Origin: an uncultured Eubacteriales bacterium
Lineage (GTDB): Bacteria; Bacillota; Clostridia; Oscillospirales; QAMX01
Length of the DNA: 64,000 bases
Direction of reading: 5' to 3'
NCBI GenBank assembly: GCA_934546935.1
Contig: CAKTEH010000008.1
Coordinates: 669-64,668, forward strand
In this document: piece after piece, positions 1 to 64,000 of the stretch
Numbering within the stretch: the stretch's first letter is position 1
Layout of the letters: every line of letters begins with the position of its first letter
The notes under the pieces: model-generated
Seen by the model: only the letters and a program-made list of their open reading frames with translations
The model's database searches: none
Told to the model about the DNA's origin: nothing
Made by a program: the position numbers and the translations under genes

Positions 1-475
1 TATCGCTGCTTCCTCCGCCGATGTCCAAAATGGCACGGCCTTCCGGCCTGGAAAAGTCTAATCCTGCACCGATCGCTGCGGCAAGTGCAGTTTCTACTAA
101 GAATACCCGTCGCGCGCCTGCTGCTGCTCCTGCATCCAGCAAAGCGCGTTCTTCCAGCTGCGTTATTGAAGCGGGTACTGCGAAAATGACTTCGGGTTTT
201 GTAAGGCGATGCGCACAGATTTTTTTCATATATACACACAGCATTTCCCTACACATTTCGTAATCAGAGATTACCCCGCCTTTGATGGGCTTCAGTGCGC
301 TGATGCTTCCGGGTGTTCGCTCGAGCATTTGCTCAGCTTCCCTACCGATTGCAATAATGCGCCCATTTTCACGTTCTACTGCGAGAACGGAAGGCTCCCG
401 CAATACAATTCCTTTTTTTCTTTCAAAAATCAGAATGGAACTGCTTCCGAGGTCGATCCCCAGTGCTTTTGGCAT
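1..475 (-). CDS. mreB: Rod-shape protein MreB (actin-like ATPase), N-terminal part; gene continues past the left window edge
   Basis: Absent from the ORF track because there is no stop in the window. Manual minus-strand translation from ATG at 475 gives MPKALGIDLGSSSILIFERKKGIVLREPSVLAVERENGRIIAIGREAEQMLERTPGSISALKPIKGGVISDYEM...RVFLVETALAAAIGAGLDFSRPEGRAILDIGGGSSD. This shows the MreB/Mbl phosphate-1 (GIDLG) and phosphate-2 (DIGGG) signatures in the usual order. SD GGAAGGGAG ends 5 nt before the ATG. Confidence 0.85.
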   Translation of the reverse strand, partial: MPKALGIDLGSSSILIFERKKGIVLREPSVLAVERENGRIIAIGREAEQMLERTPGSISALKPIKGGVISDYEMCREMLCVYMKKICAHRLTKPEVIFAVPASITQLEERALLDAGAAAGARRVFLVETALAAAIGAGLDFSRPEGRAILDIGGGSSD

Positions 476-498
476 AAAAACTCCCTTCCTGTCGAGAA

Positions 499-534
499 AA
501 GCCACGGTTTTTAAAACCGTGGCTTGTCTTTTTT
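499..534. terminator. Hairpin terminator between comFC and mreB
   Basis: Perfect 11-bp stem AAGCCACGGTT / AACCGTGGCTT (499-509 / 515-525) with a 5-nt loop. On the minus strand it is followed by TTTTCTC, just after the comFC stop at 534-536. On the plus strand it is followed by GTCTTTTTT. Confidence 0.6.
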
Positions 535-1202
535 CATTTGTTATCTTTTCCGCCTGTACCGTGTGCAAGTGCAATACAGTAGACGTAAGCAGCTCCGGCT
601 TGATAGAGTGTTTTTGCACACTCGCAAAGCGTTGCGCCTGTTGTAACAATATCATCGACCAGAAGAATGCGTGCGCCACGTATCCGTTCCGGATGAATTG
701 TACAATACACGCCATGGACATTTCGGGATCTGTCCAACGCACCAAGTTTTGCCTGTTGACGATTGTGCTTACGTTTTCGCAGTGTTCCCACAAGTGGGAT
801 TGCGCTTGCGCGGGATAATTCGGAAGCAAGAAGCTTTGATTGATCGTAGGTACGGCGCATATGGCGAATTGGGCTAATCGGAGCCCAGCTGATGAAATCT
901 ACATGCGTACGCTTTTCTAATGCAGGCAGCATAAAATGCGCCAACCCGCGTGCGTATTGCGGCATACCTGAAAATTTAAAGCGCAGCAGTGCCAGCCGTA
1001 CTTCATCCCGATAGTCCAACGCGTATTCACATTTGCCGTATGTCCCGGGAAGCAGGATTTGCTGAATGCCGGAAGCTTCGTACTTATAAAGGCAGTCCGG
1101 ACAGATCAAGAGCCGGTGTTCATCATCAATGTCCCGCCTGCAAAACATACAGCGTGGAGGATAAAATAAATTGACAAGCTTTCTGATATAAAGATAACTC
1201 AT
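534..1202 (-). CDS. comFC: ComF family protein (ComFC-like, phosphoribosyltransferase fold)
   Basis: 222-aa ORF. N-terminal paired Cys motifs (PPRCMFCRR...ICPDCLYKY) and the C-terminal PRTase signature ILLVDDIVTTGATL are typical of ComFC. Its ATG overlaps the recD2 stop (ATGA). Confidence 0.85.
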   Translation of the reverse strand: MSYLYIRKLVNLFYPPRCMFCRRDIDDEHRLLICPDCLYKYEASGIQQILLPGTYGKCEYALDYRDEVRLALLRFKFSGMPQYARGLAHFMLPALEKRTHVDFISWAPISPIRHMRRTYDQSKLLASELSRASAIPLVGTLRKRKHNRQQAKLGALDRSRNVHGVYCTIHPERIRGARILLVDDIVTTGATLCECAKTLYQAGAAYVYCIALAHGTGGKDNK

Positions 1203-3409
1203 ACTCCATTAAAAATTGCACGAATCCTGTAGTGAAGTGCACTGTATCTTTTATGTTGGACGTTATTGGAGACCATTTTTTTGAAAATATCGTCGGAGCC
1301 TACAACGACTAGCTGTTGGCGAGCCCGTGTAATGGCAGTATAGAGCAGGTTTCGGGATAAAAGCCTGTGGTCCGCTTCGAAAACTGTCAGGACGGTTACA
1401 GGGAACTCACTTCCCTGTGCTTTATGTACGGTGATCGCATAGGCCAGCTCCAATTCAGAAAGCAGTTCCGGCGCATACACAGTTTCACGTTCTTCGTCAA
1501 AGCAGACGTGAATTGTTTGGGCTTGCATGTCAATATGCGTGATAACGCCGATATCCCCGTTAAAAACCCCGGCCGAAGCTTCGCGGCCGTCAAGATAGCG
1601 CAGAAGCAGGGTGTAGTCATTGCGCATCTGCATAACACGGTCGCCTTGTCGAAAAAGCCGGTCGCCAAAGCTTAACTCGGATTTTTTCGGAGATGGGGGG
1701 TTTAGTGCCTCCTGCAGTGCACGGTTGAGCGCTACTGTACCAGATTCACGTCTTTTTGAAGGGCAGATTACCTGGATTTGGGAAGGGTCGATTTTAAAAT
1801 AGGCAGGTAGCCGTTTAACGCAAAGTTCGACAACAGTCGCTGCGATTTCTGCCGGGTTGCTGCGCTTCATATAGAAAAAGTCCCCGCTGCTTTTCAATTC
1901 CGGCATATGCCCTTCATTGACTTCGTGTGCCGTAAGAACGATGCGGCTTTGCTGCGCCTGGCGAAAGATGGTTTGCAGGCGAACGATAGGAATGCAGCCG
2001 CATGCGATCAGATCTTTCAGTACGTTTCCCGGGCCAACTGCTGGGAGTTGGTCGGGGTCACCGACAAGAACCAGGCTGCATTGCTGTGGAAGCGCATGCA
2101 GCAGCGCTTCAAACAGGGGAAGGTCAACCATGGACAGCTCGTCCACAATGAGCAGATCGGCATCAATGGGATTTTCCTCATCTCTGGCAAATTCACATGT
2201 GCTTTCCTCTTCAGAAAATAAGGTTTCCAATAGCCTGTGAAGCGTCTTCGCTTCTGTGCCGCACAGCTCTCCTAAACGTTTGGCGGCCCTGCCTGTCGGT
2301 GCAGCCAGGACAACGCGCAAGCCATCTGCCTGCGCTATATCCAATATCGCCCGAACCGTAGTTGTCTTCCCGGTCCCAGGCCCGCCGGTGAGCACCATAA
2401 GCGGTTTGCTTGTCCCCAGCAGGATTGCTTCGCGTTGATCTGCGTCATAGCAGATTCCGGCATGCAGCTGCGCCTGCTCCAGAAGCTCTTCAGAGATCTT
2501 GCGAGATGGGCGGGCGGCCATCTCTGAGACGGCATGGGCGCAAAAACATTCCGCCTCATACATTTCAGCGAGGTAACAGGCATCTACCGTCCCTAAAGCC
2601 TCGCGTACAATCTCTCCGCGTTGGCATAAGCGCGTAAGCGCTTCTTCCATGTACTTTGTATCTCCCAGATCCAGCATCCCGGACGCTGCTTGGCAGAGCT
2701 TCCCTGCCGGAAGAAAGACATGGCCGTTTGCCATATTGTGAAAAAGGACGAAGCGCAGCGCTGCTTCAAACCGCTGCGGTGCATCGTCCGCGATGCCCAT
2801 ACTCCGCGCAAAATCGTCTGCCACTGCGAAGGTAACTCCAAAATAGGGATCAACCAGCACATAGGGATTGGCTTCAATCTGCGCCAGCGCCTGCATGCCA
2901 TAGCGTCGGTAAATCCGCAGGCCGGTTTCCTGTGAAAGGCCATTTTCTGATATAAATTCCAGCATTCGGCGCAGCGCCATGCGCGCCCGGAACTGTTCCC
3001 CGATTTTTTCGGCGCGTGCTTCGGTAAAACCGCGGATATCCATCAGGCGTTCGGGCGAATTGAGCAGGATATCCAGGCTTTCCATTCCGAATTTTTCCAC
3101 AATACGCCGTGCTGTTGCTGGACCGACACCTTCTAATACGCCGCTTGCCAGATAATCCGCAACATCGTCCGGCTCCTGCGGCAGCCATCGCTCAAAGCGG
3201 ATCGCCTTAAATTGTACGCCATAGCTGCGGTGCTGTCCCCAATAGCCATACAGTTCGAAATACTCGCCCGGCGCGGCATAGGGGATTGTCCCGACGACAG
3301 TCACGGTTCCGTTTTCCCCTGAAGCCAGCTTCATGACGGTATAGCCATTATTTGCGTTTGAAAAGATGACCGACAAGACCCGGCCTTCCAGATGTTCGCA
3401 GTTGTCCAT
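1199..3409 (-). CDS. recD2: RecD2-type SF1B DNA helicase (ATP-dependent RecD-like helicase)
   Basis: Track ORF is 1199-3502. I place the start at ATG 3409 (MDNCEHLEGRV...) because a G-rich SD (GGGGGAAG) lies just upstream. Walker A LTGGPGTGKTT, motif II LLIVDELSMVD, VGDPDQLPAVGPG and C-terminal AITVHKAQGSEF are present. The N-terminal OB/HhH-like region is as in RecD2. Confidence 0.9.
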   Translation of the reverse strand: MDNCEHLEGRVLSVIFSNANNGYTVMKLASGENGTVTVVGTIPYAAPGEYFELYGYWGQHRSYGVQFKAIRFERWLPQEPDDVADYLASGVLEGVGPATARRIVEKFGMESLDILLNSPERLMDIRGFTEARAEKIGEQFRARMALRRMLEFISENGLSQETGLRIYRRYGMQALAQIEANPYVLVDPYFGVTFAVADDFARSMGIADDAPQRFEAALRFVLFHNMANGHVFLPAGKLCQAASGMLDLGDTKYMEEALTRLCQRGEIVREALGTVDACYLAEMYEAECFCAHAVSEMAARPSRKISEELLEQAQLHAGICYDADQREAILLGTSKPLMVLTGGPGTGKTTTVRAILDIAQADGLRVVLAAPTGRAAKRLGELCGTEAKTLHRLLETLFSEEESTCEFARDEENPIDADLLIVDELSMVDLPLFEALLHALPQQCSLVLVGDPDQLPAVGPGNVLKDLIACGCIPIVRLQTIFRQAQQSRIVLTAHEVNEGHMPELKSSGDFFYMKRSNPAEIAATVVELCVKRLPAYFKIDPSQIQVICPSKRRESGTVALNRALQEALNPPSPKKSELSFGDRLFRQGDRVMQMRNDYTLLLRYLDGREASAGVFNGDIGVITHIDMQAQTIHVCFDEERETVYAPELLSELELAYAITVHKAQGSEFPVTVLTVFEADHRLLSRNLLYTAITRARQQLVVVGSDDIFKKMVSNNVQHKRYSALHYRIRAIFNGV

Positions 3410-3521
3410 GTCTTCCCCCAGCTTCGGATATTCGTGATAAAATCCACAAAACCAATGCGCGCAGGGTAAAATATCCTGCGGCGCTGATCGCATATGCGGC
3501 AACAGCTTCCCAAACTACCAT

Positions 3522-3716
3522 CTATTCCGCCCCCTTCGCCCCAGTATATGCTACAGCTATGTAATGTGCCAAAGAGATCCATATGTATAGGACGGCGGGA
3601 ATGTGCAAAATGAGGATGGGCAGGAGCTTGAAGGCATATACAGCGTATACCTGTATTATAACAAAAGCAGAGACTTGTTGCAACAAAGCATCCGTTTTAA
3701 AGTTAATGGCCGACAT
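3522..3716 (-). CDS. Possible small two-TM membrane protein (64 aa), hypothetical
   Basis: Inner ATG of track ORF 3522-3800. The product is MSAINFKTDALLQQVSAFVIIQVYAVYAFKLLPILILHIPAVLYIWISLAHYIAVAYTGAKGAE, with two hydrophobic stretches. There is no convincing SD and no recognisable family. It lies between the ribU terminator and recD2. Confidence 0.25.
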   Translation of the reverse strand: MSAINFKTDALLQQVSAFVIIQVYAVYAFKLLPILILHIPAVLYIWISLAHYIAVAYTGAKGAE

Positions 3717-3721
3717 TTTCA

Positions 3722-3755
3722 ATATAAAAAACACCCGGGAGAAGATCCCCCGGGT
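3722..3755 (-). terminator. Intrinsic terminator of ribU
   Basis: Stem ACCCGGG / CCCGGGT (3733-3739 / 3749-3755), followed on the minus strand by GTTTTTTATATT. It lies 46 nt after the ribU stop. Confidence 0.65.
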
Positions 3756-3800
3756 ATCTGGCAACGCGAACAGTGGAATAAATACCGGATAAAAACGCAC

Positions 3801-4352
3801 CTATGCCTCGCGGCTTTTCAGAAGCGACGGATATATCAGGCGATAAAGGATAAGCGTAATAATAGAATTGACGCCGAACTTGATAATATTAAACGGAAGA
3901 ATCGCCGGGAAGAGAAGCTGCTTTACGGTGTCCAACGGGACGCCATACATCGGTGTGAAAATCAGGTTCAGCGGGATCATGATCAGGCAGGCGGCAAGAA
4001 AGGCAAGCACGGTTGCCCACAGCGCAGCCCGGAAACTGCGTTTGAATACCCGGTACAGCAACCCGGAAACACAGACAAATAAACCGGTCGCTAAAAAGTG
4101 CATGCAAAATCCGATAACACCGCTTCCTGCGCTGACGGTCAGCGCCTGGATCGCACTGGCAGCGGCGGTTGCAAGCAGCGCCCAAAGCGGTCCGAACAGG
4201 AATCCCAAAAGCATCAGCGGAATGTCGGCCGGATCATATTCGAGCCATGCGGCTGCGGGGATAATTGGCAGATGGATGACAGCAATGAGCGCGACGGATA
4301 GCGCGATGCACATTGCTGCAATAACGAGTCGCCTTACATTGATTTTGTTCAT
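3801..4352 (-). CDS. ribU: Riboflavin transporter RibU (ECF transporter S component)
   Basis: Start set at ATG 4352 (MNKINVRRLVIAAMCIAL...), with GGAGG 7 nt upstream. It is a polytopic membrane protein with the RibU-like C-terminal AILPFNIIKFGVNSIITLILY motif. It lies directly downstream of an FMN riboswitch. Confidence 0.85.
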   Translation of the reverse strand: MNKINVRRLVIAAMCIALSVALIAVIHLPIIPAAAWLEYDPADIPLMLLGFLFGPLWALLATAAASAIQALTVSAGSGVIGFCMHFLATGLFVCVSGLLYRVFKRSFRAALWATVLAFLAACLIMIPLNLIFTPMYGVPLDTVKQLLFPAILPFNIIKFGVNSIITLILYRLIYPSLLKSREA

Positions 4353-4416
4353 AAAAAAACCTCCACACATCGGGGCGTGAAGGGTTGAAAAAGGCGGCAA
4401 ACCATGCTGGCATGCC

Positions 4417-4548
4417 AAGCTTCTTCCATCCGGACTATAACCGTCGGCGCCGGACTCAAACCGGACTCAGCCGCACTGCGGCTCGCGGGCTCATGCGCAA
4501 AACGCGCCATAACCGCCGGTGGGGATTTGCGCCCCGCCCCGAAGCTAA
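4417..4548 (-). promoter_or_regulatory. FMN riboswitch (RFN element) controlling ribU
   Basis: Minus strand reads GCTTCGGGGCGGGGCGCAAATCCCCACCGGCGGTTATGG..GAGCCCGCGAGCC..GGTTTGAGTCCGGCGCCGACGGTTATAGTCCGGATGGAAGAAGC. The conserved RFN cores (GGGGCGGGG..AAATCCCCACCGGCGGT, AGCCCGCGAGC, GCCGACGGTTATAGTCCGGATGGAAGAAG) and the closing P1 GCTTC/GAAGC are all present. A GCC-TTTTT tract follows at about 4395-4410 and may belong to the expression platform. Confidence 0.9.
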
Positions 4549-4592
4549 TTAATTTCTGGTACCGGACGCACGTTGCACCGATACCGTATGTC

Positions 4593-4621
4593 ATTATAAC
4601 ACTTGTATTTTCACATTGCAA
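4593..4621 (-). promoter_or_regulatory. Sigma-70-type promoter for the FMN riboswitch-ribU unit
   Basis: Minus strand reads TTGCAA (4621-4616), a 17-nt spacer, then TATAAT (4598-4593). It lies about 45 nt upstream of the riboswitch. Confidence 0.6.
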
Positions 4622-4657
4622 TATCGTTTACGGGTAAAAATCCGTTTTCCATAAATA

Positions 4658-5263
4658 TCAGGGATTTGTTTCCCCACGTACAGAATCCAAAACGGAAAAC
4701 AGCGTCTGTCTGTCATAAAGCGCATTCAGTGCAAGAAAAAGCTCGTTTGCGCTAAGACGTTCGGGAAGAGAGAGCGCGCGGGCCAGCGTGCGCCGTTTCC
4801 CGGCTGAATTTTCGCCGCCGGACAGTCCAAGCGCATAAAATTCTGCTTTGGTAACGCCGCCGCGGCCGCCAGTACTACTTTCTCCGAGAAAGTGCGCACC
4901 GCTTCGGCGGACGGATTCCACGATGACCGCGGCGTCCATACCCTCCACGCCGAGTTTTCCCTCTTTGGAGGCGATCCTTTTTCGTTTCTCTTTTCCATAT
5001 ATATCTGGGATATAGGCATGATACAGCTGCCCGCTTGGGATTGCGCCTTTGAGATAACGGCGGATCATGAAACCTGCGCCATCGCTGTCAGTAAGGATAA
5101 CCAGCCCGCGCTGCGCGGCAACTGCGCGAACGAAACTGAGCCGCTCACGGTCATTTAAGACGGAAAACCCACGGGTTTCCAAAATCAGCGTGTCAAAAAT
5201 CCCGGAAAGTTTTGCTTTATCATATCGGCCCTCTACCAGAATTGCTTCCTTAATTCTGTACAT
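4658..5263 (-). CDS. Toprim-domain protein, RNase M5-like (DUF4093-type)
   Basis: MYRIKEAILVEGRYDKAKL...GLVILTDSDGAGFMIRRYL shows the Toprim Glu (VEG) and DxD (TDSD) with a C-terminal helical tail, the same layout as RNase M5. The start at 5263 is preferred by homology (AGGAG 5 nt upstream). An alternative ATG at 5290 also has GGAGGA 9 nt upstream. Confidence 0.75.
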   Translation of the reverse strand: MYRIKEAILVEGRYDKAKLSGIFDTLILETRGFSVLNDRERLSFVRAVAAQRGLVILTDSDGAGFMIRRYLKGAIPSGQLYHAYIPDIYGKEKRKRIASKEGKLGVEGMDAAVIVESVRRSGAHFLGESSTGGRGGVTKAEFYALGLSGGENSAGKRRTLARALSLPERLSANELFLALNALYDRQTLFSVLDSVRGETNP

Positions 5264-5292
5264 AGTCGCTCCTGCCGTATTTTCCGGCATAC

Positions 5293-6309
5293 TTAATTTT
5301 CCTCCAGCGCGGCGTAACGCATAACAAACAGCCGGATCAGTTCATAAGGCTGGGCACGTGAAGATTTCAGCGCAGCGTCCGTTTCCATACACAGTACAAG
5401 CGCAGCCCGAAGCCGGGATAGGCTGATGCGCGAAGCACTGGAACGAATACGCCTGGCTATGGAAATATAACGCAGGGAAAGGATTTTCATAATATAATCC
5501 TCACCTTTTTGCGCATTTTGAGCAAGGCGGGCTGCATATAGCTGCCGCAGCTGCCGCGCGATGATTGCCAGTACGGCAATTGCCGGTTCCCCGGCACGTT
5601 CCAGGTCGCTGATCTTATCCAGCGCCTGCGCATACTTCCCTGCAGTCAGCATATCGCACATTTCAAATACCCTCGCCTCCACAGCCCGTGTGGCAACTGC
5701 GTCAATATCTTCCCGGCGGATTGGATCCCGGGATGCATAGGCGGAGATTTTTTCAATTTCCAACAAAAGTTCGTTCATATGCGGGGAGCAGAGGAAACAC
5801 AGATATTCGATATCCTCCCGGCCGATTGTATGTCCACGGTCGGCAAAGCAGCGTCTGACAAATCCGGCAAGCTCTTCGCCATCCGCCAGCGTGAACTCGG
5901 CAAAGACGGCTTTACGTGCGATATCTTTATATGCTTTCGTGCGGCGGTCGGGTTTCCATTGCGGATTTTCCATGGAAAACACAACGCAGCACTCTGGATT
6001 CAGGGCTTGTATCACTGCGCAGACATCATTTTTTATCGGATCAAAATCATGGATAAGGATAAACTTACACGCCGCCACAGCCGGAGGCGTGGAGACAGAT
6101 TCTGCAATTACTTCTGCCGTGACGTGTTCGCGCAGTTCGATAAAATCCCAAAGTGCGCCGGCATCTGGAACGAGCCGGCGTTTTAAAAAAGAAATTGCGG
6201 TTTCCCGCCGGTAGCTTTCCTCGCCGTAAAAGACATACAGCGGCTTTAACGGCTTTGTCCGCAGATCCAGAATAAACTGGCGTCCGACGCCGTCGCCTTT
6301 TTCTGCCAT
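5293..6309 (-). CDS. holA: DNA polymerase III delta subunit
   Basis: 338-aa ORF. The N-terminal LKPLYVFYGEESYRRE and the overall clamp-loader delta layout fit HolA. It lies in the conserved competence/holA neighbourhood. Confidence 0.85.
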   Translation of the reverse strand: MAEKGDGVGRQFILDLRTKPLKPLYVFYGEESYRRETAISFLKRRLVPDAGALWDFIELREHVTAEVIAESVSTPPAVAACKFILIHDFDPIKNDVCAVIQALNPECCVVFSMENPQWKPDRRTKAYKDIARKAVFAEFTLADGEELAGFVRRCFADRGHTIGREDIEYLCFLCSPHMNELLLEIEKISAYASRDPIRREDIDAVATRAVEARVFEMCDMLTAGKYAQALDKISDLERAGEPAIAVLAIIARQLRQLYAARLAQNAQKGEDYIMKILSLRYISIARRIRSSASRISLSRLRAALVLCMETDAALKSSRAQPYELIRLFVMRYAALEEN

Positions 6310-6478
6310 AGCGCGCCTCCTTTTTTATGCTTTTGAGTGCATTATAGCAAAGCAGGCTGCTGCTGTCAAACAACCTCCTGTAATTTGGATGCTGCAAAAA
6401 ATTGGAAGTTGGGGGAGGTCATAAAATCCCAATGCCGGTAAAAACTATCGGTAGAGAAAAAAACCGGAGGAAATCGCA

Positions 6479-7588
6479 ATGAAAAGAATCTGTGCGCTTA
6501 TTTGTGTCTGTGTTATGCTGACCGTATTATCCGGCGCGGCTATTGACATCCAGCCTGCTGGAGACGGCCTGCGTGGGATCATGCTGTGCACGCTGCCGGA
6601 AACAGGCCGGCTTATGTATGGCAAGGATCCGGTACACTGTGGCCAGGTCGTACTGGCCGAAGACCTTGGGCAGCTTCATTATCTTCCATCGGGCCGTGAA
6701 CCTGAAGCGTTCGATTATATAGAAGTCTATGAAAACGGGGAAGCCGGCCCGGTTATTTCCTGTGTACTGGCTTCGGATTACAACGAGGCGCCGCAGGCGT
6801 CTGCATGCGTATTGCGTACTTGGCGGAATTTAACAGCCTGCGGCGTCTTCCGCGCCAGCGATCCGGATGGGGATGCGCTGGAGTATAAAATTATCGCGTC
6901 TCCGACGAAAGGACGCGTATCCTGTATAGGCAGCGAATTTGTCTATACGCCGTATACCAATAAATCCGGCGACGACAGTTTTACCTATATTGTCCGGGAT
7001 GCTTACGGCGCCTGGAGTGAGGAAGCGACAGTCTCTGTAGAAATCCAAAAAAAGGACGCGCCGGTTGAATACAAGGATATGGAGACAAACCGGGCGCAGT
7101 ATGCTGCTGTCCGGCTTTATGATGAAGGTATTTATACGGGCGCCTCCTATGGGGGAAGCTATTGCTTTGCACCGGATGAGCCGCTCAGCCGCGGAGAATT
7201 TATCGCGATGGCCCTTTCTGCCGCACACATCGAGCCGACAGTCTGCGCTTCAACGGTTTTTGAGGACAATGATGCCATTCCGGTCTGGGCACGCGGATAT
7301 ATTGCGGCAGCTGCACAGCAGGGCCTGCTGCAAGGCGGATATGATGAAAGCGGCGCGCTGATATGCCGTGCCGGCGATTCAATTTCTGTTGGAGAAGCGG
7401 TGCACGTACTGGAACGGATTTGTGCGGATGCGTCGAACAATGAGGTGTTTGTCAGCGCCGCTGTGGATCTGCGGCAGCAGGAACAGTCTTTAACCCGCGC
7501 GGACGCTGCAGTAATGCTGTGCCGTGTATTGGACTTCCAAAAAGACGGGGAAACAATTGGGCTTTTCGGTTGGACAACCGCCGCATAA
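6479..7588 (+). CDS. Secreted protein with an Ig/cadherin-like domain and C-terminal SLH repeats
   Basis: Signal peptide MKRICALICVCVMLTVLSGAA. A DPDGDALEYKIIASPTKGRVS...FTYIVRDAYG cadherin-like repeat follows. SLH-type repeats are YKDMETNRAQYAAVRLYDEGIYTG...FAPDEPLSRGEFIAMAL, FEDNDAIPVWARGYIAAAAQQGLLQG and LTRADAAVMLCRVL. Confidence 0.7.
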   Translation: MKRICALICVCVMLTVLSGAAIDIQPAGDGLRGIMLCTLPETGRLMYGKDPVHCGQVVLAEDLGQLHYLPSGREPEAFDYIEVYENGEAGPVISCVLASDYNEAPQASACVLRTWRNLTACGVFRASDPDGDALEYKIIASPTKGRVSCIGSEFVYTPYTNKSGDDSFTYIVRDAYGAWSEEATVSVEIQKKDAPVEYKDMETNRAQYAAVRLYDEGIYTGASYGGSYCFAPDEPLSRGEFIAMALSAAHIEPTVCASTVFEDNDAIPVWARGYIAAAAQQGLLQGGYDESGALICRAGDSISVGEAVHVLERICADASNNEVFVSAAVDLRQQEQSLTRADAAVMLCRVLDFQKDGETIGLFGWTTAA

Positions 7589-7630
7589 GCAAACCGCTCC
7601 GGGAATTCCCGGAGCGGTTTGCTTATTTTA
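7588..7630 (+). terminator. Intrinsic terminator
   Basis: 17-bp stem AAGCAAACCGCTCCGGG / CCCGGAGCGGTTTGCTT with an AATT loop, followed by ATTTTA. It starts at the stop codon of the SLH gene. Confidence 0.75.
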
Positions 7631-7694
7631 AATGAAAATTGATAAAAGTGCCCTGCTTTTTGCTTTAAAGGCCCTCGCATGGTGGGAGAGGAGC

Positions 7695-8729
7695 TCAGTC
7701 CTCGACTTCGTCGGAATGCGCTGCGACAAATTCACGGTACTGTTCTAAATTGGAACGCAATAGCGCCGGCGTGTCGAGCTTATAGGGACAGCGGCTTGCA
7801 CAGGCATTGCAGTGCAGGCAGTCCTCAATTTTCTCCATGTCTGCCTGGAATGAGCGGGTGATAAAGCGCTTGTAAGGCAGACGGCGGATCATGTAAATAA
7901 CGCGCGCAGCCATATTGATTGGGATACCTACCGGGCACGGCAGGCAATAGCCGCAGCCGCGGCAGAAATCGCCGAGAAGCTCGCCGCGGTCATGTTCAAT
8001 TACTGCACGCATGGCGTCGTCAAGCGCGGGCGGCGCATTGTTGTAGGAAAGCCACTCGTCCAGCTCGTGGTCATGCTGCACGCCCCAGATCGGCAGGACG
8101 TTGTCATATTGGCTCATATAGGCATATGCGGCGGCGGAATTGGTAATCAAACCGCCGGACATACCCTTCATGGCAAGGAAGCCGACGTTGCGTTCTTTAC
8201 AGGCGTTGACAAGGCTGATGTCAAGATCCGTAGCCAAGTAGCTGAAAGGGAACTGCAGGCTGTCGTATAAACCGCTTTCCACCGCTTTTCGTGCCGTATC
8301 CGCACGGTGATTGGTGATGCCGATAAAACGGATTTTCCCTTGCTTTTTCGCTTCAGCCATCGCTTCGTACAGGCCGCTGCCATCGCCAGGAAGCGGGCAG
8401 AAATCGGGGTTATGGAACTGATAGATGTCGATATAGTCGGTGCGCAGCATTTTTAAGCTTGTGTCCAAATCGTCCCAAAAGCCTTTAACTGTTGTCGAAG
8501 GGGTTTTTGTGGAGATAAACAGGCGCTCGCGCACATGCTCAAACGCACAACCGAGTTTTTCTTCGCTATCGGTGTAGCCGCGTGCGGTATCAAAGAAGTT
8601 GACGCCGTTGTAAAAAGCTTTTTGCAGGATATAGACGCTTTCTTTCAAATCTACGCGCTGGATGGGAAGGGCTCCAAAACCGTTTTTGCAGGCTTTGATG
8701 CCTGTGCGTCCTAGGGTTACATAGGTCAT
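7695..8729 (-). CDS. Aldo/keto reductase fused to a C-terminal 2x[4Fe-4S]-type Cys-cluster domain
   Basis: Start set at ATG 8729 (MTYVTLGRTGIKACKNGFGALPIQR). AKR core motifs are present (FFDTARGYTDSEEKLG, IRFIGITNH). C-terminal clusters are CRGCGYCLPCP and CLHCNACASRCP. Confidence 0.85.
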   Translation of the reverse strand: MTYVTLGRTGIKACKNGFGALPIQRVDLKESVYILQKAFYNGVNFFDTARGYTDSEEKLGCAFEHVRERLFISTKTPSTTVKGFWDDLDTSLKMLRTDYIDIYQFHNPDFCPLPGDGSGLYEAMAEAKKQGKIRFIGITNHRADTARKAVESGLYDSLQFPFSYLATDLDISLVNACKERNVGFLAMKGMSGGLITNSAAAYAYMSQYDNVLPIWGVQHDHELDEWLSYNNAPPALDDAMRAVIEHDRGELLGDFCRGCGYCLPCPVGIPINMAARVIYMIRRLPYKRFITRSFQADMEKIEDCLHCNACASRCPYKLDTPALLRSNLEQYREFVAAHSDEVED

Positions 8730-8886
8730 GGGATTTACCTCGCTCTCTCTTTTGGATATTTTCATTATAGCAGAGGAAACACGCGCTGGCAAGCAAAATG
8801 CCATTACACTATGAAAAAGGACAAAATGACGGAAATAGTTGGGAAATACAAAGAAGAATCCAGTGAAAAAATTCCAAAAAAAACGG

Positions 8887-8915
8887 TTGACAGCGAATGG
8901 GATTTATGTTAAGAT
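8887..8915 (+). promoter_or_regulatory. Promoter of the ylxM-ffh-rpsP operon
   Basis: TTGACA (8887-8892), a 17-nt spacer, then TGtTAAGAT (extended -10, hexamer 8910-8915). Confidence 0.55.
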
Positions 8916-8951
8916 GTAAAGCAAATAGACTTTACATTTGAGGAACGCGGC

Positions 8952-9314
8952 ATGGCAAAAGATCTTGTCAATATGAGTCTGCTTTTTGATCTGTATGGCG
9001 GCGTGCTGACGGCCAAGCAGCATGATTTTTTCCAGTATTATTACGAAGAGGATCTTTCGCTTGCAGAGATTGCCCAAAACGAGGGGATTACGCGGCAGGG
9101 CGTGCGCGACGCAATCGCCCGTGCGGAGGAAACGCTCAGGGATATGGAAGCAAAGCTGGGGTTGGCCGGCCGGATGCGCGCATGGCGCACGGCGTCTGCC
9201 AGCTGTGCGCGGCTTGCATATGAGATTTCTGCGCTCAACCGTGAGAAGTATTTTGACGCGCGCATAGAAGAAAAAACAGCTTCGATTATCAAAATCATGG
9301 GGTCTTGTGAATAA
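8952..9314 (+). CDS. ylxM: YlxM/UPF0122 putative DNA-binding protein (sigma-70 region-4-like HTH)
   Basis: LFDLYGGVLTAKQHDFFQYYYEEDLSLAEIAQNEGITRQGVRDAI is the YlxM signature. The gene lies immediately upstream of ffh and overlaps it (TAATG). Confidence 0.85.
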   Translation: MAKDLVNMSLLFDLYGGVLTAKQHDFFQYYYEEDLSLAEIAQNEGITRQGVRDAIARAEETLRDMEAKLGLAGRMRAWRTASASCARLAYEISALNREKYFDARIEEKTASIIKIMGSCE

Positions 9315-10714
9315 TGGCATTTGAAAGTTTATCTGAGCGTCTGACAAACGCGTTTAAAAAGCTGCGCAGCCGCGGCAGGCTGACGGAAAAAGATATCAAT
9401 GAAGCTATGCGCGAGGTGCGTATGGCGCTGCTTGAGGCCGATGTCAACTACAAAGTCGCGCGGGATTTCATAAAGACCGTCTCCGCCCGCGCGGTAGGGG
9501 CAGATGTGCTGGAAAGCCTGACCCCCGGGCAGCAGGTTATCAAGATCGTGAATGAAGAACTCATTGCGCTGATGGGTGGGGCGAATGCAAAAATTGCAAT
9601 GGCTTCCCGCCCGCCGACCATAGTGATGCTTACGGGCCTCCAGGGTGCAGGCAAAACGACTAACGGTGCAAAACTTGCCGCCTATTTTAAGCGGCAGGGC
9701 AAGCGCCCACTGATGGCCGCCTGCGACGTTTACCGTCCTGCTGCAATTACGCAGCTTAAAATTGCGGCCGGGAGCGTCGAGGTTCCCGTATATGAAGAAG
9801 GGCAGGGCGATCCTGTCAAAATTGCCCAGCATGCCATTGAGCATGCGCGCAGGCATGGCAACGATCTTGTCTTTATTGATACGGCGGGCCGCCTGCATAT
9901 CGACGAGCAGCTGATGGATGAACTGCGGCGTATCCGCGATACTGTCCATCCCAACGAAATTCTTTTTTTTGCCAACGCGATGACCGGCCAGGATGCTGTG
10001 ACGGCGGCAGGGGAGTTTAACGAGCAAATCGGGATCGACGGCGTATTTATGACACAGATGGATTCCGACGCCCGCGGCGGCGCTGCGCTGTCTATCCGTG
10101 CGGTAACGGGAAAGCCGATCAAGTTCATTGGCACTGGGGAAAAGATCACTGATCCGAATAGCCTTGAACTGTTTTATCCGGACCGCATGGCCTCTCGTAT
10201 TCTCGGCATGGGGGATATGCTGACGCTGATCGAAAAGGCCCAGCAGGATTTTGATGAGAAAAAGGCCGAGGAACTGGAAAAAAAGCTGCGGCAGAACAAG
10301 TTTGATCTGAATGATTATATGGATCAGCTTAAGCAGATGAAAAAGATGGGGTCTCTGCGGGATATCGCGGGGATGCTCCCGGGCGTCAAAGCTTCGCAGC
10401 TGGACAATATGAAACTTGACGACCGCCAGTTTATACGAATGGAAGCAATTTTAACCTCCATGACGCCCTATGAGCGGGAAAATCCCGAGCAGATCAATTT
10501 CAGCCGTAAAAAACGCATTGCCGTCGGCTGTGGGCAGAAAATTGAGGATGTCAACCGGCTTTTAAAGCAGTTTGATATGATCCAACAGATGTCCCGGACG
10601 CTTGCGAAAAACGGCGGGCAGATGCCCAACTTTGCCGGAGGGATGCCGAAAATGAAACGTGGGAAAGGCCGTCCGCTTGGCGGCGGGGGCGGGAAGTTTA
10701 AGCTTCCGTTTTAA
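9314..10714 (+). CDS. ffh: Signal recognition particle protein Ffh
   Basis: N, G and M domains are present: [27 protein letters not shown], a Met-rich M domain and a Gly/Lys-rich tail. Confidence 0.97.
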
Positions 10715-10779
10715 TCAGGCTTAGAATCATCGCGCTATGCGATTTCTATAAAATTAAAAATACAAAAGGGGTAAAAACA

Positions 10780-11022
10780 ATGGTAAAGATCAGACTTCGC
10801 AGAGTCGGCGCCAAAAAGGCACCGTTTTACAGAGTAGTGGTCGCGGATTCCCGTTATCCGCGCGACGGTCGTTTTATCGAAGAAATCGGTACCTATAATC
10901 CAATGGTGGAGCCGTCTGCGATTAACATCGATGGGGAAAAAGCGCTTGCATGGATTAAAAACGGCGCGCAGCCGACCGATACGGTAAAGGTGCTTCTGAA
11001 GAAGGCTGGGATTGTCGGTTAA
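10780..11022 (+). CDS. rpsP: 30S ribosomal protein S16 (bS16)
   Basis: [41 protein letters not shown] is the canonical S16 N-terminus. Confidence 0.97.
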
Positions 11023-11033
11023 GGAGCCGCTGC

Positions 11034-11267
11034 ATGAAAGATTTGCTCATCTATATCGTTTCGCATCTGGTCGATGAACCGGACGCAGTCGAGGTTATCG
11101 AGCGTGACGGTGAAGACGGCAGCCTTGTTTTGGAGCTGCATGTGGCGAAGGACGACATCGGCAAAGTAATCGGCCGTCAGGGCCGGATTGCAAAGGAAAT
11201 CCGTACGGTGATCCGCAGCGCTTCCAACCGCGAGGGCCGCAAGGTTTCAGTGGATATTGTCGGTTGA
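11034..11267 (+). CDS. KH-domain RNA-binding protein (YlqC/UPF0109)
   Basis: 77 aa with the KH GxxG loop (IGKVIGRQGRIAKEIR). It is in the conserved position after rpsP. Confidence 0.9.
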   Translation: MKDLLIYIVSHLVDEPDAVEVIERDGEDGSLVLELHVAKDDIGKVIGRQGRIAKEIRTVIRSASNREGRKVSVDIVG

Positions 11268-11275
11268 TAAACATA

Positions 11276-11316
11276 CACCCTGTCTTATGGCGTGTCCAGA
11301 GGCAGGGTGCTTTTTT
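11276..11316 (+). terminator. Intrinsic terminator after the KH-domain gene
   Basis: Stem CACCCTGTC / GGCAGGGTG (11276-11284 / 11301-11309), followed by CTTTTTT. Confidence 0.7.
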
Positions 11317-11349
11317 AAGAATACCTGAAAGAATGCAATTGGAGGCGCA

Positions 11350-11787
11350 ATGGAACTTTTTGTAAGGAAATTTGAAGAACTGACAGGCCCGGAACTATAT
11401 GAAATTTTAAAATTACGGGTAGATGTGTTTGTCGTTGAGCAGAAATGCCCATATCAGGAGCTTGACGGCAAAGACCAGTCTGCGCTGCATATCTTTTTAC
11501 GCGATGAAGCGGGGATCGCAGCCTATTTGCGCGTGCTGGCGCCGGGGGTTTCATTTGCGGAGGCGTCGATTGGCCGCGTAATTGCGGTACGCCGGCGCTG
11601 TGGACTGGGTACCCGTATCCTGCGCGCGGGCATCTGTGCGGCGCGGGATATATTCCATGCTGCAGCAATCCGGATTGAGGCGCAGTCTTATGCGAAGGTT
11701 TTTTATGAAAAGCAGGGATTTTATCAGGTTTCAGAAGAATTTCTGGAAGACGGGATCCCGCATATCCAGATGCTTATGGAATTTTAA
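11350..11787 (+). CDS. GNAT family N-acetyltransferase, ElaA-like
   Basis: ELYEILKLRVDVFVVEQKCPYQELDGKD...IGRVIAV...AQSYAKVFYEKQGFYQVSEEFLEDGIPHIQM is collinear with E. coli ElaA as I recall it. Confidence 0.8.
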   Translation: MELFVRKFEELTGPELYEILKLRVDVFVVEQKCPYQELDGKDQSALHIFLRDEAGIAAYLRVLAPGVSFAEASIGRVIAVRRRCGLGTRILRAGICAARDIFHAAAIRIEAQSYAKVFYEKQGFYQVSEEFLEDGIPHIQMLMEF

Positions 11788-11826
11788 ATTGTGCATGGCG
11801 TTTCCCTTGCGTTTTTGTGCAGAATC

Positions 11827-11870
11827 AAAAGACATCCTCCCAAACCTGATGGAGCGGGAGGATGTCTTTT
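11827..11870. terminator. Bidirectional terminator between convergent genes
   Basis: 14-bp stem AAAAGACATCCTCC / GGAGGATGTCTTTT (11827-11840 / 11857-11870). The A/T runs allow it to work on both strands. Confidence 0.75.
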
Positions 11871-11889
11871 CTGTATAAAAGCAGATTTG

Positions 11890-12825
11890 TTACCATTCTT
11901 CAAGCAGACGGCATAAAAGCTGCGTTACAGTATCGCAGTCGGAAAGCGCCGCCTTTCCTGCATGGGCGCGCAGGCCGCGAACGGCAATCGCTACGCCGCC
12001 GGTGCGGCATCCAGCGCCACCCGCCTGTACAATTGGAAGCTCCGGGGCGATACCACAGACGGGTTTTGCACCCAGGCTGCACAGTTTTTCCAGCAGCTGC
12101 GGATCGACCGGCACGCGCCCGGCGGTCAAAAGCACATAAGCGCCTGCATTAAGGGCGATTTTTTCACTCCCGCCCGGCATGTCTTCCGCTTCTAGTGTGC
12201 TGAGGGAAATGGTATATTCAGGGCGGCACAAATACGCCGCCGGGGCTGCGTCCCGCGCGCCGAGCGCATGCTGCGCGGCAAAGACGCAGAACAAATCGCA
12301 GTCTCCGCCGGCCTGCGCAAGCAATTCAACCAAAATTGCCGCACATAACGAACCGGTGATGGATGCGGCGTAAAGGCAGCCGCCAAGCTCACGGGCAAAG
12401 CTGGCCAACGCAAATTTTTCACCTTCGGAAATTTCTTCGTAGGCGTCAATCAACAGGTTCTCCGATTTCAGCTCGGAGTACTCCTTTACGGCGCTTGGGA
12501 GGATGACGCCGCGGCGGCCCTGTGTCGAGGCAACTTCGCGGCCAATCAGCGCGGCAGGTTCGCATTGACCAAGCGTAAGAAAACGGGAAAAACCGTTTGC
12601 ATCGGCCTGCGTAGTCAAAAAGCCAGGTTCGTCGACGGGCGCATACAGCATAATGCGCTTTCCCTTGCCCGGGCGATGGGCAATCAGGCTGCCCTGCGGG
12701 CTATGGGAAAGCTTGATGCCGTCGTTATCATGCAGCGTTTGTGCAATGCAATCAATACGGCCCTGTTCATAGCCGGAAGGGGCTGGAATTGCAGCAAAGC
12801 GTAAAAAATTTTCTCGGACAGACAT
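11890..12825 (-). CDS. M42 (TET/CelM/YsdC-type) peptidase homologue, apparently lacking the metal ligands
   Basis: FAAIPAPSGYEQGRIDCI...RIMLYAPVDEPGFLTTQADANGFSRFLTLGQ is collinear with the M42 family. The positions I remember as ligands are substituted: AHMDE to APVDE, DDR to ITG, QEEVG to QHALG. Confidence 0.7.
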   Translation of the reverse strand: MSVRENFLRFAAIPAPSGYEQGRIDCIAQTLHDNDGIKLSHSPQGSLIAHRPGKGKRIMLYAPVDEPGFLTTQADANGFSRFLTLGQCEPAALIGREVASTQGRRGVILPSAVKEYSELKSENLLIDAYEEISEGEKFALASFARELGGCLYAASITGSLCAAILVELLAQAGGDCDLFCVFAAQHALGARDAAPAAYLCRPEYTISLSTLEAEDMPGGSEKIALNAGAYVLLTAGRVPVDPQLLEKLCSLGAKPVCGIAPELPIVQAGGAGCRTGGVAIAVRGLRAHAGKAALSDCDTVTQLLCRLLEEW

Positions 12826-12855
12826 TTATAGTACCTCGTTTATGGAAAGGATGGT

Positions 12856-14865
12856 TTATTCTTTGCTGTTTTTCATAGGAAAATACGCGTCGAGGATATC
12901 GCGCGCGACAAGCGCGGCATTGTTGCCGGTGGCGCCATGTTCAATTACAACGGCAATGGCAATACGCGGTGATTCTGCGGGCGCGGCAAGGACAAAAATT
13001 GCGTTGGCGGTTCCGTTGGAAACTTGTGCGGAACCGGATTTGCCCAATACAGAAACGGGATACGCCTCGAATACATGGCTTGCGGTACCATCGGCAGTAA
13101 CGGAAAGCATGCCGGCCAGGATTGCCTCGAGATTATCCTGGCTGTATACAATCTGTTCGGCAATTTCGGGATTTTTTTCATATATAAGTGCGTCATCAGA
13201 CGCGGAAAGTACTTTCGAAAGGATGTGCGGCGTATAGCGCGTGCCGCCGTTTGCCAGCGTAGCTACATAAGAGGCGAGCTGCAGGGGGGTAAACAGGTTG
13301 TCAGACTGCCCAATGGCAGCCTGAAGGGTATCCCCGGGATAAAAACTGCGGCCTTGCGCCTGTCGTTCTTCCCGGCTTGCGACAACACCCTGCGCTTCCC
13401 CGCCGAGTTCAATCCCGGTATATTCCCCCAGGCCGAACAGGCGTGCATACTGTGCAATCCGGTCAATGCCGCATAACCGGCCGACTTCATAGAAGAAGCA
13501 GTTGCAGGAACCGGCAAGCGCATCACGGACGCACAGCGGGCCATGGGTTTTACCTGTATCATTGTAGATCCAGCAGCGGTACAGGTAATCAGGGGCATAG
13601 TAGTCATATATGCCGTTGCATTCCAAAATTGTATCTGGTTCGATGATTCCGTCGCCCAGCGCAGCGGTCGCCGTCAGCATTTTGAAGGTGGAGCCTGGCG
13701 CATAGGTACCGCCGAGCGCGCGGTTAAACATGGGCTTAAGCGGGTCTGAGAGCAGGCTGCTGTACTGCTGTGAAAAATCAGCAAGGCTGTAGCTTGGATA
13801 GGAAGCAAGCGCCAGCACTTCACCGGTGCCGACGTCAAGGACTACGGCCGCACCGCCCGCGGCTTTCCCGTCCCCGGCGCGCAGGCTTGCAATGCGGCGG
13901 GCAAGCGAATCCTCTGCTGCGGCCTGCAAGTTCAGATCAATCGTCAGATAAATATTCCCGCCGGAATCCGCATCTGCCTGTTTCAACAGGCGCAGCGCGT
14001 TGCCCTGCAAATCCGTTTCCAATGTGCGTTCGCCGTCTGTACCGCGCAGGTAGCTTTCAAATGCGCGCTCTGCTCCATCCAGCCCGACCCGCGCATTGTA
14101 GGCATATCCTTCCCCGATATAAGTTTCCAGTTGTTCCGCAGGAATAGCGCCGACACGTCCCAGGATATGCGCGCAGTAACTGGTGTCATAAACGCGTTCA
14201 TACTCCATCCCAATCTGTAAAGCACGGTAAAGTTCCCGGTTTTCTGTGACTTTGGCGATAAGCTCCATATCAATTCCACGCGCAAGGACATAGGGCGTTT
14301 TTGCGGAAAAATCGTTCTGGTAAAGTTCGTAAAAAACACCGAGGATCGCCCGCGCCTGGTTGGGGGAAAAGCGGGCCGGGATTTCATACGAGACGCATAA
14401 GGCGCGTACTGCTTCTTCCGCAGACAGCGTCGTATCTAGGCCCCGGTATTTTAAAAAGCTTTCCATTTTCTTTTGCTGCGCTGCGGCCTGATCTGAGAAG
14501 GTATACTGGAAAGGCGCGTCAGATAATGGCATTGTGTCTTCATATGCGATTCCATGCTCAGACAAAAGCGCGAGCGCCTGATGGATAAGCGTGCACCGCC
14601 GGTCCTCATCAAAACGGGAGTATTCTAATTCCAATGTGTAAATGACATGGTTGGTTACAAGCGGCGTGCCGTTTCGGTCATAAATCCCACCGCGTGAGGC
14701 CGGGATAGTTTCGGTGCGCACGATGGTTTCGGCTTGTTGTGCCGCTGTCTGTGCCGGGGTGGGGGCATACAACCCCGCTGCTGCCGCTGCAACTGCGCAG
14801 AAGCCTGCAAGCGTCAAGGCACCGAGAATGGCAAGCCGGATTCGGCGCATATTATTGTTTTTCAT
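12856..14865 (-). CDS. mrdA: Penicillin-binding protein 2 (elongasome transpeptidase)
   Basis: N-terminal membrane anchor, a dimerisation domain, and the transpeptidase motifs STFK (GSTFKM), SCN (AGSCNCF) and KSG (GKSGSAQ). AAGGAGG SD is present. It lies directly after mreD, overlapping its end. Confidence 0.9.
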   Translation of the reverse strand: MKNNNMRRIRLAILGALTLAGFCAVAAAAAGLYAPTPAQTAAQQAETIVRTETIPASRGGIYDRNGTPLVTNHVIYTLELEYSRFDEDRRCTLIHQALALLSEHGIAYEDTMPLSDAPFQYTFSDQAAAQQKKMESFLKYRGLDTTLSAEEAVRALCVSYEIPARFSPNQARAILGVFYELYQNDFSAKTPYVLARGIDMELIAKVTENRELYRALQIGMEYERVYDTSYCAHILGRVGAIPAEQLETYIGEGYAYNARVGLDGAERAFESYLRGTDGERTLETDLQGNALRLLKQADADSGGNIYLTIDLNLQAAAEDSLARRIASLRAGDGKAAGGAAVVLDVGTGEVLALASYPSYSLADFSQQYSSLLSDPLKPMFNRALGGTYAPGSTFKMLTATAALGDGIIEPDTILECNGIYDYYAPDYLYRCWIYNDTGKTHGPLCVRDALAGSCNCFFYEVGRLCGIDRIAQYARLFGLGEYTGIELGGEAQGVVASREERQAQGRSFYPGDTLQAAIGQSDNLFTPLQLASYVATLANGGTRYTPHILSKVLSASDDALIYEKNPEIAEQIVYSQDNLEAILAGMLSVTADGTASHVFEAYPVSVLGKSGSAQVSNGTANAIFVLAAPAESPRIAIAVVIEHGATGNNAALVARDILDAYFPMKNSKE

Positions 14866-15457
14866 GCTGCCTCCTTTGCATGCCGCCGCCTGACAGCGCC
14901 AGCCGGGTAATGCGGCGTGCAGGTTTGATCAGGCTTGCGCGAACAGGTTTGGCGGCATAGGGCTGGGGAGCCAGCGTGTGGAGCTTCCGGCACAGGAAAA
15001 AAAACGGATAAAAGGCCGGGATACAAAAGCCACTCTCGACAAGTATAATCCGAAGCAGCCGGGAAGCCGGCGCGCCATAAAAAGGCAGATAATAGAACAC
15101 ATAGCATAAGCCTTGTGACAGGAGCAAAATAACGGCCAGCGCACCGAGCGCAATAACCGGATGTGGGTAAAACCGGCGTCTGCAGATATGTGCAATTCCA
15201 GCTGCCGCGAAGTAATAGAAAAGAGAAAAGAAAAGCCCGGAAACAGAAATGGTATCGCATAAAATCCCAGCCCAGAGTCCGAGAAACGCGGCCGGGAGGA
15301 CGCGCTCGAATATGGCTGTACAGGCAACAAGCGCCGGCATAAAATCCGGACGTACACCCAGAACGGTAAGCTTGCGGCCAAAGGCGGACTGGAATGCGAA
15401 AACACACAGAAATACAAGCGTATAAAGTGCATATTTGATAAAAATCCGTAGGCGCAT
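14852..15457 (-). CDS. mreD: Rod shape-determining protein MreD
   Basis: Start set at ATG 15457 (MRLRIFIKYALYTLVFL...), just downstream of the mreC stop at 15459-15461 with no overlap. It is a multi-TM hydrophobic protein in the canonical mreC-mreD position. Confidence 0.8.
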   Translation of the reverse strand: MRLRIFIKYALYTLVFLCVFAFQSAFGRKLTVLGVRPDFMPALVACTAIFERVLPAAFLGLWAGILCDTISVSGLFFSLFYYFAAAGIAHICRRRFYPHPVIALGALAVILLLSQGLCYVFYYLPFYGAPASRLLRIILVESGFCIPAFYPFFFLCRKLHTLAPQPYAAKPVRASLIKPARRITRLALSGGGMQRRQHEKQ

Positions 15458-15458
15458 A

Positions 15459-16292
15459 TCAGGCCTCCCGGAAACCGGTGACAATGTAGACCTGCTGAGC
15501 TTCATCCAGTGAAGCAAAGGGCCGGATCAGCGCATAGGCTGAAAGCGCGTGTTCTTCGAGCCCAACCTCACAGACCAGCCCGACAGCGATCCCGGCGGGA
15601 TAAGCACCGCCCGCACCGGCGGTTTCAATAACATCGCCGACCTGTATGTCCGCATCGGTACTCAGGTAGGACAGGCGGATTAGCCCGCTGTCCTGAAGGG
15701 AAAAGCTGCTTTCCAGGATACCGGTGTCCTGCGTACGTATGCTGCGCGCCGAACAGGAGGCGCCTGCGGCTGTAATGGGAAGAAGCGTACAGGAATATTC
15801 TCCGCATTCACTGATCAGGCCGGCCAGCCCATTAACTGTAACCACGCACATCCCGGCACTGACGCCGTCGGTGCTGCCGCAGTCGAGCGTATAGCGTTCG
15901 TCCCAACCGCCGGGAGCGGCTGCAAGCACAGCTGCCGGAAGATAATCCACGCGCCGGTCGCGCGCTTTCATGGAAAGCATCTGCCGCAGCGTCTGGTTTT
16001 CCGATTCCAGCGTACTGTACTCCCGAACTTGTGCTTCCAGCTGCGCCACGCGTGCCTGCAGCTGTGCATTTTCAGCCTCCAGTGCATCATAGCGGGCAAA
16101 GGTGTTGTAAAAGTCTGTGAAAATGGAACACAGCCTTGAAAAAAACTGTTCGCTGGATTTTGCCGCAGCCGAAGCTGCCTCACGGACAGGTGAGATTGTG
16201 CCGGCAAACGCCGCAAACAAAGTGGCTGCTGTCAGAAGCAGCGCAATGCAAAGGGAAATCAGGAAGAATCTGCTTTTCAGAAACCTGCGCAA
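15459..16292 (-). CDS. mreC: Rod shape-determining protein MreC
   Basis: TTG start with GGAGGTGG 5 nt upstream. It has a signal-anchor, a coiled coil (LEAENAQLQARVAQLEAQVREYSTLESENQTLRQ) and C-terminal beta-barrel repeats (GDVIETAGAGGAYPAGIAVG). Confidence 0.9.
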   Translation of the reverse strand: MRRFLKSRFFLISLCIALLLTAATLFAAFAGTISPVREAASAAAKSSEQFFSRLCSIFTDFYNTFARYDALEAENAQLQARVAQLEAQVREYSTLESENQTLRQMLSMKARDRRVDYLPAAVLAAAPGGWDERYTLDCGSTDGVSAGMCVVTVNGLAGLISECGEYSCTLLPITAAGASCSARSIRTQDTGILESSFSLQDSGLIRLSYLSTDADIQVGDVIETAGAGGAYPAGIAVGLVCEVGLEEHALSAYALIRPFASLDEAQQVYIVTGFREA

Positions 16293-16317
16293 AAAACCAC
16301 CTCCGCCGGGCGGTGAT

Positions 16318-16893
16318 TTATAAAAGTGTCAGCCCGGCCTTTTTCAGTAGTATTCCCAGTTTAAAAAGCGGAAGACCCATAACCCCATAAAAATCCCCGG
16401 TGATGCCGGAAACGAACAGGCACGCTTGTTCCTGGATACCATAAGCGCCGGCCTTGTCGTAGGGCTGCGCTTTTTTGATGTAAGCCCGGATTTCCTGTGG
16501 AGAGAGCGTCCGGAAACGCACTTGCGTAATATCACAGTCACAGAAAGTCATATCACCGTGCACAACAGCGACGCCGGAATAAACGCAGTGCGTCTTTCCC
16601 GAGAGCGAAGACAGCATGGTGAAGGCTGCGCCTGCATCCGACGGCTTTCCGAGAACCAAACCTTCGGATGCAACGACTGTGTCGGCGCCGATGACGATAT
16701 CATCCGGTCCGTGCAAAGCGGCGACATGCTTTGCCTTTGCACAAGCGAGTCTGCGCACAATTTGTTCGGGGTCAGAGATGTCCCGGCAAAACGCGCGCTC
16801 ATCTATATCAGCTTCTTCGCAAAGAAACGCCGGGCAGATCTTTGCCAGCAGCTCGCGCCGGCGCGGAGAGCGCGACGCGAGGATCAGCGCCAT
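16318..16893 (-). CDS. maf: Maf-like nucleoside triphosphate pyrophosphatase (septum formation protein)
   Basis: LILASRSPRRRELL...GADTVV...GKP...AGAYGIQ are the Maf signatures. It overlaps the zapA stop (TAATG). Confidence 0.9.
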   Translation of the reverse strand: MALILASRSPRRRELLAKICPAFLCEEADIDERAFCRDISDPEQIVRRLACAKAKHVAALHGPDDIVIGADTVVASEGLVLGKPSDAGAAFTMLSSLSGKTHCVYSGVAVVHGDMTFCDCDITQVRFRTLSPQEIRAYIKKAQPYDKAGAYGIQEQACLFVSGITGDFYGVMGLPLFKLGILLKKAGLTLL

Positions 16894-17273
16894 TATCCGT
16901 CCCGGCGCGCCGAATCGCGCCGGAGGGCGGCAATATCTGCCCGCAAGCGGGAGATCTCATCGCTGTATGCTTTGATCTGTGCGCGCAGGTTCTCTGCGGT
17001 GTCTGTAGCTTTGATTTGTTCATCCGCAATATTGCATGCAGCAAGGATCGCCGCTTCGGAGAGCGAAAAGCGTCCGGCGCTTGTTACGCTCTTGATGCGC
17101 GCGTCGACCAGCGCCGCGCAGCGGTGGACGTATTCCTCGGACTCGGATGCAAGGATGATAAATTCCTGACCGGCGATAGAAACGCGCACGCGATTTTTCG
17201 GCGCCTCGGCGCCATCGGGGCTCATAACGCGGGAGAGGAAATTGGCGATGCTGTCTTTTGAATCATTTGCCAT
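16893..17273 (-). CDS. zapA: Cell division protein ZapA
   Basis: The VRVSIAGQEFIILASESEEYVHRCAALVDARIK...AAILAACNIADE core is followed by a C-terminal coiled coil. Confidence 0.8.
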   Translation of the reverse strand: MANDSKDSIANFLSRVMSPDGAEAPKNRVRVSIAGQEFIILASESEEYVHRCAALVDARIKSVTSAGRFSLSEAAILAACNIADEQIKATDTAENLRAQIKAYSDEISRLRADIAALRRDSARRDG

Positions 17274-17953
17274 GATTTCGGCCTCTTTCAGCTTGATTTT
17301 TGGCTGCGCTGAAAAGCACCAGCCTATACTTTCATTTTAAAGTATATTTCAGTAAAAAACAAGTGCGGCGCCAAAGATTCGCCCTGTGGCCGCACGGGGT
17401 ATTTTCCAGAATCAAATCGTGGCTGAGGTTAGCAGAAAAAAGCATGGGAAGATTTTAAATTTGCATAACACAGGCACAGAACAAAAAATTGCGGGGCCTG
17501 TATTTTTTGGCCGGTTTTATGGGTATATGAGCGGGAAACCCTCCGCTTTTTGAAGATTATATCATAGGCAAAGCACGAAATATGCAATATTGATAAATTT
17601 TACAAAAAGATTTTCAGTATTTTTAAAATGGATTCGATTTTTTTGGAATAAAATCGGGATATGTGCAGCTTTCGTCGACAAATATTGCATGAGAATTCAA
17701 ATGGTGATTATAATTTTGAAAAAAACGCGGTTATAAGCCGGAAATATAGGTGTTATAATGTAAAAAATGAATTGAAAATGCGTTGTACCTTCTTGTGCAA
17801 TATGCGTGTTCTCAATTTTCGCGGCAGCAAAAAAATCCTGTACTTTATTTCGCTGAAAGTGTATAATTTTAATGCCTGAAAAGACGCAGGAATGATAAAA
17901 AAGCAAAATCCTATCCGCGCATGACTTTGATAATATACGGGAGGAACATGCAA

Positions 17954-20581
<2,628 letters not shown>

Positions 20582-20653
20582 CTTGCATGTTTTTACCGTA
20601 AGGCACAGGCGCATACTTCATAAAAACCGGTAATGTATAGCCGCCGGCTTAAG

Positions 20654-20700
20654 AATACGACCCTGTATCTATTAACGCAGGGTCGTATTTTTTCTTTTTT
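20654..20700 (+). terminator. Intrinsic terminator of ppdK
   Basis: 12-bp stem AATACGACCCTG / CAGGGTCGTATT (20654-20665 / 20678-20689), followed by a long T-rich run. Confidence 0.8.
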
Positions 20701-20832
20701 GGCGATTTTTCTTGTTTTGACTGTTTTCAAAATTCGGATATGTCCTTTTATTGCACCAGTATAAAGCGCAGTACATCCGGGCGTGATTTGACAGAGTAAC
20801 ACAGATATCTGTATAAGAATTACGATAGCGAC

Positions 20833-20858
20833 AAAAAAACCGCCAAAGGCGGTTTTTC
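20833..20858. terminator. Small bidirectional terminator (serves the GH3 gene on the minus strand)
   Basis: AAAAAAACCGCC-AAA-GGCGGTTTTT. The GC stem is flanked by an A-run on one side and a T-run on the other. Confidence 0.65.
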
Positions 20859-20888
20859 AAAGGGAAAATTCATTCTTTGAAGCAGCTT

Positions 20889-23273
20889 TTATTTATGCTC
20901 CAAAAAAAGTCGATTCATTTTTCTGCATGCGCCTTCAAAACGGTTCATGCCTTGGATCGGGTTAATATAGTATTCAGGCATGATGCTATCGTAAACCTCT
21001 GCAAGAGACTCTCCGTTAAAGTCATGCAAAAAAGCGGGGAGCCTGTCCACGAAGTCAGGGACAATTTCTGTCATACATGCAAGCGCATAATCCAGCGCGG
21101 CAATTTCGTTGATCGTAGAATGCGCGCCTATGCCATAAATGCTTTTGCCTTCGACGGTCATAGGGATTTCTGCAAAGAAATCGACGCTGGATCGTCCGGC
21201 ATAGATAGTATATTCACCGGGATCAACACACCATCCACCATGGTCAGCATCGAAATAACGCAAATCGCTGCGCTTTATTTCAATGTCTATGGTCTTTGTC
21301 TCGCCTGGATCAAGGAAAACCTTGGAAAAGGCTTTTAATTCCCGGAGCGGTTTTAAGACATGGGGTTTATTTTGCCCGACATAGAGCTGGATTACTTCGC
21401 TGTCATGCCGGTTTCCGGTATTTTTTATACTTACCGGGATCGTAACATATGCTTCCGGCTCTTCACGCATAGTAACGCCGCAGGTTCTTGCAGAGACAGA
21501 AAAATTGGAGTAACTTAATCCAAAACCAAATGGATATGCAGCAGGGATGTGCTTTTTATCATAATAACGATAACCCACGAAGATGTCTTCCCCATAATTA
21601 ACAGTGCCATTATAACCGGGGAAATTGATATATGCCGGCGTATCCTCATAGCGCGCCGGGAAGCTTTGCGCAAGACGTCCTCTGGGTGAAGCATTTCCAA
21701 ACAGGATGTCTGCAACAGCGTTTCCGCCTTCACACCCTGGTAGATAGATACATAAAACGGCGTCTGCATCGCTGATCCATTCGCGCATATCGACCGGCCC
21801 GGCTGTATTAAGCACGACTATGGTTTTGATCCCACGACAGTGGGCTTCGGAAAGAACTTTTTTGATTTTAATTCGGTCTTCATGTTCAATTTGCAGGCTC
21901 AGCTGATCGGTATGTTCATGCCCCGGATAGGCTACAGTATAAATCAGCGCCTGCGGATCGCCATCAAACGTTTCAAATTTGCAATTTTCTTTTCCGCAGA
22001 TTTCCTGGACGCGATCTAAAATCCGGCTGGTCTTTTTGGTAAAAATTTGTGTACTGCCACCGCCGCAGTCAATCAGCTCTTTCGAACGCCGGCCCCAAAG
22101 GGTTGTGCGGGCCGTTTTGGGCAATGGGAGAATATTTTCGTTTTTCAAAAGGACTGCGCCGTCGACGATGCAGTCATATACGCACTGCAGCGCCTGAGTA
22201 TCGGAATAGCTTTCCGGATCGGGACGGCCAACCATACCGTTTAACCCTTCATACATCTTTAAGATGTTTAAAACAGCCCGGTCTAACGATTCTATAGAAA
22301 GCTCCCCGCTTTTTATCGCTTTTTCGATATCACAGCGCCGCTGCGGAAGAATGAGATCCATACCTGCCGCAGTTGAGCGCGTTTCATCCCTTGCCGCGCC
22401 CCAGTCGGATACGATACAACCTTCGTAGCCCCATTCTTCACGGAGGACTGTTTTCATCAACCAGGCATTTTGCGCGCAGTGTTCACCGTTGACTTTGTTA
22501 TAAGCCATCATAATGCTTTTGGTTTTGCCTTCTTTTACGGACGCCTCAAAACCCTTGAGATAGATTTCCCGCAGGGCACGCTCTGAAACAAGTGCGTTTA
22601 TGTGGTTTCGGTTCGTTTCCTGATTATTAACGGCAAAATGTTTTGCACATGCACCGACCCCCTCGGACTGGACACCTTGAATGAATGCCGCCGCCATACG
22701 CCCGACCAGATAAGGATCTTCTGAATAACATTCATACCCCCGTCCACATAAAGGGTCGCGCTGGATGTCCACATTTGGCCCCAGGATTACATCCACGCCG
22801 AACATGGCCATTTCTTTCCCAACCGCAGCGCCGCAGCGGCGAACGATTTCAGGGTTCCATGTTGATCCAAGAACAACTCCGGAAGGAAAAGCGGTTGGGT
22901 CTTTTCCATTGGGCATCATTTCGACCAAGGCTTTTGAAATTTTATATTTGAGGCTTCCATCGTCGCCGTGCGCATAGATTTCGTTATATCCCCGCAGCAC
23001 AGCTTCCTCTATGTTTTCGTTTAATTCCTCTTGAAGTCCGGGATCCAGAATTGCGGTTTTTGGGATTTCCTGGGTTATTTCCTGCAGTTTGTCCAGATAT
23101 ACCTGGAGATAACTGATTCCGGTTGCCCCGTCGGCGATGCACAGCGCGGGGAGACCCAGCTCGGGCATCGCTTTTGTCATAATAGAGGTTGCGGTTGCCT
23201 GAAGCCCGATCTTTTGTTCAAGCGTCATGCTTTTGACCAATTCTTTAAGATCACAGCCATGGAAATATTTCAC
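20889..23273 (-). CDS. Glycoside hydrolase family 3 (beta-glucosidase/beta-xylosidase-like) with a C-terminal Fn3-like domain
   Basis: GTG start with AAAGGAG 9 nt upstream. GH3 N-terminal TIM-barrel motifs are present (HFAVNNQETNR, GCIVSDWGA with the nucleophile Asp context). The GH3 C-terminal domain and the Fn3-like tail (VIQLYVGQ...LKAFSKVFLDPGETKTIDIEI) follow. Confidence 0.9.
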   Translation of the reverse strand: MKYFHGCDLKELVKSMTLEQKIGLQATATSIMTKAMPELGLPALCIADGATGISYLQVYLDKLQEITQEIPKTAILDPGLQEELNENIEEAVLRGYNEIYAHGDDGSLKYKISKALVEMMPNGKDPTAFPSGVVLGSTWNPEIVRRCGAAVGKEMAMFGVDVILGPNVDIQRDPLCGRGYECYSEDPYLVGRMAAAFIQGVQSEGVGACAKHFAVNNQETNRNHINALVSERALREIYLKGFEASVKEGKTKSIMMAYNKVNGEHCAQNAWLMKTVLREEWGYEGCIVSDWGAARDETRSTAAGMDLILPQRRCDIEKAIKSGELSIESLDRAVLNILKMYEGLNGMVGRPDPESYSDTQALQCVYDCIVDGAVLLKNENILPLPKTARTTLWGRRSKELIDCGGGSTQIFTKKTSRILDRVQEICGKENCKFETFDGDPQALIYTVAYPGHEHTDQLSLQIEHEDRIKIKKVLSEAHCRGIKTIVVLNTAGPVDMREWISDADAVLCIYLPGCEGGNAVADILFGNASPRGRLAQSFPARYEDTPAYINFPGYNGTVNYGEDIFVGYRYYDKKHIPAAYPFGFGLSYSNFSVSARTCGVTMREEPEAYVTIPVSIKNTGNRHDSEVIQLYVGQNKPHVLKPLRELKAFSKVFLDPGETKTIDIEIKRSDLRYFDADHGGWCVDPGEYTIYAGRSSVDFFAEIPMTVEGKSIYGIGAHSTINEIAALDYALACMTEIVPDFVDRLPAFLHDFNGESLAEVYDSIMPEYYINPIQGMNRFEGACRKMNRLFLEHK

Positions 23274-23556
23274 TTTTTCACGCTCCTTTCTGGATTGACA
23301 ATTTGATTTTATGCAAAGAAAAGCTTTTTGTCAAGAAAATACACGATTACTGACTGTCGAACTGTAAAGTACAGTGAGTCGATGAAGGGGGTTCCTGCTC
23401 TGTAGGGCTCTGCCCCTTTTTATTTCTATATATAATACGTGGATTTTTATTTAGTCATGAATTTAAATGGAACGATGAGGCTGGTATCTAAACGAATTTT
23501 GGTAAAACCTGATGTTAGAATGAATTTTCCCAGATCTGTAGGGAAATGCGAAACTT

Positions 23557-24569
23557 TTGTCTTATGAAGTATTGAATGCAAAAATGGCAAAGCAGGAAAA
23601 GCTTTGGATAGATTTCTTTGATAGAATAAACCCGAAAGACGAGATAGAAGGTGTTTATATGGGATACGAAAAGGTAGTGCAGGCATCTGTAGACGAAATT
23701 GACCGCCGGATCACAGAGCACATCCGCACAGAGGAGCTTGCAGGCAATGCCGGTTATTCTGTATTTCATTTCTGCCGGGTTTTTGTTCATCTGACTGGAC
23801 TTCCGGTGCAGACCTATATCACCCGGCGCAAACTTGCGTACGCGCTGTACGCGCTGCAAGAGGGCGGAAAGGTGATCGATGTAGCAATACAGTATGGGTT
23901 TGAGACACATGCGGGTTTTACCAAAGCGTTTAAACGGCAGTTTGGCTTCCCGCCGTCTTTGTACCGCCTGTATGCTGATGCGCCGCCGCCCGGACATATG
24001 ACGATTGAAAAAATCAAAAAAAGTTATGGAGGAAGAAAAATGCAGGTTCAGATGAGACAGATACGGCCTTTTCCTGTTGTGGACTATCCGTCAAGGCACA
24101 TGATGCCGGGTGTGAGCGGGATTTCCGATATCCCGGTCTTTTGGGATCGTGTCCATATGGATTATGGTCCGGGACTTTCTACTCTGCACTATATCTATAA
24201 AAGATCCCATCACTGCGAAGTAGGCGTTTGTTTCGATGTGGATGACGAACACGACGGTTTCACGTATATGCTGGGCGTGGGTGTTGACGAGGCGGATGCG
24301 GATATCCCGCAGCGTCCAGGTACATATCTGCACCGGATAGCAGGGGGTTATATGCGGTGTTCACGACGCCGCTTGTAGAGGAGGATCTCTACCCGCAGTC
24401 TATCCGGCAGACATGGCAGGAAATCCTTACGCACTGGCTGCCGGAATCGGCTTATGTCTGCGATGATACAAGGGCTGCTTTTGAGTATTATGACACACGC
24501 GACCATGCATGGCTGCATGACGGAAAAAGCCAGATGGATATTTATATTCCTGTCTGCAAACGGGCATAA
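23557..24569 (+). pseudogene. AraC-family regulator with a GyrI-like effector domain, split by a frameshift in a G5 tract
   Basis: Track ORFs 23557-24378 and 24357-24569 are two frames of one protein. The HTH part is ...YSVFHFCRVFVHLTGLPVQTYITRRKLAYALYAL...GFETHAGFTKAFKRQFGFPPS. The GyrI-like part reads ...TYLHRIAGG in frame 1 and LYAVFTTPLVEEDLY...FEYYD...MDIYIPVCK in the other frame from 24348. The junction is GGGGG at 24343-24347. The true start is uncertain (possibly ATG 23659). Confidence 0.75.
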
Positions 24570-24658
24570 GTATCCCGGCTTTTTTATTCCGTATTGGAAG
24601 TTGTTTCAAGCGCACGGCGGATTTCCTTTGGAAATCCGCCGTGCGCTTTGTTTTTTAC

Positions 24659-25543
24659 TTATAACGTATGTTCTGGATTTGCGGAAGCCAGTTCCTCCCA
24701 GCATAGTTGTGCGCAGTGCGGAAGGAATGCAGCTTTCCGGCATACAACGGCGATTTCGCTGGACAGGCCGGGATCGGCAATCGTCCTGATTTCCATGTGC
24801 ATACGGTCTTGCGCAGACAATGCAGAAGCGGGCAGGATGCCGACACCGAGCCCGCTGCATGCAAGGGAAAGAGTCATATGCGCGTCGTCGTTGCGGCAGA
24901 GGATGTGCGGTGTGCAGCCTGCGGCCGCAAAGCGGCTGCAGAGCACGGCTTCCCAGCGCCGGTAAAGGATCAACGGCAGTTCGGCAAGTTCAGACAGGAC
25001 GATTGTACCTCCTGGATGCGGGAAATATGTATGTGTTCCAACGGCCAGCAGCGCTTCGCGCCGAAGGCGTAGGACTTCCATGTCCGGGATGGAAAATGGC
25101 GTACGGATCAAAGCAATATCCAGCTGTCCTGCGCGAAGCTGTTCCAGAAGCTGGTAGGTGTTTCCGGAAAAAAGCGCATAGCGTACAGCCGGATGCCGGT
25201 TATGAAAGCCACATATCCATTTAAGAAATGCCGGCCCGCCGACAGAAGAGACAACGCCGAGACGCAGGGTTCCCATTGTGCCATTGCGGTATTGCGCCAT
25301 CTCTTCCTGTGCTGCGCCGCACAGCCCGAGAATCGCCTGCGCACGCTGATAAAAGCTGCGTCCGGCTTCTGTCAGGCAAAGCCGCCGGCCCTGCCGTTCA
25401 AAAAGCCGGCATCCAAGCTCGTTTTCCAGCATGTGGATCTGTGCGCTCAGCGGGGGCTGCGTCATATTCAGACGTTTGGCGGCGGCAAGGACAGTCCCCT
25501 CCTCAACAACTGTGGTAAAATAGAGCAGCTGGCGGATTTCCAT
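24659..25543 (-). CDS. LysR-family transcriptional regulator
   Basis: The N-terminal wHTH MEIRQLLYFTTVVEEGTVLAAAKRLNMTQPPLSAQIHMLENELGCRLFER is followed by a LysR substrate-binding domain. It is divergent from the ABC exporter pair. Confidence 0.9.
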   Translation of the reverse strand: MEIRQLLYFTTVVEEGTVLAAAKRLNMTQPPLSAQIHMLENELGCRLFERQGRRLCLTEAGRSFYQRAQAILGLCGAAQEEMAQYRNGTMGTLRLGVVSSVGGPAFLKWICGFHNRHPAVRYALFSGNTYQLLEQLRAGQLDIALIRTPFSIPDMEVLRLRREALLAVGTHTYFPHPGGTIVLSELAELPLILYRRWEAVLCSRFAAAGCTPHILCRNDDAHMTLSLACSGLGVGILPASALSAQDRMHMEIRTIADPGLSSEIAVVCRKAAFLPHCAQLCWEELASANPEHTL

Positions 25544-25656
25544 GAATGTTCTCCCTTTATACGGATTCCATATAAGTATAGCATAAAATCGGGATTATTC
25601 ATATGGGTCTGTTTGTGGTATACTAAATATGAAAAACCTGCAAAGGAGTGCCGGAT

Positions 25657-27393
25657 TTGAAAGGGTTGTTTTCCAGTTTAAAGTTATATAAAAAGGAGAG
25701 TATTTTGGCACCGCTATTTAAAATGCTGGAAGCTGCATTTGACTTGATCGTCCCGTTGATTATGGCGGATATCATAAATACGGGTATTGCCGGGCAGGAT
25801 CTGCCGTATATTCTGAAACGCAGCGGCCTGCTGGTGATTTTGGCGCTTGTAGGCTTTGCCTGCAGCGTGACGGCGCAGTATTTTGCAGCGCGGGCGGCAG
25901 TGGGCTGTGCCGCCGCGCTGCGCCGCAGCCTGTTTGCCCATATTCAGTCGCTGGGGTTTTCTGAACTGGACGCGTTGGGACCCAGTACGCTTGTTACCCG
26001 TATGACCAGTGATATCAACCAGGTGCAAAGCGGGGTCAACCTGTTCCTGCGCCTGTTTTTGCGCAGCCCTTTCGTCGTGTTCGGCGCAATGGTGATGGCT
26101 TTCACGGTTGACAGGCAGATTGCCCTGCTCTTCGCCGCGGCAATTCCGGCATTGGCAGCGGTTATATTTGGTATTATGCTCTGGACGATGCCTTTATATA
26201 AAAAAGTGCAGGCGCGGCTTGACCGGATACTGGGGATTACCCGTGAAAACCTCTCAGGCGTGCGGGTTGTAAGGGCATTTAACAGGGAAACGGCGGAAAT
26301 ACAACGTTTTGAAACGGCAAACGGGGCGCTGGCCGGGACGCAGTGTAAAGTTGGGCGTATCAGTGCGCTGATGAACCCGCTGACCTATCTGATCGTAAAC
26401 CTTGCCGTGATCGCTATCCTCCATTCCGGCGCGGCCGCCGTGGATGCAGGCCGCCTGCTGCCGGGCGATCTGGTTGCGCTGATCAGCTATATGACCCAGA
26501 TCCTGATTGAGCTTGTAAAACTTGCCAATCTGATTATTCAGGTTACTAAGGCTGTGGCGTGTGCAGGCCGTGTGCAGAGTGTGCTGGATATACAGCCTGC
26601 CATGCAATTCCCTGAAGCGCTTTCTCCCCGGCCGCAGGGGAACGGAGAAGCGGTACGTTTTACCCATGTCAGTCTGCGTTACAGGGGTGCAGGCGCAGAG
26701 AGCCTTACGGATATCAGCTTTGAAGCGCTATGCGGACAGACCATCGGCGTCATTGGCGGAACCGGAAGCGGAAAATCCAGTCTGGTTAACCTGATTCCGC
26801 GCTTTTATGATGCCAGCGCCGGGGAAATCCGCGTCCTGGGCCGTCCGGTACAAGACTGGCCGCGGGAAGTGCTGCGTAAAAAAATAGGGACAGTCATGCA
26901 GCGCGCGCAGCTATTCTCCGGCACCGTCCGTTCCAATCTCTGCTGGGGTTGTGCAGGAGCTTCCGATACGCAGCTGTGGGCGGCGTTGGAAACTGCACAG
27001 GCGGCAGATTTTGTACATGCGGCTCCCGGCGGGCTGGATGCGCCCGTAGAGCAGGGCGGGCGCAATTTCTCCGGCGGCCAGCGCCAGCGCCTGACCATTG
27101 CGCGTGCATTGGTGACGGAACCGGAAATCCTGATTTTGGATGACAGCGCCAGTGCGTTGGATTTTGCAACGGATGCTGCGCTGCGCCGGGCTTTGGCTGC
27201 ACTTGCGGGGAAGACAACGATTTTTATTGTATCGCAGCGCACTTCGAGCCTGCGGCATGCGGATCAGATACTGGTGTTGGACGACGGACATCTTGCCGGA
27301 TGCGGAACGCATGACGGACTGCTGGCGTCGTGTGCGGTATACCGGGAGATTTATGAAAGCCAGTTTCAGAAAGGGGATGCGGCGCATGCGTAA
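25657..27393 (+). CDS. ABC exporter, fused permease/ATPase (heterodimer partner 1)
   Basis: A six-TM domain is followed by an NBD with Walker A GGTGSGKSS, signature FSGGQRQR and Walker B ILILDDSAS. I prefer TTG 25657 (AGGAG 8 nt upstream) over the track GTG 25648, which overlaps the SD. Confidence 0.9.
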   Translation: MKGLFSSLKLYKKESILAPLFKMLEAAFDLIVPLIMADIINTGIAGQDLPYILKRSGLLVILALVGFACSVTAQYFAARAAVGCAAALRRSLFAHIQSLGFSELDALGPSTLVTRMTSDINQVQSGVNLFLRLFLRSPFVVFGAMVMAFTVDRQIALLFAAAIPALAAVIFGIMLWTMPLYKKVQARLDRILGITRENLSGVRVVRAFNRETAEIQRFETANGALAGTQCKVGRISALMNPLTYLIVNLAVIAILHSGAAAVDAGRLLPGDLVALISYMTQILIELVKLANLIIQVTKAVACAGRVQSVLDIQPAMQFPEALSPRPQGNGEAVRFTHVSLRYRGAGAESLTDISFEALCGQTIGVIGGTGSGKSSLVNLIPRFYDASAGEIRVLGRPVQDWPREVLRKKIGTVMQRAQLFSGTVRSNLCWGCAGASDTQLWAALETAQAADFVHAAPGGLDAPVEQGGRNFSGGQRQRLTIARALVTEPEILILDDSASALDFATDAALRRALAALAGKTTIFIVSQRTSSLRHADQILVLDDGHLAGCGTHDGLLASCAVYREIYESQFQKGDAAHA

Positions 27394-29155
27394 AAAAGAA
27401 AACGTGCATAACATCCAAAGCGGTGCTGTGCTCCGGCGTGTTTTACGTACGGCTGCGCCATATTGGTTTTTTATACTGGCAAGCCTTGTATGCGCGGCGC
27501 TCGGCGTGGCTGCGCAGCTTTATGTGCCGGTTCTGACTGGACGGGCGATCGACCGGATGCTTGCCGCGGGTCAGGTGGATTTTGCCGCCGTAGGGCAGAT
27601 TCTGGTTTCTATTGCGGCGGCTACGCTGATAACGCTGCTGACGCAGTGGTTGATGTCGGTGTGCAACAACCGTGTTGCTTATTTTGTATGCCGGGATTTG
27701 CGCAATGCGGCGATCCGGAAGATCCAAAAGCTTCCGCTTTCCTATCTGGATACACATCCGGCCGGAGATCTTGTCAGCCGTATCATTGCCGATGCGGATA
27801 CTTTTGCAGACGGCCTGCTGATGGGCTTTACCCAACTGTTTACCGGTGTTCTTACTATAGCAGGTACGCTGTGCTTCATGCTCAGCGTCAATATACCGAT
27901 TACGCTGGTTGTGGTAGTGTTGACGCCGCTGAGCCTGTTTGCGGCGGGCTTTATCGCAAAGCGCAGCTATGGGCATTTTCAGCAGCAGACTGTGGACCGG
28001 GGGGAACAGACCGCGCTGGTTAACGAGATGATCGAGGGGCAACGGGTGGTACAGGCCTTTGGCCATGAAGCGGCGAGCCTTGCAGATTTTGATAAAACCA
28101 ATCAACGGCTGGAAAAAACCAGCCTCAAGGCGGTCTTTTTTTCCAGCCTTACGAACCCTGTCACACGTTTTATCAACAGCCTTGTTTATGCGGGCGTTGG
28201 GCTCAGCGGCGCGTTGTATGCAGTTTCCGGTGGGATTACGGTTGGAGAGCTGAGTATTTTTCTGAGCTATGCCAACCAATATGCAAAGCCCTTCAATGAA
28301 ATTTCCGGTGTGGTAACAGAACTGCAGAATGCACTGGCCTGTGCAGCGCGGATTTTCCAGTTGCTTGACGCGCCGGTGGAGCCGTCCGAGTCCGCCTGCA
28401 CCGATACGCTGCAGGCGGATGGCCATGTGCAGCTTACAGACGTATGCTTTGGTTATGAGCCTGGACGTCCATTGATTGAAAATCTGAATCTTGATGTGCA
28501 GCCCGGCCAGCGCATCGCCATTGTCGGTCCCACCGGCTGCGGAAAGACCACGCTGATAAACCTCCTGATGCGTTTCTATGATGTGGACGCAGGGCGTATT
28601 GCGGTGTCCGGTCAGGATATCCGCTCCGTTACCCGCGCTTCCCTGCATAAAAGCTACGGGATGGTGCTGCAGGATACCTGGCTGTGCGGCGCGACAGTAC
28701 GGGAAAACATCGCATATGGGAAGCCGGAAGCAAGCGAGGCGGAAATTATTGCCGCAGCGAAGGCGGCGCATGCCCATAGCTTTATTACCCGTCTTCCAGA
28801 TGGATATGATACGGTGATTTCTGAGGATGGCGGGAATCTGAGCCAGGGGCAGAAGCAGCTTCTGTGCATCGCGAGGGTTATGCTCACACTTCCGCCGATG
28901 CTTATTCTCGATGAGGCAACCAGCTCTATTGATACGCGCACGGAAGTCCAGATCCAGTCGGCATTTTCGCGCATGATGCAGGGCCGCACCAGCTTTATCG
29001 TTGCACACCGTCTGTCCACGATCCGGGAGGCGGACCGTATTCTGGTCATGCGCAGCGGCAATATTGTGGAGCAGGGGGATCATGAATCCCTTATGGCTGC
29101 GGATGGATTTTATGCGCAGCTGTATAACAGCCAGTTTGAAGGGCTGGAGATATAA
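27386..29155 (+). CDS. ABC exporter, fused permease/ATPase (heterodimer partner 2)
   Basis: Start set at ATG 27386 (MRKKENVHNIQS...), overlapping the upstream stop by 8 nt. Walker A GPTGCGKTT, signature LSQGQKQL and Walker B LILDEATSSID are present. The track start at 27140 lies inside the previous gene. Confidence 0.9.
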   Translation: MRKKENVHNIQSGAVLRRVLRTAAPYWFFILASLVCAALGVAAQLYVPVLTGRAIDRMLAAGQVDFAAVGQILVSIAAATLITLLTQWLMSVCNNRVAYFVCRDLRNAAIRKIQKLPLSYLDTHPAGDLVSRIIADADTFADGLLMGFTQLFTGVLTIAGTLCFMLSVNIPITLVVVVLTPLSLFAAGFIAKRSYGHFQQQTVDRGEQTALVNEMIEGQRVVQAFGHEAASLADFDKTNQRLEKTSLKAVFFSSLTNPVTRFINSLVYAGVGLSGALYAVSGGITVGELSIFLSYANQYAKPFNEISGVVTELQNALACAARIFQLLDAPVEPSESACTDTLQADGHVQLTDVCFGYEPGRPLIENLNLDVQPGQRIAIVGPTGCGKTTLINLLMRFYDVDAGRIAVSGQDIRSVTRASLHKSYGMVLQDTWLCGATVRENIAYGKPEASEAEIIAAAKAAHAHSFITRLPDGYDTVISEDGGNLSQGQKQLLCIARVMLTLPPMLILDEATSSIDTRTEVQIQSAFSRMMQGRTSFIVAHRLSTIREADRILVMRSGNIVEQGDHESLMAADGFYAQLYNSQFEGLEI

Positions 29156-29371
29156 AGATGATTTCCCCGGAAATGCCGCATACGACTTCCCAACCCTGCC
29201 CGCCGGTGAATTACGGATGCAGAAGAATTCCCCAGGCTGCAGGCGGGAAAAACGGCCGGACCGGAATCCCCGTTGGCTCCGGCGCTGTGGACAAACCAGA
29301 CAGGCGTTTTTTTGTGCAGAAAAGCGAAGTGAAAAAATGTGCGGTTTTATCGCAGATGCGGGGATTCTTTG

Positions 29372-29400
29372 TTGCAACCGAAGTTTTTTTGTACTATAAT
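29372..29400 (+). promoter_or_regulatory. Promoter of azlCD
   Basis: TTGCAA (29372-29377), a 17-nt spacer, then TATAAT (29395-29400). Confidence 0.55.
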
Positions 29401-29431
29401 TTGCTCTGTTATTGTATAAAATGGAGCGGAT

Positions 29432-30148
29432 ATGAAAAAAACGTTGTTTTTAAAGGGGCTATCTGACGGGCTTCCGATCTGCCTGGGTTATTTGTCGGTT
29501 GCGTTTGCTTTTGGCATTTTTTCGGTAGGCAGCGGGCTGTCAGTCTGGGAAACTGTTTTAATCTCTATGGCCAATGTCACATCTGCCGGACAGCTTGCCG
29601 GTGTGCCGGTTATTGCCGGCGGAGGTTCGCTGCTGGAAATGGCGGCGAGCCAGCTTGTAATCAATCTTCGCTATGCGCTGATGTCGGTTGCCCTGTCGCA
29701 GAAGTTGGATGCGTCGGTTACCCTGCCGCACCGCGTATGCATCGCTTTTGTCAATACGGACGAGGTTTTTGCGGTTGCATCGGCACAGAAGGGGCGTATT
29801 AGCTGCACCTATTTATATGGTCTGATCTTACTGCCTTATCTGGGCTGGAGCCTTGGGACGCTGCTTGGCGCGGTTGCAGGCGATATATTGCCCTCTATGC
29901 TGACCAGCGCGCTGGGGATCGCAATTTACGGGATGTTTATCGCCATCGTTGCGCCGCAGGCCGGACGCAGCCGGGCTGTGGCGCTGTGCGTGCTGCTTGC
30001 GGCGGGGCTGAGCTGCCTGTTCCGTTTTCTGCCCTTCCTGTCCGGCGTGCCATCGGGCTTTGTGATTATTGTATGTGCGGTAATATCCAGCGGCATACTG
30101 GCTTTTGCCGCACCTTTGGAGCTTACGCAGGAGGATAGAGATGCATAA
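29432..30148 (+). CDS. azlC: AzlC-family branched-chain amino acid exporter subunit
   Basis: GLSDGLPICLGYLSVAFAFGI...MANVTSAGQLAG...QLVINLRYALMS are AzlC signatures. It is a polytopic protein. Confidence 0.85.
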   Translation: MKKTLFLKGLSDGLPICLGYLSVAFAFGIFSVGSGLSVWETVLISMANVTSAGQLAGVPVIAGGGSLLEMAASQLVINLRYALMSVALSQKLDASVTLPHRVCIAFVNTDEVFAVASAQKGRISCTYLYGLILLPYLGWSLGTLLGAVAGDILPSMLTSALGIAIYGMFIAIVAPQAGRSRAVALCVLLAAGLSCLFRFLPFLSGVPSGFVIIVCAVISSGILAFAAPLELTQEDRDA

Positions 30149-30473
30149 GCCTGGATTTTTGCTGTATCTGCTTGTGATGGCGGGCGTGACTTATCTGATC
30201 CGTATGCTCCCGTTCGTTTTCGTACGCAAAAAGATTGCCAATCGCTATATATTATCCTTCCTGCACTATATTCCGTATGCCGTACTCAGCGCGATGACCG
30301 TACCCGCGTGTTTTTATGCTACGGGAAACGTGTGGAGCGCAACTGCCGGCGTTGGCATGGCGCTTGTGCTGGCGTACCGCGGTAAAGGCCTGCTGGCCGT
30401 CGCCGCCGGCGCATGTGCCGCAGTATTTCTGACGGAGCTTTTGATACTTTGTTTTTCTGCACCGTTGGTGTGA
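30141..30473 (+). CDS. azlD: AzlD-family small membrane subunit
   Basis: Start set at ATG 30141 (MHKPGFLLYLLVMAGVTYLIRMLPFVF), with GGAGG upstream. It overlaps the azlC stop by 8 nt. Confidence 0.8.
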   Translation: MHKPGFLLYLLVMAGVTYLIRMLPFVFVRKKIANRYILSFLHYIPYAVLSAMTVPACFYATGNVWSATAGVGMALVLAYRGKGLLAVAAGACAAVFLTELLILCFSAPLV

Positions 30474-30616
30474 GGAAATCCTCCGTAACGGCGCCGCGGG
30501 TATTGTACCCTGCCAGCTTCCGGACAAATTATATTTTTCTTGGGGGTCACCAGATGTGGAAAGCTGTTAGAAATACGGTAAGGAAAAGATAAACTGAAAT
30601 TTGGAGGGGTAGTGCT

Positions 30617-31015
30617 GTGTGGCGGAAATTATATAATGCCGCAATTAAAGTTCAAAATGACAGAGCAATTTCCCCTTTTATAGATGCAGGCGGCGTCGCG
30701 GCGGCGATCCTTACAAAACAGGGGAATATTTATGTAGGCGTTTGTATCGATACGGCGTCTGGCTTGGGAATGTGCGCCGAAAGGAACGCAATTGCAAATA
30801 TGATTACAAACGGGGAAAGCCAGATTGATAAGGTTGTTGCTGTAATGCCAGATGGAAAACTTGGCTCCCCCTGCGGCGCTTGTCGCGAATATATGATGCA
30901 GCTGGATAAATGCAGCGGGGATATTGAGATTCTTCTCGGTCTTGAGACGGAAAAAACCGTTAAACTAAAAGAATTACTCCCCGATTGGTGGGGAAAGGAA
31001 AGATTTGACGAGTGA
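30617..31015 (+). CDS. Cytidine deaminase-fold zinc enzyme (Cdd / blasticidin-S-deaminase-like)
   Basis: GTG start after GGAGGGG. Zinc motifs CAERNA and SPCGACRE are present, with the C-terminal ELLPDWWG. The size (132 aa) matches homotetrameric CDA-type enzymes. Confidence 0.8.
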   Translation: MWRKLYNAAIKVQNDRAISPFIDAGGVAAAILTKQGNIYVGVCIDTASGLGMCAERNAIANMITNGESQIDKVVAVMPDGKLGSPCGACREYMMQLDKCSGDIEILLGLETEKTVKLKELLPDWWGKERFDE

Positions 31016-31136
31016 CTTGGGAAAATCCGGCTTATTGGGCTGCGCTTCCTGGAAACGTTCCCCCGCGTCAATTTCGCAAGGGCGGATTTCCGGCTTCAGC
31101 ATTGATCCGGAAGGGAAAGAGAGACTGTGCGGTGAA

Positions 31137-31165
31137 TTGACAAAATTCGTAGGCTGTGTTATAAT
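31137..31165 (+). promoter_or_regulatory. Near-consensus sigma-70 promoter with extended -10
   Basis: TTGACA (31137-31142), a 17-nt spacer, then TGtTATAAT (hexamer 31160-31165). It lies about 430 nt upstream of the first plausible speA start. Confidence 0.65.
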
Positions 31166-31171
31166 AAGATG

Positions 31172-31527
31172 ATTTTGAAAAGATTCCCGTTATTAGAGCC
31201 TTTTCAAAGCAATTGTTCTGGACCACTCCGCTAGGGAGTCAAGGCCATACGGACAGCCGGGTCCACTGCCGCCTGGCAGCCGATGCGCTGCCTTATTGAT
31301 TGAGTTAAAAGCTCAAATTTTATAAGTTGGTTCCTTTATAACCATGTGCGCCTGTGCGCAGACTTGTGAAACGGTCAATAAGAGTAGTAAAAGTATAATT
31401 GCTATATAGACTCTGATAACCCAACTCCTTTCTGAATTCTTTTTTGCTTATCTATATGTCCCGAAACCGCGCCGGTGTCCTCCGGCTTTGCGGTGGATAG
31501 GGGCGCATACATGGATTCTGAATGGAA
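31172..31527 (+). promoter_or_regulatory. Long structured 5' leader of the polyamine operon (unclassified cis-regulatory RNA candidate)
   Basis: There is no credible ORF here. Helices visible by eye are 31174-82/31200-08, 31219-24/31260-65 (enclosing ACTCC-GCTAG-GGAGT), alternative hairpins at 31266-31292, and nested CCGC-GCCGG...CCGGC-GCGG at 31467-31493. The leader ends in the terminator at 31528-31566. Confidence 0.4.
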
Positions 31528-31566
31528 AACGCAAGGTTTGCCGGCGCGCATGCCTTGCGTTTTTTT
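31528..31566 (+). terminator. Intrinsic terminator (attenuator) immediately upstream of speA
   Basis: 9-bp stem AACGCAAGG / CCTTGCGTT (31528-36 / 31553-61) with a GC-rich loop, followed by a run of seven T (31560-31566). It lies 30-45 nt before the candidate speA start codons. Confidence 0.75.
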
Positions 31567-31596
31567 GCTTTGGAAAGGAACCGGATTTGGACAGGA

Positions 31597-33072
31597 ATGA
31601 GGATGAAGAAGATGCAGACAAGACCAAACCGGCTAGACCAGCACCGCGCGCCAATCCACGAGGCGCTGGAACGGTTCCGCCAGATGCGTGTCGTCCCTTT
31701 TGATGTGCCGGGCCATAAGCGCGGCCGCGGTAACCCGGAGCTGACCGCATTTTTGGGCCAGCAGTGCGTTGGCGTGGACGTCAACAGTATGAAGCCGTTG
31801 GATAACCTGTGCCATCCGGTGTCGGTGATCCGTGAAGCGGAGGAACTTGCAGCGGAGGCTTTTGGCGCTGCGCACGCTTTTTTGATGGTTGGCGGTACGA
31901 CCAGCTCCGTACAGAGCATGGTGCTGACCGCCTGTAAGCGCGGGGATGAGATTATCCTGCCGCGCAATGTCCACCGCAGCGTTATCAACGCGCTGGTGCT
32001 GTGCGGCGCAATACCGGTGTATGTGAATCCAGAGGTCGACCAGCAGCTTGGGATTTCTCTGGGGATGCGGCGGGAAGCTGTGGAAAAAGCAATCCGCGAG
32101 CATCCGAATGCGGTTGCCGTGCTGGTTAATAACCCGACTTACTACGGCGTTTGCTCCGATCTGCGCGCGATTGTGCGCATGGCGCATGCGGCAGGGATGC
32201 TATGCCTTGCTGATGAAGCGCATGGGACGCATTTTTATTTCGGGGGCGGGCTACCTGTGTCCGCTATGGCCGCGGGTGCGGACATGGCTTCGGTTTCCAT
32301 GCATAAAAGCGGCGGAAGCCTGACACAGTCAAGCCTGCTGCTCGTCGGTCCGAATGTACATGCAGGCTATGTGCGTCAGATTATCAATCTGACGCAGACG
32401 ACTTCGGGAAGTTACCTTTTGATGTCCAGCCTGGATATCAGCCGGCGCAATCTTGCCCTGCGGGGCCGGCAGGTATTCCACCAGGTGGCTGATATGGCGG
32501 AATATGCCCGGGAAGAAATCAATGCAGTCGGCGGTTACTATGCATTTGGAAAGGAACTGGTCGACGGCAACGCGATCTTTGATTTTGATACTACGAAGCT
32601 GAGTATTCATACCCTTGATATCGGCCTTGCGGGGATTGAGGTATATGATATCCTGCGTGATGAGTATGATATCCAGATCGAGTTTGGCGATATTGGCAAT
32701 ATTCTGGCCTATCTGTCCATAGGGGACCGGCCGCAGGAAGTTGAACGGCTTGTCAGCGCCCTTGCGGAGATCCGGCGCCGCTATCACAAGGACAGCGCGG
32801 GCCTTTTGAACCAGGAGTATTTTGACCCAGAGGTTGTTACAAGCCCACAGGAAGCGTTTTATGCGCGGAAAATCAGCCTGCCAATTGAAGAAACGCAGGG
32901 GCGTGTATGCAGCGAATTTGTCATGTGCTATCCGCCTGGGATCCCGGTGCTTGCGCCGGGGGAGCGTATTACGCAGGAAATCCTGGATTATATTGAATAT
33001 GCGAAAAACAAAGGCTGCAGCATGACCGGCCCGGAGGATCCGGAAATCCGTGCGTTGAATGTCATTGCCTGA
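31597..33072 (+). CDS. speA: Arginine decarboxylase, Orn/Lys/Arg decarboxylase fold-I family (Bacillus SpeA type)
   Basis: VVPFDVPGHKRGRGNPEL...VGGTTSSVQSM...SMHKSGGSLTQSS, with the PLP-Lys context. Three in-frame ATGs exist at 31597, 31603 and 31612. ATG 31612 (MQTRPN...) has GAGGA 8 nt upstream and may be the real start. The track start at 31522 runs through the terminator and is rejected. Confidence 0.9.
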   Translation: MRMKKMQTRPNRLDQHRAPIHEALERFRQMRVVPFDVPGHKRGRGNPELTAFLGQQCVGVDVNSMKPLDNLCHPVSVIREAEELAAEAFGAAHAFLMVGGTTSSVQSMVLTACKRGDEIILPRNVHRSVINALVLCGAIPVYVNPEVDQQLGISLGMRREAVEKAIREHPNAVAVLVNNPTYYGVCSDLRAIVRMAHAAGMLCLADEAHGTHFYFGGGLPVSAMAAGADMASVSMHKSGGSLTQSSLLLVGPNVHAGYVRQIINLTQTTSGSYLLMSSLDISRRNLALRGRQVFHQVADMAEYAREEINAVGGYYAFGKELVDGNAIFDFDTTKLSIHTLDIGLAGIEVYDILRDEYDIQIEFGDIGNILAYLSIGDRPQEVERLVSALAEIRRRYHKDSAGLLNQEYFDPEVVTSPQEAFYARKISLPIEETQGRVCSEFVMCYPPGIPVLAPGERITQEILDYIEYAKNKGCSMTGPEDPEIRALNVIA

Positions 33073-33091
33073 AGGCAGGAAGGGAAAAAAT

Positions 33092-33946
33092 ATGGAGATG
33101 TGGTTCAGTGAATTTCACACCCCGGACGTCAAACACAGCATCCGTGTAAACCGGCAGCTGTATTCCGTACAAAGTCAGTACCAGCGCATTGATATTTTCG
33201 ATACTCCGGAGTTCGGCCGCGTTCTAACGCTCGACGGAAACGTTATGTTGACTGAGCGGGATGAATTCATATATGATGAAATGATTACCCATGTCCCGAT
33301 GGCGGTCCATCCGGGAATCCGGGATATTCTTGTCATTGGTGCCGGCGACGGCGGTGTTGTGCGCGAGCTGACGCGTTACGACCGTGTTGAGCGTGTCGAC
33401 CTGGTGGAGATGGACCCGCAGGTTGTGGAAGCCTGCCGTGCCTACTTGCCCGGCAATGCCTGCCGGCTTGACGACCGGCGTGTGCATATTTATTTTGAAA
33501 ACGCGCTAAAATTTATCCGGCGCTGTGAAGCGGCGTATGACTTGATTATCGTTGATTCTACAGACCCCTTTGGTCCTTCGGAAGGACTGTTTACCCGCGA
33601 ATTTTACGGCAACTGCTACAATGCCCTGCGTGAAGATGGAATTATGGTAAACCAACAGGGAAGCCCTTTCTATTCTGAAGATGCCAAGGCGATGCAGCGC
33701 AGCCATAAGCGTATTGTCAGTACTTTCCCAATTGCACGCGTTTATCAGGCGCATATCCCGACCTATGCGGCGGGGTACTGGCTGTTTGGTTTTTCGAGTA
33801 AAAAATACCACCCGACTGATGACCTCGACGCAGCGGCGTGGAATAACCTTAACCTGCGCACACGCTATTACACAACGCGGCTGCATGCCGGTGCGTTCTG
33901 TCTTCCTGCGTTTTTAGAAGAAATGCTGAGGGAAGTGGAGGGATAA
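33092..33946 (+). CDS. speE: Spermidine synthase / aminopropyltransferase
   Basis: Start set at ATG 33092 (MEMWFSEFHTPDVKHSIRV...). QRIDIFDTPEFGRVLTLDG...ILVIGAGDGGVVRE...IIVDSTDPFGP are the SpeE signatures. Confidence 0.92.
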   Translation: MEMWFSEFHTPDVKHSIRVNRQLYSVQSQYQRIDIFDTPEFGRVLTLDGNVMLTERDEFIYDEMITHVPMAVHPGIRDILVIGAGDGGVVRELTRYDRVERVDLVEMDPQVVEACRAYLPGNACRLDDRRVHIYFENALKFIRRCEAAYDLIIVDSTDPFGPSEGLFTREFYGNCYNALREDGIMVNQQGSPFYSEDAKAMQRSHKRIVSTFPIARVYQAHIPTYAAGYWLFGFSSKKYHPTDDLDAAAWNNLNLRTRYYTTRLHAGAFCLPAFLEEMLREVEG

Positions 33947-33948
33947 AA

Positions 33949-34821
33949 ATGCTGCCGAAGAATGTTGAAACATTTATTGGCTGCGAGGCTGCGTATGACG
34001 AAGCATGTGTTGTCCTATATGGCGCGCCCTTTGATTCGACGACGAGCTTCCGGCCTGGCGCGCGTTTCGGCCCCGCTGCCATGCGGCATGAAAGCTTCGG
34101 GCTGGAAACCTATAGTCCCTATCAGGATGCAGACCTGACGGATTTCGCGGTTTTTGACAGTGGGGACATGGAGTTGTGCTTTGGCAGCGCTGAACAGGCA
34201 TTGGCAGATATTGAAGCGCGGGCGCGGACAATCCTGTCTGATGGGAAACTCCCGCTGCTGCTTGGCGGCGAGCATCTTGTGACCTTGGGCGCGGTCCGTG
34301 CCGTGGCTGCGCGATATCCTGACCTGCATATCCTGCATTTCGATGCGCATGCGGATCTTCGCGACGACTACCTTGGCGCGAAGCTGAGCCATGCCTGCGT
34401 GCTGCGGCGCTGCTATGAACTGGTTGGGGACGGCCGTATTCATCAGTTCTGTATCCGCAGCGGCGAGCGGGAAGAATTCCGTTTCGCGCAGGCGCATACC
34501 CAGATGCATCGGTTTGATTTTGACGGCCTTGAGCAAACCATAGAGGCATTGTGCGCAGCCGGTGCGCCGGTTTATCTGACGATTGATCTCGACTGCCTGG
34601 ATCCGTCCTGTTTTTCCGGAACCGGTACGCCGGAGGCCGGCGGTACCAGCTTCTGCCAGCTTCTGAAAGCAATCCTGACAGCTGCGCGGGCCCATATTGT
34701 CGGGGCGGACCTGAACGAGCTTGCGCCCATGTTAGATGCAAGCGGCGCATCCACGGCGTTGGCATGCAAGGTGCTGCGCGAGCTGCTGCTGGCGCTTTGT
34801 CTGCAAAAGGCCGTGGTATAA
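33949..34821 (+). CDS. speB: Agmatinase (ureohydrolase family)
   Basis: GAPFDSTTSFRPGARFGP...LLLGGEHLVT...ILHFDAHADLRDDY...LTIDLDCLDP are the Mn-binding ureohydrolase motifs. It starts 3 nt after the speE stop. Confidence 0.92.
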   Translation: MLPKNVETFIGCEAAYDEACVVLYGAPFDSTTSFRPGARFGPAAMRHESFGLETYSPYQDADLTDFAVFDSGDMELCFGSAEQALADIEARARTILSDGKLPLLLGGEHLVTLGAVRAVAARYPDLHILHFDAHADLRDDYLGAKLSHACVLRRCYELVGDGRIHQFCIRSGEREEFRFAQAHTQMHRFDFDGLEQTIEALCAAGAPVYLTIDLDCLDPSCFSGTGTPEAGGTSFCQLLKAILTAARAHIVGADLNELAPMLDASGASTALACKVLRELLLALCLQKAVV

Positions 34822-34840
34822 CTGCGGAAAAAGGTGAATT

Positions 34841-35719
34841 ATGAATCCGAAGGCGCTTTTAACCTATGCCAAAACGCATGCCGATACCTTCACACAGGGC
34901 GGCATATCCTCAAATTCCATTCGGTTTTTTGAATATGGAGGAAAGCGCTATGTCCTGAAGCTTCCGCTGATGACGGGAGACCGGCTTTCTCCCTTTTGGC
35001 AGATGATGAAGAATATTCTCGGCTTTACATTTGAAAAACAGTCGGAGCGGCTTGAAGCGCTTTGCCGGCGGCTTGCGGAAAATCCGCATATTAAAACCGC
35101 GCCATTTCTTGCGGCGGATCGGGACGCGATGCTTTACGGCTTTATAGAAGGAACGGCGGGCCCGGATGATCGTTTCCCGGATGCGGGGGACAATGCGTTT
35201 CGACTTGGGCAGTATATCGGGTTTAACCATGCCGTTGCCCATGCGCGCTGCGGGATGCTTGGAAAAGAGGACGTAGAAGATTTTTTCTCCGCTGCGCTGC
35301 GCCATATGGAAGCGTGTGTGCGGTGTCATTGGACGGAGGATACGCCGCTTGATGCGGCAGTGCGCGATTTTTTTGCAAAGCTGAAAACCCAGCGCCTGGA
35401 AAGCAGCCGTTATTCGCTGATTATGGGGGATATGAGCGCCGATCAGTTCCTGTTTGACAAAGACGGGCGCATCGTGGCCTGCGTCGACCTGGACGCCTAT
35501 GTGATCGCGCCGGTTGAATGGGAGCTCTCGATGCTGAAGACGCAGGTTTCCGACTGGGAAAGCTTCCAAAAAGGCTATGCCTGCTATCAGAATATGCCGG
35601 ATTTCGCCGCGATGCAGGACTTTTTCTATTTTTTGATGGCATTGAATGCCTATAACAGCAAAAACGAACTGGAAAACGATTGGGCGCCGCTTTTTACGGC
35701 ACCGTTTTTGCATACCTAA
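34841..35719 (+). CDS. Divergent protein-kinase-like / aminoglycoside-phosphotransferase-fold protein, function unknown
   Basis: GGKRYVLKLP is a beta3-Lys-like VLK. SLIMGDMSADQFLFDKDGRIVACVDLDAYVIAPVEWELS is collinear with the APH/choline-kinase catalytic loop (HxDxxxxN) and the metal-binding D motif, but His is replaced by Met and Asn by Gln. AAAGGTGA SD is present. Confidence 0.6.
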   Translation: MNPKALLTYAKTHADTFTQGGISSNSIRFFEYGGKRYVLKLPLMTGDRLSPFWQMMKNILGFTFEKQSERLEALCRRLAENPHIKTAPFLAADRDAMLYGFIEGTAGPDDRFPDAGDNAFRLGQYIGFNHAVAHARCGMLGKEDVEDFFSAALRHMEACVRCHWTEDTPLDAAVRDFFAKLKTQRLESSRYSLIMGDMSADQFLFDKDGRIVACVDLDAYVIAPVEWELSMLKTQVSDWESFQKGYACYQNMPDFAAMQDFFYFLMALNAYNSKNELENDWAPLFTAPFLHT

Positions 35720-35762
35720 ACGTCCGCAAATTGTAAAATTGAAAAAAGGAAGGGAATCATTT

Positions 35763-37022
35763 ATGAGCAAAGTACTTGTCATCGGCTGCGGCGGCGTCGC
35801 GTCCGTCGCTATCCAGAAATGCTGTCAGGCAAGCGAAGTGTTTACCGAGCTGTGCATTGCCAGCCGCACTAAATCCAAATGCGATGCGCTGGCTGAAAAG
35901 CTGGCCCCGTTGACCAAGACGAAGATTACAACCGCGCAGGTTGATGCCGACGATGTCCAGCAGTTAATCGGCCTGATCCATGCCTATCAGCCGGAGCTTG
36001 TGATGAATATTGCCTTGCCGTATCAGGATCTGACGATTATGGATGCCTGTCTTGCCTGCGGCGTCAATTATATGGATACGGCCAACTATGAGCCGGAAAA
36101 TACCGATGATCCGGCGTGGCGTGAAATATATGAAAAACGCTGCCGGGAGGAGGGGTTCTCCGCCTATTTTGATTATTCCTGGCAGTGGGCATATAAGGAG
36201 AAGTTTGAAAAAGCGGGGCTGACTGCGTTGCTGGGATGCGGTTTTGATCCCGGCGTAACACAGGCTTACTGTGCTTATGCGCAGAAACACGAGTTTGACC
36301 GCATTGATACGATTGATATCCTCGACTGCAACGGGGGCGACCATGGCTATGCTTTTGCAACCAATTTCAACCCTGAAATCAACCTGCGCGAGGTTTCTGC
36401 GCCGGGCAGCTATTGGGAAGACGGCCATTGGGTTGAGATTCCTGCAATGAGTATCAAGCGGGAATATGATTTTGATGAAGTGGGGCATAAGGATATGTAT
36501 CTGCTGCATCATGAGGAAATAGAATCGCTTGCGAAAAATATCCCGGGCGTGCGCCGGATTCGCTTCTTCATGACCTTTGGACAGAGCTACCTTGACCATA
36601 TGCGTTGCCTGGAGGACGTCGGGATGCTGTCGACTACGCCGGTTGTGTACGAGGGACGTGAAATCGTGCCGATTCAGTTTTTAAAGGCGCTTTTGCCTGA
36701 CCCGGCGACCCTTGGGCCGCGTACAAAGGGCAAGACCAATATCGGCTGTATTTTTACAGGCGTCAAGGATGGAAAAGAAAAAACCTACTGCATTTATAAT
36801 ATATGCGATCATCAGGCCTGCTACCGGGAGGTTGGTTCCCAGGCGATCAGCTACACGACCGGCGTCCCGGCCATGTGTGGTGCATTGATGCTGCTGACTG
36901 GGAAATGGAAGGCGCCGGGCGTTTATACGGTAGAGGAGTTTGACCCGGATCCCTTCCTTGATGCGCTTGACCGCTATGGTTTGCCGCGCAGTGAAAACCA
37001 TGCGCCGGTACTGGTGGACTGA
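35763..37022 (+). CDS. Carboxy(nor)spermidine dehydrogenase/synthase (saccharopine dehydrogenase family)
   Basis: Start set at ATG 35763 (MSKVLVIGCGGVASVAIQKC, a Rossmann GxGxxA). YMDTANYEP...GFDPGVTQAY...NFNPEINLRE is typical of CASDH. The track start at 35646 overlaps the previous gene. Confidence 0.88.
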   Translation: MSKVLVIGCGGVASVAIQKCCQASEVFTELCIASRTKSKCDALAEKLAPLTKTKITTAQVDADDVQQLIGLIHAYQPELVMNIALPYQDLTIMDACLACGVNYMDTANYEPENTDDPAWREIYEKRCREEGFSAYFDYSWQWAYKEKFEKAGLTALLGCGFDPGVTQAYCAYAQKHEFDRIDTIDILDCNGGDHGYAFATNFNPEINLREVSAPGSYWEDGHWVEIPAMSIKREYDFDEVGHKDMYLLHHEEIESLAKNIPGVRRIRFFMTFGQSYLDHMRCLEDVGMLSTTPVVYEGREIVPIQFLKALLPDPATLGPRTKGKTNIGCIFTGVKDGKEKTYCIYNICDHQACYREVGSQAISYTTGVPAMCGALMLLTGKWKAPGVYTVEEFDPDPFLDALDRYGLPRSENHAPVLVD

Positions 37023-38236
37023 TGCAGGGTGTTGACCTGCGCCCGCCTTTTGCGGCGCTTGCCGGGGAAAATCCCAGCTCCCTGTTTTCCAAAGTGGAAT
37101 CGCCTGCATATGTGCTGGATGCGGATGCGCTTATGCGAAACGGGGAGGTTTTAGCCGGCGTCCAGGCACGCACCGGCTGCCGGATCCTGCTTGCGCAGAA
37201 AGCGTTTTCTAACTACGACCTTTACCCCTTCCTTTCGCCGTATCTGGCCGGAACGGAAGCCAGCGGCCTGTATGAGGCGCGCCTTGGCGCGCAGCAGATG
37301 CCGGGCGGCGAGGTGCATGTTTTTTGCGCGGCCTACCGCGAAGAGGAATTTGATGAACTTTTGCATTACGCTGGGCATATTGTGTTCAATTCTCCTGCGC
37401 AGCTTGCCCGGTTCGGTGCACGGGCAAAGGCGGCAGGCAAGAGCGTCGGCCTGCGTATCAACCCCGAATGCTCCACGCAGCAGGGACATGCCATATATGA
37501 TCCCTGTGCGCCAGGCAGCCGCCTTGGCACGACGCGCGCTCAATATGACGCGGCAATGACAACGCAGCTTTTTGCGCTGCTTGACGGGCTTCATTTTCAT
37601 ACGCTCTGCGAGCAGGATGCCGATGCGCTGGAAACTACGCTTGCAGCGGTGGAAGCCAAGTTCGGGGATATTCTTCCGGCAATGCGCTGGGTGAATTTCG
37701 GCGGCGGCCATCATATTACGCGCCCCGGCTATGACCTTGCCCGCTTAGAACGCTGTATTGCGGGAATAAAATCCCGTTTTGATGTTGAAGTCTATCTCGA
37801 ACCGGGGGAGGCCTGCGCCCTAAACGCCGGGTACCTGGTCACACGCGTGTTGGATATATTGCAGAATGGCGGCATACAGATTGCAGTTTTGGATATGAGC
37901 GCAGCTTGTCATACGCCCGATGTTCTTGAAATGCCCTACCGCCCGCCCTTGTATGGCGCGGGGGAGATGGGCGAAAAACCTTATGCTTACCGGCTCGCCG
38001 GTCCGACCTGCCTTGCGGGGGACGTGGTTGGGGACTACAGTTTTGACACGCCGCTGTCGGTAGGGGATATGCTTGTGTTTGGGGATATGGCGATCTATAC
38101 CAGCTGTAAAAACAATACCTTCAACGGCATGCCGCTGCCCGCGCTTTATATGCGCCATGGGGAGGATGTAAAGCTTCTGCGCCGTTTCGGATATGAAGAT
38201 TTCTATATGCGTCTGGGCAGCCGCCGGCATCCGTGA
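37022..38236 (+). CDS. nspC: Carboxy(nor)spermidine decarboxylase (alanine-racemase-fold PLP enzyme)
   Basis: SPAYVLDADALMRN...LLAQKAFSN...GTEASGLYEARLG...NFGGGHHITRPGYD...EPGEA are the NspC/CANSDC signatures. Its ATG overlaps the upstream TGA by 1 nt. The true start could be further downstream. Confidence 0.88.
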   Translation: MQGVDLRPPFAALAGENPSSLFSKVESPAYVLDADALMRNGEVLAGVQARTGCRILLAQKAFSNYDLYPFLSPYLAGTEASGLYEARLGAQQMPGGEVHVFCAAYREEEFDELLHYAGHIVFNSPAQLARFGARAKAAGKSVGLRINPECSTQQGHAIYDPCAPGSRLGTTRAQYDAAMTTQLFALLDGLHFHTLCEQDADALETTLAAVEAKFGDILPAMRWVNFGGGHHITRPGYDLARLERCIAGIKSRFDVEVYLEPGEACALNAGYLVTRVLDILQNGGIQIAVLDMSAACHTPDVLEMPYRPPLYGAGEMGEKPYAYRLAGPTCLAGDVVGDYSFDTPLSVGDMLVFGDMAIYTSCKNNTFNGMPLPALYMRHGEDVKLLRRFGYEDFYMRLGSRRHP

Positions 38237-38344
38237 CGCGCTGTGTTTTTTTCTGATCCGGCAGCAGCGGACAGAAAAAGTCGGGAAAATGTCAGACTTT
38301 TGCGCTAAACTGTAGATACAGCGGTACAGGAAGGGATGGGCCCT

Positions 38345-39184
38345 ATGAACGGTTGGAACGAGGGGATTGCCGACGCCATTGCTTATATCGAGGAAAATTT
38401 GACACAGCAGCTGGATATTTCCCGGGTTGCAGAAAAGGCATATATGTCCAGCTTTTATTTTCAAAAAATTTTCTTTGTGCTGTGCGGTTTCACAGTAGGG
38501 GAATATATCCGGAACCGCCGTTTGACGCTGGCTGCGCAGGAACTGTGCTCCACGGACAGCCGGGTGATTGACGTCGCGTTGAAATACGGCTATGATTCGC
38601 CGGACAGCTTCAGCCGCGCATTCGCCCGTTTCCATGGTGTCAGCCCTTCTGCAGCCAGAGAAAAAGGCCGCATGCTTCATTCCTTTGCACCGCTGAAAAT
38701 CAAACTGACTTTGGAGGGCGGTACGATGCTGGAGTACAAAATTGTAGAAAAAGCACAGTTTACAGTGATGGGCAGAGCACGCAGGTTCAATACGGAAACT
38801 TCCTATAAGGAAATTCCGGCCTTCTGGACAGAACATATGAAAAGCGATCTCCATGAGGCAATCTGCGGGATGTATGGCGTATGTATAGACAGCGATGGGA
38901 AGGATTTTGAATACCTTATTGCTGATAATTACATTCCCTGGGAGGACGTTCCGGAAGGCTGCGAAACCCGGGTGATCCCTGCGGGTACCTGGGCAGTTTT
39001 TCCCTGCCGCGGTGCGCTGCCCGAGGCTTTGCAGAGTGTAAATACCAAAATTTGGAGTGAGTGGCTCCCGTCATGCAAAGCTTATGTGCTTGCAGGGAAC
39101 TATAATATCGAGATGTATGCCCCGCCGTCTTCAGACGCAGGGGTGACGTATTCGGAGATCTGGGTTCCGGTGAAAAAGGTATAA
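38345..39184 (+). CDS. AraC-family regulator with a GyrI-like effector-binding domain (intact paralogue type)
   Basis: The HTH part is IAYIEENLTQQLDISRVAEKAYMSSFYFQKIF...YGYDSPDSFSRAFARFHGVSPS. The GyrI-like C-terminus is ...YGVCIDSDGKDFEYLIADNY...NIEMYAPP. The second ATG (38345) is preferred for its SD spacing. Confidence 0.88.
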   Translation: MNGWNEGIADAIAYIEENLTQQLDISRVAEKAYMSSFYFQKIFFVLCGFTVGEYIRNRRLTLAAQELCSTDSRVIDVALKYGYDSPDSFSRAFARFHGVSPSAAREKGRMLHSFAPLKIKLTLEGGTMLEYKIVEKAQFTVMGRARRFNTETSYKEIPAFWTEHMKSDLHEAICGMYGVCIDSDGKDFEYLIADNYIPWEDVPEGCETRVIPAGTWAVFPCRGALPEALQSVNTKIWSEWLPSCKAYVLAGNYNIEMYAPPSSDAGVTYSEIWVPVKKV

Positions 39185-39194
39185 AGAAAATAGG

Positions 39195-39242
39195 AAAGGG
39201 ACGTCGGGACTGGTATTTTACCAGTCCCGGCGTCCCTTTTTT
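39195..39242. terminator. Bidirectional terminator between convergent genes
   Basis: AAAGGGACGTCGGGACTGG-TATTTTA-CCAGTCCCGGCGTCCCTTTTTT. It has a 16-bp GC-rich stem (one G.T pair), with an A-run 5' and a T-run 3'. Confidence 0.85.
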
Positions 39243-39251
39243 GAACCCGGT

Positions 39252-41837
39252 TTATTTTGCATTGATTTTTTCAATGATCTGTGCGATTTGGATATTGGAC
39301 TGTTCGATCTCCTCGTGGAATGCGCGCGCAGAAAGCCGCTGGGCGCCATGGCCGAGGATGATCAGTTGTTCCAGCCCGTCTGATGTTGCCACACGCACGC
39401 GGCGCTGCCGCCCGATTTCATACGTAGCCTTTTCTATATACATATCGGCGGTTTCCGCTTCTTTTGTATAGACAACATAGATGTTATGATACCGTTCGAC
39501 TTCGTTTATACTGCGCTGGACCTTATATGCATCGAAAACGAGGATAACTACACAGTTTTTAAAGCCCTGGTAATTGCTTAAAATATCCATCAGCGTATGC
39601 CGTGCGGCTTCGAGGTTCTGTGCCGCCAGCTTTTTCAGCTCATCCCAGGCAAACAGAATATTATAACCGTCGACCAACAGATAGTCCTGCCCCAGATCCA
39701 CTAACCGGAACTTTTCTTCTGCACGTTCCCGCGTCACCGGTTTGATGTCGAAATAGCGCCCGTTTTTAATCGGCCCGTAGGTGCGCTGGAAAATTTCCTC
39801 CAGTTCCTGATCCTCACGCAGCGTGCCGCTGTAGCGCACGGAGGGCCGGGCCGGGGTTCTCTGGGACGCAGTTTTTTCCTGATCCACATCACCTAGGCGA
39901 ACTCCGGTATCGATATGCATATAATTGCGAACCTGATCCCATTTGACCACAAACCCTGCGCCGTGGGAACAGAAAACGGAATCGGGCGTATGTTCTATAT
40001 CATGCTGCGCGTCATAGCCGATGCGGCGGATGACCTGTGCTGCATTGCCGCAGGGCTCGTAACCGCGCAGCGTAAAAGACAGCTGCCCGCGTCCCTTCGT
40101 ATAGGCGTTGAGCTCGCGTGCGTAGCCGCGCATGGCGGCAACTGGCGCAGCCCCGGTGAGGACTGTCCCATCTGCGCCGGGCTGCGGCGCGTCACAACGC
40201 CCGTTCATGTTCTGGATGTCGGTCATGGCGCGCCCAAGGTTTTCCACAGGGACAAGAATGCGGAAATCATAATAGGGCTCTAAGAGTATGCTTTCCGCCT
40301 GCATCAATCCCTGCCGTACAGCACGGTAGGTCGCCTGACGGAAGTCGCCGCCTTCGGTATGTTTCAGGTGCGCACGCCCGGCAAGCAGGGTGATGCGCAT
40401 GTCGGTAATGGGCGAACCGGTCAGTACGCCGAGATGCTCGCGCTCATACAAGTGGGTTAAGATCAGCCGCTGCCAGCTGCGGGCCAGCACATCTTCGGGA
40501 CACCGGGAGGAAAACTGCAGCCCTGTACCACGCGGCGCAGGCTCCAATAGCAGATGCACTTCTGCATAGTGGCGCAGCGGCTCGAAGTGCCCTATACCCT
40601 CAACCGGCGCGCGGATGGTTTCTTTGTAAATAATGTTTCCCGTCCCAAACCGGACTTCCAGTCCGAAACGCGCAAAGATGAGATGCTGTAAGATTTCCAG
40701 CTGGATTTCACCCATGAGCTTGACATGGATTTCCCGCAGGCGCTCGTTCCATTCGATGTGCAGCTGTGGATCTTCTTCTTCCAGTTGCCGGAGGAGGCCG
40801 AGCGCGGTGTGTGCGTCAAAACCTTCCGGAAGCAGTACTTGGTAGCTCAGTACCGGCTCGAGCATTGCAGGCGCGGATGCGGGCTGTACGCCGAGACCCT
40901 GCCCCGGCCAGGTCTTGGTAAGCCCAAGAACTGCACAGATACAGCCGGGTTCCGCTTCATCGACAGAGGCAAATTTTGTTCCGGAATAAATGCGCAGCTG
41001 GTCGGCCTTTTCTTCCCAGGGCTCGCCGTGCGCGTCAGCACCGCGCAGGATGTCCTTGACGTGCAGAACCCCGCCTGTGATTTTCATGTATGTCAGGCGT
41101 TTCCCCTGTGCATCGCGTCCGATTTTGAATACAGACGCGCCGAAATTATGCGTAGCGATGGGCGGGAGGGTATAGCGGACAAAACTGTCCAGAAATTCTT
41201 CTACGCCGTCAAGCCGCAGCGCAGAACCGAAAAAACAGGGGAATATTTGTCTTCGGCGGATCAGGGCACATATGTCTGTATCGCTAAGGCCGCCATTTTC
41301 CAGATACTGCGTAAGCGACCCCTCATCGCAAACGGCGAGATTTTCCCAAAAGGATTCGTCCCGTACGGCGTTAAAATTTATGCAGCTCTCGGAAAACTCG
41401 GCCTTAAGCTGCGCAAAGATCGTTTCCCGGTCAGCGCCAGGCAGATCCATTTTATTGATAAAAAGGAAGGTGGGGATGCTGTGCTGTGCGAGCAGTTTCC
41501 AGAGCGTACGGGTGTGTGACTGGATACCGTCCGAGGCGCTGATGACGAGTACGGCGTAGTCCAAAACCTGAAGCGTGCGCTCCATTTCGCTGGAAAAATC
41601 CACATGTCCGGGCGTGTCCAACAATGTAAACTCCGTTTCCCGGCGTCGGAGGACGGCCTGTTTGGAAAAGATTGTAATGCCGCGCTCGCGTTCGAGTGCA
41701 TAGGTATCCAGGAATGCATCCCGATGATCTACCCGGCCGAGTTTGCGGATGTTGCCGCATAGATATAAAAGCCCCTCAGAGAGGGTGGTTTTTCCCGCGT
41801 CCACGTGGGCCAGTATGCCTACAGCCAGTTTTTTCAT
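39252..41837 (-). CDS. TetM/EF-G-like translational GTPase fused to a C-terminal Rae1/YacP-type NYN ribonuclease domain
   Basis: A single 861-codon ORF. G1 is AHVDAGKT, G3 is DTPGH and G4 is NKMD. Domains II-V are collinear with ribosomal-protection/EF-G proteins (...MGEIQLEILQHLIF..., ...LEPYYDFRILVP...). The last 144 aa (39255-39686), DYLLVDGYNILFAW...VILVFDAYK...YTKEAETADMYIEK...VATSDGLEQLIILGHGAQRLSA, match YacP/Rae1 as I recall it. Confidence 0.85.
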   Translation of the reverse strand: MKKLAVGILAHVDAGKTTLSEGLLYLCGNIRKLGRVDHRDAFLDTYALERERGITIFSKQAVLRRRETEFTLLDTPGHVDFSSEMERTLQVLDYAVLVISASDGIQSHTRTLWKLLAQHSIPTFLFINKMDLPGADRETIFAQLKAEFSESCINFNAVRDESFWENLAVCDEGSLTQYLENGGLSDTDICALIRRRQIFPCFFGSALRLDGVEEFLDSFVRYTLPPIATHNFGASVFKIGRDAQGKRLTYMKITGGVLHVKDILRGADAHGEPWEEKADQLRIYSGTKFASVDEAEPGCICAVLGLTKTWPGQGLGVQPASAPAMLEPVLSYQVLLPEGFDAHTALGLLRQLEEEDPQLHIEWNERLREIHVKLMGEIQLEILQHLIFARFGLEVRFGTGNIIYKETIRAPVEGIGHFEPLRHYAEVHLLLEPAPRGTGLQFSSRCPEDVLARSWQRLILTHLYEREHLGVLTGSPITDMRITLLAGRAHLKHTEGGDFRQATYRAVRQGLMQAESILLEPYYDFRILVPVENLGRAMTDIQNMNGRCDAPQPGADGTVLTGAAPVAAMRGYARELNAYTKGRGQLSFTLRGYEPCGNAAQVIRRIGYDAQHDIEHTPDSVFCSHGAGFVVKWDQVRNYMHIDTGVRLGDVDQEKTASQRTPARPSVRYSGTLREDQELEEIFQRTYGPIKNGRYFDIKPVTRERAEEKFRLVDLGQDYLLVDGYNILFAWDELKKLAAQNLEAARHTLMDILSNYQGFKNCVVILVFDAYKVQRSINEVERYHNIYVVYTKEAETADMYIEKATYEIGRQRRVRVATSDGLEQLIILGHGAQRLSARAFHEEIEQSNIQIAQIIEKINAK

Positions 41838-41972
41838 GCTCTTTATTGGTTCCTTCCCAAATCCATTTCTATTTATTCTACCACAATTTTTGTAAAAAAG
41901 AAACGGCTTGCGGCAGGGAAGCTTGACAAATTGGGCGTTTAGAGTAAAAATAAAAATACAGGAGGGAAATAT

Positions 41973-43001
41973 ATGGAAATGCTGCGCGTATATACAGATG
42001 AAAATCTTGAGTTTTTGCTGAGTATACTGACTGCTATGGATTATGATACGCTTCTACATCAGCGTTTCGGTTTTCAAATGCTGCGTACGCAGCAGGATGC
42101 ATATATTCAGGATATCCGGACGCTTTTTGCGCCTTATCTTAAAACACCGGTTTTTGACCTTTTGCGGGATATGCTGGAAGCGGGTTTCTTTTTGGGACGT
42201 CCGATAGAGCTGATGCTGAGTCTGGCAAGTCCGGGATGCTTTACCAGTATCCGTCCGTTATCGAATCTGTGTATTTTATACAGTGGAGGAATGGAATGGA
42301 TCCATATGCTGCTTTCCGGATTAGAAGAGTTGTATGTACATTCCGGATATTCACAGTTTTTTGCCCAACATGTATCCAGGTATGCGGATTTTATATCCCG
42401 GACACAGCGTTAAGTGCAGCGTTTTCACATTGCCGAACGGCTGGAACAGGAATATGGCTGGACCTTTGGCGATGGGAAGATTCTGGTTACCGGCCTTTTG
42501 TGCGGAAATTATGGAATTCGTTTTGCTGCGGATACAGGCGTTTCAGAAGTATATGCCGTCTTTGCAGATAGTGTAATCAGCGAAGATCCGGAAGAAAATG
42601 AATTTTCTGGCGGAGCATTATCGCTGAACATGCTTTTTCATGAATTCTCCCATCCGTATATTAATCCGCTGACGGAAAAATACCATACGCTTGCCGGATC
42701 GTATGCGTCTGCGTATGAGAAACTCAGGCCGTACAAGCTTCCAGGTATGCTGTCTGGTTATGGGGACTGGGAAGAATGCATAAATGAACATTTTGTACGT
42801 GCAATGGCAATCCATCTGCTGCGCGATTGCGGGTTTGGAGATTGGGCACAGCGCTATTATGAACGGAATATGCAAGAAGGTTACCGCTATTTACCGGAGA
42901 TTTTGCAGGCCTATGAAAATTATGACCCTAGCCGTAACCTTTATCCTGATTTTGCGGCGTTTTACCCTATACTTTTAACGGTTTTTTCTGGAGATGTTTA
43001 G
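41973..43001 (+). pseudogene. HExxH metallopeptidase-like protein (possibly DUF4932-type) interrupted by an in-frame TAA
   Basis: Track ORFs 41973-42413 and 42414-43001 are in the same frame, separated only by TAA at 42411-42413. The second part starts at a GTG with no SD and carries LNMLFHEFSHPYINPL (HExxH). Alternatively these are two genes or a read-through site. Confidence 0.5.
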
Positions 43002-43060
43002 CTTTTCTGTTTTACATGTGGGAATGTCAGAGGCAATATTGCTGCGGTTGGAATGTGGGA

Positions 43061-43103
43061 AAATCAAAAAGCCGGTGCTTTTGGCACCGGCTTTTTGATT
43101 TTT
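43061..43103. terminator. Bidirectional terminator
   Basis: AAATCAAAAAGCCGGTGC-TTTTG-GCACCGGCTTTTTGATTT forms an 18-bp stem between convergent genes. Confidence 0.85.
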
Positions 43104-43109
43104 ATGTAC

Positions 43110-44003
43110 TTATATAATTCTTCTCGCGCCTACATAACGGGTTGCATAATACTCGCTGGAGATATCTGTAACGCGGACAACGTCGCCGGGTGAAGTCGCA
43201 TGGATGAAATACCCATCGCCAACATAAATGCCGACGTGTCCGATCGGTTTAACATTACTGGAGAAGAAGACCAGGTCGCCGATGGCAAGGTCATCGAACG
43301 CAATATATACGCCGTTTTCATACTGATCGGTGGCAGTGCGGTTGATCGCGTAGCCAAAATAATTGTAAACATACTGTGTAAAGCCGGAGCAGTCAAAGCC
43401 ATCCGGGCTTTCGCCGCCATAGACGTATGGGACGCCGAGATAATTATAAGCGTAATCGACGATCTTTTCGGCCAGCGTTTTATTGACTTCCGGTGTGGAA
43501 GCCGTTGTACTTCCGGTAGCAACTGAAGTCAGGACCAACCCGTTTACGCTCAGGTAATCCGGATGGACATAGCCGATCAGCTCGACAAACTTGATTTTAT
43601 ACCAGCCGCCTTCAATCCCTATCACGCTGACGTTTGTGCCTTCGAGCAGGCGGCCGAGGACCTCGTTATCTGTGCTTGGGCCGGAACGCACGTTGACTGA
43701 ACTGCCGGAAATCGTCCCCATAGAGTTCTGGACGCCGACATCCCCGATATCGATATATTCAGCTGAAACATAACAGGATGCGCCGTTGTAATCAATAATA
43801 TACCAGTCGCCGATTTTTCCAGTGACTTCAACGCTTTCCCCATTATACAGTTTTCCGACCACTTCCGATTCCGTGGATGTTTCTGAACGGACCCGAAGCG
43901 CGGATGCATCGAAAACGGTCCCTTCTACCGCCAATGCTGCGCCGGATAGGCACAGTGCCAAGATCCCCAGCAGGGTAATTACTTTTGTAAATTTGCGTCT
44001 CAT
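43110..44003 (-). CDS. Secreted NlpC/P60 cell-wall hydrolase with two SH3b domains
   Basis: Signal peptide MRRKFTKVITLLGILALCLSGAALA. Two SH3b repeats are present (LRVRSETSTESEVVGKL...GDWYII; VNVRSGPSTDNEVLGRL...GGWYKI). The NlpC/P60 core is YVYGGESPDGFDCSGF...IGHVGIYVGDGYFIHA. Confidence 0.9.
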   Translation of the reverse strand: MRRKFTKVITLLGILALCLSGAALAVEGTVFDASALRVRSETSTESEVVGKLYNGESVEVTGKIGDWYIIDYNGASCYVSAEYIDIGDVGVQNSMGTISGSSVNVRSGPSTDNEVLGRLLEGTNVSVIGIEGGWYKIKFVELIGYVHPDYLSVNGLVLTSVATGSTTASTPEVNKTLAEKIVDYAYNYLGVPYVYGGESPDGFDCSGFTQYVYNYFGYAINRTATDQYENGVYIAFDDLAIGDLVFFSSNVKPIGHVGIYVGDGYFIHATSPGDVVRVTDISSEYYATRYVGARRII

Positions 44004-44033
44004 GTGTGCTCCCCCAAGTTCATTCAGGCGGGC

Positions 44034-44336
44034 TTATTTTGCCGCCAGCGCGCGCTCCAACCAGACTGTTGCAATGTCGATCGCAGGATACAGGCCGTTT
44101 TTCTCACCGGTCTTTACAATGCGCTCAAGCGGATTGAGCGATTCGTCCGTACGCATCAGCGTGACCATCACACGGTTGGCAATTTCCAGGCCGTGTTTTT
44201 TTGCCGTACCCAGGATCTGGAGCATAATGATATAATCATCCCGCATATCGCCGTAGTACAGCGTGTCTCCGGAGCGGACGAGGGGCTTCCCGCGATAGAC
44301 TAGATAATTCCTGTCGTTCTTTTTGGCTGCAGCCAT
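44034..44336 (-). CDS. Hypothetical small soluble protein (100 aa)
   Basis: Start set at ATG 44336 (MAAAKKNDRNYLVYRGKPLVRSGDTLYYGD...), with GGGAGG upstream. I recognise no family. Confidence 0.5.
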   Translation of the reverse strand: MAAAKKNDRNYLVYRGKPLVRSGDTLYYGDMRDDYIIMLQILGTAKKHGLEIANRVMVTLMRTDESLNPLERIVKTGEKNGLYPAIDIATVWLERALAAK

Positions 44337-44471
44337 ATTCAAACCTCCCCATCGGTAAAAACGCGTCACCGTTTTGTTACCGATTTGTAATAATCATAAC
44401 ATGCGATGTAATTTTTGTAAATCGTCGAAATATCTAAATTTTTGCCGGGAGTTTAGACAAAATGTACAAAC

Positions 44472-45419
44472 TTACAACATTTTAATTGCATACATGTCAC
44501 AAAAGGCGGAACAATATGCACATAAAACGCATCTGTTCGGATCGACCTGCATACGGCCATTTGCAACCGTGATGGCACCTTGGGGGCAATGCCGGGCACA
44601 GTTCCCACAGCCGACGCACCAGTCTTCCACATGGATCCGCCTGTTTTTTTCACGCAGGCGTTTTTCCTGCGTATCGGTATAAAAACCGGATTCAAAAAAA
44701 TGAAGATTTGCTTCCACTTCATCCTTCGCCTGCATACCGATGGCAATCGCGTCGGCAAAAGGCAGGGAAAGGACATAGTCAAGGCATTCGGCGCTGCGTT
44801 TGTGCAGGTTCCCGCCGCCGAAGGCCTTCATAATATAAATGCCGATGCCTGCGTCGTGCGCGCTTTGAACGGCATCTTCCATTTCCTGGCGCGTGCCGTC
44901 GACAATCCCCCATCCCGCAACGTTGATTAACGGATGGATCACATCAAGGCCGAGCTTTTCCGCCGCGCGTACGGCGGCGACATGATGGGTGGAGATGCCC
45001 ACGGCGCGGATGATGCCGCGTGCTTTGAGCTCGTATAATGCTTCAAGCGCCGGACGGTGCCCGCGCAGCGTCAGCTCACTTTCCTGCTCGTGCAGCATGA
45101 AAATGTCGATAACGTCCCGGTCGAGTGCCCGGCGCGCTTCTTCTACGGCTTCAAGCGCTGCATCGTGTTCATAGGCATAAGTTTTAGAGCACAGCACGAT
45201 ATCGTCCCGTTTTGTCCGGCGAAGTGCTTCCCGCACATAAGGGTAGACGCCGTATAGCTGTGCCATATCTACGAAATTAACGCCCTGCTCAAAAGCAAAA
45301 GCCAGAATCTCGCCCGCTTCGGCGGGAGAGAATCCGGCCTGTAAGGGTCCCATGGTAAGGGATCCAAAACATAATCTTGAGACGCGAAGACCAGTTTTGC
45401 CCAGATACCTGTATTCCAT
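44472..45419 (-). CDS. Aldo/keto reductase fused to a C-terminal 4Fe-4S ferredoxin-type domain
   Basis: MEYRYLGKTGLRVSRLCFGSLTMG...IRAVGISTH is the AKR core. C-terminal clusters are CVGCGNCARHCP and CVLCAYCSAFC. The architecture is the same as gene 7695-8729. Confidence 0.88.
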   Translation of the reverse strand: MEYRYLGKTGLRVSRLCFGSLTMGPLQAGFSPAEAGEILAFAFEQGVNFVDMAQLYGVYPYVREALRRTKRDDIVLCSKTYAYEHDAALEAVEEARRALDRDVIDIFMLHEQESELTLRGHRPALEALYELKARGIIRAVGISTHHVAAVRAAEKLGLDVIHPLINVAGWGIVDGTRQEMEDAVQSAHDAGIGIYIMKAFGGGNLHKRSAECLDYVLSLPFADAIAIGMQAKDEVEANLHFFESGFYTDTQEKRLREKNRRIHVEDWCVGCGNCARHCPQGAITVANGRMQVDPNRCVLCAYCSAFCDMYAIKML

Positions 45420-45423
45420 ATCC

Positions 45424-45669
45424 TCAGTCCTGCAAATAGCTGCGCACGAGCTCCTGCAAAAGCTCGTCCCGGTCGATTTTACAGATCAGCGTGCGTGCGT
45501 TTTTATAGTTTGTGATATAGGTGGGATCCTCAGACAGGATGTAGCCGACGATTTGGTTGATGGGATTGTAGCCCTTTTCCACGAGCGCATTGTACACCTC
45601 GGTAAGCGCCGCTTTCATGGCACGGTGGCGTTCATCGGCGATGTTGAATTTGATCGTGCTGTCAAACAT
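45424..45669 (-). CDS. ireB: IreB-family regulatory phosphoprotein (UPF0297/YrzL)
   Basis: Start set at ATG 45669, with AGGAGG upstream. [79 protein letters not shown] is the UPF0297 signature. Confidence 0.85.
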
Positions 45670-45898
45670 GACGGTCACCTCCTGAAAAATTCCCAGAAAT
45701 CCTTTTCCATCTATTAGTTTACAGCATTTTCCTTTTTCTGTAAAGGCTTTTGGCACAAAAACTGGAATTTGGGTTTTTTCCAGGGCATTGTGAAGTATGT
45801 GCGCGTACAAGGGACTTTATGCATGAAAGTGGAAATATCTTCCGGGTATCAAAATCCCTGCGCGGCGAAAACTAGGCTTGCGTAAAGGAGTTGATAGC

Positions 45899-46111
45899 AT
45901 GGTCATCGACCGAATCGCGCTTATTCTTGCGATTATCGGCGCGCTGAACTGGGGAAGCATCGGAATCTTTGGATTTGACATCGTCGCATATATTTGCGGC
46001 GGACAGCTTTCCACGGTATCGCGTGTAATTTTTACCCTGGTCGGCATTGCCGGGCTGTGGTGTGTTTCCCTGCTGTTCCGACAGCGCGAAGAATATAGGG
46101 AAAATCTCTAA
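45899..46111 (+). CDS. DUF378-family small membrane protein
   Basis: Start set at ATG 45899, with AAAGGAG 8 nt upstream. LILAIIGALNWGSIGIFGFDIVAYICGG is the DUF378 motif. Confidence 0.8.
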   Translation: MVIDRIALILAIIGALNWGSIGIFGFDIVAYICGGQLSTVSRVIFTLVGIAGLWCVSLLFRQREEYRENL

Positions 46112-46114
46112 CGC

Positions 46115-46148
46115 AAAAGACGCCGCAGCTTGTCTGCGGCGTCTTTTG
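46115..46148 (+). terminator. Intrinsic terminator
   Basis: AAAAGACGCCGCAG-CTTGT-CTGCGGCGTCTTTT forms a 14-bp stem. Confidence 0.8.
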
Positions 46149-46326
46149 CATCAGGATTTGTATCCCTGCGCCTTTTTCGGGATAAAAAACGCAAAAACCT
46201 GCAAATTTCTGGAAAACTTATTGAATAACGTTTCACTTTTTTCCGATCTATGGAAATTCGTGCGTATTTGGAATATAATAAAAACCATATTTCAAGGAGA
46301 AATCTTATTGTGGGGAGGACTGGAAT

Positions 46327-48150
46327 ATGGAAAATGCGCAGCAATATAAAACGGCGTTTTTATGCGCCTATACAAGAATTCCCCGCCCAGGCCGCTATCC
46401 TGCGGGGCTTGCCCACAGCCTGCATCTTGCCTGGAGTCTTGACGGACAGCAGTTTACTGCCCTGCACCAAAACTGCGGCGTTTTATATGCACGCGGAGAG
46501 ATCAGCGCTGAGGACACTATTGTGCCGAAGGGGATCCAGGCGCCCTGGCTTTTCCGCCTTCCGGGGGAAGAGTATGGCGTGGCTGCGGTGTGCGTAGGAG
46601 AGGATGACCGTGCGGATGCTCTCGACCGTGGGCGCGTACTGCTCTGGAAAACCCGGGATTTTATCCGTTTTGAAGAGGCGGGCAGCATTTTCCTGCATGT
46701 GGAAAAGGCGCTGTGTGCAATCCGGATCTACTACGAAGCGCACAAGGGGCTGTATTATGCGATTTGGAAAGAGGATGGCAAAGCGCCTTGCTCTGCCTGC
46801 GCGTCTTCGCTTTTCGCATTGGGAGAGGCTGTGCCGCTGCCTGCGGTATGGGATGAAGTTCAGGTGCCGAAGAACCTGCCGGAGGATGCGGTTGTGGGGA
46901 GCTGCCTGGAAATTGAGCCTTGCCTTATCAGCCGGATCCGCACAGCCTGGGACCGGCTGCATGCGGTTGCGGTCCGGGTCCCTGAGGAGATTACGGCCGC
47001 CGTTGCGCAAGATGTATGCGGCACGACGGCGCAGGTGCTGTATTCCGACGGCTCCAGCGCGGTGCGTGCGGTCGACTGGGATCTTTCCAAAGTGGATTTT
47101 GCGAAGCCCGGCGTCTATCCGGCACGGGGGTCTGTGCGCAGCCCGTTTACCGGATTCCCGCTTGCGGAGGGATATGCAGATCCGGTCATTTTCCCGTGGC
47201 GGGGGAAATACTATTTCCTTGCTACGAATGACAATACAGGCTGTGTCGGGCTGTTTATCCGGGAAGCGGAGAGTGTGGCTGCGCTGTTTTCTGCGGATAC
47301 AGCACAGTATTGCATCCTTGCGCCTGATGCGGAAAAAGGGTTTGTGCAGACCTTTTGGGCACCGGAGCTGCATGAAATTGGCGGAGAACTATATATTCTC
47401 TTTGCGGTCAGCGGAAAAACCTGGGGGCCACAGTGCCATATGATGCGGTTGAAAAAAGGTGCGTGCCTGACAGCCCCTGGGAGCTGGGAAACACCGCTGC
47501 GCGTATGCCGGGCCGACGGTTCGCCGCTGGCGCAGGATGGCATTACGCTGGATATGACTTGCATCAAAGCTGGAGGGAATACATATTTTGCCTGGTCGTA
47601 CCGCAGGCATATCGGTACGCCAAAGGATACTGGTTCCATGCTTTTTATTGCAAAAGCAGATGCGGCGTCGCCCTGGAGGCTCGCCGGGGAACCGACGCTT
47701 TTATCGAGGCCGCTGTTCGGGTGGGAAAACTGCGAGCATACCATTAATAATGAGGGCCCCTATGGATTCCTTCGGGATGGGACGGTCTATCTGTGCTATT
47801 CCGGCGGCGCGGCGAACAGTTATTCCTATGCCATTGGGGTGCTCACTGCCGATGCGCGGGACGACTTAGCCGATGCGTCGGTCTGGCACAAGGCTTCGGC
47901 GCCGGTAGTGACCTATGCATCCGTTGACGGGGAATATGGCCCCGGGCATAATTCGTTTTTTACTGATGAACAGGGGAATCTGATGATCGCGTATCATGCT
48001 GTCGGGGGATTTGACCGGCATGTGCGTTGCACCGGGATCCGGCGTATCCACTTTGACGTCCAGGACCGTCCGGTTTTCGATCTGCCGGCGCAGCTGGATC
48101 CAGGGCCGCAACTGCGGGAAGTAAAAACGTGCGTGAAAGTCGTAAGATAG
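46327..48150 (+). CDS. Glycoside hydrolase family 43 protein with an N-terminal accessory region and an Ig-like module
   Basis: The C-terminal five-bladed propeller shows GYADPVIFPWRGKYYFLATND (general-base Asp context), FWAPELHEIGGELYILFA and NEGPYGFLRDGTVYLCYSG. GGGGAGGA SD is present. Confidence 0.85.
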   Translation: MENAQQYKTAFLCAYTRIPRPGRYPAGLAHSLHLAWSLDGQQFTALHQNCGVLYARGEISAEDTIVPKGIQAPWLFRLPGEEYGVAAVCVGEDDRADALDRGRVLLWKTRDFIRFEEAGSIFLHVEKALCAIRIYYEAHKGLYYAIWKEDGKAPCSACASSLFALGEAVPLPAVWDEVQVPKNLPEDAVVGSCLEIEPCLISRIRTAWDRLHAVAVRVPEEITAAVAQDVCGTTAQVLYSDGSSAVRAVDWDLSKVDFAKPGVYPARGSVRSPFTGFPLAEGYADPVIFPWRGKYYFLATNDNTGCVGLFIREAESVAALFSADTAQYCILAPDAEKGFVQTFWAPELHEIGGELYILFAVSGKTWGPQCHMMRLKKGACLTAPGSWETPLRVCRADGSPLAQDGITLDMTCIKAGGNTYFAWSYRRHIGTPKDTGSMLFIAKADAASPWRLAGEPTLLSRPLFGWENCEHTINNEGPYGFLRDGTVYLCYSGGAANSYSYAIGVLTADARDDLADASVWHKASAPVVTYASVDGEYGPGHNSFFTDEQGNLMIAYHAVGGFDRHVRCTGIRRIHFDVQDRPVFDLPAQLDPGPQLREVKTCVKVVR

Positions 48151-48179
48151 AGAAATAGAGAAAAAAGGAGCGGCAGAAT

Positions 48180-49577
48180 ATGAAAAAGCAGGCGTTTAAT
48201 CCCTATCTTCCTTCCTGGGAATACATACCGGATGCGGAACCTTATGTATTCAACAATCGCGTTTATATCTATGGTTCCCATGACGCCTATAACGGCTATG
48301 TCTTTTGTATGGGCGATTATGTGTGCTGGTCTGCGCCGGTAAACGATTTAGGAAACTGGCGCTATGAAGGCGTCATTTATCCGAAAACAGAGGATCCTTT
48401 GAATCCGGAGGGGAAGATGTGCCTTTATGCGCCGGATGTTACGCAGGGACCGGATGGGCGCTACTATCTTTATTATGTATTGGATAAGGTAGACGTTGTA
48501 TCTGTTGCCGTTTGCGACATCCCTGCGGGACGCTACCGTTTTTATGGCTATGTCCATTATCCCGACGGAACCCTGTTGGGGAAAAAACCGGGGGATGAAC
48601 CGCAGTTTGATCCTGCGGTGCTGCTGGAGGACGGAAAAGTCTATCTCTATACCGGTTTCTGCGGCCGGGGAGATAAATCCCGTCACGGCGCGATGGCAAC
48701 GGTGCTCGCAAGCGATATGCTGACAGTGCTCGAGGAGCCAAAAATCGTTGCGCCGGGCAGCGAATACAGTGCCGGAACGGATTTCGAGGGGCATGCTTTT
48801 TTCGAAGCGTCCTCAATCCGGAAAATTGGGGCCGCCTATTATCTGGTATATTCTTCCCAGGTCATGCATGAACTGTGTTATGCGGTCAGCAAAACCCCCA
48901 CAGAAGGTTTTCGCTATGGCGGCGTAATCGTTTCCAACTGCGATCTTGGCATAGATACGTATAAGCCTGCGGGGATGCCCGCCGCTTATGGTTCAAATAA
49001 CCACGGCGGACTGGTTGAGATCGCAGGCCAGTGGTATATTTTTTATCACCGGCATACGAACGGTACCTGGTATAGCCGGCAGGGTTGCGCCGAGCCGGTG
49101 GAGTTCCTGTCTGATGGCCGGATCCCGCAGGTGGAGATCAGTTCCTGCGGCCTAAACGGCGGACCACTGAAGGGCCGCGGGCAGTACCCGGCCTATATCG
49201 CTTGCCATCTGTTTACAGACGAGCAGTGCGCCATTGTCCGCCCGGGACGTTTCCCAAAGGTAATGCAGGATGGCCGCGATGGAGATGAGGAGCCCGGTTA
49301 TATCGGGAATATTTCTGACAGCGCAACGATTGGGTTCAAAGCGTTTGATATGCGGGGTGTATCCTGCGTGGGCATCGCGACACGGGGCTATGCCAAAGGC
49401 GTATTTGAAGTCCGCACAGCCTGGGATGGCGCGGTCCTTGGCACGATCCCAATTGCTTACAGCAATGTCTGGGAAGATGCGCATGCACAGATAGAAATTC
49501 CCGATGGTGTTCATGCGTTGTATCTGACTTTCCGTGGGTTTGGAAATTGCAGTTTGCAGTATGTTTCACTGGAGTAA
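48180..49577 (+). CDS. Glycoside hydrolase family 43 (beta-xylosidase/alpha-L-arabinofuranosidase-like) with a C-terminal beta-sandwich
   Basis: NPYLPSWEYIPDAEPYVFNNRVYIYGSHD...LYAPDVTQGPDGRYYLYY...FFEASSIRKIGAAYYLVYS is a GH43 propeller. The tail ends ...LYLTFRGFGNCSLQYVSLE and looks CBM-like. Confidence 0.88.
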   Translation: MKKQAFNPYLPSWEYIPDAEPYVFNNRVYIYGSHDAYNGYVFCMGDYVCWSAPVNDLGNWRYEGVIYPKTEDPLNPEGKMCLYAPDVTQGPDGRYYLYYVLDKVDVVSVAVCDIPAGRYRFYGYVHYPDGTLLGKKPGDEPQFDPAVLLEDGKVYLYTGFCGRGDKSRHGAMATVLASDMLTVLEEPKIVAPGSEYSAGTDFEGHAFFEASSIRKIGAAYYLVYSSQVMHELCYAVSKTPTEGFRYGGVIVSNCDLGIDTYKPAGMPAAYGSNNHGGLVEIAGQWYIFYHRHTNGTWYSRQGCAEPVEFLSDGRIPQVEISSCGLNGGPLKGRGQYPAYIACHLFTDEQCAIVRPGRFPKVMQDGRDGDEEPGYIGNISDSATIGFKAFDMRGVSCVGIATRGYAKGVFEVRTAWDGAVLGTIPIAYSNVWEDAHAQIEIPDGVHALYLTFRGFGNCSLQYVSLE

Positions 49578-49596
49578 ATAAGAAAACATTCAAATG

Positions 49597-49639
49597 AAAA
49601 GAGCACGCCGAGATATGCAGGCGTGCTCTTTTTTTTTTT
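49597..49639 (+). terminator. Intrinsic terminator of the GH43 pair
   Basis: Stem GAGCACGCC / GGCGTGCTC (49601-09 / 49620-28), followed by eleven T. Confidence 0.85.
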
Positions 49640-49929
49640 CAATTTGTTGCCGCATCCTTTGTGCTCCCTTGGAAGGAAGGGCCTGTTTTTCTGCCTGCCG
49701 GGAAGTATAAAAAAGCGCATAAAGGAACGCTTGCCTGAAAAACCGGCCTCTGTTTTGAAAAGGGTCTTCCCAGTCCCTCCCGTTTTTATAAACACACGCA
49801 CCGGGCAAAGTACCAAAATGGGGACGTTTCTTCATAAAAACCATCTGTGCTTTTGATGACATGCGCATTAAAACCCCATGATATTACCGGCTTTTGTTCA
49901 GGAATCGGGCATGTATATAAAGAATTCCC

Positions 49930-51138
49930 CTATGGGCGGTTGTTAGCCGTTTCATGACAGATGTCTAGATATACCGGGCTTCTTTGGCGTGGATTCCCGC
50001 CCCGCGCGGAGGACTCCGGGATTCCCAGAGCCCAGAGCAAATCAGCCTGGGTTTCCAACCGGAACAGTTCGCTGTCTGCGTCGCGCAGGCGCCATGCAGA
50101 AGCTGGTTTGGCGACGACAGATAGGTTGCCTGGGATCTGCGCCAGTACTGCCCGGCCTGTCCGGTTCAGTGCCAGAATCCTTATATAGGAAGGAAGGACT
50201 GTTTGGTGTGCCGCCTGGAGGCCTGTATAGGCTGCCATTGCAATACGCCGGATGCGCGCATGGGTATAGCGTTTGGTTTTGACCTGTGCGCAGAATCCGG
50301 CAAGCGTCGGCGCGTTTTGCGCCGCCCGGAAAAGCCGGTTTTCCAGCCCTTCCGACACATCGGGAAGCCCGGCAAAATCACCGGGCGTCATCCTGCGCAA
50401 TTGCGCCAGTATGGCGCATTCCAAAGCCGCTGTGGTAACTGGTGCCCGGCCTGCGTCCTGCTCACAGCGATAGGCAGATTCTGATTCCGGCGTCAGGAAA
50501 GGACGGGCGTCGCCGCCTGCGGAGAGGATACGGCGGATGAAGGAGGCGCTTGCGGTTGTGCCTACATAATCCGCGTCATGTCCCGCGCCGGTGCGCGGGA
50601 CCGGCAGCGGGCGGATCCCGGGATAATCCGCCATTGCTTGCAGGTACTCTACGGCAAGCATAGTATTTGGCTGGGAAAGAAGCGCCGCAGCTTGTGGGTC
50701 GGATGCGCATACCGCCGCGGACAGCGCACGGGGATAATCAAAGCCCTGCGCCAGATATGCATGCAGCCTTTCTTTTGTCGCCGCATTGGTGCAAAGCGAT
50801 GCCGTCCGGATAAGCGCCGCCGGATCGGCGCATTCAGCGCCGAAAGATAGAATACCGGCGCCAAGCGCGGCAGCCAAATGCACGCCTGCCCTGGCAAAAC
50901 GCGGCGCGGCAGCCATTGCAAAGGCGTGGGGCAGTTCGATTATAAGGTCTGCGCCGCCGTATACGGCAGTGCAGGCCCGGGCAAATTTGTCCAAGATGGC
51001 GGGCTCCCCACGCTGGACAAACTGTCCGCTCATGATGCAGGCGACCGCATCTGCGCCATTTTTGCGTACGGCCTGGATATGCTGCCTGTGTCCACGGTGG
51101 AACGGATTGTATTCACAAATAATTGCCGCAATATTCAT
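49930..51138 (-). CDS. tmcAL: tRNA(Met) cytidine acetate ligase (UPF0348/YlbM family)
   Basis: MNIAAIICEYNPFHRGHRQHIQ...IMSGQFVQRGEPAILDKFARA...DLIIELP is the nucleotidyltransferase HxGH-type signature of TmcAL. Confidence 0.88.
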   Translation of the reverse strand: MNIAAIICEYNPFHRGHRQHIQAVRKNGADAVACIMSGQFVQRGEPAILDKFARACTAVYGGADLIIELPHAFAMAAAPRFARAGVHLAAALGAGILSFGAECADPAALIRTASLCTNAATKERLHAYLAQGFDYPRALSAAVCASDPQAAALLSQPNTMLAVEYLQAMADYPGIRPLPVPRTGAGHDADYVGTTASASFIRRILSAGGDARPFLTPESESAYRCEQDAGRAPVTTAALECAILAQLRRMTPGDFAGLPDVSEGLENRLFRAAQNAPTLAGFCAQVKTKRYTHARIRRIAMAAYTGLQAAHQTVLPSYIRILALNRTGRAVLAQIPGNLSVVAKPASAWRLRDADSELFRLETQADLLWALGIPESSARGGNPRQRSPVYLDICHETANNRP

Positions 51139-51277
51139 GGGCGTCTCCTGTTGTTATTTTGCAGTGGATTTGGTATAATGGGAATGGATTTGGATGGGAA
51201 ATCATATATTTGCAGCGTATATATGCCTGTCCGTCCGCCGCAGATATGCGGCGGGAAACAGATGGAGGGGACTGGAT

Positions 51278-52000
51278 ATGAGAATTATTTTTATCCGGCA
51301 TGGCGATCCCGATTACGAGCATGACACCCTGACCGAGAAAGGCCGCAGAGAAGCTTCGCTTTTGGCGGGCCGTGTTGCAAAATGGAAGGATATCGACGCA
51401 TTTTATGTTTCGCCGCTGGGCCGCGCGCAGGCGACTGCAAAACCTTCTCTGGAGCGCACCGGCCGTACGGCGCTTACCTTCAGCTGGCTGCGTGAAGTGG
51501 CCGGGCGGGTAATGCTGCCGAACCGGGCCGGTCTGCATATACCTTGGGATTTTTATCCCGCCTATTGGACGAAAATGCCTGAGATGTATGACCGGGAAGG
51601 CTGGGTCAATTCACAGATCATCCGTACCGGCGATACCGCGCGTGAATGGGAATACATAAAAAATTCACTTGACTGGCTGCTGCGTGATTACGGTTATTGC
51701 CGCGAGGACGGGCTGTATAAAGTTGAACAGCACAGCGACAAAACGATTGTACTTTTCTGTCATATGGGCGTAACGCTGTTCATGCTTGGGCATTTGCTTA
51801 ATATCTCGCCGATGCTTTTGATGCATGGCTTTGATATCCCGCCTACTGGCGTTACGATTGTAGCCAGCGAGGAGGTTGTGCCGGGAGAAGCATATTTCCG
51901 CTGCCATTTGCTTGGCGATACCCGGCACTTATACGAGGGCGGGGAGCCTGTTTCCCAGTCCGGCTATTTTGCCCCGCTGTTTCAGGAACTGGAAGGCTGA
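51278..52000 (+). CDS. Histidine phosphatase family protein (phosphoglycerate-mutase-like)
   Basis: Start set at ATG 51278, with GGAGGGG upstream. MRIIFIRHGDPDYEHDTLTEKGRREA...VSPLGRAQATA shows the RHG catalytic motif. Confidence 0.85.
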   Translation: MRIIFIRHGDPDYEHDTLTEKGRREASLLAGRVAKWKDIDAFYVSPLGRAQATAKPSLERTGRTALTFSWLREVAGRVMLPNRAGLHIPWDFYPAYWTKMPEMYDREGWVNSQIIRTGDTAREWEYIKNSLDWLLRDYGYCREDGLYKVEQHSDKTIVLFCHMGVTLFMLGHLLNISPMLLMHGFDIPPTGVTIVASEEVVPGEAYFRCHLLGDTRHLYEGGEPVSQSGYFAPLFQELEG

Positions 52001-52057
52001 ATTGGAAGCAGATCCAGTTTTTTGCCGGGAAGTTTCGATAAATCTTTATGGAAAAGC

Positions 52058-52086
52058 TTGCGTTTGCCGCAAAAATATTGTAGAAT
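52058..52086 (+). promoter_or_regulatory. Promoter upstream of the ackA leader
   Basis: TTGCGT (52058-63), a 17-nt spacer, then TAGAAT (52081-86). Confidence 0.5.
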
Positions 52087-52272
52087 GAACGGTGGTGTTG
52101 CGCGTCCATTGTATCATGCCGGGCCTTGTGTTGCAAGTGCTGTGGCCGGGGTACGCGGGCGGCGCACCTCTGTAAACCTATAGTCCGGTACGGCCGCGGC
52201 AGGTCTGCATATATGCGGTATGATGCCCGGCAGGCAGGTTGCGCGGTGCGCCGGTACTGCGCGTCCAAAAAT

Positions 52273-53490
52273 ATGAAAAAGAAAGGTCTGAGTTTGTTGC
52301 ATATTCTCGTCATCAATGCGGGAAGCTCCTCGCTGAAGTATCAGTTTTTCAATATGGACAACCATGAGGTCTTGGCAAAAGGTATCTGTGAGCGTATTGG
52401 CGCAGGCGGACATATGCGCCACAGCGTTGCGGGCAAGGTTGTTTTGGAGAAGGATACCGACATGCCGGATCATTCGGTTGCCGTTGAAAACGTCTTGGCA
52501 GCGCTGACCGATGCGGAGTTCGGCGTGATCTCCGATATGGGAATGGTCGATGCTGTTGGCCACCGTGTGCTCCATGGCGGACAAAAATTCTCCGGAAGCA
52601 TGGTCGTGAATGATGAAGTGCTTGCCGCGATCGAGGCGTGCATCCCTCTCGGCCCGCTTCATAACCCGGCAAACCTGATGGGAATCCGCGCCTGTCAGAA
52701 AGTTATGCCCGGTGTGCCGCAGGTCGCTGTTTTCGATACGGCGTTCCATCAGACGATGCCGGAGCAGAGCTACCTTTATGCAATTCCGTATGAGTATTAT
52801 GAAAAGTACGGTATCCGTAAATACGGCTTCCACGGTACCTCGCACCGCTATGTTTCCGCACGCTGCGCCGAGCTGTACGGCAAGCCGGCGGAGCAGCTCA
52901 ACATCATCACCTGCCATCTTGGCAACGGGTCTTCTGTGGCTGCGGTCAAAGGCGGAAAGTGCTTCGATACCTCGATGGGCCTGACTCCGCTGGATGGCCT
53001 TGTCATGGGCACCCGCTGCGGTTCTATCGATCCGGCTGTCGTAGGTTTTATTTGTGAGCAGACGGGCGCTTCTGCCTCGGAGGTTGTCACCATGCTCAAT
53101 AAAGAGTCCGGGCTTTTGGCAGTTTCCGGTATTTCCGGCGACTACCGCGATGTCAGCGCTGCTGATGAGGCCGGCGATCATCGTGCGCATATCGCCCGTG
53201 AAATGCTGTTCCAGTCGATTAAGCGCTATATCGGCGGCTATGCGGCCGAAATGGGCGGCGTAGACGCGCTGGTTTTTACAGCGGGTATCGGCGAAAATAA
53301 TGATTATTTGCGCCAGAAGGTAGCCGATGGCTTGGAATTTATGGGAATTGCTGTTGATCCGGTAAAGAATGCCGGCCGCGGCGAAGATCGTGAAATCAGC
53401 GCCGAAGGGGCCCGCGTGCGTACCTTCGTTATTTCCACCGATGAGGAACTGATGATCGCGATGGACACCGAGGAACTGACCTCAAAATAA
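52273..53490 (+). CDS. ackA: Acetate kinase
   Basis: ILVINAGSSSLKYQFF...HRVLHGG...FDTAFHQTMP...FHGTSHRY...GIGENN are canonical. The start is ambiguous: ATG 52273 has no SD, while TTG 52294 has GAAAGG 7 nt upstream and gives MLHILVINAGSSS. The track start at 52126 is rejected. Confidence 0.95.
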   Translation: MKKKGLSLLHILVINAGSSSLKYQFFNMDNHEVLAKGICERIGAGGHMRHSVAGKVVLEKDTDMPDHSVAVENVLAALTDAEFGVISDMGMVDAVGHRVLHGGQKFSGSMVVNDEVLAAIEACIPLGPLHNPANLMGIRACQKVMPGVPQVAVFDTAFHQTMPEQSYLYAIPYEYYEKYGIRKYGFHGTSHRYVSARCAELYGKPAEQLNIITCHLGNGSSVAAVKGGKCFDTSMGLTPLDGLVMGTRCGSIDPAVVGFICEQTGASASEVVTMLNKESGLLAVSGISGDYRDVSAADEAGDHRAHIAREMLFQSIKRYIGGYAAEMGGVDALVFTAGIGENNDYLRQKVADGLEFMGIAVDPVKNAGRGEDREISAEGARVRTFVISTDEELMIAMDTEELTSK

Positions 53491-53569
53491 ATGCGTTAAA
53501 ATCCGGCGCGGTTTTCAAACCGGTTTTTAAGATATGTAAGGTTTTACAAATTTTATAGGAGGAATTCTA

Positions 53570-56500
53570 ATGGCCAGAAAATTCAAGACCATGGACGGCA
53601 ACAACGCGGCGGCATATGTGTCCTATGCGTTTACCGAGGTCGCGGGCATCTATCCGATTACGCCCTCGAGCCCCATGGCAGACTATGTTGACCAGTGGGC
53701 AGCCGCCGGTCAGAAGAATATTTTCGGCACGACTGTAAAAGTTGTGGAAATGCAGTCCGAAGCAGGCGCCGCAGGTACTGTCCACGGTTCTCTCGCCGCT
53801 GGTGCGCTGACGACGACCTATACCGCTTCCCAAGGCCTGCTGCTCATGATCCCGAACATGTATAAAATCGCGGGCGAGCTTCTGCCGGGCGTATTCCACG
53901 TTTCAGCCAGAACCGTCGCTTCCCATGCGCTGAATATTTTCGGCGACCATTCCGACGTTTATGCCTGCCGGCAGACCGGTTTTGCGATGCTCGCCGAGGG
54001 CAATGTCCAGGAAGTTATGGATCTTGCCGCCGTAGCGCACCTGGCTGCGATCAAAAGCCGCGTGCCTTTTTTGAACTTCTTTGATGGTTTCCGGACTTCC
54101 CACGAGATCCAGAAAATTGCAATCTGGGACTATGATGATCTTAAGGAAATGTGCGATATGGACGCTGTTGAAGCGTTCCGTGCCCGTGCGCTGAATCCGG
54201 AGCATCCGGTTATGCGCGGTTCCCACCAGAATGGCGATATCTTCTTCCAGAACCGTGAAGCATCCAACGCTTATTACGAAGCGGTTCCGGGCATCGTGGA
54301 AGAATACATGGATAAGGTCAATGCCAAGCTCGGCACGGACTATAAGCTTTTCAACTACTACGGCGCACCGGATGCGGACCGCGTCATCATTGCGATGGGA
54401 TCTATCTGCGACGTCGCCGAAGAAGTTATTGATTATCTCAATGCGCACGGCGAAAAAGTCGGCCTGATTAAGGTACGCCTGTACCGTCCGTTTGCCGCTG
54501 ACCGCTTGATTTCCGCGTTGCCGAAGACTGCGAAGAAAGTTGCGGTTCTCGACCGTACTAAGGAACCCGGCGCACTTGGCGAGCCGCTCTACCTTGACGT
54601 CGTTACTGCTTTTGCCAATGCCGGTCTCGGCGTGAAAGTCATCGGCGGCCGCTACGGGCTTGGTTCCAAGGATACCCCGCCATCCTCCGTCTTTGCCGTT
54701 TATGAAGAGCTGGCGAAAGACGCCCCGAAGGCGCAGTTCACTCTTGGCATCAACGACGACGTGACCCATATGTCCCTCGAAGAGAAGCCGGCGCCCAATA
54801 CTGCGGCGGAAGGCACCATCGAATGCAAGTTCTGGGGTCTCGGCGGCGACGGTACCGTTGGCGCGAATAAGAACTCCATCAAGATCATCGGTGATTATAC
54901 CGATAAATACGTACAGGCTTACTTCCAGTATGACTCGAAGAAGACCGGCGGTATTACGATTTCCCACCTGCGTTTCGGCGATAAGCCTATCCGCAGCCCG
55001 TATTATATCAATAAAGCTGACTTTGTCGCCTGCCATAACCCGTCTTACATCCTCAAGGGTTATAAGATGGTGCAGGACGTCAAGCCGGGCGGCGTTTTTA
55101 TGATCAACTGTCAGTGGACGCCTGAAGAACTTGACCGCCACCTCAATGCGGAAACCAAGCGTTACATTGCAAAGAATAATATCCAGCTTTATATCATTAA
55201 CGCGATTGACTTGTGTGCAAAGATCGGCATGGGCAAGCGCACCAATACGACCCTTCAGTCTGCATTCTTTACGCTGGCCAAAGTTATGCCGCAGGAAGAA
55301 GCTATCCAGCATATGAAGGACGCTGCCACGAAGTCCTACCTGCGTAAGGGTCAGGATGTCGTCGATATGAACCATAAGGCTATCGATGCCGGCGCTACCG
55401 CGTTTGTTAAGATCGACGTACCAGCCGCTTGGGCCGATGCAGTCGATGAAAAGGCTGACAAGGTTCTGGAAGGCCCGGACAAGCTCGTCAAGATGATCGA
55501 AAAGATTCAGGATCCGGTTAACCTCATGGACGGCGACAGCCTGCCGGTTTCCGCGTTTGTCGATCATGCAGACGGTACCTTTGAACAGGGCGCTTCTGCA
55601 TATGAAAAGCGCGGTGTAGCCGTTTTGGTTCCTTCCTGGGATGCAACCAAGTGCGCGCAGTGCAACCAGTGCTCTTATGTCTGTCCGCATGCGACGATCC
55701 GCCCGTATATGGTCAATGAAGCAGAGCTGGCCGCTGCACCGGAAGGCTTTAAAGCTGTCCCGGTTAAGGCTGGTAAGGGTAAGGGCGTTTACAGCTATGC
55801 GCTGACGATTTCCCCGCTCGACTGCATGGGCTGCGGCGTTTGCGTGGGCGTTTGCCCGACCAAGGCACTGGCTATGAAGCCGCAGGAAGAGGAGCTTGGC
55901 GAACAGAAGAGCTTCGATTATGCGGTTAAGAATATTACCGTTAAGGAAGAAACCACGGATAACACCGTCAAGGGCAGTCAGTTTAAAACTCCGCTCCTGG
56001 AGTTCTCCGGCTCCTGCGCAGGCTGTGCGGAAACCGCATATGCCCGCCTGATTACCCAGCTGTTCGGTGACCGTATGTACATCTCTAACGCGACCGGTTG
56101 TTCCTCCATCTGGGGCGGCCCGGCTGCAACCAGCCCGTATACCGTCAACCAGGAAGGCCACGGCCCGGCATGGGCAAACTCCTTGTTTGAAGATAACGCA
56201 GAGCACGGCCTTGGCATGCATTTGGCCGTCAAGGTTCGCCGTGCAAAGCTTGCCGACACCGTCCGTAAGCTGATCGCGGTTGATTATTGTGATGCAGACC
56301 TTAAGGCTGCCGGACAGGCATGGCTTGATGCCATGGACGATGCCGAAGGCTCCAAGGCCGCTGCGAAGAAGCTTATTGAAGAGCTGGAAGCCTCTGTGGA
56401 TCCGGATCTGACTGGTACCCAGTGGGAGAAGGAGTGGCTTGCCAACGGCAAGAAGTGCACCTGCGAAGCCTGCACGCTTGGCCGTGAAATTCTGGCTGAG

Positions 56501-57184
56501 AAGGATATGCTCGTAAAGAAGTCCGTCTGGATCTTCGGCGGCGACGGATGGGCATATGATATTGGATACGGCGGTCTTGATCACGTTATCGCAACCGGCG
56601 AAGACGTCAATATCATGGTCTTTGATACCGAAGTTTACTCCAACACCGGCGGACAGGCTTCTAAGGCCTCGAACATCGGTCAGGTTGCCCAGTTCGCAGC
56701 AGCCGGTAAGGCAATTGCGAAGAAGTCCCTGTCCGAAATTGCCATGGCTTACGGTTATGTCTATGTTGCACAGATTGCGATGGGCGCCAATCCTGCCCAG
56801 ACAATCCGCGCTATCGCCGAGGCAGAAGCTTATAAGGGCCCGTCCATTGTCATCGGCTACGCCCCGTGCGAAATGCACTCCATCAAGGGCGGCATGGTCA
56901 ACTGCCAGAGCGAGATGAAGAAGGCTGTCGAGTGCGGTTACTGGAATCTGTTCCGTTATAATCCGGCACTCAAGGCTGAAGGCAAGAACCCCTTCACGCT
57001 CGACTCCAAGGCTCCGGCCGGCGGTTATCGTGATTTCCTGATGAATGAAGCCCGTTACAGCTCCCTGGCCCGTGCAAATCCTGATCGTGCAAACGAACTG
57101 TTTGCCGAGAGTGAGGAAGCTGCAAAAGAGCGCTATGCGCACCTGCAGCGTCTGATCAAGCTCTATGCTCCGGAAGAAGCATAA
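53570..57184 (+). CDS. nifJ: Pyruvate:ferredoxin (flavodoxin) oxidoreductase, single-polypeptide type
   Basis: 1204 aa. It starts MDGNNAAAYVSYAFTEVAGIYPITPSSPMA. The central 2x[4Fe-4S] motifs are CAQCNQCSYVCP and CMGCGVCVGVCP. The TPP-binding GDGWAYDIGYGGLDH motif is present, and GGAGG SD is upstream. Confidence 0.97.
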   Translation: MARKFKTMDGNNAAAYVSYAFTEVAGIYPITPSSPMADYVDQWAAAGQKNIFGTTVKVVEMQSEAGAAGTVHGSLAAGALTTTYTASQGLLLMIPNMYKIAGELLPGVFHVSARTVASHALNIFGDHSDVYACRQTGFAMLAEGNVQEVMDLAAVAHLAAIKSRVPFLNFFDGFRTSHEIQKIAIWDYDDLKEMCDMDAVEAFRARALNPEHPVMRGSHQNGDIFFQNREASNAYYEAVPGIVEEYMDKVNAKLGTDYKLFNYYGAPDADRVIIAMGSICDVAEEVIDYLNAHGEKVGLIKVRLYRPFAADRLISALPKTAKKVAVLDRTKEPGALGEPLYLDVVTAFANAGLGVKVIGGRYGLGSKDTPPSSVFAVYEELAKDAPKAQFTLGINDDVTHMSLEEKPAPNTAAEGTIECKFWGLGGDGTVGANKNSIKIIGDYTDKYVQAYFQYDSKKTGGITISHLRFGDKPIRSPYYINKADFVACHNPSYILKGYKMVQDVKPGGVFMINCQWTPEELDRHLNAETKRYIAKNNIQLYIINAIDLCAKIGMGKRTNTTLQSAFFTLAKVMPQEEAIQHMKDAATKSYLRKGQDVVDMNHKAIDAGATAFVKIDVPAAWADAVDEKADKVLEGPDKLVKMIEKIQDPVNLMDGDSLPVSAFVDHADGTFEQGASAYEKRGVAVLVPSWDATKCAQCNQCSYVCPHATIRPYMVNEAELAAAPEGFKAVPVKAGKGKGVYSYALTISPLDCMGCGVCVGVCPTKALAMKPQEEELGEQKSFDYAVKNITVKEETTDNTVKGSQFKTPLLEFSGSCAGCAETAYARLITQLFGDRMYISNATGCSSIWGGPAATSPYTVNQEGHGPAWANSLFEDNAEHGLGMHLAVKVRRAKLADTVRKLIAVDYCDADLKAAGQAWLDAMDDAEGSKAAAKKLIEELEASVDPDLTGTQWEKEWLANGKKCTCEACTLGREILAEKDMLVKKSVWIFGGDGWAYDIGYGGLDHVIATGEDVNIMVFDTEVYSNTGGQASKASNIGQVAQFAAAGKAIAKKSLSEIAMAYGYVYVAQIAMGANPAQTIRAIAEAEAYKGPSIVIGYAPCEMHSIKGGMVNCQSEMKKAVECGYWNLFRYNPALKAEGKNPFTLDSKAPAGGYRDFLMNEARYSSLARANPDRANELFAESEEAAKERYAHLQRLIKLYAPEEA

Positions 57185-57204
57185 ATTTAAGCTTTAAAAA
57201 GATT

Positions 57205-57239
57205 GCGTCCCCTGCGGAATTTCCGCAGGGGACGCTTTT
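57205..57239 (+). terminator. Intrinsic terminator of PFOR
   Basis: GCGTCCCCTGCGG-AATTT-CCGCAGGGGACGC is followed by TTTTG. Confidence 0.85.
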
Positions 57240-57382
57240 GTGTTGCACAAAAGCGCCGCATTTGCTATAATTTATAGGGAAATACAGATCATACGCAGCG
57301 CGCTGTGCGTTGTACGCATGAAAATCGGATCGATATCGCCAAAAAATCTCGTTTTTATGAGAATGGAGAAAGGACAGCCTGT

Positions 57383-58825
57383 ATGAAAAACATGATTTTC
57401 CATGACGCCCCGTCCAAAAACGCCCCGTTTATTTCCGAGCGTTGCAGCCGCGCGGCAATTGCGCGTTTTCTTGCAAAAGCAAAGGAAAAAAAGGTCGATG
57501 TCCATGCGTTTCAGGTCTGGCGCGATAACGAGCTTATGCTGCGCGCCTCGCTCCCGCCTTATGACTGTCTCGATAAGCGTCTTTACTATTCGCTGTCCAA
57601 AAGCTTCACGGCAACCGCCGTCGGCCTGGCCTGCGATGAAGGGCTTTTAACGACGGACACCCGCATTATGGATATTTTTCCGGATAAACTGCCGTCGGTT
57701 GTCAGCGACAATCTTGCCGCGTGCCGTGTGCGCCATGTGCTCTCCATGAATTCCGGTATTGAAACCCCAGCGCGCAATGCCTGCTTCGATAGCGACGATC
57801 TTGCACGTACATATCTTGCCTGCGATTTTAAATACAAGCCAGGCACGCATTTCATGTATGATACAGGCGCGACCGCCTTTCTTGCCGCAATCGTCAAAAA
57901 GCTTACGGGGCTCAGCGCGCTGGATTATCTGGATATCAAGCTCTTTTCCCGCATGGGCATTCGTGACGTCTATTGGGACCGGACGGCTGACGGCCATATC
58001 CAGGGCGGGACGGGCCTGCATGCCTCCTGCGACGATGCGGCGAAGCTTGGCCTGCTCTACCTTAACCGCGGTGTTTGGAACGGCGAACGCCTGCTCAGCG
58101 AAGCATGGGTCGCGGAAGCCTCCGCAATGCATTCCGACAATCGTCCCTCCGACTGGCCGGATTGGGAGAGCGGATATGGTTATCAGTTTTGGATCTGCTC
58201 GCGCGGCGGTTATCGCGGCGACGGCGCCTTTGGCCAGTATTGTTTTATACTTCCGGATCAGAATGTTGTTGCGGCTGCGTTGTGCGAAGCGGAAAATCTG
58301 CAAAACGCCGTGGATGTTGTTCATGAGCTGGCGCTGGAACTGTTTAATGGAGAGCGTGGATGTGAGGATGTTGAATCCGTGATGCAAAGCTTTTATGCTA
58401 TGCCGCGCACAAAGGCTCCCGATTTCCCGTATCCGGAATACTTTAAAGCGCCGGAAAATCCTTACGGGATTACCGATTTGAAGCTGGATACCGATGGAGA
58501 TACGTTTATATTCTCCGTGTCTGACGGATTCAGCCTAACCTCTGTCCGCTGCGGCAATGGCTGCTGGGTTGATAACCGCGTTTCTTTGGAAATGCTTATG
58601 GCGCCTAATGCACCGGATATCAGGATTCAAACCAGCGAACGGACTGCAGGGATTTCCGCAGCCTACACTGTCGCCGACGGCGAGATTAGAGCCGAGCTGC
58701 GCTGCCGCTACAGCCCGCACCATGTTACATCGTGCTTTACAAAGACGCGGGCAGGCGTAAAATGGACGCTCTCCGGCCTGCGTATCCCGGAAGGTATGCA
58801 GAGTTTGGAATTTACAAAGCTGTGA
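57383..58825 (+). CDS. Serine hydrolase of the beta-lactamase/PBP-like (class C/esterase) family
   Basis: Start set at ATG 57383 (MKNMIFHD...). The SxxK motif is in YYSLSKSFTATAVG, with YxN-like and downstream motifs in a roughly 480-aa protein. The substrate is unknown. Confidence 0.8.
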   Translation: MKNMIFHDAPSKNAPFISERCSRAAIARFLAKAKEKKVDVHAFQVWRDNELMLRASLPPYDCLDKRLYYSLSKSFTATAVGLACDEGLLTTDTRIMDIFPDKLPSVVSDNLAACRVRHVLSMNSGIETPARNACFDSDDLARTYLACDFKYKPGTHFMYDTGATAFLAAIVKKLTGLSALDYLDIKLFSRMGIRDVYWDRTADGHIQGGTGLHASCDDAAKLGLLYLNRGVWNGERLLSEAWVAEASAMHSDNRPSDWPDWESGYGYQFWICSRGGYRGDGAFGQYCFILPDQNVVAAALCEAENLQNAVDVVHELALELFNGERGCEDVESVMQSFYAMPRTKAPDFPYPEYFKAPENPYGITDLKLDTDGDTFIFSVSDGFSLTSVRCGNGCWVDNRVSLEMLMAPNAPDIRIQTSERTAGISAAYTVADGEIRAELRCRYSPHHVTSCFTKTRAGVKWTLSGLRIPEGMQSLEFTKL

Positions 58826-58858
58826 GACTTCCGTGAAAAGAATAAGTTTATTGCTTAT

Positions 58859-58895
58859 AAAAAGCCGTGTATTGCGAAAATGCACGGCTTTTTAT
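58859..58895 (+). terminator. Intrinsic terminator
   Basis: AAAAAGCCGTG...CACGGCTTTTT, followed by ATAAT. Confidence 0.8.
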
Positions 58896-59020
58896 AATGC
58901 TTTGCTTGTTTTTTCTTTAACAGAGAAACTGCCTTTATATTTTACTTTTCTTCTATGGCCTATTGGGAAAAAGAATGATATAATAGAACAAAATCCGATA
59001 TAAAGGAGAAATTTTTTGTT

Positions 59021-60229
59021 ATGCGAGCTTACGAAAGATTACTTGACTATGTCCGTATATCTACGCCGAGCGACGAGGGAAGCGAGACTGCGCCATCGAG
59101 CGCCTGCCAGTTTGACCTTGCGAAGCTTCTTGTGCAGCAGCTGCGCGACATGGGGATTGAAAACGCACATGTAGACGATAAATGCTATGTTTATGCGTCA
59201 ATTCCGGCCACGCCGGGCCTTGAGGAAAAGCCGGCGCTCGGTTTGATTGCGCATATGGACACGGTTTCGGATTTTGCTGCTCAGCCCGTTAATCCACAGG
59301 TTCATGAGAATTATAATGGCGAGGATCTTATCCTGGGCAAAAGCGGACGCGTGCTGGAGGTTTCGAAATTTCCTTGGCTTGCCGAATGGAAGGGACAGAC
59401 GCTGATTACCTCCGATGGCGAAACGATCCTCGGTGCCGACGATAAAGCGGGCATTGCCGAAATTATGACGCTGTGCCAGCGGATTATGACGCGCGGGATT
59501 GCACACGGCAAGATTTGCATCGGTTTTACGCCTGACGAAGAGATCGGACGCGGCGCGGATTATTTCGATGTAGAGGCATTCGGTGCGGATTATGCGTATA
59601 CCGTCGACGGCGGTCTGGCCGGCGGTATCGAATATGAAAACTTCAATGCTGCGGCTGCGCATATTGTTTTCCATGGCTATAATGTCCATCCGGGCAGTTC
59701 CAAGGATCTGATGATTAACGCCGCGCTGCTTGCCTGCCGCTTTAATGAAATGCTGCCGGTGGGTCAGACGCCGCGCGATACGGAGGGTTATGAGGGTTTC
59801 TTCCATCTCGTCGGCATGACGGGCGAGGTTGCGCAGGCAACGCTTGACTATATTATCCGCGATCATGATGCGCGTAAATTCGAAGAGAAAAAGCGGAAAA
59901 TTGGACAGATTGCGGATGAGCTTAACCGGGTTTATGGTGCGGGTACAGTGGAATACACGATCCGTGAGCAGTACCGCAACATGCGGGAAAAACTGGAAAC
60001 CTGCATGTTCCTGATCGATAATGCCAAAAAAGCGGCTGTGTCTGTGGGGCTTACGCCTTCGGTTGAACCGATCCGCGGAGGGACCGACGGTGCACGCCTG
60101 AGCTTTATGGGGCTTCCGTGCCCGAACTTAGGGACCGGCGCGGGAGCTGGACACGGCCCGTATGAGCACGCTAATGCGGAAGCGATGGATCAGATTGTAG
60201 ATATGCTGGAAGCTTTAATCAGGATGTGA
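59021..60229 (+). CDS. pepT: Peptidase T (tripeptide aminopeptidase, M20B)
   Basis: LLDYVRISTPSDE...GLIAHMDTV...GADDKAGIAEIM...TPDEEIGRGA...YTVDGG...GGTDGARLS are PepT signatures. Confidence 0.93.
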   Translation: MRAYERLLDYVRISTPSDEGSETAPSSACQFDLAKLLVQQLRDMGIENAHVDDKCYVYASIPATPGLEEKPALGLIAHMDTVSDFAAQPVNPQVHENYNGEDLILGKSGRVLEVSKFPWLAEWKGQTLITSDGETILGADDKAGIAEIMTLCQRIMTRGIAHGKICIGFTPDEEIGRGADYFDVEAFGADYAYTVDGGLAGGIEYENFNAAAAHIVFHGYNVHPGSSKDLMINAALLACRFNEMLPVGQTPRDTEGYEGFFHLVGMTGEVAQATLDYIIRDHDARKFEEKKRKIGQIADELNRVYGAGTVEYTIREQYRNMREKLETCMFLIDNAKKAAVSVGLTPSVEPIRGGTDGARLSFMGLPCPNLGTGAGAGHGPYEHANAEAMDQIVDMLEALIRM

Positions 60230-60537
60230 GGGATAATCCCCTTTGGATCAGGATCCCCTATTTTCCTGAAAGTTGCTTAATGCAGCAAAAGCATAAGGCT
60301 TCTGTTGATATGTAAGATAGCGGAAGCGCGGAAAAGCGCGGCGGTCGTCAGACCGTTGACAGCCACAGCGGTCTGGTGTGAACTGCCGTGGCTGTTTCTG
60401 TATTTTTCCCGGCTATGTGATAACATGGGACCCGGCAGGCCTGCCAATGGGAATCTGGCTGTGGAAGCAGGGAAACAGCAAGTTGCTTTTCTGGATGCGG
60501 ATCCGCTGATATAATACCTGTATTGGAGGTGGAACCC

Positions 60538-61302
60538 ATGGAAACAAAGAATGTAATATTGGAACTTCGTACAAAGAAGGGCTTATCTCAGGATGAATTG
60601 GCGAAGAGAGTCATGGTGACCAGACAGGCAGTTTCCCGTTGGGAAAACGGTGAAACGGTTCCCAATACAGAGACGCTGAAACTCTTGTCAAAGGAATTCA
60701 ATGTGACGATCAATACACTCTTAGGCGCGCCCAAGCAGCTGATCTGTCAGTGCTGCGGCATGCCTCTGGAGGATGAGATCGTTGGTCATGACCGCGATGG
60801 TTCTTTGAATGAGAACTACTGCCGGTGGTGCTACGCCGACGGAACTTACACCTACAGCAATATGGATGATCTGATCGATGTGTGCGTGAAGCATCTCGTA
60901 AAGGAAGGCTTTACCGAGGAACAGGCGCGCACTCATATGAAAGCAACGCTTCCGACATTGGATTACTGGAAGAGATATGAAGAACTCAGCGATCATGGAC
61001 AGTTTGAAGGGTTCAAGGCGCAGCTGATTCAGGAGATCAACGACCTTCATATTGCGGGGATGCCAAAGGTGGAAAAGCTGAATGCACTGGTTGGCGCCTA
61101 TGTGAATCTGGCCTATCCGCTGCCGAGCGGTGCAAGCGTAAAATTTTTAAATGACCAGACGACATATCTGGGCAATCAGTTGGAATCTGAATTCGGCGGC
61201 AACAGATGTTTTGGAGTTCTGGCAAGCATGGAATTTATCATGGTCTGCACATATGAGGCAGATGGCGCAGATCCGGAATTGCTTCTTTATCAGAAACGAT
61301 AA
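60538..61302 (+). CDS. XRE-family HTH protein with a central zinc-ribbon and a C-terminal domain of unknown function
   Basis: Start set at ATG 60538, with GGAGGTGG upstream. The HTH is LRTKKGLSQDELAKRVMVTRQAVSRWENGETVPNTETLKLLSKEF. The Cys4 ribbon is CQCCGMPL...NYCRWCYADG. Confidence 0.8.
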   Translation: METKNVILELRTKKGLSQDELAKRVMVTRQAVSRWENGETVPNTETLKLLSKEFNVTINTLLGAPKQLICQCCGMPLEDEIVGHDRDGSLNENYCRWCYADGTYTYSNMDDLIDVCVKHLVKEGFTEEQARTHMKATLPTLDYWKRYEELSDHGQFEGFKAQLIQEINDLHIAGMPKVEKLNALVGAYVNLAYPLPSGASVKFLNDQTTYLGNQLESEFGGNRCFGVLASMEFIMVCTYEADGADPELLLYQKR

Positions 61303-61525
61303 GCCTGTCTGCGCAGGAAAATTGAAAATCTTTCCGCTGTAAAGACACCGGCAGCTTCCGGCCTGCCGGACAGACAGAAGGGCGCACCTCTATGCGGGAT
61401 CCCCCATATGCGCTCTGTGAGACTGGACTCCCCTCGAACATCTGAATGTCCGGGGCACCCTGCATCACCGGTTCCGAACAGAGGCCGTATTCCTTGCGCT
61501 GTTTTGTGTCTGCCCTCTTAAGAAA

Positions 61526-61567
61526 GCAAAAGGCGTGACCGCTTCCGTCACGCCTTTTGCCTGTTTT
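61526..61567. terminator. Hairpin terminator about 225 nt downstream of the XRE gene
   Basis: GCAAAAGGCGTGAC-CGCTTCC-GTCACGCCTTTTGC forms a 14-bp stem and is followed by CTGTTTT. Confidence 0.7.
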
Positions 61568-61659
61568 ACTGCCCCCGGATACTTGCCCTATAAAGCCCGC
61601 GGATTTTTTAATCTTGCCAAGGCAGCAGAAACACAGGCTCTTGTAGTTATTGAAAGCAT

Positions 61660-61696
61660 AAAAAGCGGCGTTTCCAACCGGAAACGCCGCTTTTTA
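61660..61696. terminator. Hairpin terminator after pmbA (minus strand)
   Basis: AAAAAGCGGCGTTTCC-AACC-GGAAACGCCGCTTTTT forms a 16-bp stem with A/T runs on both sides. It lies 23 nt from the pmbA stop. Confidence 0.8.
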
Positions 61697-61718
61697 CATT
61701 TCCTCAGAGGTATGCTGC

Positions 61719-63056
61719 CTATTCGCCGGCAACCATTAACTCACGGATCAACAGCGACGGGAGTGCAAAAATACCGTTTGCCGAAGGGGAAACGCGTACG
61801 TCATTACCTACGCATACGACGTCCTTCAAAAGGCTCAGGAAGTTGCCTGCAATGGTGATCCGGTCGATAGGACGGACAATTTTGCCATTTTCTACTAAGA
61901 AACCGGAAGAAAGCAGGGAAAAATCACCTGAAATCGGATTTAAACCTGCATGAAGGCCGCTTACGTCCGTAATTACAAGGCCGTTTCCAAGCTTTTCCAG
62001 CATTGTCTCGTAAGTGTCGGTACCAGGCGCGACGATGAAGTTTGTCGGCGCAACGGAAACCGGAGAAGCTGCGGAAGCGCGGTAGGCGTTGGCAGTGGAT
62101 TCCACCCCTGCCTTGCGCGCGGTTTTGAGATTGTGTAAAAACCCAGTAAAGACGCCGTCTTTAACCAACATTGTTGCGCAGGAAGGTGTCCCTTCATCGT
62201 CAAAAGCGCGCGGGCTGCGGGCGTCAAAGGGATCGTCACAGATGTTAATACAGGCTGCGGCAATGGTTTCGCCCTCCCGCCCGGCCAGAGGGGAAAGCCC
62301 CTTCTGTGCGTCTTCTGCGGAAAAGATATCCGAGAACGCGTCAAAGAAGTCGCAGGCCGCTGTGTTTTTTAATACAATTGGGTAGGCCCCGGAGGGTGCG
62401 GGGGAAGCGCCGAGCATGGAGGCAGCGATTTCCCCTGCTTCTTTTGCGCAGTCTTGTATATTCAAAATATCCTTTCCGAAACGGAGGGCAAAACCGTCGC
62501 GCTGCTCATCGGAGCCCGGCTGCATGGCGATGGGGACTGTATAGGCGAGGGACTGACGGCTATCGCGGGCGGCGTCAAGGCCGAGTGTATTGGAGATGTG
62601 CAGATGGGAATGGCCGCAGCTGAGACTGGTCGCCTGTACGCGCGCAATTTTGTCATTGGCCTGCGCGGCAGCTTGTTCCAGTTCACGGGCAAGCGCAATA
62701 CGCTGCTCCGGCTCCATATCGCATACGGGTTGCTCCGGGGCCTGGACAGCAGCATATTCCTGCGGGCCCTGCATTGGAGAAAGGTCTTCGCTTTCAATCG
62801 AACGTGCGTTGTCAACTGCACGGGCGGCAAGCTGCGCGGGATCGGAAAAATTTTCGGTATAGGCATAGCCGTTTTTGCCATCGAGCTCGACGCGCAGTCC
62901 GAAGCCATAGGCATTGGAAACGCTGTAACTGTCAATTTCCCCGGAAAGAATCCCGACGCGGAAATTTTCATTTTCAATATAAACGCCTTCGGCAGCTTTT
63001 GCACCCAGCGCCAAAGCCGCGTCGAATGCGGCGTTTTTAAATTCCTGATAGGTCAT
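61719..63056 (-). CDS. pmbA: PmbA/TldE metalloprotease partner subunit
   Basis: Start set at ATG 63056 (MTYQEFKNAAFDAALALGAKAAEGVYIENE...), overlapping the tldD stop by 1 nt (TAATG). The C-terminal GLVITDVSGLHAGLNPISGDFSL...GFLVENGKIVRPI is a PmbA/TldD-fold signature. Confidence 0.88.
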   Translation of the reverse strand: MTYQEFKNAAFDAALALGAKAAEGVYIENENFRVGILSGEIDSYSVSNAYGFGLRVELDGKNGYAYTENFSDPAQLAARAVDNARSIESEDLSPMQGPQEYAAVQAPEQPVCDMEPEQRIALARELEQAAAQANDKIARVQATSLSCGHSHLHISNTLGLDAARDSRQSLAYTVPIAMQPGSDEQRDGFALRFGKDILNIQDCAKEAGEIAASMLGASPAPSGAYPIVLKNTAACDFFDAFSDIFSAEDAQKGLSPLAGREGETIAAACINICDDPFDARSPRAFDDEGTPSCATMLVKDGVFTGFLHNLKTARKAGVESTANAYRASAASPVSVAPTNFIVAPGTDTYETMLEKLGNGLVITDVSGLHAGLNPISGDFSLLSSGFLVENGKIVRPIDRITIAGNFLSLLKDVVCVGNDVRVSPSANGIFALPSLLIRELMVAGE

Positions 63057-64000
63057 TATAATGCGCCTCCTTTTCCTCCGACAGTAATCGTCGATACGCG
63101 AATGCGCGGCTGCCCGACATTGGTGGGGATAGAACCGGATGAAGAGCCGCACATTCCCGGCGCCATCCACATTTGGGGTCCTACACGGTCGATATTCATC
63201 AGGATCTGTGCGCCGGAACCCACAAGCGTTGCGCCGCGGACTGGGCAAAAGATTTTACCGTCTTTAACCCAATAGGCTTCATTAACCGCAAAATTGAATT
63301 CGCCGGTCAACGGGTTGACAGAGCCGCCGCCCATCGAAGCGGCGTACAAGCCGTCGCCCATTGTGCGGATCATCTCCTCCGGATCGTCAGAACCGGGGCA
63401 GATAAAGGTATTGGTCATGCGGGATGTTGGGGCAAAGGTATAATCCTGACGGCGGGAAGAGCCGGTCGGCTCCATGCCCATACGCCGGCCGCCGAGACGG
63501 TCGATCATATAGCCCTTTAAGATTCCGTTTTCAATCAGCAGGTTACGGCGCGAAGGCGTTCCCTCATCGTCGATATGGATTGAACCCCATTCCCCTTCCA
63601 TTGTTCCGTCATCGACGGCGCTGACGCAGCCGGCAGCAATTTTTTGGCCGAGCTTACCACAGAAAACAGAATTGCCCTTGGAAACCGAGGTGGCTTCTAG
63701 GGAGTGGCCGCAGGCTTCATGGAAGATTACGCCGCCGAAGCCGCCGTCGATGACAACCGGGAAGTTCCCGGCCGGGCACAGCTCGGCATGCAGCATGGTA
63801 ACAGCCTGTTTGGCGGCAGTGCGTCCGACATTCTCCGGATCGATGCGGTCGAAACCTTCAAACCCCGTGGAATAACCGGGCGCACAGAAACCGGTCTGCC
63901 GGGTGTTTGCATCTGCGGCAACAGCCTGCACGGCCAGGCGCATACGGGCGCGGCGGTCGCTTGCAAATACGCCTTCGGTGTTGCAGACAAAAATATTTTT
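63056..64000 (-). CDS. tldD: TldD metalloprotease, C-terminal part; gene starts beyond the right window edge
   Basis: HEACGHSLE (HExxxH zinc site), DDEGTPSRRNLLIENGILKGY and GGSVNPLTGEFNF are present. The reading frame stays open from 63943 to 64000, so the track Met at 63943 is internal. Confidence 0.9.
   Translation of the reverse strand, partial: KNIFVCNTEGVFASDRRARMRLAVQAVAADANTRQTGFCAPGYSTGFEGFDRIDPENVGRTAAKQAVTMLHAELCPAGNFPVVIDGGFGGVIFHEACGHSLEATSVSKGNSVFCGKLGQKIAAGCVSAVDDGTMEGEWGSIHIDDEGTPSRRNLLIENGILKGYMIDRLGGRRMGMEPTGSSRRQDYTFAPTSRMTNTFICPGSDDPEEMIRTMGDGLYAASMGGGSVNPLTGEFNFAVNEAYWVKDGKIFCPVRGATLVGSGAQILMNIDRVGPQMWMAPGMCGSSSGSIPTNVGQPRIRVSTITVGGKGGAL

Follow-up and report, generated by a model that had tools for sequence, protein, structure and literature searches.

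Introduction

Polyamines are made by nearly all cells and, to our knowledge, the control of their levels in Firmicutes is largely uncharted. In enterobacteria, the long leaders of polyamine genes exemplified by speFL and mdtU undergo premature termination in response to pathway metabolites, a process that needs a translated conserved small ORF as well as Rho.

The sole validated polyamine riboswitch is a rare variant of the SAM-I riboswitch that senses spermidine (Salvail et al., 2023; PMC10853860). [quoted passage not shown] The published model comprises 54 nt, and its structure was given as "a hairpin with a bulge", to which an invariant pseudoknot may be added; the motif is located in 5' UTRs, upstream of potA and of genes for arginine, ornithine or SAM decarboxylases, and a possible role in polyamine homeostasis was proposed (PMC5737381). 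Gut Clostridia and soil Bacilli frequently carry the motif, and the literature searched held no report of a larger structure or, since 2017, of a ligand.

Here, we analyzed the leader of a polyamine operon within a stretch of 64,000 nucleotides from an uncultured Eubacteriales bacterium, to which we refer as the window. Judged from its sequence, this leader belongs to the ldcC family, a known orphan, and is a candidate cis-regulator of polyamine genes. New are the true extent of the RNA, a fold that is backed by covariation, the apparent status of the Rfam motif as an optional branch, and an off-switch model with terminator and antiterminator. With an RNA of about 250 nt, a persistent 3' domain, and an internal strand that is wired to a terminator, the ligand question becomes directly testable.

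Promoter and coding content of the leader

The leader is preceded by a sigma-70 promoter at 31137-31165 (+), which consists of the -35 box TTGACA (31137-42), a 17-nt spacer, a TG at 31157-58, and the -10 box TATAAT (31160-65). In a promoter scan of the window, it scored 12/12 and had the upstream TG of an extended -10 element. An earlier note on this DNA had called it the best promoter in the window; the match is indeed perfect, but it is not unique, as a second promoter on the opposite strand (6369-6341 (-), TTGACA-17-TATAAT) also reaches 12/12 with a TG. Some 30 nt downstream of this second promoter follow a ribosome-binding site and then the start codon (ATG) of an ORF of 338 aa (6309-5293), an ordinary gene with a short leader.

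Transcription of the polyamine leader would start at about 31171-31173, and the alignment of relatives likewise has -10-like boxes a few nucleotides 5' of the first hairpin. The decarboxylase frame offers two in-frame ATGs with a plausible ribosome-binding site, at 31603 and 31612, about 430-440 nt from the -10 box, which agrees with the distance of about 430 nt given earlier. It had also been claimed that the interval holds no credible ORF, and the overlapping ORFs are in fact all short or antisense. No small ORF with a conserved frame was found in the ORF list together with the relatives' alignment of the leader, and there are stop codons within invariant blocks in all three forward frames. 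The stops in all forward frames and the lack of frame conservation indicate that conservation acts on the RNA. The whole leader folds better than shuffled sequences (z = -3.4). Its segment 31293-31460 has 33% GC as compared to 53% in the window; this AT-rich island is made up of the conserved 3' domain and the first part of the spacer and is not foreign DNA.

Assignment to the ldcC family

Positions 31220-31272 (+) match the Rfam family RF02440 (SpF59 sRNA / ldcC RNA) with 66.2 bits, far above the gathering score of 37.2. The match spans model positions 1-54 of 54 and has an E-value of 1e-9 for the whole window, so that the description of the leader as "unclassified" has to be given up. Both helices of the bulged hairpin are paired, namely P1 (31219-24/31260-65) and P1a (31225-29/31235-39), and they flank the invariant bulge CAAGGCCATACGGACAGCCG at 31240-59; the exact 23-mer AAGGCCATACGGACAGCCGGGTC of the family is found at 31241-31263. 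The position in a 5' UTR, between the promoter and an operon of an OKR_DC_1 decarboxylase, speE, and speB, is also that of the family. The leader thus shares with the published ldcC motif the bulged hairpin, the invariant AAGGCCAUACGGACAGCCGGGUC, and the 5' UTR site that the motif has in Firmicutes next to arginine, ornithine or SAM decarboxylase and potA genes. Among the matches listed, the closest relatives of both RNA and operon are from Clostridia such as Neglectibacter, Subdoligranulum, and Blautia.

With Rfam at gathering score across the whole window, the leader was matched by ldcC alone. The window also contains, at 4414-4550 (-), an FMN riboswitch of full length (RF00050, 100.1 bits). 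When the threshold was relaxed to E<=10 for the region 31000-31700, ldcC was joined by a single chance fragment of a lncRNA, in agreement with the earlier view that the leader fits no validated riboswitch class and no T-box. A T-box leader was rejected, as RF00230 did not match at E<=10 and the conserved blocks do not contain the T-box sequence. A SAM-I-type spermidine riboswitch was rejected as well, as no SAM-family match was found on 31000-31700, even at E<=10. The expectation that an RNA that senses a polyamine would be a new class has been overtaken by the validation of the SAM-I-derived spermidine riboswitch in 2023 (PMC10853860).

Extent of the conserved RNA

The 23-nt ldcC core occurs as an exact match in at least 120 species genomes from Bacilli, Clostridia, and Negativicutes. 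When the leader was compared to the 120 species listed by blastn, identities of 72-89% extended over about 31195-31417, far beyond the Rfam model, and this conservation, which is accompanied by covariation, is found upstream of orthologous operons. The leader alignment is composed of long invariant blocks between hairpins whose sequences differ but still pair. There are 55 invariant and many near-invariant positions, and much of this conservation is outside helices; as the sequence sets were picked by exact matches of 20-23 nt, the apparent conservation is inflated. From these comparisons, the RNA appears to be about 250 nt long (31174-31420), with the ldcC motif as one of its branches.

The 3' domain at 31292-31416 (+) is outside any Rfam model and comprises helices P3 to P7, followed by an A-rich segment and GCTATATAGACTCT. 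We described it by a covariance model of 130 positions and 33 pairs (R1), for which 67 other species were used and the window was excluded. R1 has a single match in the window, which covers 31292-31416 and reaches 136.7 bits (E = 5.6e-26). The 3' anchor GCTATATAGACTC was found 136-318 nt past the start of the core, mostly at 170-180 nt, in 103 of the 121 cases listed. Among the 18 cases without the anchor, 12 had full-length R1 matches, two had partial matches that were cut by the end of the locus, two had the core at the locus edge and were not assessable, and the last two seem to be genuinely different, with a weak match in one (L026) and none in the other (L106). At least 115 of the 121 listed loci with the ldcC core therefore also carry the 3' domain.

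Helices and covariation

The 5'-terminal hairpin H0 (31174-82/31200-08, TTTGAAAAG/CTTTTCAAA) carries the 5' strand of the outer closing helix P10 in its loop. All seven of its seven evaluated pairs change on both sides, for example to UUGGAAAG/CUUUCCAA in Bacilli, and H0 is also present in the fold that was constrained to the antiterminator. P10 (31189-98/31411-20, GTTATTAGAG/CTCTGATAAC) has 10/10 standard pairs, and the 5' and 3' flanks of a locus pair better with each other than with swapped flanks in 44 of 66 loci (-7.8 vs -6.0 kcal/mol, p = 1.4e-4). The long-range helix P9 (31208-15/31396-403, AGCAATTG/TAATTGCT) has 8/8 pairs, and both the 3' domain and the ldcC branch lie inside it. The helix is paired in 91% of the cells of the alignment and shows compensatory changes, with AU 40, UA 17, and GC 2 in column 91/342. 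As P9 and P10 tie the 5' to the 3' end, the ldcC branch and the 3' domain belong to one RNA.

Within the region enclosed by P9, the ldcC helices P1 (TGGACC/GGTCCA) and P1a (ACTCC/GGAGT) covary, and they are followed by the hairpin P2 (31275-80/31287-92, GGCAGC-CGATGC-GCTGCC), in which 6/6 pairs change on both sides. The 3' domain begins with the long-range helix P3 (31293-301/31373-81), which is nearly invariant, as is the second long-range helix P5 (31318-28/31361-71). Three hairpins are associated with them: P4 (31302-05/31311-14), P6 (31329-32/31340-43), and P7 (31347-51/31356-60), the last of which forms in 68 of 73 sequences by 67 distinct sequences. Compensatory changes are clear for H0, P1/P1a, P2, P4, and P9. 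The rare changes in P3 and P5 are from U-G to U-A and agree with pairing; there is too little variation in these helices for covariation to prove them.

All 79 listed helix pairs and the terminator pairs are standard pairs in the window. In an alignment that was not fitted to the structure, the 63 modelled pairs are 92.2% paired, as compared to 35-48% after the strands were slid by 1-3 columns, and none of 500 shuffles equalled the observed covariation. RNAalifold on a MAFFT alignment gave a partial fold that missed P5 and P9, which were spotted by eye and then counted. It also predicted an alternative helix P8, in which AGAGT at 31381-85 pairs with an invariant GACTCT; as this pairing is invariant, it is blind to covariation. 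P8 and P10 compete for the CTC of GACTCT, for which the sequence variants do not discriminate, and only the P10 flanks have covariation support. As H0 crosses P10 and P8 conflicts with it, the fold assigned to each state is a proposed model. A possible contact of the P6 loop with the A-rich segment was also considered, but inspection by eye gave no covariation for it.

Every helix named in the earlier note is complementary as it was described there. The note treated its helices as separate elements, whereas we read them as parts of the one RNA. Of its two mutually exclusive hairpins at 31266-31292, the competing CUGCC/GGCAG hairpin is possible in 64 of 73 relatives but shows no sign of importance. 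A scan also flagged P2 with the tail UUAUUGAUUG as an early terminator; this candidate was rejected, as the supposed tail belongs to P3 as its invariant 5' strand, and the RNA stays conserved for another 125 nt. In Bacillus and Paenibacillus (L023, L038), the H0 5' strand and loop GGAAAGCUAAUAUUCAA are by eye complementary to the 3' flank UUGAAUAUU..AGCUUCC, a pairing that would lengthen the closing stem and compete with H0.

Copies without the ldcC branch

We scanned metagenomes with a word from the 3' domain, which gave 109 assessable sites among the matches listed. The ldcC core, with up to 4 mismatches allowed, was found about 139 nt upstream in 95 of these 109 listed 3' domains and was absent in 14. 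Eight of the 14 sites without the core are clean: P9 is joined by its 5' strand directly to P2 in them, and the whole ldcC branch is gone (L201, L204, L129, L185, L206, L221, L161, and L133). These eight copies keep H0, P9, P2, and the 3' domain, and RF02440 gave no Rfam match in them. They are still located upstream of speA or speD polyamine operons, which implies that the part outside the Rfam model is the constant part of the family. The ldcC branch thus appears to be dispensable. The Rfam model describes the family incompletely, and copies without the branch escape genome annotation.

Three further sites with the same sequence (L130, L135, L173) have a variant 5' half, in which UAAGGCGAUUGGAGCC precedes P3 and the P4 region is enlarged; their 3' domain is normal, and they lie upstream of speD-speA. 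The contig of one clean copy also carries a TwoAYGGAY RNA (RF01731, 105 bits; L161, 3327-3491 (-)).

Terminator and proposed antiterminator

The RNA is followed by a spacer (31421-31525 (+)) and a predicted intrinsic terminator (31526-31566 (+)). Alignments to relatives stop at about 31417, and the spacer is not conserved in sequence between species; its length also varies, with terminators that end at +54 to +176. The GC-rich nested hairpin at 31467-31493, which the earlier note had included in the leader structure, is complementary but lies in this unconserved spacer; as its sequence is not kept in relatives, it was rejected as a conserved element. By eye, its CUUUGCG could also pair with the 5' strand of the terminator.

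The terminator stem AAAACGCAAGG/CCTTGCGTTTT (31526-36/31553-63) has 11/11 pairs and seven U, with about -22 kcal/mol, so that our scan bore out the statement that the leader ends in a strong intrinsic terminator. A terminator-like hairpin is found within 330 nt 3' of the RNA in 98 of 100 related loci, with a median end at +118.

The 5' strand of the terminator is complementary to a strand inside the RNA. This putative antiterminator strand (31358-31368 (+), GCAGACTTGTG) consists of the 3' strands of P7 and P5 and complements 31530-31541; the predicted duplex of GCAGACUUGUG (31358-68) with CGCAAG-G-UUUGC (31530-41) has 11 standard pairs and -12.1 kcal/mol. Across the 98 loci, the 3' strands of P7 and P5 are the best partner of the terminator 5' strand in 58, as compared to 15 with shuffled and 25 with reversed sequences, and a locus' own terminator is a better partner than those of other loci in 66. 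In the other 40 of the 98 loci, the terminator complementarity is not at the P7/P5 site. The complementarity is partly generic due to a GCAAG that terminators share, and the strand from a foreign locus still lands at the site in 45 of 98 cases. The separation of about 170 nt between the antiterminator strand and the terminator is unusually long.

The terminator stems of about 100 related loci are alike across distant taxa; the shared stem is ACGCAAG...CUUGCGU in Clostridia, whereas Bacilli have AAGCAAGUG...CACUUGCUU. Terminators do not usually resemble each other in this way, and the likeness is accounted for by the pairing that they have to maintain with the invariant ACUUGUG of P5. When the window sequence was folded under constraints, the state with aptamer and terminator had -131.8 kcal/mol and the antiterminator state had -128.6 kcal/mol, and this calculated gap of about 3 kcal/mol may be small enough for a ligand to decide between the two. 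Together, the helices, the terminators, and the complementarity to P7/P5 provide an aptamer fold that is exclusive with a platform structure, as is expected of a riboswitch.

Downstream genes

The operon downstream of the terminator (31603-38236 (+)) was assigned by Pfam and ORFs. It begins with an Orn/Lys/Arg decarboxylase (start at 31603 or 31612, to 33072), followed by spermidine synthase (33059-33946), agmatinase (33949-34821), an APH-family protein (34841-35719), a saccharopine-dehydrogenase-like protein that resembles carboxyspermidine dehydrogenase (CASDH; 35646-37022), and a protein that resembles carboxyspermidine decarboxylase (CANSDC; 37022-38236). The APH-family gene splits the agmatinase gene from the CASDH-like gene, whereas speB is directly followed by CASDH at other loci, and it looks like an insertion that is specific to this genome. 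The listed start of the CASDH-like gene at 35646 overlaps the APH-family gene by 74 nt and is probably too early. The decarboxylase protein (31612-33072) is 67-91% identical across Clostridia, Bacilli, and Negativicutes (L003, L006, L010, L014, L039). For hosts this far apart, such a level is high, and it suggests either horizontal movement of operon and leader or a very strong constraint on them.

In the 120 loci listed, the genes 3' of the RNA are speA-speE-speB, with or without CASDH-CANSDC, speD-speA-..., CASDH-CANSDC alone, or potA. By established pathway knowledge, what SpeD, CASDH/CANSDC, and PotABCD share is a part in making or importing spermidine. An off switch that acts on both synthesis and import points to the end product as the signal, in the simplest case spermidine or norspermidine.

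Proposed mechanism and alternative explanations

We consider it probable that the leader is a cis-acting transcription attenuator that works as an off switch on the RNA of about 250 nt, with spermidine or a close polyamine that is directly bound as the likeliest signal. In the fully folded RNA, P10 and P9 would close the structure, and P3, P5, and P7 would form inside. This would sequester 31358-68, so that the terminator at 31526-66 could form and transcription would halt ahead of the decarboxylase gene. Without stabilization of the RNA, 31358-68 would instead pair with the 5' half of the terminator at 31530-41, and this antiterminator would permit read-through into the operon. As the aptamer fold excludes the antiterminator and the antiterminator excludes the terminator, stabilization of the fold would cause termination, which would make the system an off switch. 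The stabilizing signal would most likely be the end product of the pathway, i.e., spermidine or a close polyamine bound by the RNA itself. The proposal of the earlier note that premature termination controls the polyamine operon is very probable in view of the conserved, structured, non-coding leader and its terminator, whereas the effector is one that we infer.

A more far-reaching version, which we put forward tentatively and with somewhat less than even confidence, is that the RNA represents a widespread class of large riboswitches for spermidine or a close polyamine that is unrelated to the SAM-I-derived one, with the ldcC branch as an accessory and the sensing core in the 3' domain and the junctions. 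If so, constructs of the 54-nt ldcC motif would be without most of the aptamer, and such truncation could partly explain the absence of an assigned ldcC ligand.

The same RNA and terminator logic could also respond to a protein or another macromolecule that acts on the invariant single-stranded blocks in place of a small molecule, much like PyrR and TRAP, which act by binding to leader RNA. The abundance of invariant and near-invariant positions outside helices would suit such an effector, as would the ldcC bulge, which is invariant yet missing from some copies, as would be the case for a docking module. In the 120 loci listed, however, the RNA is accompanied by genes for enzymes and transporters only and not by a regulator gene, and the occurrence in Bacilli, Clostridia, and Negativicutes would call for an equally universal factor, which renders a macromolecular effector unlikely. 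Another candidate is a general folding sensor for polycations or Mg2+, in which AU-rich and G-U-rich long-range helices would fold only at high total polycation, without a specific pocket. The low GC content of the 3' domain (33% in the 53% GC window), the AU-rich helices P3, P5, and P9 with their several G-U pairs, and the closeness in energy of the two constrained states are in line with this. The extreme invariance of the junctions is nevertheless more typical of a specific pocket, and the association with spermidine-specific genes alone also argues for specificity, so that we regard an unspecific ion sensor as quite improbable.

The name SpF59 sRNA and the Rfam type of RF02440 ("Gene; sRNA") raise the question of whether the main product could be a trans-acting small RNA whose transcription is simply ended by the terminator; promoter and terminator would indeed give a stable transcript of about 395 nt. 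This is very improbable: among the matches listed, the RNA is always on the same strand as, and directly 5' of, polyamine genes, with no second promoter evident, and complementarity between terminator and aptamer is a requirement of a cis switch. A terminated leader would in any case mimic an sRNA in RNA-seq. As to attenuation by a ribosome-stalling leader peptide, as with speFL or mdtU in enterobacteria, short ORFs do exist in the leader, for example one of 21 codons that starts with the ATG at 31345. The start codon of this ORF, however, lies in the variable P7 hairpin, its frame is shifted and disrupted by indels between species, it has no Shine-Dalgarno sequence, and the invariant blocks hold the stops mentioned above in all forward frames. 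As the frame is not conserved, a speFL-like leader peptide was rejected, and we attribute hardly any likelihood to it. Direct sensing of spermidine or a close polyamine by the RNA is the reading that we prefer.

Comparison with known systems

Relative to the published ldcC motif of 54 nt, the RNA of about 250 nt in the window adds P9 and P10, a 3' domain of 125 nt, and the platform of terminator and antiterminator, and the published branch is missing from about a tenth of the sampled copies of the larger RNA. The architecture can be likened to the lysine L-box and the SAM-I S-box, in which a multi-helix junction aptamer with a long-range closing stem shares a strand with a mutually exclusive antiterminator, and in which synthesis and uptake genes of one metabolite are controlled. 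In contrast to these, the shared strand of the window RNA is deep in the aptamer (P7/P5) and not in the closing helix, it is about 170 nt upstream of the terminator, and the RNA is without a reported ligand in the literature searched. With speFL and mdtU, the window leader would have in common that transcription ends early within a long leader ahead of polyamine genes, in response to pathway metabolites; it differs in that it has no conserved ORF and in that its terminator is intrinsic.

The spermidine riboswitch shares with the window RNA the kinds of genes (ldcC/speA-type decarboxylase, speE, and speB) and the occurrence in Firmicutes, and it is an off switch that operates via an intrinsic terminator (PMC10853860), as we propose for the window RNA. 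The folds of the two are unrelated, and SAM-I (RF00162) did not match the window RNA at E<=10. They also differ in abundance, as the spermidine riboswitch has 13 representatives (PMC10853860), whereas the window RNA was found at least 120 times in genomes and at least 120 times in metagenomes.

Follow-up and report, generated by a model that had tools for sequence, protein, structure and literature searches.

What would a translational GTPase do with a Rae1-type nuclease joined covalently to its C-terminus? The question is posed by a gene in the 64,000-nucleotide stretch of a contig (CAKTEH010000008.1) from an uncultured Eubacteriales bacterium that was analysed here, hereafter the window. The original prediction, made from the letters alone, was of a TetM/EF-G-like GTPase fused to a Rae1/YacP NYN ribonuclease, which would deliver an A-site nuclease to ribosomes. 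The architecture itself is already known and hence not new: Atkinson 2015 noted Tet-subfamily proteins with a YacP-like NYN domain in ten Clostridiales species (PMC4342817), and Matelska et al. 2017 noted TetM-like/NYN_YacP fusions in Clostridia (PMC5499597). The further statement that no characterised example exists agrees with the literature, in which we found no functional study of a GTPase-Rae1 fusion. The answer that we favor, and to which we would give about an even chance of being right, is that the fusion acts as a ribosome-surveillance factor, in which a GTP-gated GTPase would tether the Rae1 nuclease to stalled or collided ribosomes.

The gene and its distribution

The complete CDS (39252..41837, minus strand) encodes 861 amino acids followed by a stop codon in one uninterrupted reading frame, as had been predicted, and its N-terminus, MKKLAVGILAHVDAGKT, agrees with the start of the homologs and of TetO. 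The gene had also been described as standing alone with an extended -10 element and a strong terminator of its own, and both signals are indeed present. The former, TGgTAGAAT (41875..41883, minus strand), lies approximately 38 nt upstream of the ATG without a good -35 element; it was read directly from the sequence and is not reported by the consensus promoter scanner, which needs a -35 element. The resulting leader, at only about 38 nt, is too short for an attenuator, and no Rfam family matches it. The latter, directly after the stop codon, is a bidirectional intrinsic terminator (39181..39240) common to the fusion gene and a convergent AraC/GyrI-like gene, and comprises an A-tract, a GC-rich hairpin of about 20 bp and a T-tract. 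This was likewise missed by the consensus scanner and was recognized by reading and folding the sequence: the RNA fold has a dG of -37.5 kcal/mol and a z-score of -6.7 (-6.71), with 0/200 shuffles being as stable. No second NYN or trGTPase gene was found within the window, and neighbors of the mrnC-rlmB-yacP-sigH type were found neither there nor in the 85 related loci that we fetched.

These loci, from Oscillospiraceae, Lachnospiraceae and other Clostridia, encode the fusion as a single intact ORF in 85/85 cases, and in each of two protein searches all 120 matches listed are full-length proteins with PF05991. The short NYN matches recovered in an exhaustive search are fragments or truncated calls of fusion genes, and in a plasmid collection with partial genomes Monoglobus and Agathobacter yielded one NYN match each, both being the fusion itself. 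At least 80 clostridial reference species carry the fusion, including the abundant human and animal gut genera Faecalibacterium, Blautia, Dorea, Ruminococcus and Flavonifractor, and it is ancient and widespread in this class.

An assembly mis-join or frameshift artefact, which had been raised as a concern, was discarded in view of the intact ORFs in all 85 loci together with hundreds of independent protein clusters.

The fusion genes are chromosomal and stand alone, with no mobile-element context among the 85 loci. An all-against-all comparison of the ORFs within 4 kb in these loci recovered no conserved operon partner: the best candidate, a MatE gene, is seen in 14/85 without fixed position or orientation, followed by ABC ATPases in 11/85, and no tmRNA, smpB or other rescue-factor gene is a conserved neighbor in the 85 loci. 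A stand-alone chromosomal gene in so many clostridial species is what would be expected of a housekeeping or quality-control factor.

The Rae1/YacP nuclease domain

The C-terminal Rae1/YacP-type NYN endoribonuclease domain (aa 718-861; 39255..39686, minus strand) is matched by the Pfam profile NYN_YacP (PF05991) over aa 720-859 with 164.2 bits against a gathering cut-off of 24.6 (E 3.5e-48). The match covers profile positions 1-142 of 166, with positions 143-166 unmatched in the window protein; these last ~25 positions are also missing from many relatives. The close alignment of the last 144 residues with YacP/Rae1 that had been noted is borne out, with aa 718-859 aligning with residues 2-143 of B. 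subtilis Rae1/YacP (PDB 5MQ8/5MQ9) at 41.8% identity (E 1.6e-25) and just two one-residue gaps, and the motifs LLVDGYN (720-726), VFDA (767-770), ETAD (795-798) and ATSD (817-820) are where they were said to be. We assessed conservation throughout in 70 diverse relatives that are only 40-74% identical overall. The catalytic aspartates D723, D769, D798 and D820, which pair with D7, D53, D81 and D104 of Rae1, are each present in 70/70, and the published catalytic mutant of Rae1, D7N D81N (PMC10351889), affects the equivalents of D723 and D798. The NYN domain was poorly modelled in a first full-length AlphaFold model (pLDDT 50-66), which was resolved by modelling only the C-terminal part from a deeper alignment: the new model (pLDDT 81-96) superimposes on 5MQ9 with a TM score of 0.79 and an rmsd of 1.6 Å over 145 columns, while the next-best structural match has an E of 7.7e-3. 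The domain is hence an orthologue-grade match to Rae1 by both sequence and fold.

What is known of Rae1 has changed in one respect that matters here. Cutting in the A site, which had been taken as established, was revised in 2025 and withdrawn by the very group that proposed it, such that delivery of an A-site nuclease is no longer the natural reading of the fusion. Rae1 works alongside tmRNA on ribosomes that have stalled or collided; how it recognizes them is an open question, and there is no structure of ribosome-bound Rae1 because the association is transient (PMC13622287). In B. subtilis the enzyme is free, about 170 aa long, and its gene lies in the cysS-mrnC-rlmB-yacP-sigH region, whereas in the fusion the nuclease is tethered covalently to a 641-aa GTPase and the gene lies elsewhere and alone. 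The last ~25 NYN_YacP positions are also missing, and for this reason the fusion may contact the ribosome differently from free Rae1.

The choice of substrate is where the main competing explanation arises. With the GTPase docked, the NYN domain might instead cut rRNA or a bound tRNA, whether to put damaged or hibernating ribosomes out of action, to recycle them or to aid rRNA maturation; this resembles the suggestion made by Atkinson in 2015 (PMC4342817). It was the yacP operon context in Firmicutes, with mrnC and rlmB, that first pointed to rRNA or tRNA processing (PMC5499597), and a tether would give the nuclease access to many rRNA surfaces. [quoted passage not shown] Moreover, a constitutively expressed rRNA nuclease would have to be tightly controlled if most gut Clostridia carried it, and no conserved inhibitor or partner is encoded nearby. 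We accordingly consider an rRNA- or tRNA-directed nuclease unlikely, and the homology to Rae1 leads us to infer that the surveillance factor would act on mRNA.

The GTPase half and its subfamily

The domains of the N-terminal half, all on the minus strand, follow the order of a translational GTPase, and the Pfam matches (GTP_EFTU, EF-G_D2, EFG_III, EFG_IV and EFG_C, besides NYN_YacP) all exceed their gathering cut-offs. The G domain with a short G' insert (aa 1-223; 41169..41837) is matched by GTP_EFTU over aa 4-223 (E 1.9e-51). It retains the predicted motifs AHVDAGKT (aa 10-17; G1), DTPGH (74-78; G3) and NKMD (128-131; G4), along with RGITI (G2) and GSAL (G5); these motifs are kept in 58-70/70 family members and the catalytic His78 in 69/70. 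Domain II (aa 232-308; 40914..41144) is modelled at pLDDT 80-93 and narrowly exceeds the EF-G_D2 threshold (29.3 bits against 27), and the EFG_III score of domain III (aa 328-398; 40644..40856) is likewise just above its own (27.9 bits against 27). They are followed by domain IV (aa 401-514; 40296..40637; EFG_IV, E 8.4e-18), the part that reaches the decoding center in EF-G and TetM, and domain V (aa 518-599; 40041..40286; EFG_C, E 1.6e-18). The GTPase body is modelled with confidence, and the top Foldseek matches of the full-length model are EF-G structures, with an E of 8e-51 to ribosome-bound EF-G. With G1-G5, the catalytic histidine and domains II-V in order, this half is a member of the EF-G/EF2 family of the translational GTPase superfamily. 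The catalytic and nucleotide-binding residues of both halves are under strong purifying selection.

The tip of domain IV is invariant and positively charged. Its loop I bears the signature GHFEPLRHYAEV (aa 416-427; 40557..40592), which is nearly invariant in the subfamily, with G416, H417, E419, P420, L421, H423 and E426 each seen in 70/70. A second loop, G-R-A-H490-L-K492-H493-T494-E-G-G-D498-F499 (aa 487-499; 40341..40379), occupies the site of loop III of TetM/TetO and of the His loop of EF-G; in it H493 and D498 are found in 70/70, K492 and T494 in 67/70 and H490 in 65/70. The near-invariance of these loops and their restriction to the subfamily make it unlikely that the GTPase is a passive anchor. 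Domain V is succeeded by a subfamily-specific C-terminal extension (aa 600-641; 39915..40040) with the pattern Y608..D613..S620-V-F622-C623-x-H-G626-A-G..V-x-W633, in which Y608 is conserved in 69/70 and S620, F622, C623 and G626 in 70/70; in the model it folds into a helix, a beta-hairpin and a second helix (pLDDT 61-71).

The same features recur in unfused proteins of about 650 aa from Lactobacillaceae, such as the 'translation factor GTPase family protein' of L. salivarius (WP_324177469.1, 644 aa), which is 50% identical over residues 1-643. They share the domain IV tip signatures and the extension with its SVFCSHGAG motif, which forms the native C-terminus of the L. salivarius protein, but stop where the tether starts and lack the NYN domain; no NYN gene was found beside their genes. 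The loop I signature occurs in 115/116 of these relatives and the C-terminal extension in 116/116. Taken together, three marks, namely GHFEPLRHY(A/S)EV and H(T/S)xGGDF, both in the domain IV tip, and the C-terminal S(V/I)FCxHGAG..V.W, are all present in the window protein, in 42-53/59 diverse fused members by strict patterns and in 115-116/116 unfused ones, while being absent from TetO. Going by these sequence marks, the fused clostridial and unfused Lactobacillaceae forms make up a new subfamily, with the latter appearing to be the true sisters of the fused GTPase half. In a crude NJ tree, which carries no support values, the unfused clade is nested among the fused lineages, and this hints that the nuclease may have been lost. 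The unfused proteins are uncharacterised and are labelled variously as EF-G, TetM family or GTP-binding protein.

EF-G, the best structural match of the GTPase body, has the same intact G motifs, and its domain IV tip histidine (T. thermophilus H573, E. coli H583) aligns with H490 of the fusion in an ungapped block. It differs in being only ~24% identical in structural alignments, in aligning in two stretches because the G' subdomain of the fusion is shorter, and in the GGRGQ insertion of loop I, in place of which the fusion has a shortened loop with FEPLRHY. The NCBIfam/TIGR models for EF-G are also missed, with 317 bits against a cut-off of 583 and 266 against 659.

A frequent label at NCBI would make the fusion an antibiotic-resistance ribosomal protection protein, whose GTPase dislodges tetracycline or another A-site drug with the nuclease as an accessory. 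TetM and TetO do share the five-domain layout, short G' insert included; the alignment with TetO, which is the best PDB sequence match, runs over residues 1-596 in a single stretch, tet_protect is the best NCBIfam model, and Atkinson placed these proteins in the Tet subfamily (PMC4342817). Furthermore, a regulator of the AraC/GyrI-like drug-sensing type or a MatE or TetR gene lies near some loci, and Rae1 itself has been tied to antibiotic responses through bmrCD and erythromycin-induced collisions (PMC13622287, PMC10351889). Yet the identity to TetO is only 30%, about as close as to EF-G and well below that within its own subfamily, and the fusion reaches 398.8 bits against a cut-off of 775 for tet_protect and 274.6 against 1100 for the TetM/W/O/S model, falling far below the cut-off of all specific Tet models. 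At the tip, Y506-Y507-S508-P509-V510 of TetO is aligned with A489-H490-L491-K492-H493, such that the YYSPV motif of loop III is replaced by AHLKH, a replacement that is itself conserved in the family; in TetM and TetO this motif reportedly contacts the drug (tetracycline) site. The HMMER alignment ends at query residue 596 and TetO residue 613, and the 45 query residues beyond it form a subfamily-specific block that is apparently unlike the start of the TetO C-terminal region visible up to residue 613. Nor does the genomic setting fit well: tet(M), tet(O) and tet(W) sit on conjugative elements, unlike the chromosomal, nuclease-bearing fusion genes, and the MatE association noted above is weak. 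In the literature we found no report of tetracycline resistance from this family, and nothing on it in Berglund 2020, which covers experimentally tested novel protection genes, or in the work on L. salivarius megaplasmids. The predicted TetM/EF-G-like GTPase thus stands as regards its EF-G/Tet superfamily domains, and falls as regards a TetM-type protein, with a score of half the NCBIfam cut-off and the loop III motif missing. The GTPase half belongs to a trGTPase subfamily of its own rather than to the TetM-type protection proteins, and a role in drug protection seems to us quite improbable. A stress- or phage-triggered shut-off toxin, that is, an abortive-infection or dormancy effector degrading mRNA on ribosomes globally, is the least probable of all and hardly credible, for although the gene is a single stand-alone unit and fusions of nucleases with sensor NTPases are frequent in defence systems, there is no match to a PADLOC model, no defence-island, antitoxin or mobile-element context was seen, and defence genes are not typically conserved by vertical descent across Clostridia, under strong purifying selection and with relatives partly syntenic.

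The tether and a proposed function

The two halves are connected by a flexible tether of ~76 aa (aa 642-717; 39687..39914, minus strand) with pLDDT below 55 apart from one helix. Its length across the family is 61-191 aa (median 81), its charge is balanced and its sequence varies. The exception, recognized from conservation and the model, is an amphipathic helix, E678-L-x-x-I682-F-x-R-T-Y-G688 (aa 673-688; 39774..39821, minus strand), with I682 conserved in 67/70, E678 in 62/70 and L679, T686 and G688 in 61/70 each; aa 673-687 attain a pLDDT of ~82 in the deeper C-terminal model. A linker, predicted at ~65 aa, is therefore present, but it is no plain spacer, given the conserved extension (aa 600-641) and this helix.

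These features are, we infer, still best explained by a ribosome-associated nuclease whose delivery is under GTP control and serves quality control. In such a surveillance factor the GTPase (aa 1-641), in its GTP form, would dock at the ribosomal factor-binding site, as its homology to EF-G and TetM suggests, and push the domain IV tip toward the decoding center, while the disordered tether would keep the Rae1-type nuclease, predicted to be catalytically intact, near the same ribosome. The nuclease would then cut ribosome-associated mRNA on stalled translation, probably at or near the collision interface as for free Rae1; the shortened mRNA would let tmRNA rescue the ribosome, and GTP hydrolysis would release the factor. 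Stalled or collided ribosomes are the presumed trigger. Against this, the substrate could be rRNA or tRNA, and no rescue gene is a conserved neighbor. With free Rae1 the cut falls at the tail of the leading ribosome, and one may speculate that in a disome this site lies against the side on which mRNA enters the trailing ribosome, close to the factor-binding site of the latter. A typical tether reach of ~75 Å, derived from general polymer estimates and ribosome dimensions, would then, equally speculatively, fit a GTPase on the trailing ribosome better than one on the stalled ribosome.

The closest functional analogues of the fusion would be SmrB of E. coli and Cue2/NONU-1 of eukaryotes, and Pelota-Hbs1 likewise couples a translational GTPase with an A-site probe in the rescue of stalled ribosomes. 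These systems resemble the fusion in working mode and not in family membership. SmrB and Cue2 cut mRNA at collided ribosomes and thereby trigger rescue (PMC13622287). Their SMR fold is unrelated to the NYN fold, and none of these nucleases is known to be joined covalently to a translational GTPase.

As the unfused Lactobacillaceae proteins show, the GTPase can function when no nuclease is joined to it covalently. A more sweeping and rather doubtful extension would be that the fusion is a 'Rosetta stone' of GTPase-dependent ribosome quality control, in which an EF-G-like sensor brings Rae1-type nucleases in via the factor site, attached in Clostridia and separate in Lactobacillaceae, perhaps with free Rae1; the tip might then sense which state the A site is in, and hydrolysis of GTP might license or time the cut. 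A fusion that anchors a Rae1-type nuclease could show how Rae1 reaches stalled ribosomes: if it were trapped by a His78 mutation or by a GTP analogue resistant to hydrolysis, one could see directly where on the ribosome the Rae1 domain sits. As abundant gut Clostridia carry the fusion, it would matter for gut microbiology if it acted in translation quality control or antibiotic tolerance.

Automatic annotation widely labels both the fusions and their unfused relatives TetM-family tetracycline-resistance proteins or EF-G; as the TetM label finds no support in their sequences, it probably inflates resistome counts.

A widespread and intact GTPase-nuclease fusion

The original prediction described a single 861-codon open reading frame in which a translational GTPase (trGTPase) with EF-G domains is joined to a Rae1/YacP-like NYN nuclease. 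This observation is real and its description accurate, while two premises of the interpretation placed on it need revision. The frame runs uninterrupted from 39252 to 41837 on the reverse strand, and Pfam recovers six domains in order, all above their gathering thresholds: GTP_EFTU (residues 4-223, E 1.9e-51), EF-G domains II (232-308), III (328-398) and IV (401-514), EFG_C (518-599) and NYN_YacP (720-859, E 3.5e-48). The motifs cited in the prediction were found where it had placed them. It had also assigned the gene its own extended -10 element and a strong terminator. On the reverse strand the former, TGgTAGAAT, lies about 38 nt 5' of the ATG, and directly past the stop codon there is a GC-rich hairpin of about 20 bp (dG -37.5 kcal/mol, z -6.7) with an A-tract and a T-tract on either side; a consensus promoter/terminator scanner detected neither. 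Judged by its sequence, the hairpin is a bidirectional terminator common to the fusion gene and its convergent neighbor.

The fusion is genuine and old. Two protein searches gave at least 120 matches each; all of those listed span the full length, carry the six Pfam domains and show 57-100% identity. An exhaustive profile-free search with residues 601-861 recovered 3120 cluster representatives at E<=1e-3; the best 150 of these comprise 59 full-length proteins (815-1156 aa) that have a trGTPase at the N-terminus, and the remainder are mostly fragments. Conservation across genomes was likewise borne out when a single genome from each species was scanned: there were at least 80 loci, with the whole protein covered in all those listed; carriers among them include Faecalibacterium, Intestinimonas, Flavonifractor, Dysosmobacter, Lawsonibacter, Ruminococcus, Blautia, Dorea, Herbinix, Robinsoniella, Anaerobutyricum, Acetatifactor, Acutalibacteraceae, Anaerovorax and Fusibacter, among others. 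A mis-join or frameshift does not account for the architecture: the NYN domain lies within one long frame at 85 of 85 loci, with no split or frameshifted gene among them. Typical Clostridia-type fusion genes (53-56% identity) also occur on contigs labeled Alloprevotella sp. (Bacteroidota; L060) and Thermoflexaceae (Chloroflexota; L063); mis-binning of MAG contigs is the probable cause, not a true occurrence beyond Bacillota.

In an alignment of 70 family members, 40-85% identical to the query, the G1 to G5 motifs are conserved, 69 members keep the catalytic His78 and all 70 keep every one of the NYN aspartates D723, D769, D798 and D820. As expected from the original prediction, these acidic residues align with those of Bacillus subtilis Rae1 (D7, D53, D81 and D104, respectively); two of them are changed in the published catalytic mutant, D7N D81N (PMC10351889). 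Identity between the NYN domain and B. subtilis Rae1 is 41.8%, and the model of the domain from a 65-sequence alignment (pLDDT 81-96) matches PDB 5MQ9 with a TM of 0.79 and an rmsd of 1.6 A, other folds falling far behind. Judging by this conservation, both enzymes are under selection.

The GTPase half is distinct from Tet proteins

The GTPase half (residues 1-641) had been described as TetM/EF-G-like; the sequence speaks against the TetM type. Its top NCBIfam model is tet_protect, for which it scores 398.8 bits where 775 are required, and the specific Tet and EF-G NCBIfam models are all missed by wide margins. Sequence scores are near-equal for TetO (248 bits, 30% identity), EF-G (246 bits) and TetM (234 bits), and EF-G structures are the top fold matches. 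In TetM and TetO the part reaching the drug site, as known from cryo-EM work, is loop III; its residues Y506-Y507-S508-P509-V510 align to A489-H490-L491-K492-H493 of the fusion, and the conserved histidine at the tip of EF-G domain IV (H573, Thermus thermophilus numbering) aligns to H490 in an ungapped block. The domain IV tip loops are near-invariant in the family, reading GHFEPLRHYAEV and (H)xKHTEGGDF. By these sequence criteria the GTPase half is not a tetracycline-protection protein but a subfamily apart from Tet proteins, set off by the tip of its domain IV and by a C-terminal extension.

The region between the halves is more than the plain spacer originally supposed. Residues 600-641 form a conserved block (Y608, D613, S620-V-F-C623, H625-G626-A-G, V631 and W633), and the tether that follows (642-717), predicted to be disordered and 61-191 residues long in the family, contains a conserved amphipathic helix, E678-L-x-x-I-F-x-R-T-Y-G688, in the region 673-688. 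Past the nuclease most relatives carry a tail of 19-33 residues that is absent from the window protein. In three family proteins, P0157 (1156 aa), P0167 (1069 aa) and P0203 (1002 aa), the tether is enlarged by up to about 150 residues.

Unfused relatives in Lactobacillaceae

A translated search of plasmid records uncovered a 644-aa protein of Ligilactobacillus salivarius megaplasmids that is 50% identical to residues 1-643, shares the tip-loop signatures and has the SVFCSHGAG..V.W block as its C-terminus. Since this unfused protein ends with the block, the latter represents the native C-terminus of the GTPase rather than a linker. With the L. salivarius protein as query, the unfused form (about 640-665 aa) proved widespread among Lactobacillaceae, where it is encoded on the chromosome; carriers include Companilactobacillus, Levilactobacillus, Paucilactobacillus, Pediococcus and Lactiplantibacillus fabifermentans. 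Of 116 unfused proteins, 115-116 have the signature motifs, none of which is found in TetO. In a crude neighbor-joining tree rooted with TetO and computed without support values, fused and unfused proteins group together on a long branch, the unfused ones as a single clade nested among the fused lineages. No NYN gene adjoins the unfused genes at the loci examined.

On the L. salivarius megaplasmid (NZ_CP117984.1, 5402-7920; L086) the unfused gene is divergent to a second copy of rpsN, encoding ribosomal protein S14, and to a tiny gene for a "putative metal homeostasis protein", and transposases flank the locus. In this protein and a few other members (P0187, P0189, P0190 and P0212) the histidine of the G1 motif AHVDAGKT is replaced by Asn, Asp or Pro (ANVD, ADVD, APVD), the P-loop being otherwise intact.

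Public labels of fused and unfused members are inconsistent, ranging from [quoted passage not shown] and "Tetracycline resistance protein TetM from transposon Tn916" to "elongation factor G", "GTP-binding protein", "NYN domain-containing protein" and translation factor GTPase family protein. Sequence evidence does not support the resistance label for this family, and resistome surveys may pick up false positives through it, both in gut Clostridia and in food lactobacilli.

Functional implications

The architecture itself is not new: Atkinson (BMC Genomics 2015; PMC4342817) reported acquisition of a YacP-like NYN domain by Tet-subfamily proteins in ten Clostridiales species, and Matelska et al. 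(NAR 2017; PMC5499597) drew attention to TetM-like/NYN_YacP fusions of certain Clostridia, terming their role unclear. A full-text literature search found no functional study of a GTPase-NYN fusion, in agreement with the earlier view that no characterized example is known. To these reports we add the separation of the GTPase subfamily from Tet proteins by a domain IV tip and a C-terminal extension peculiar to it, its unfused occurrence in Lactobacillaceae and a spread of the fusion far wider than the "ten species" of 2015.

The premise that Rae1 cuts in the A site, originally regarded as established, is outdated in light of Deves et al. and a 2026 preprint (PMC13622287). According to the latter, collided ribosomes are rescued by Rae1 together with tmRNA, a 12-nt spacing is compatible with contact to the trailing ribosome, and transient association explains why there is no ribosome-bound Rae1 structure. 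Given the 2025-2026 work on Rae1, the fusion offers a practical route to trap the Rae1 domain on the ribosome.

The best-supported reading is that the fusion acts as a GTP-gated ribosome-surveillance factor. The GTPase half would dock at the ribosomal factor-binding site, its invariant, basic domain IV tip would probe the decoding region, the tethered Rae1-type nuclease would cut mRNA on ribosomes that have stalled or collided, and GTP hydrolysis would release the factor. Ribosome docking and RNA cleavage are well-founded predictions from homology; the mRNA substrate and the stalled or collided ribosome as trigger are inferred from Rae1. More speculatively, were the cut site that of free Rae1, the geometry would favor a GTPase seated on the trailing ribosome, because its factor site and the side at which mRNA enters it are turned toward the tail of the leading one.

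Among the alternatives, a nuclease directed at rRNA or tRNA is unlikely, though the likeliest of the three: Atkinson (2015; PMC4342817) named a possible rRNA RNase activity of Tet-NYN proteins as a point for testing, and the similarity of the NYN domain to Rae1 points to mRNA. A true drug-protection protein, as many public labels would have it, is more doubtful still, in view of the sub-threshold tet_protect score and the divergent residues aligned to loop III. We give hardly any credence to a toxin that shuts off translation.

Genomic context

The window is ordinary Clostridia chromosome, encoding pyruvate-phosphate dikinase, PFOR, RecD2, a PBP, glycoside hydrolases and a polyamine cluster; no gene for a tRNA, for tmRNA or for a further NYN protein or trGTPase was found in it, nor any defence-system match. 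No conserved neighbor of fused or unfused genes emerged at the loci compared (85 fused). Convergent on the fusion gene, and sharing its terminator, is an AraC-HTH/GyrI-like (Cass2) regulator (38336-39184, forward strand). A 71%-identical homolog (L003/L004) is flanked by such a regulator and a MatE transporter, and in L001/L002 the upstream genes are TetR and MatE; only 14 of 85 loci have MatE within 4 kb of the fusion gene, in no fixed arrangement. These neighbors may hint, weakly at most, at a link to drug responses.

Divergent from the fusion gene is a DUF4932-family gene (41973-43001, forward strand) split by an in-frame TAA (42411-42413) into halves in the same frame (41973-42413 and 42414-43001); it is a pseudogene or reflects a sequencing error. 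The window also holds an FMN riboswitch (4414-4550, reverse strand; RF00050, 100 bits) and, on the forward strand, an SpF59/ldcC RNA motif (31220-31272; RF02440, 66 bits) upstream of the Orn/Lys/Arg decarboxylase gene that opens the polyamine cluster (31522-38236). The last genes of this cluster, saccharopine-dehydrogenase-like and Orn/DAP/Arg-decarboxylase-like, probably encode carboxynorspermidine dehydrogenase and decarboxylase. Pyruvate-phosphate dikinase (17921-20581, forward strand) lies about 20 kb or less from the fusion gene, and only a few kb from it in two relatives (L003/L004 and L009), which suggests partial synteny among Oscillospiraceae-like genomes.
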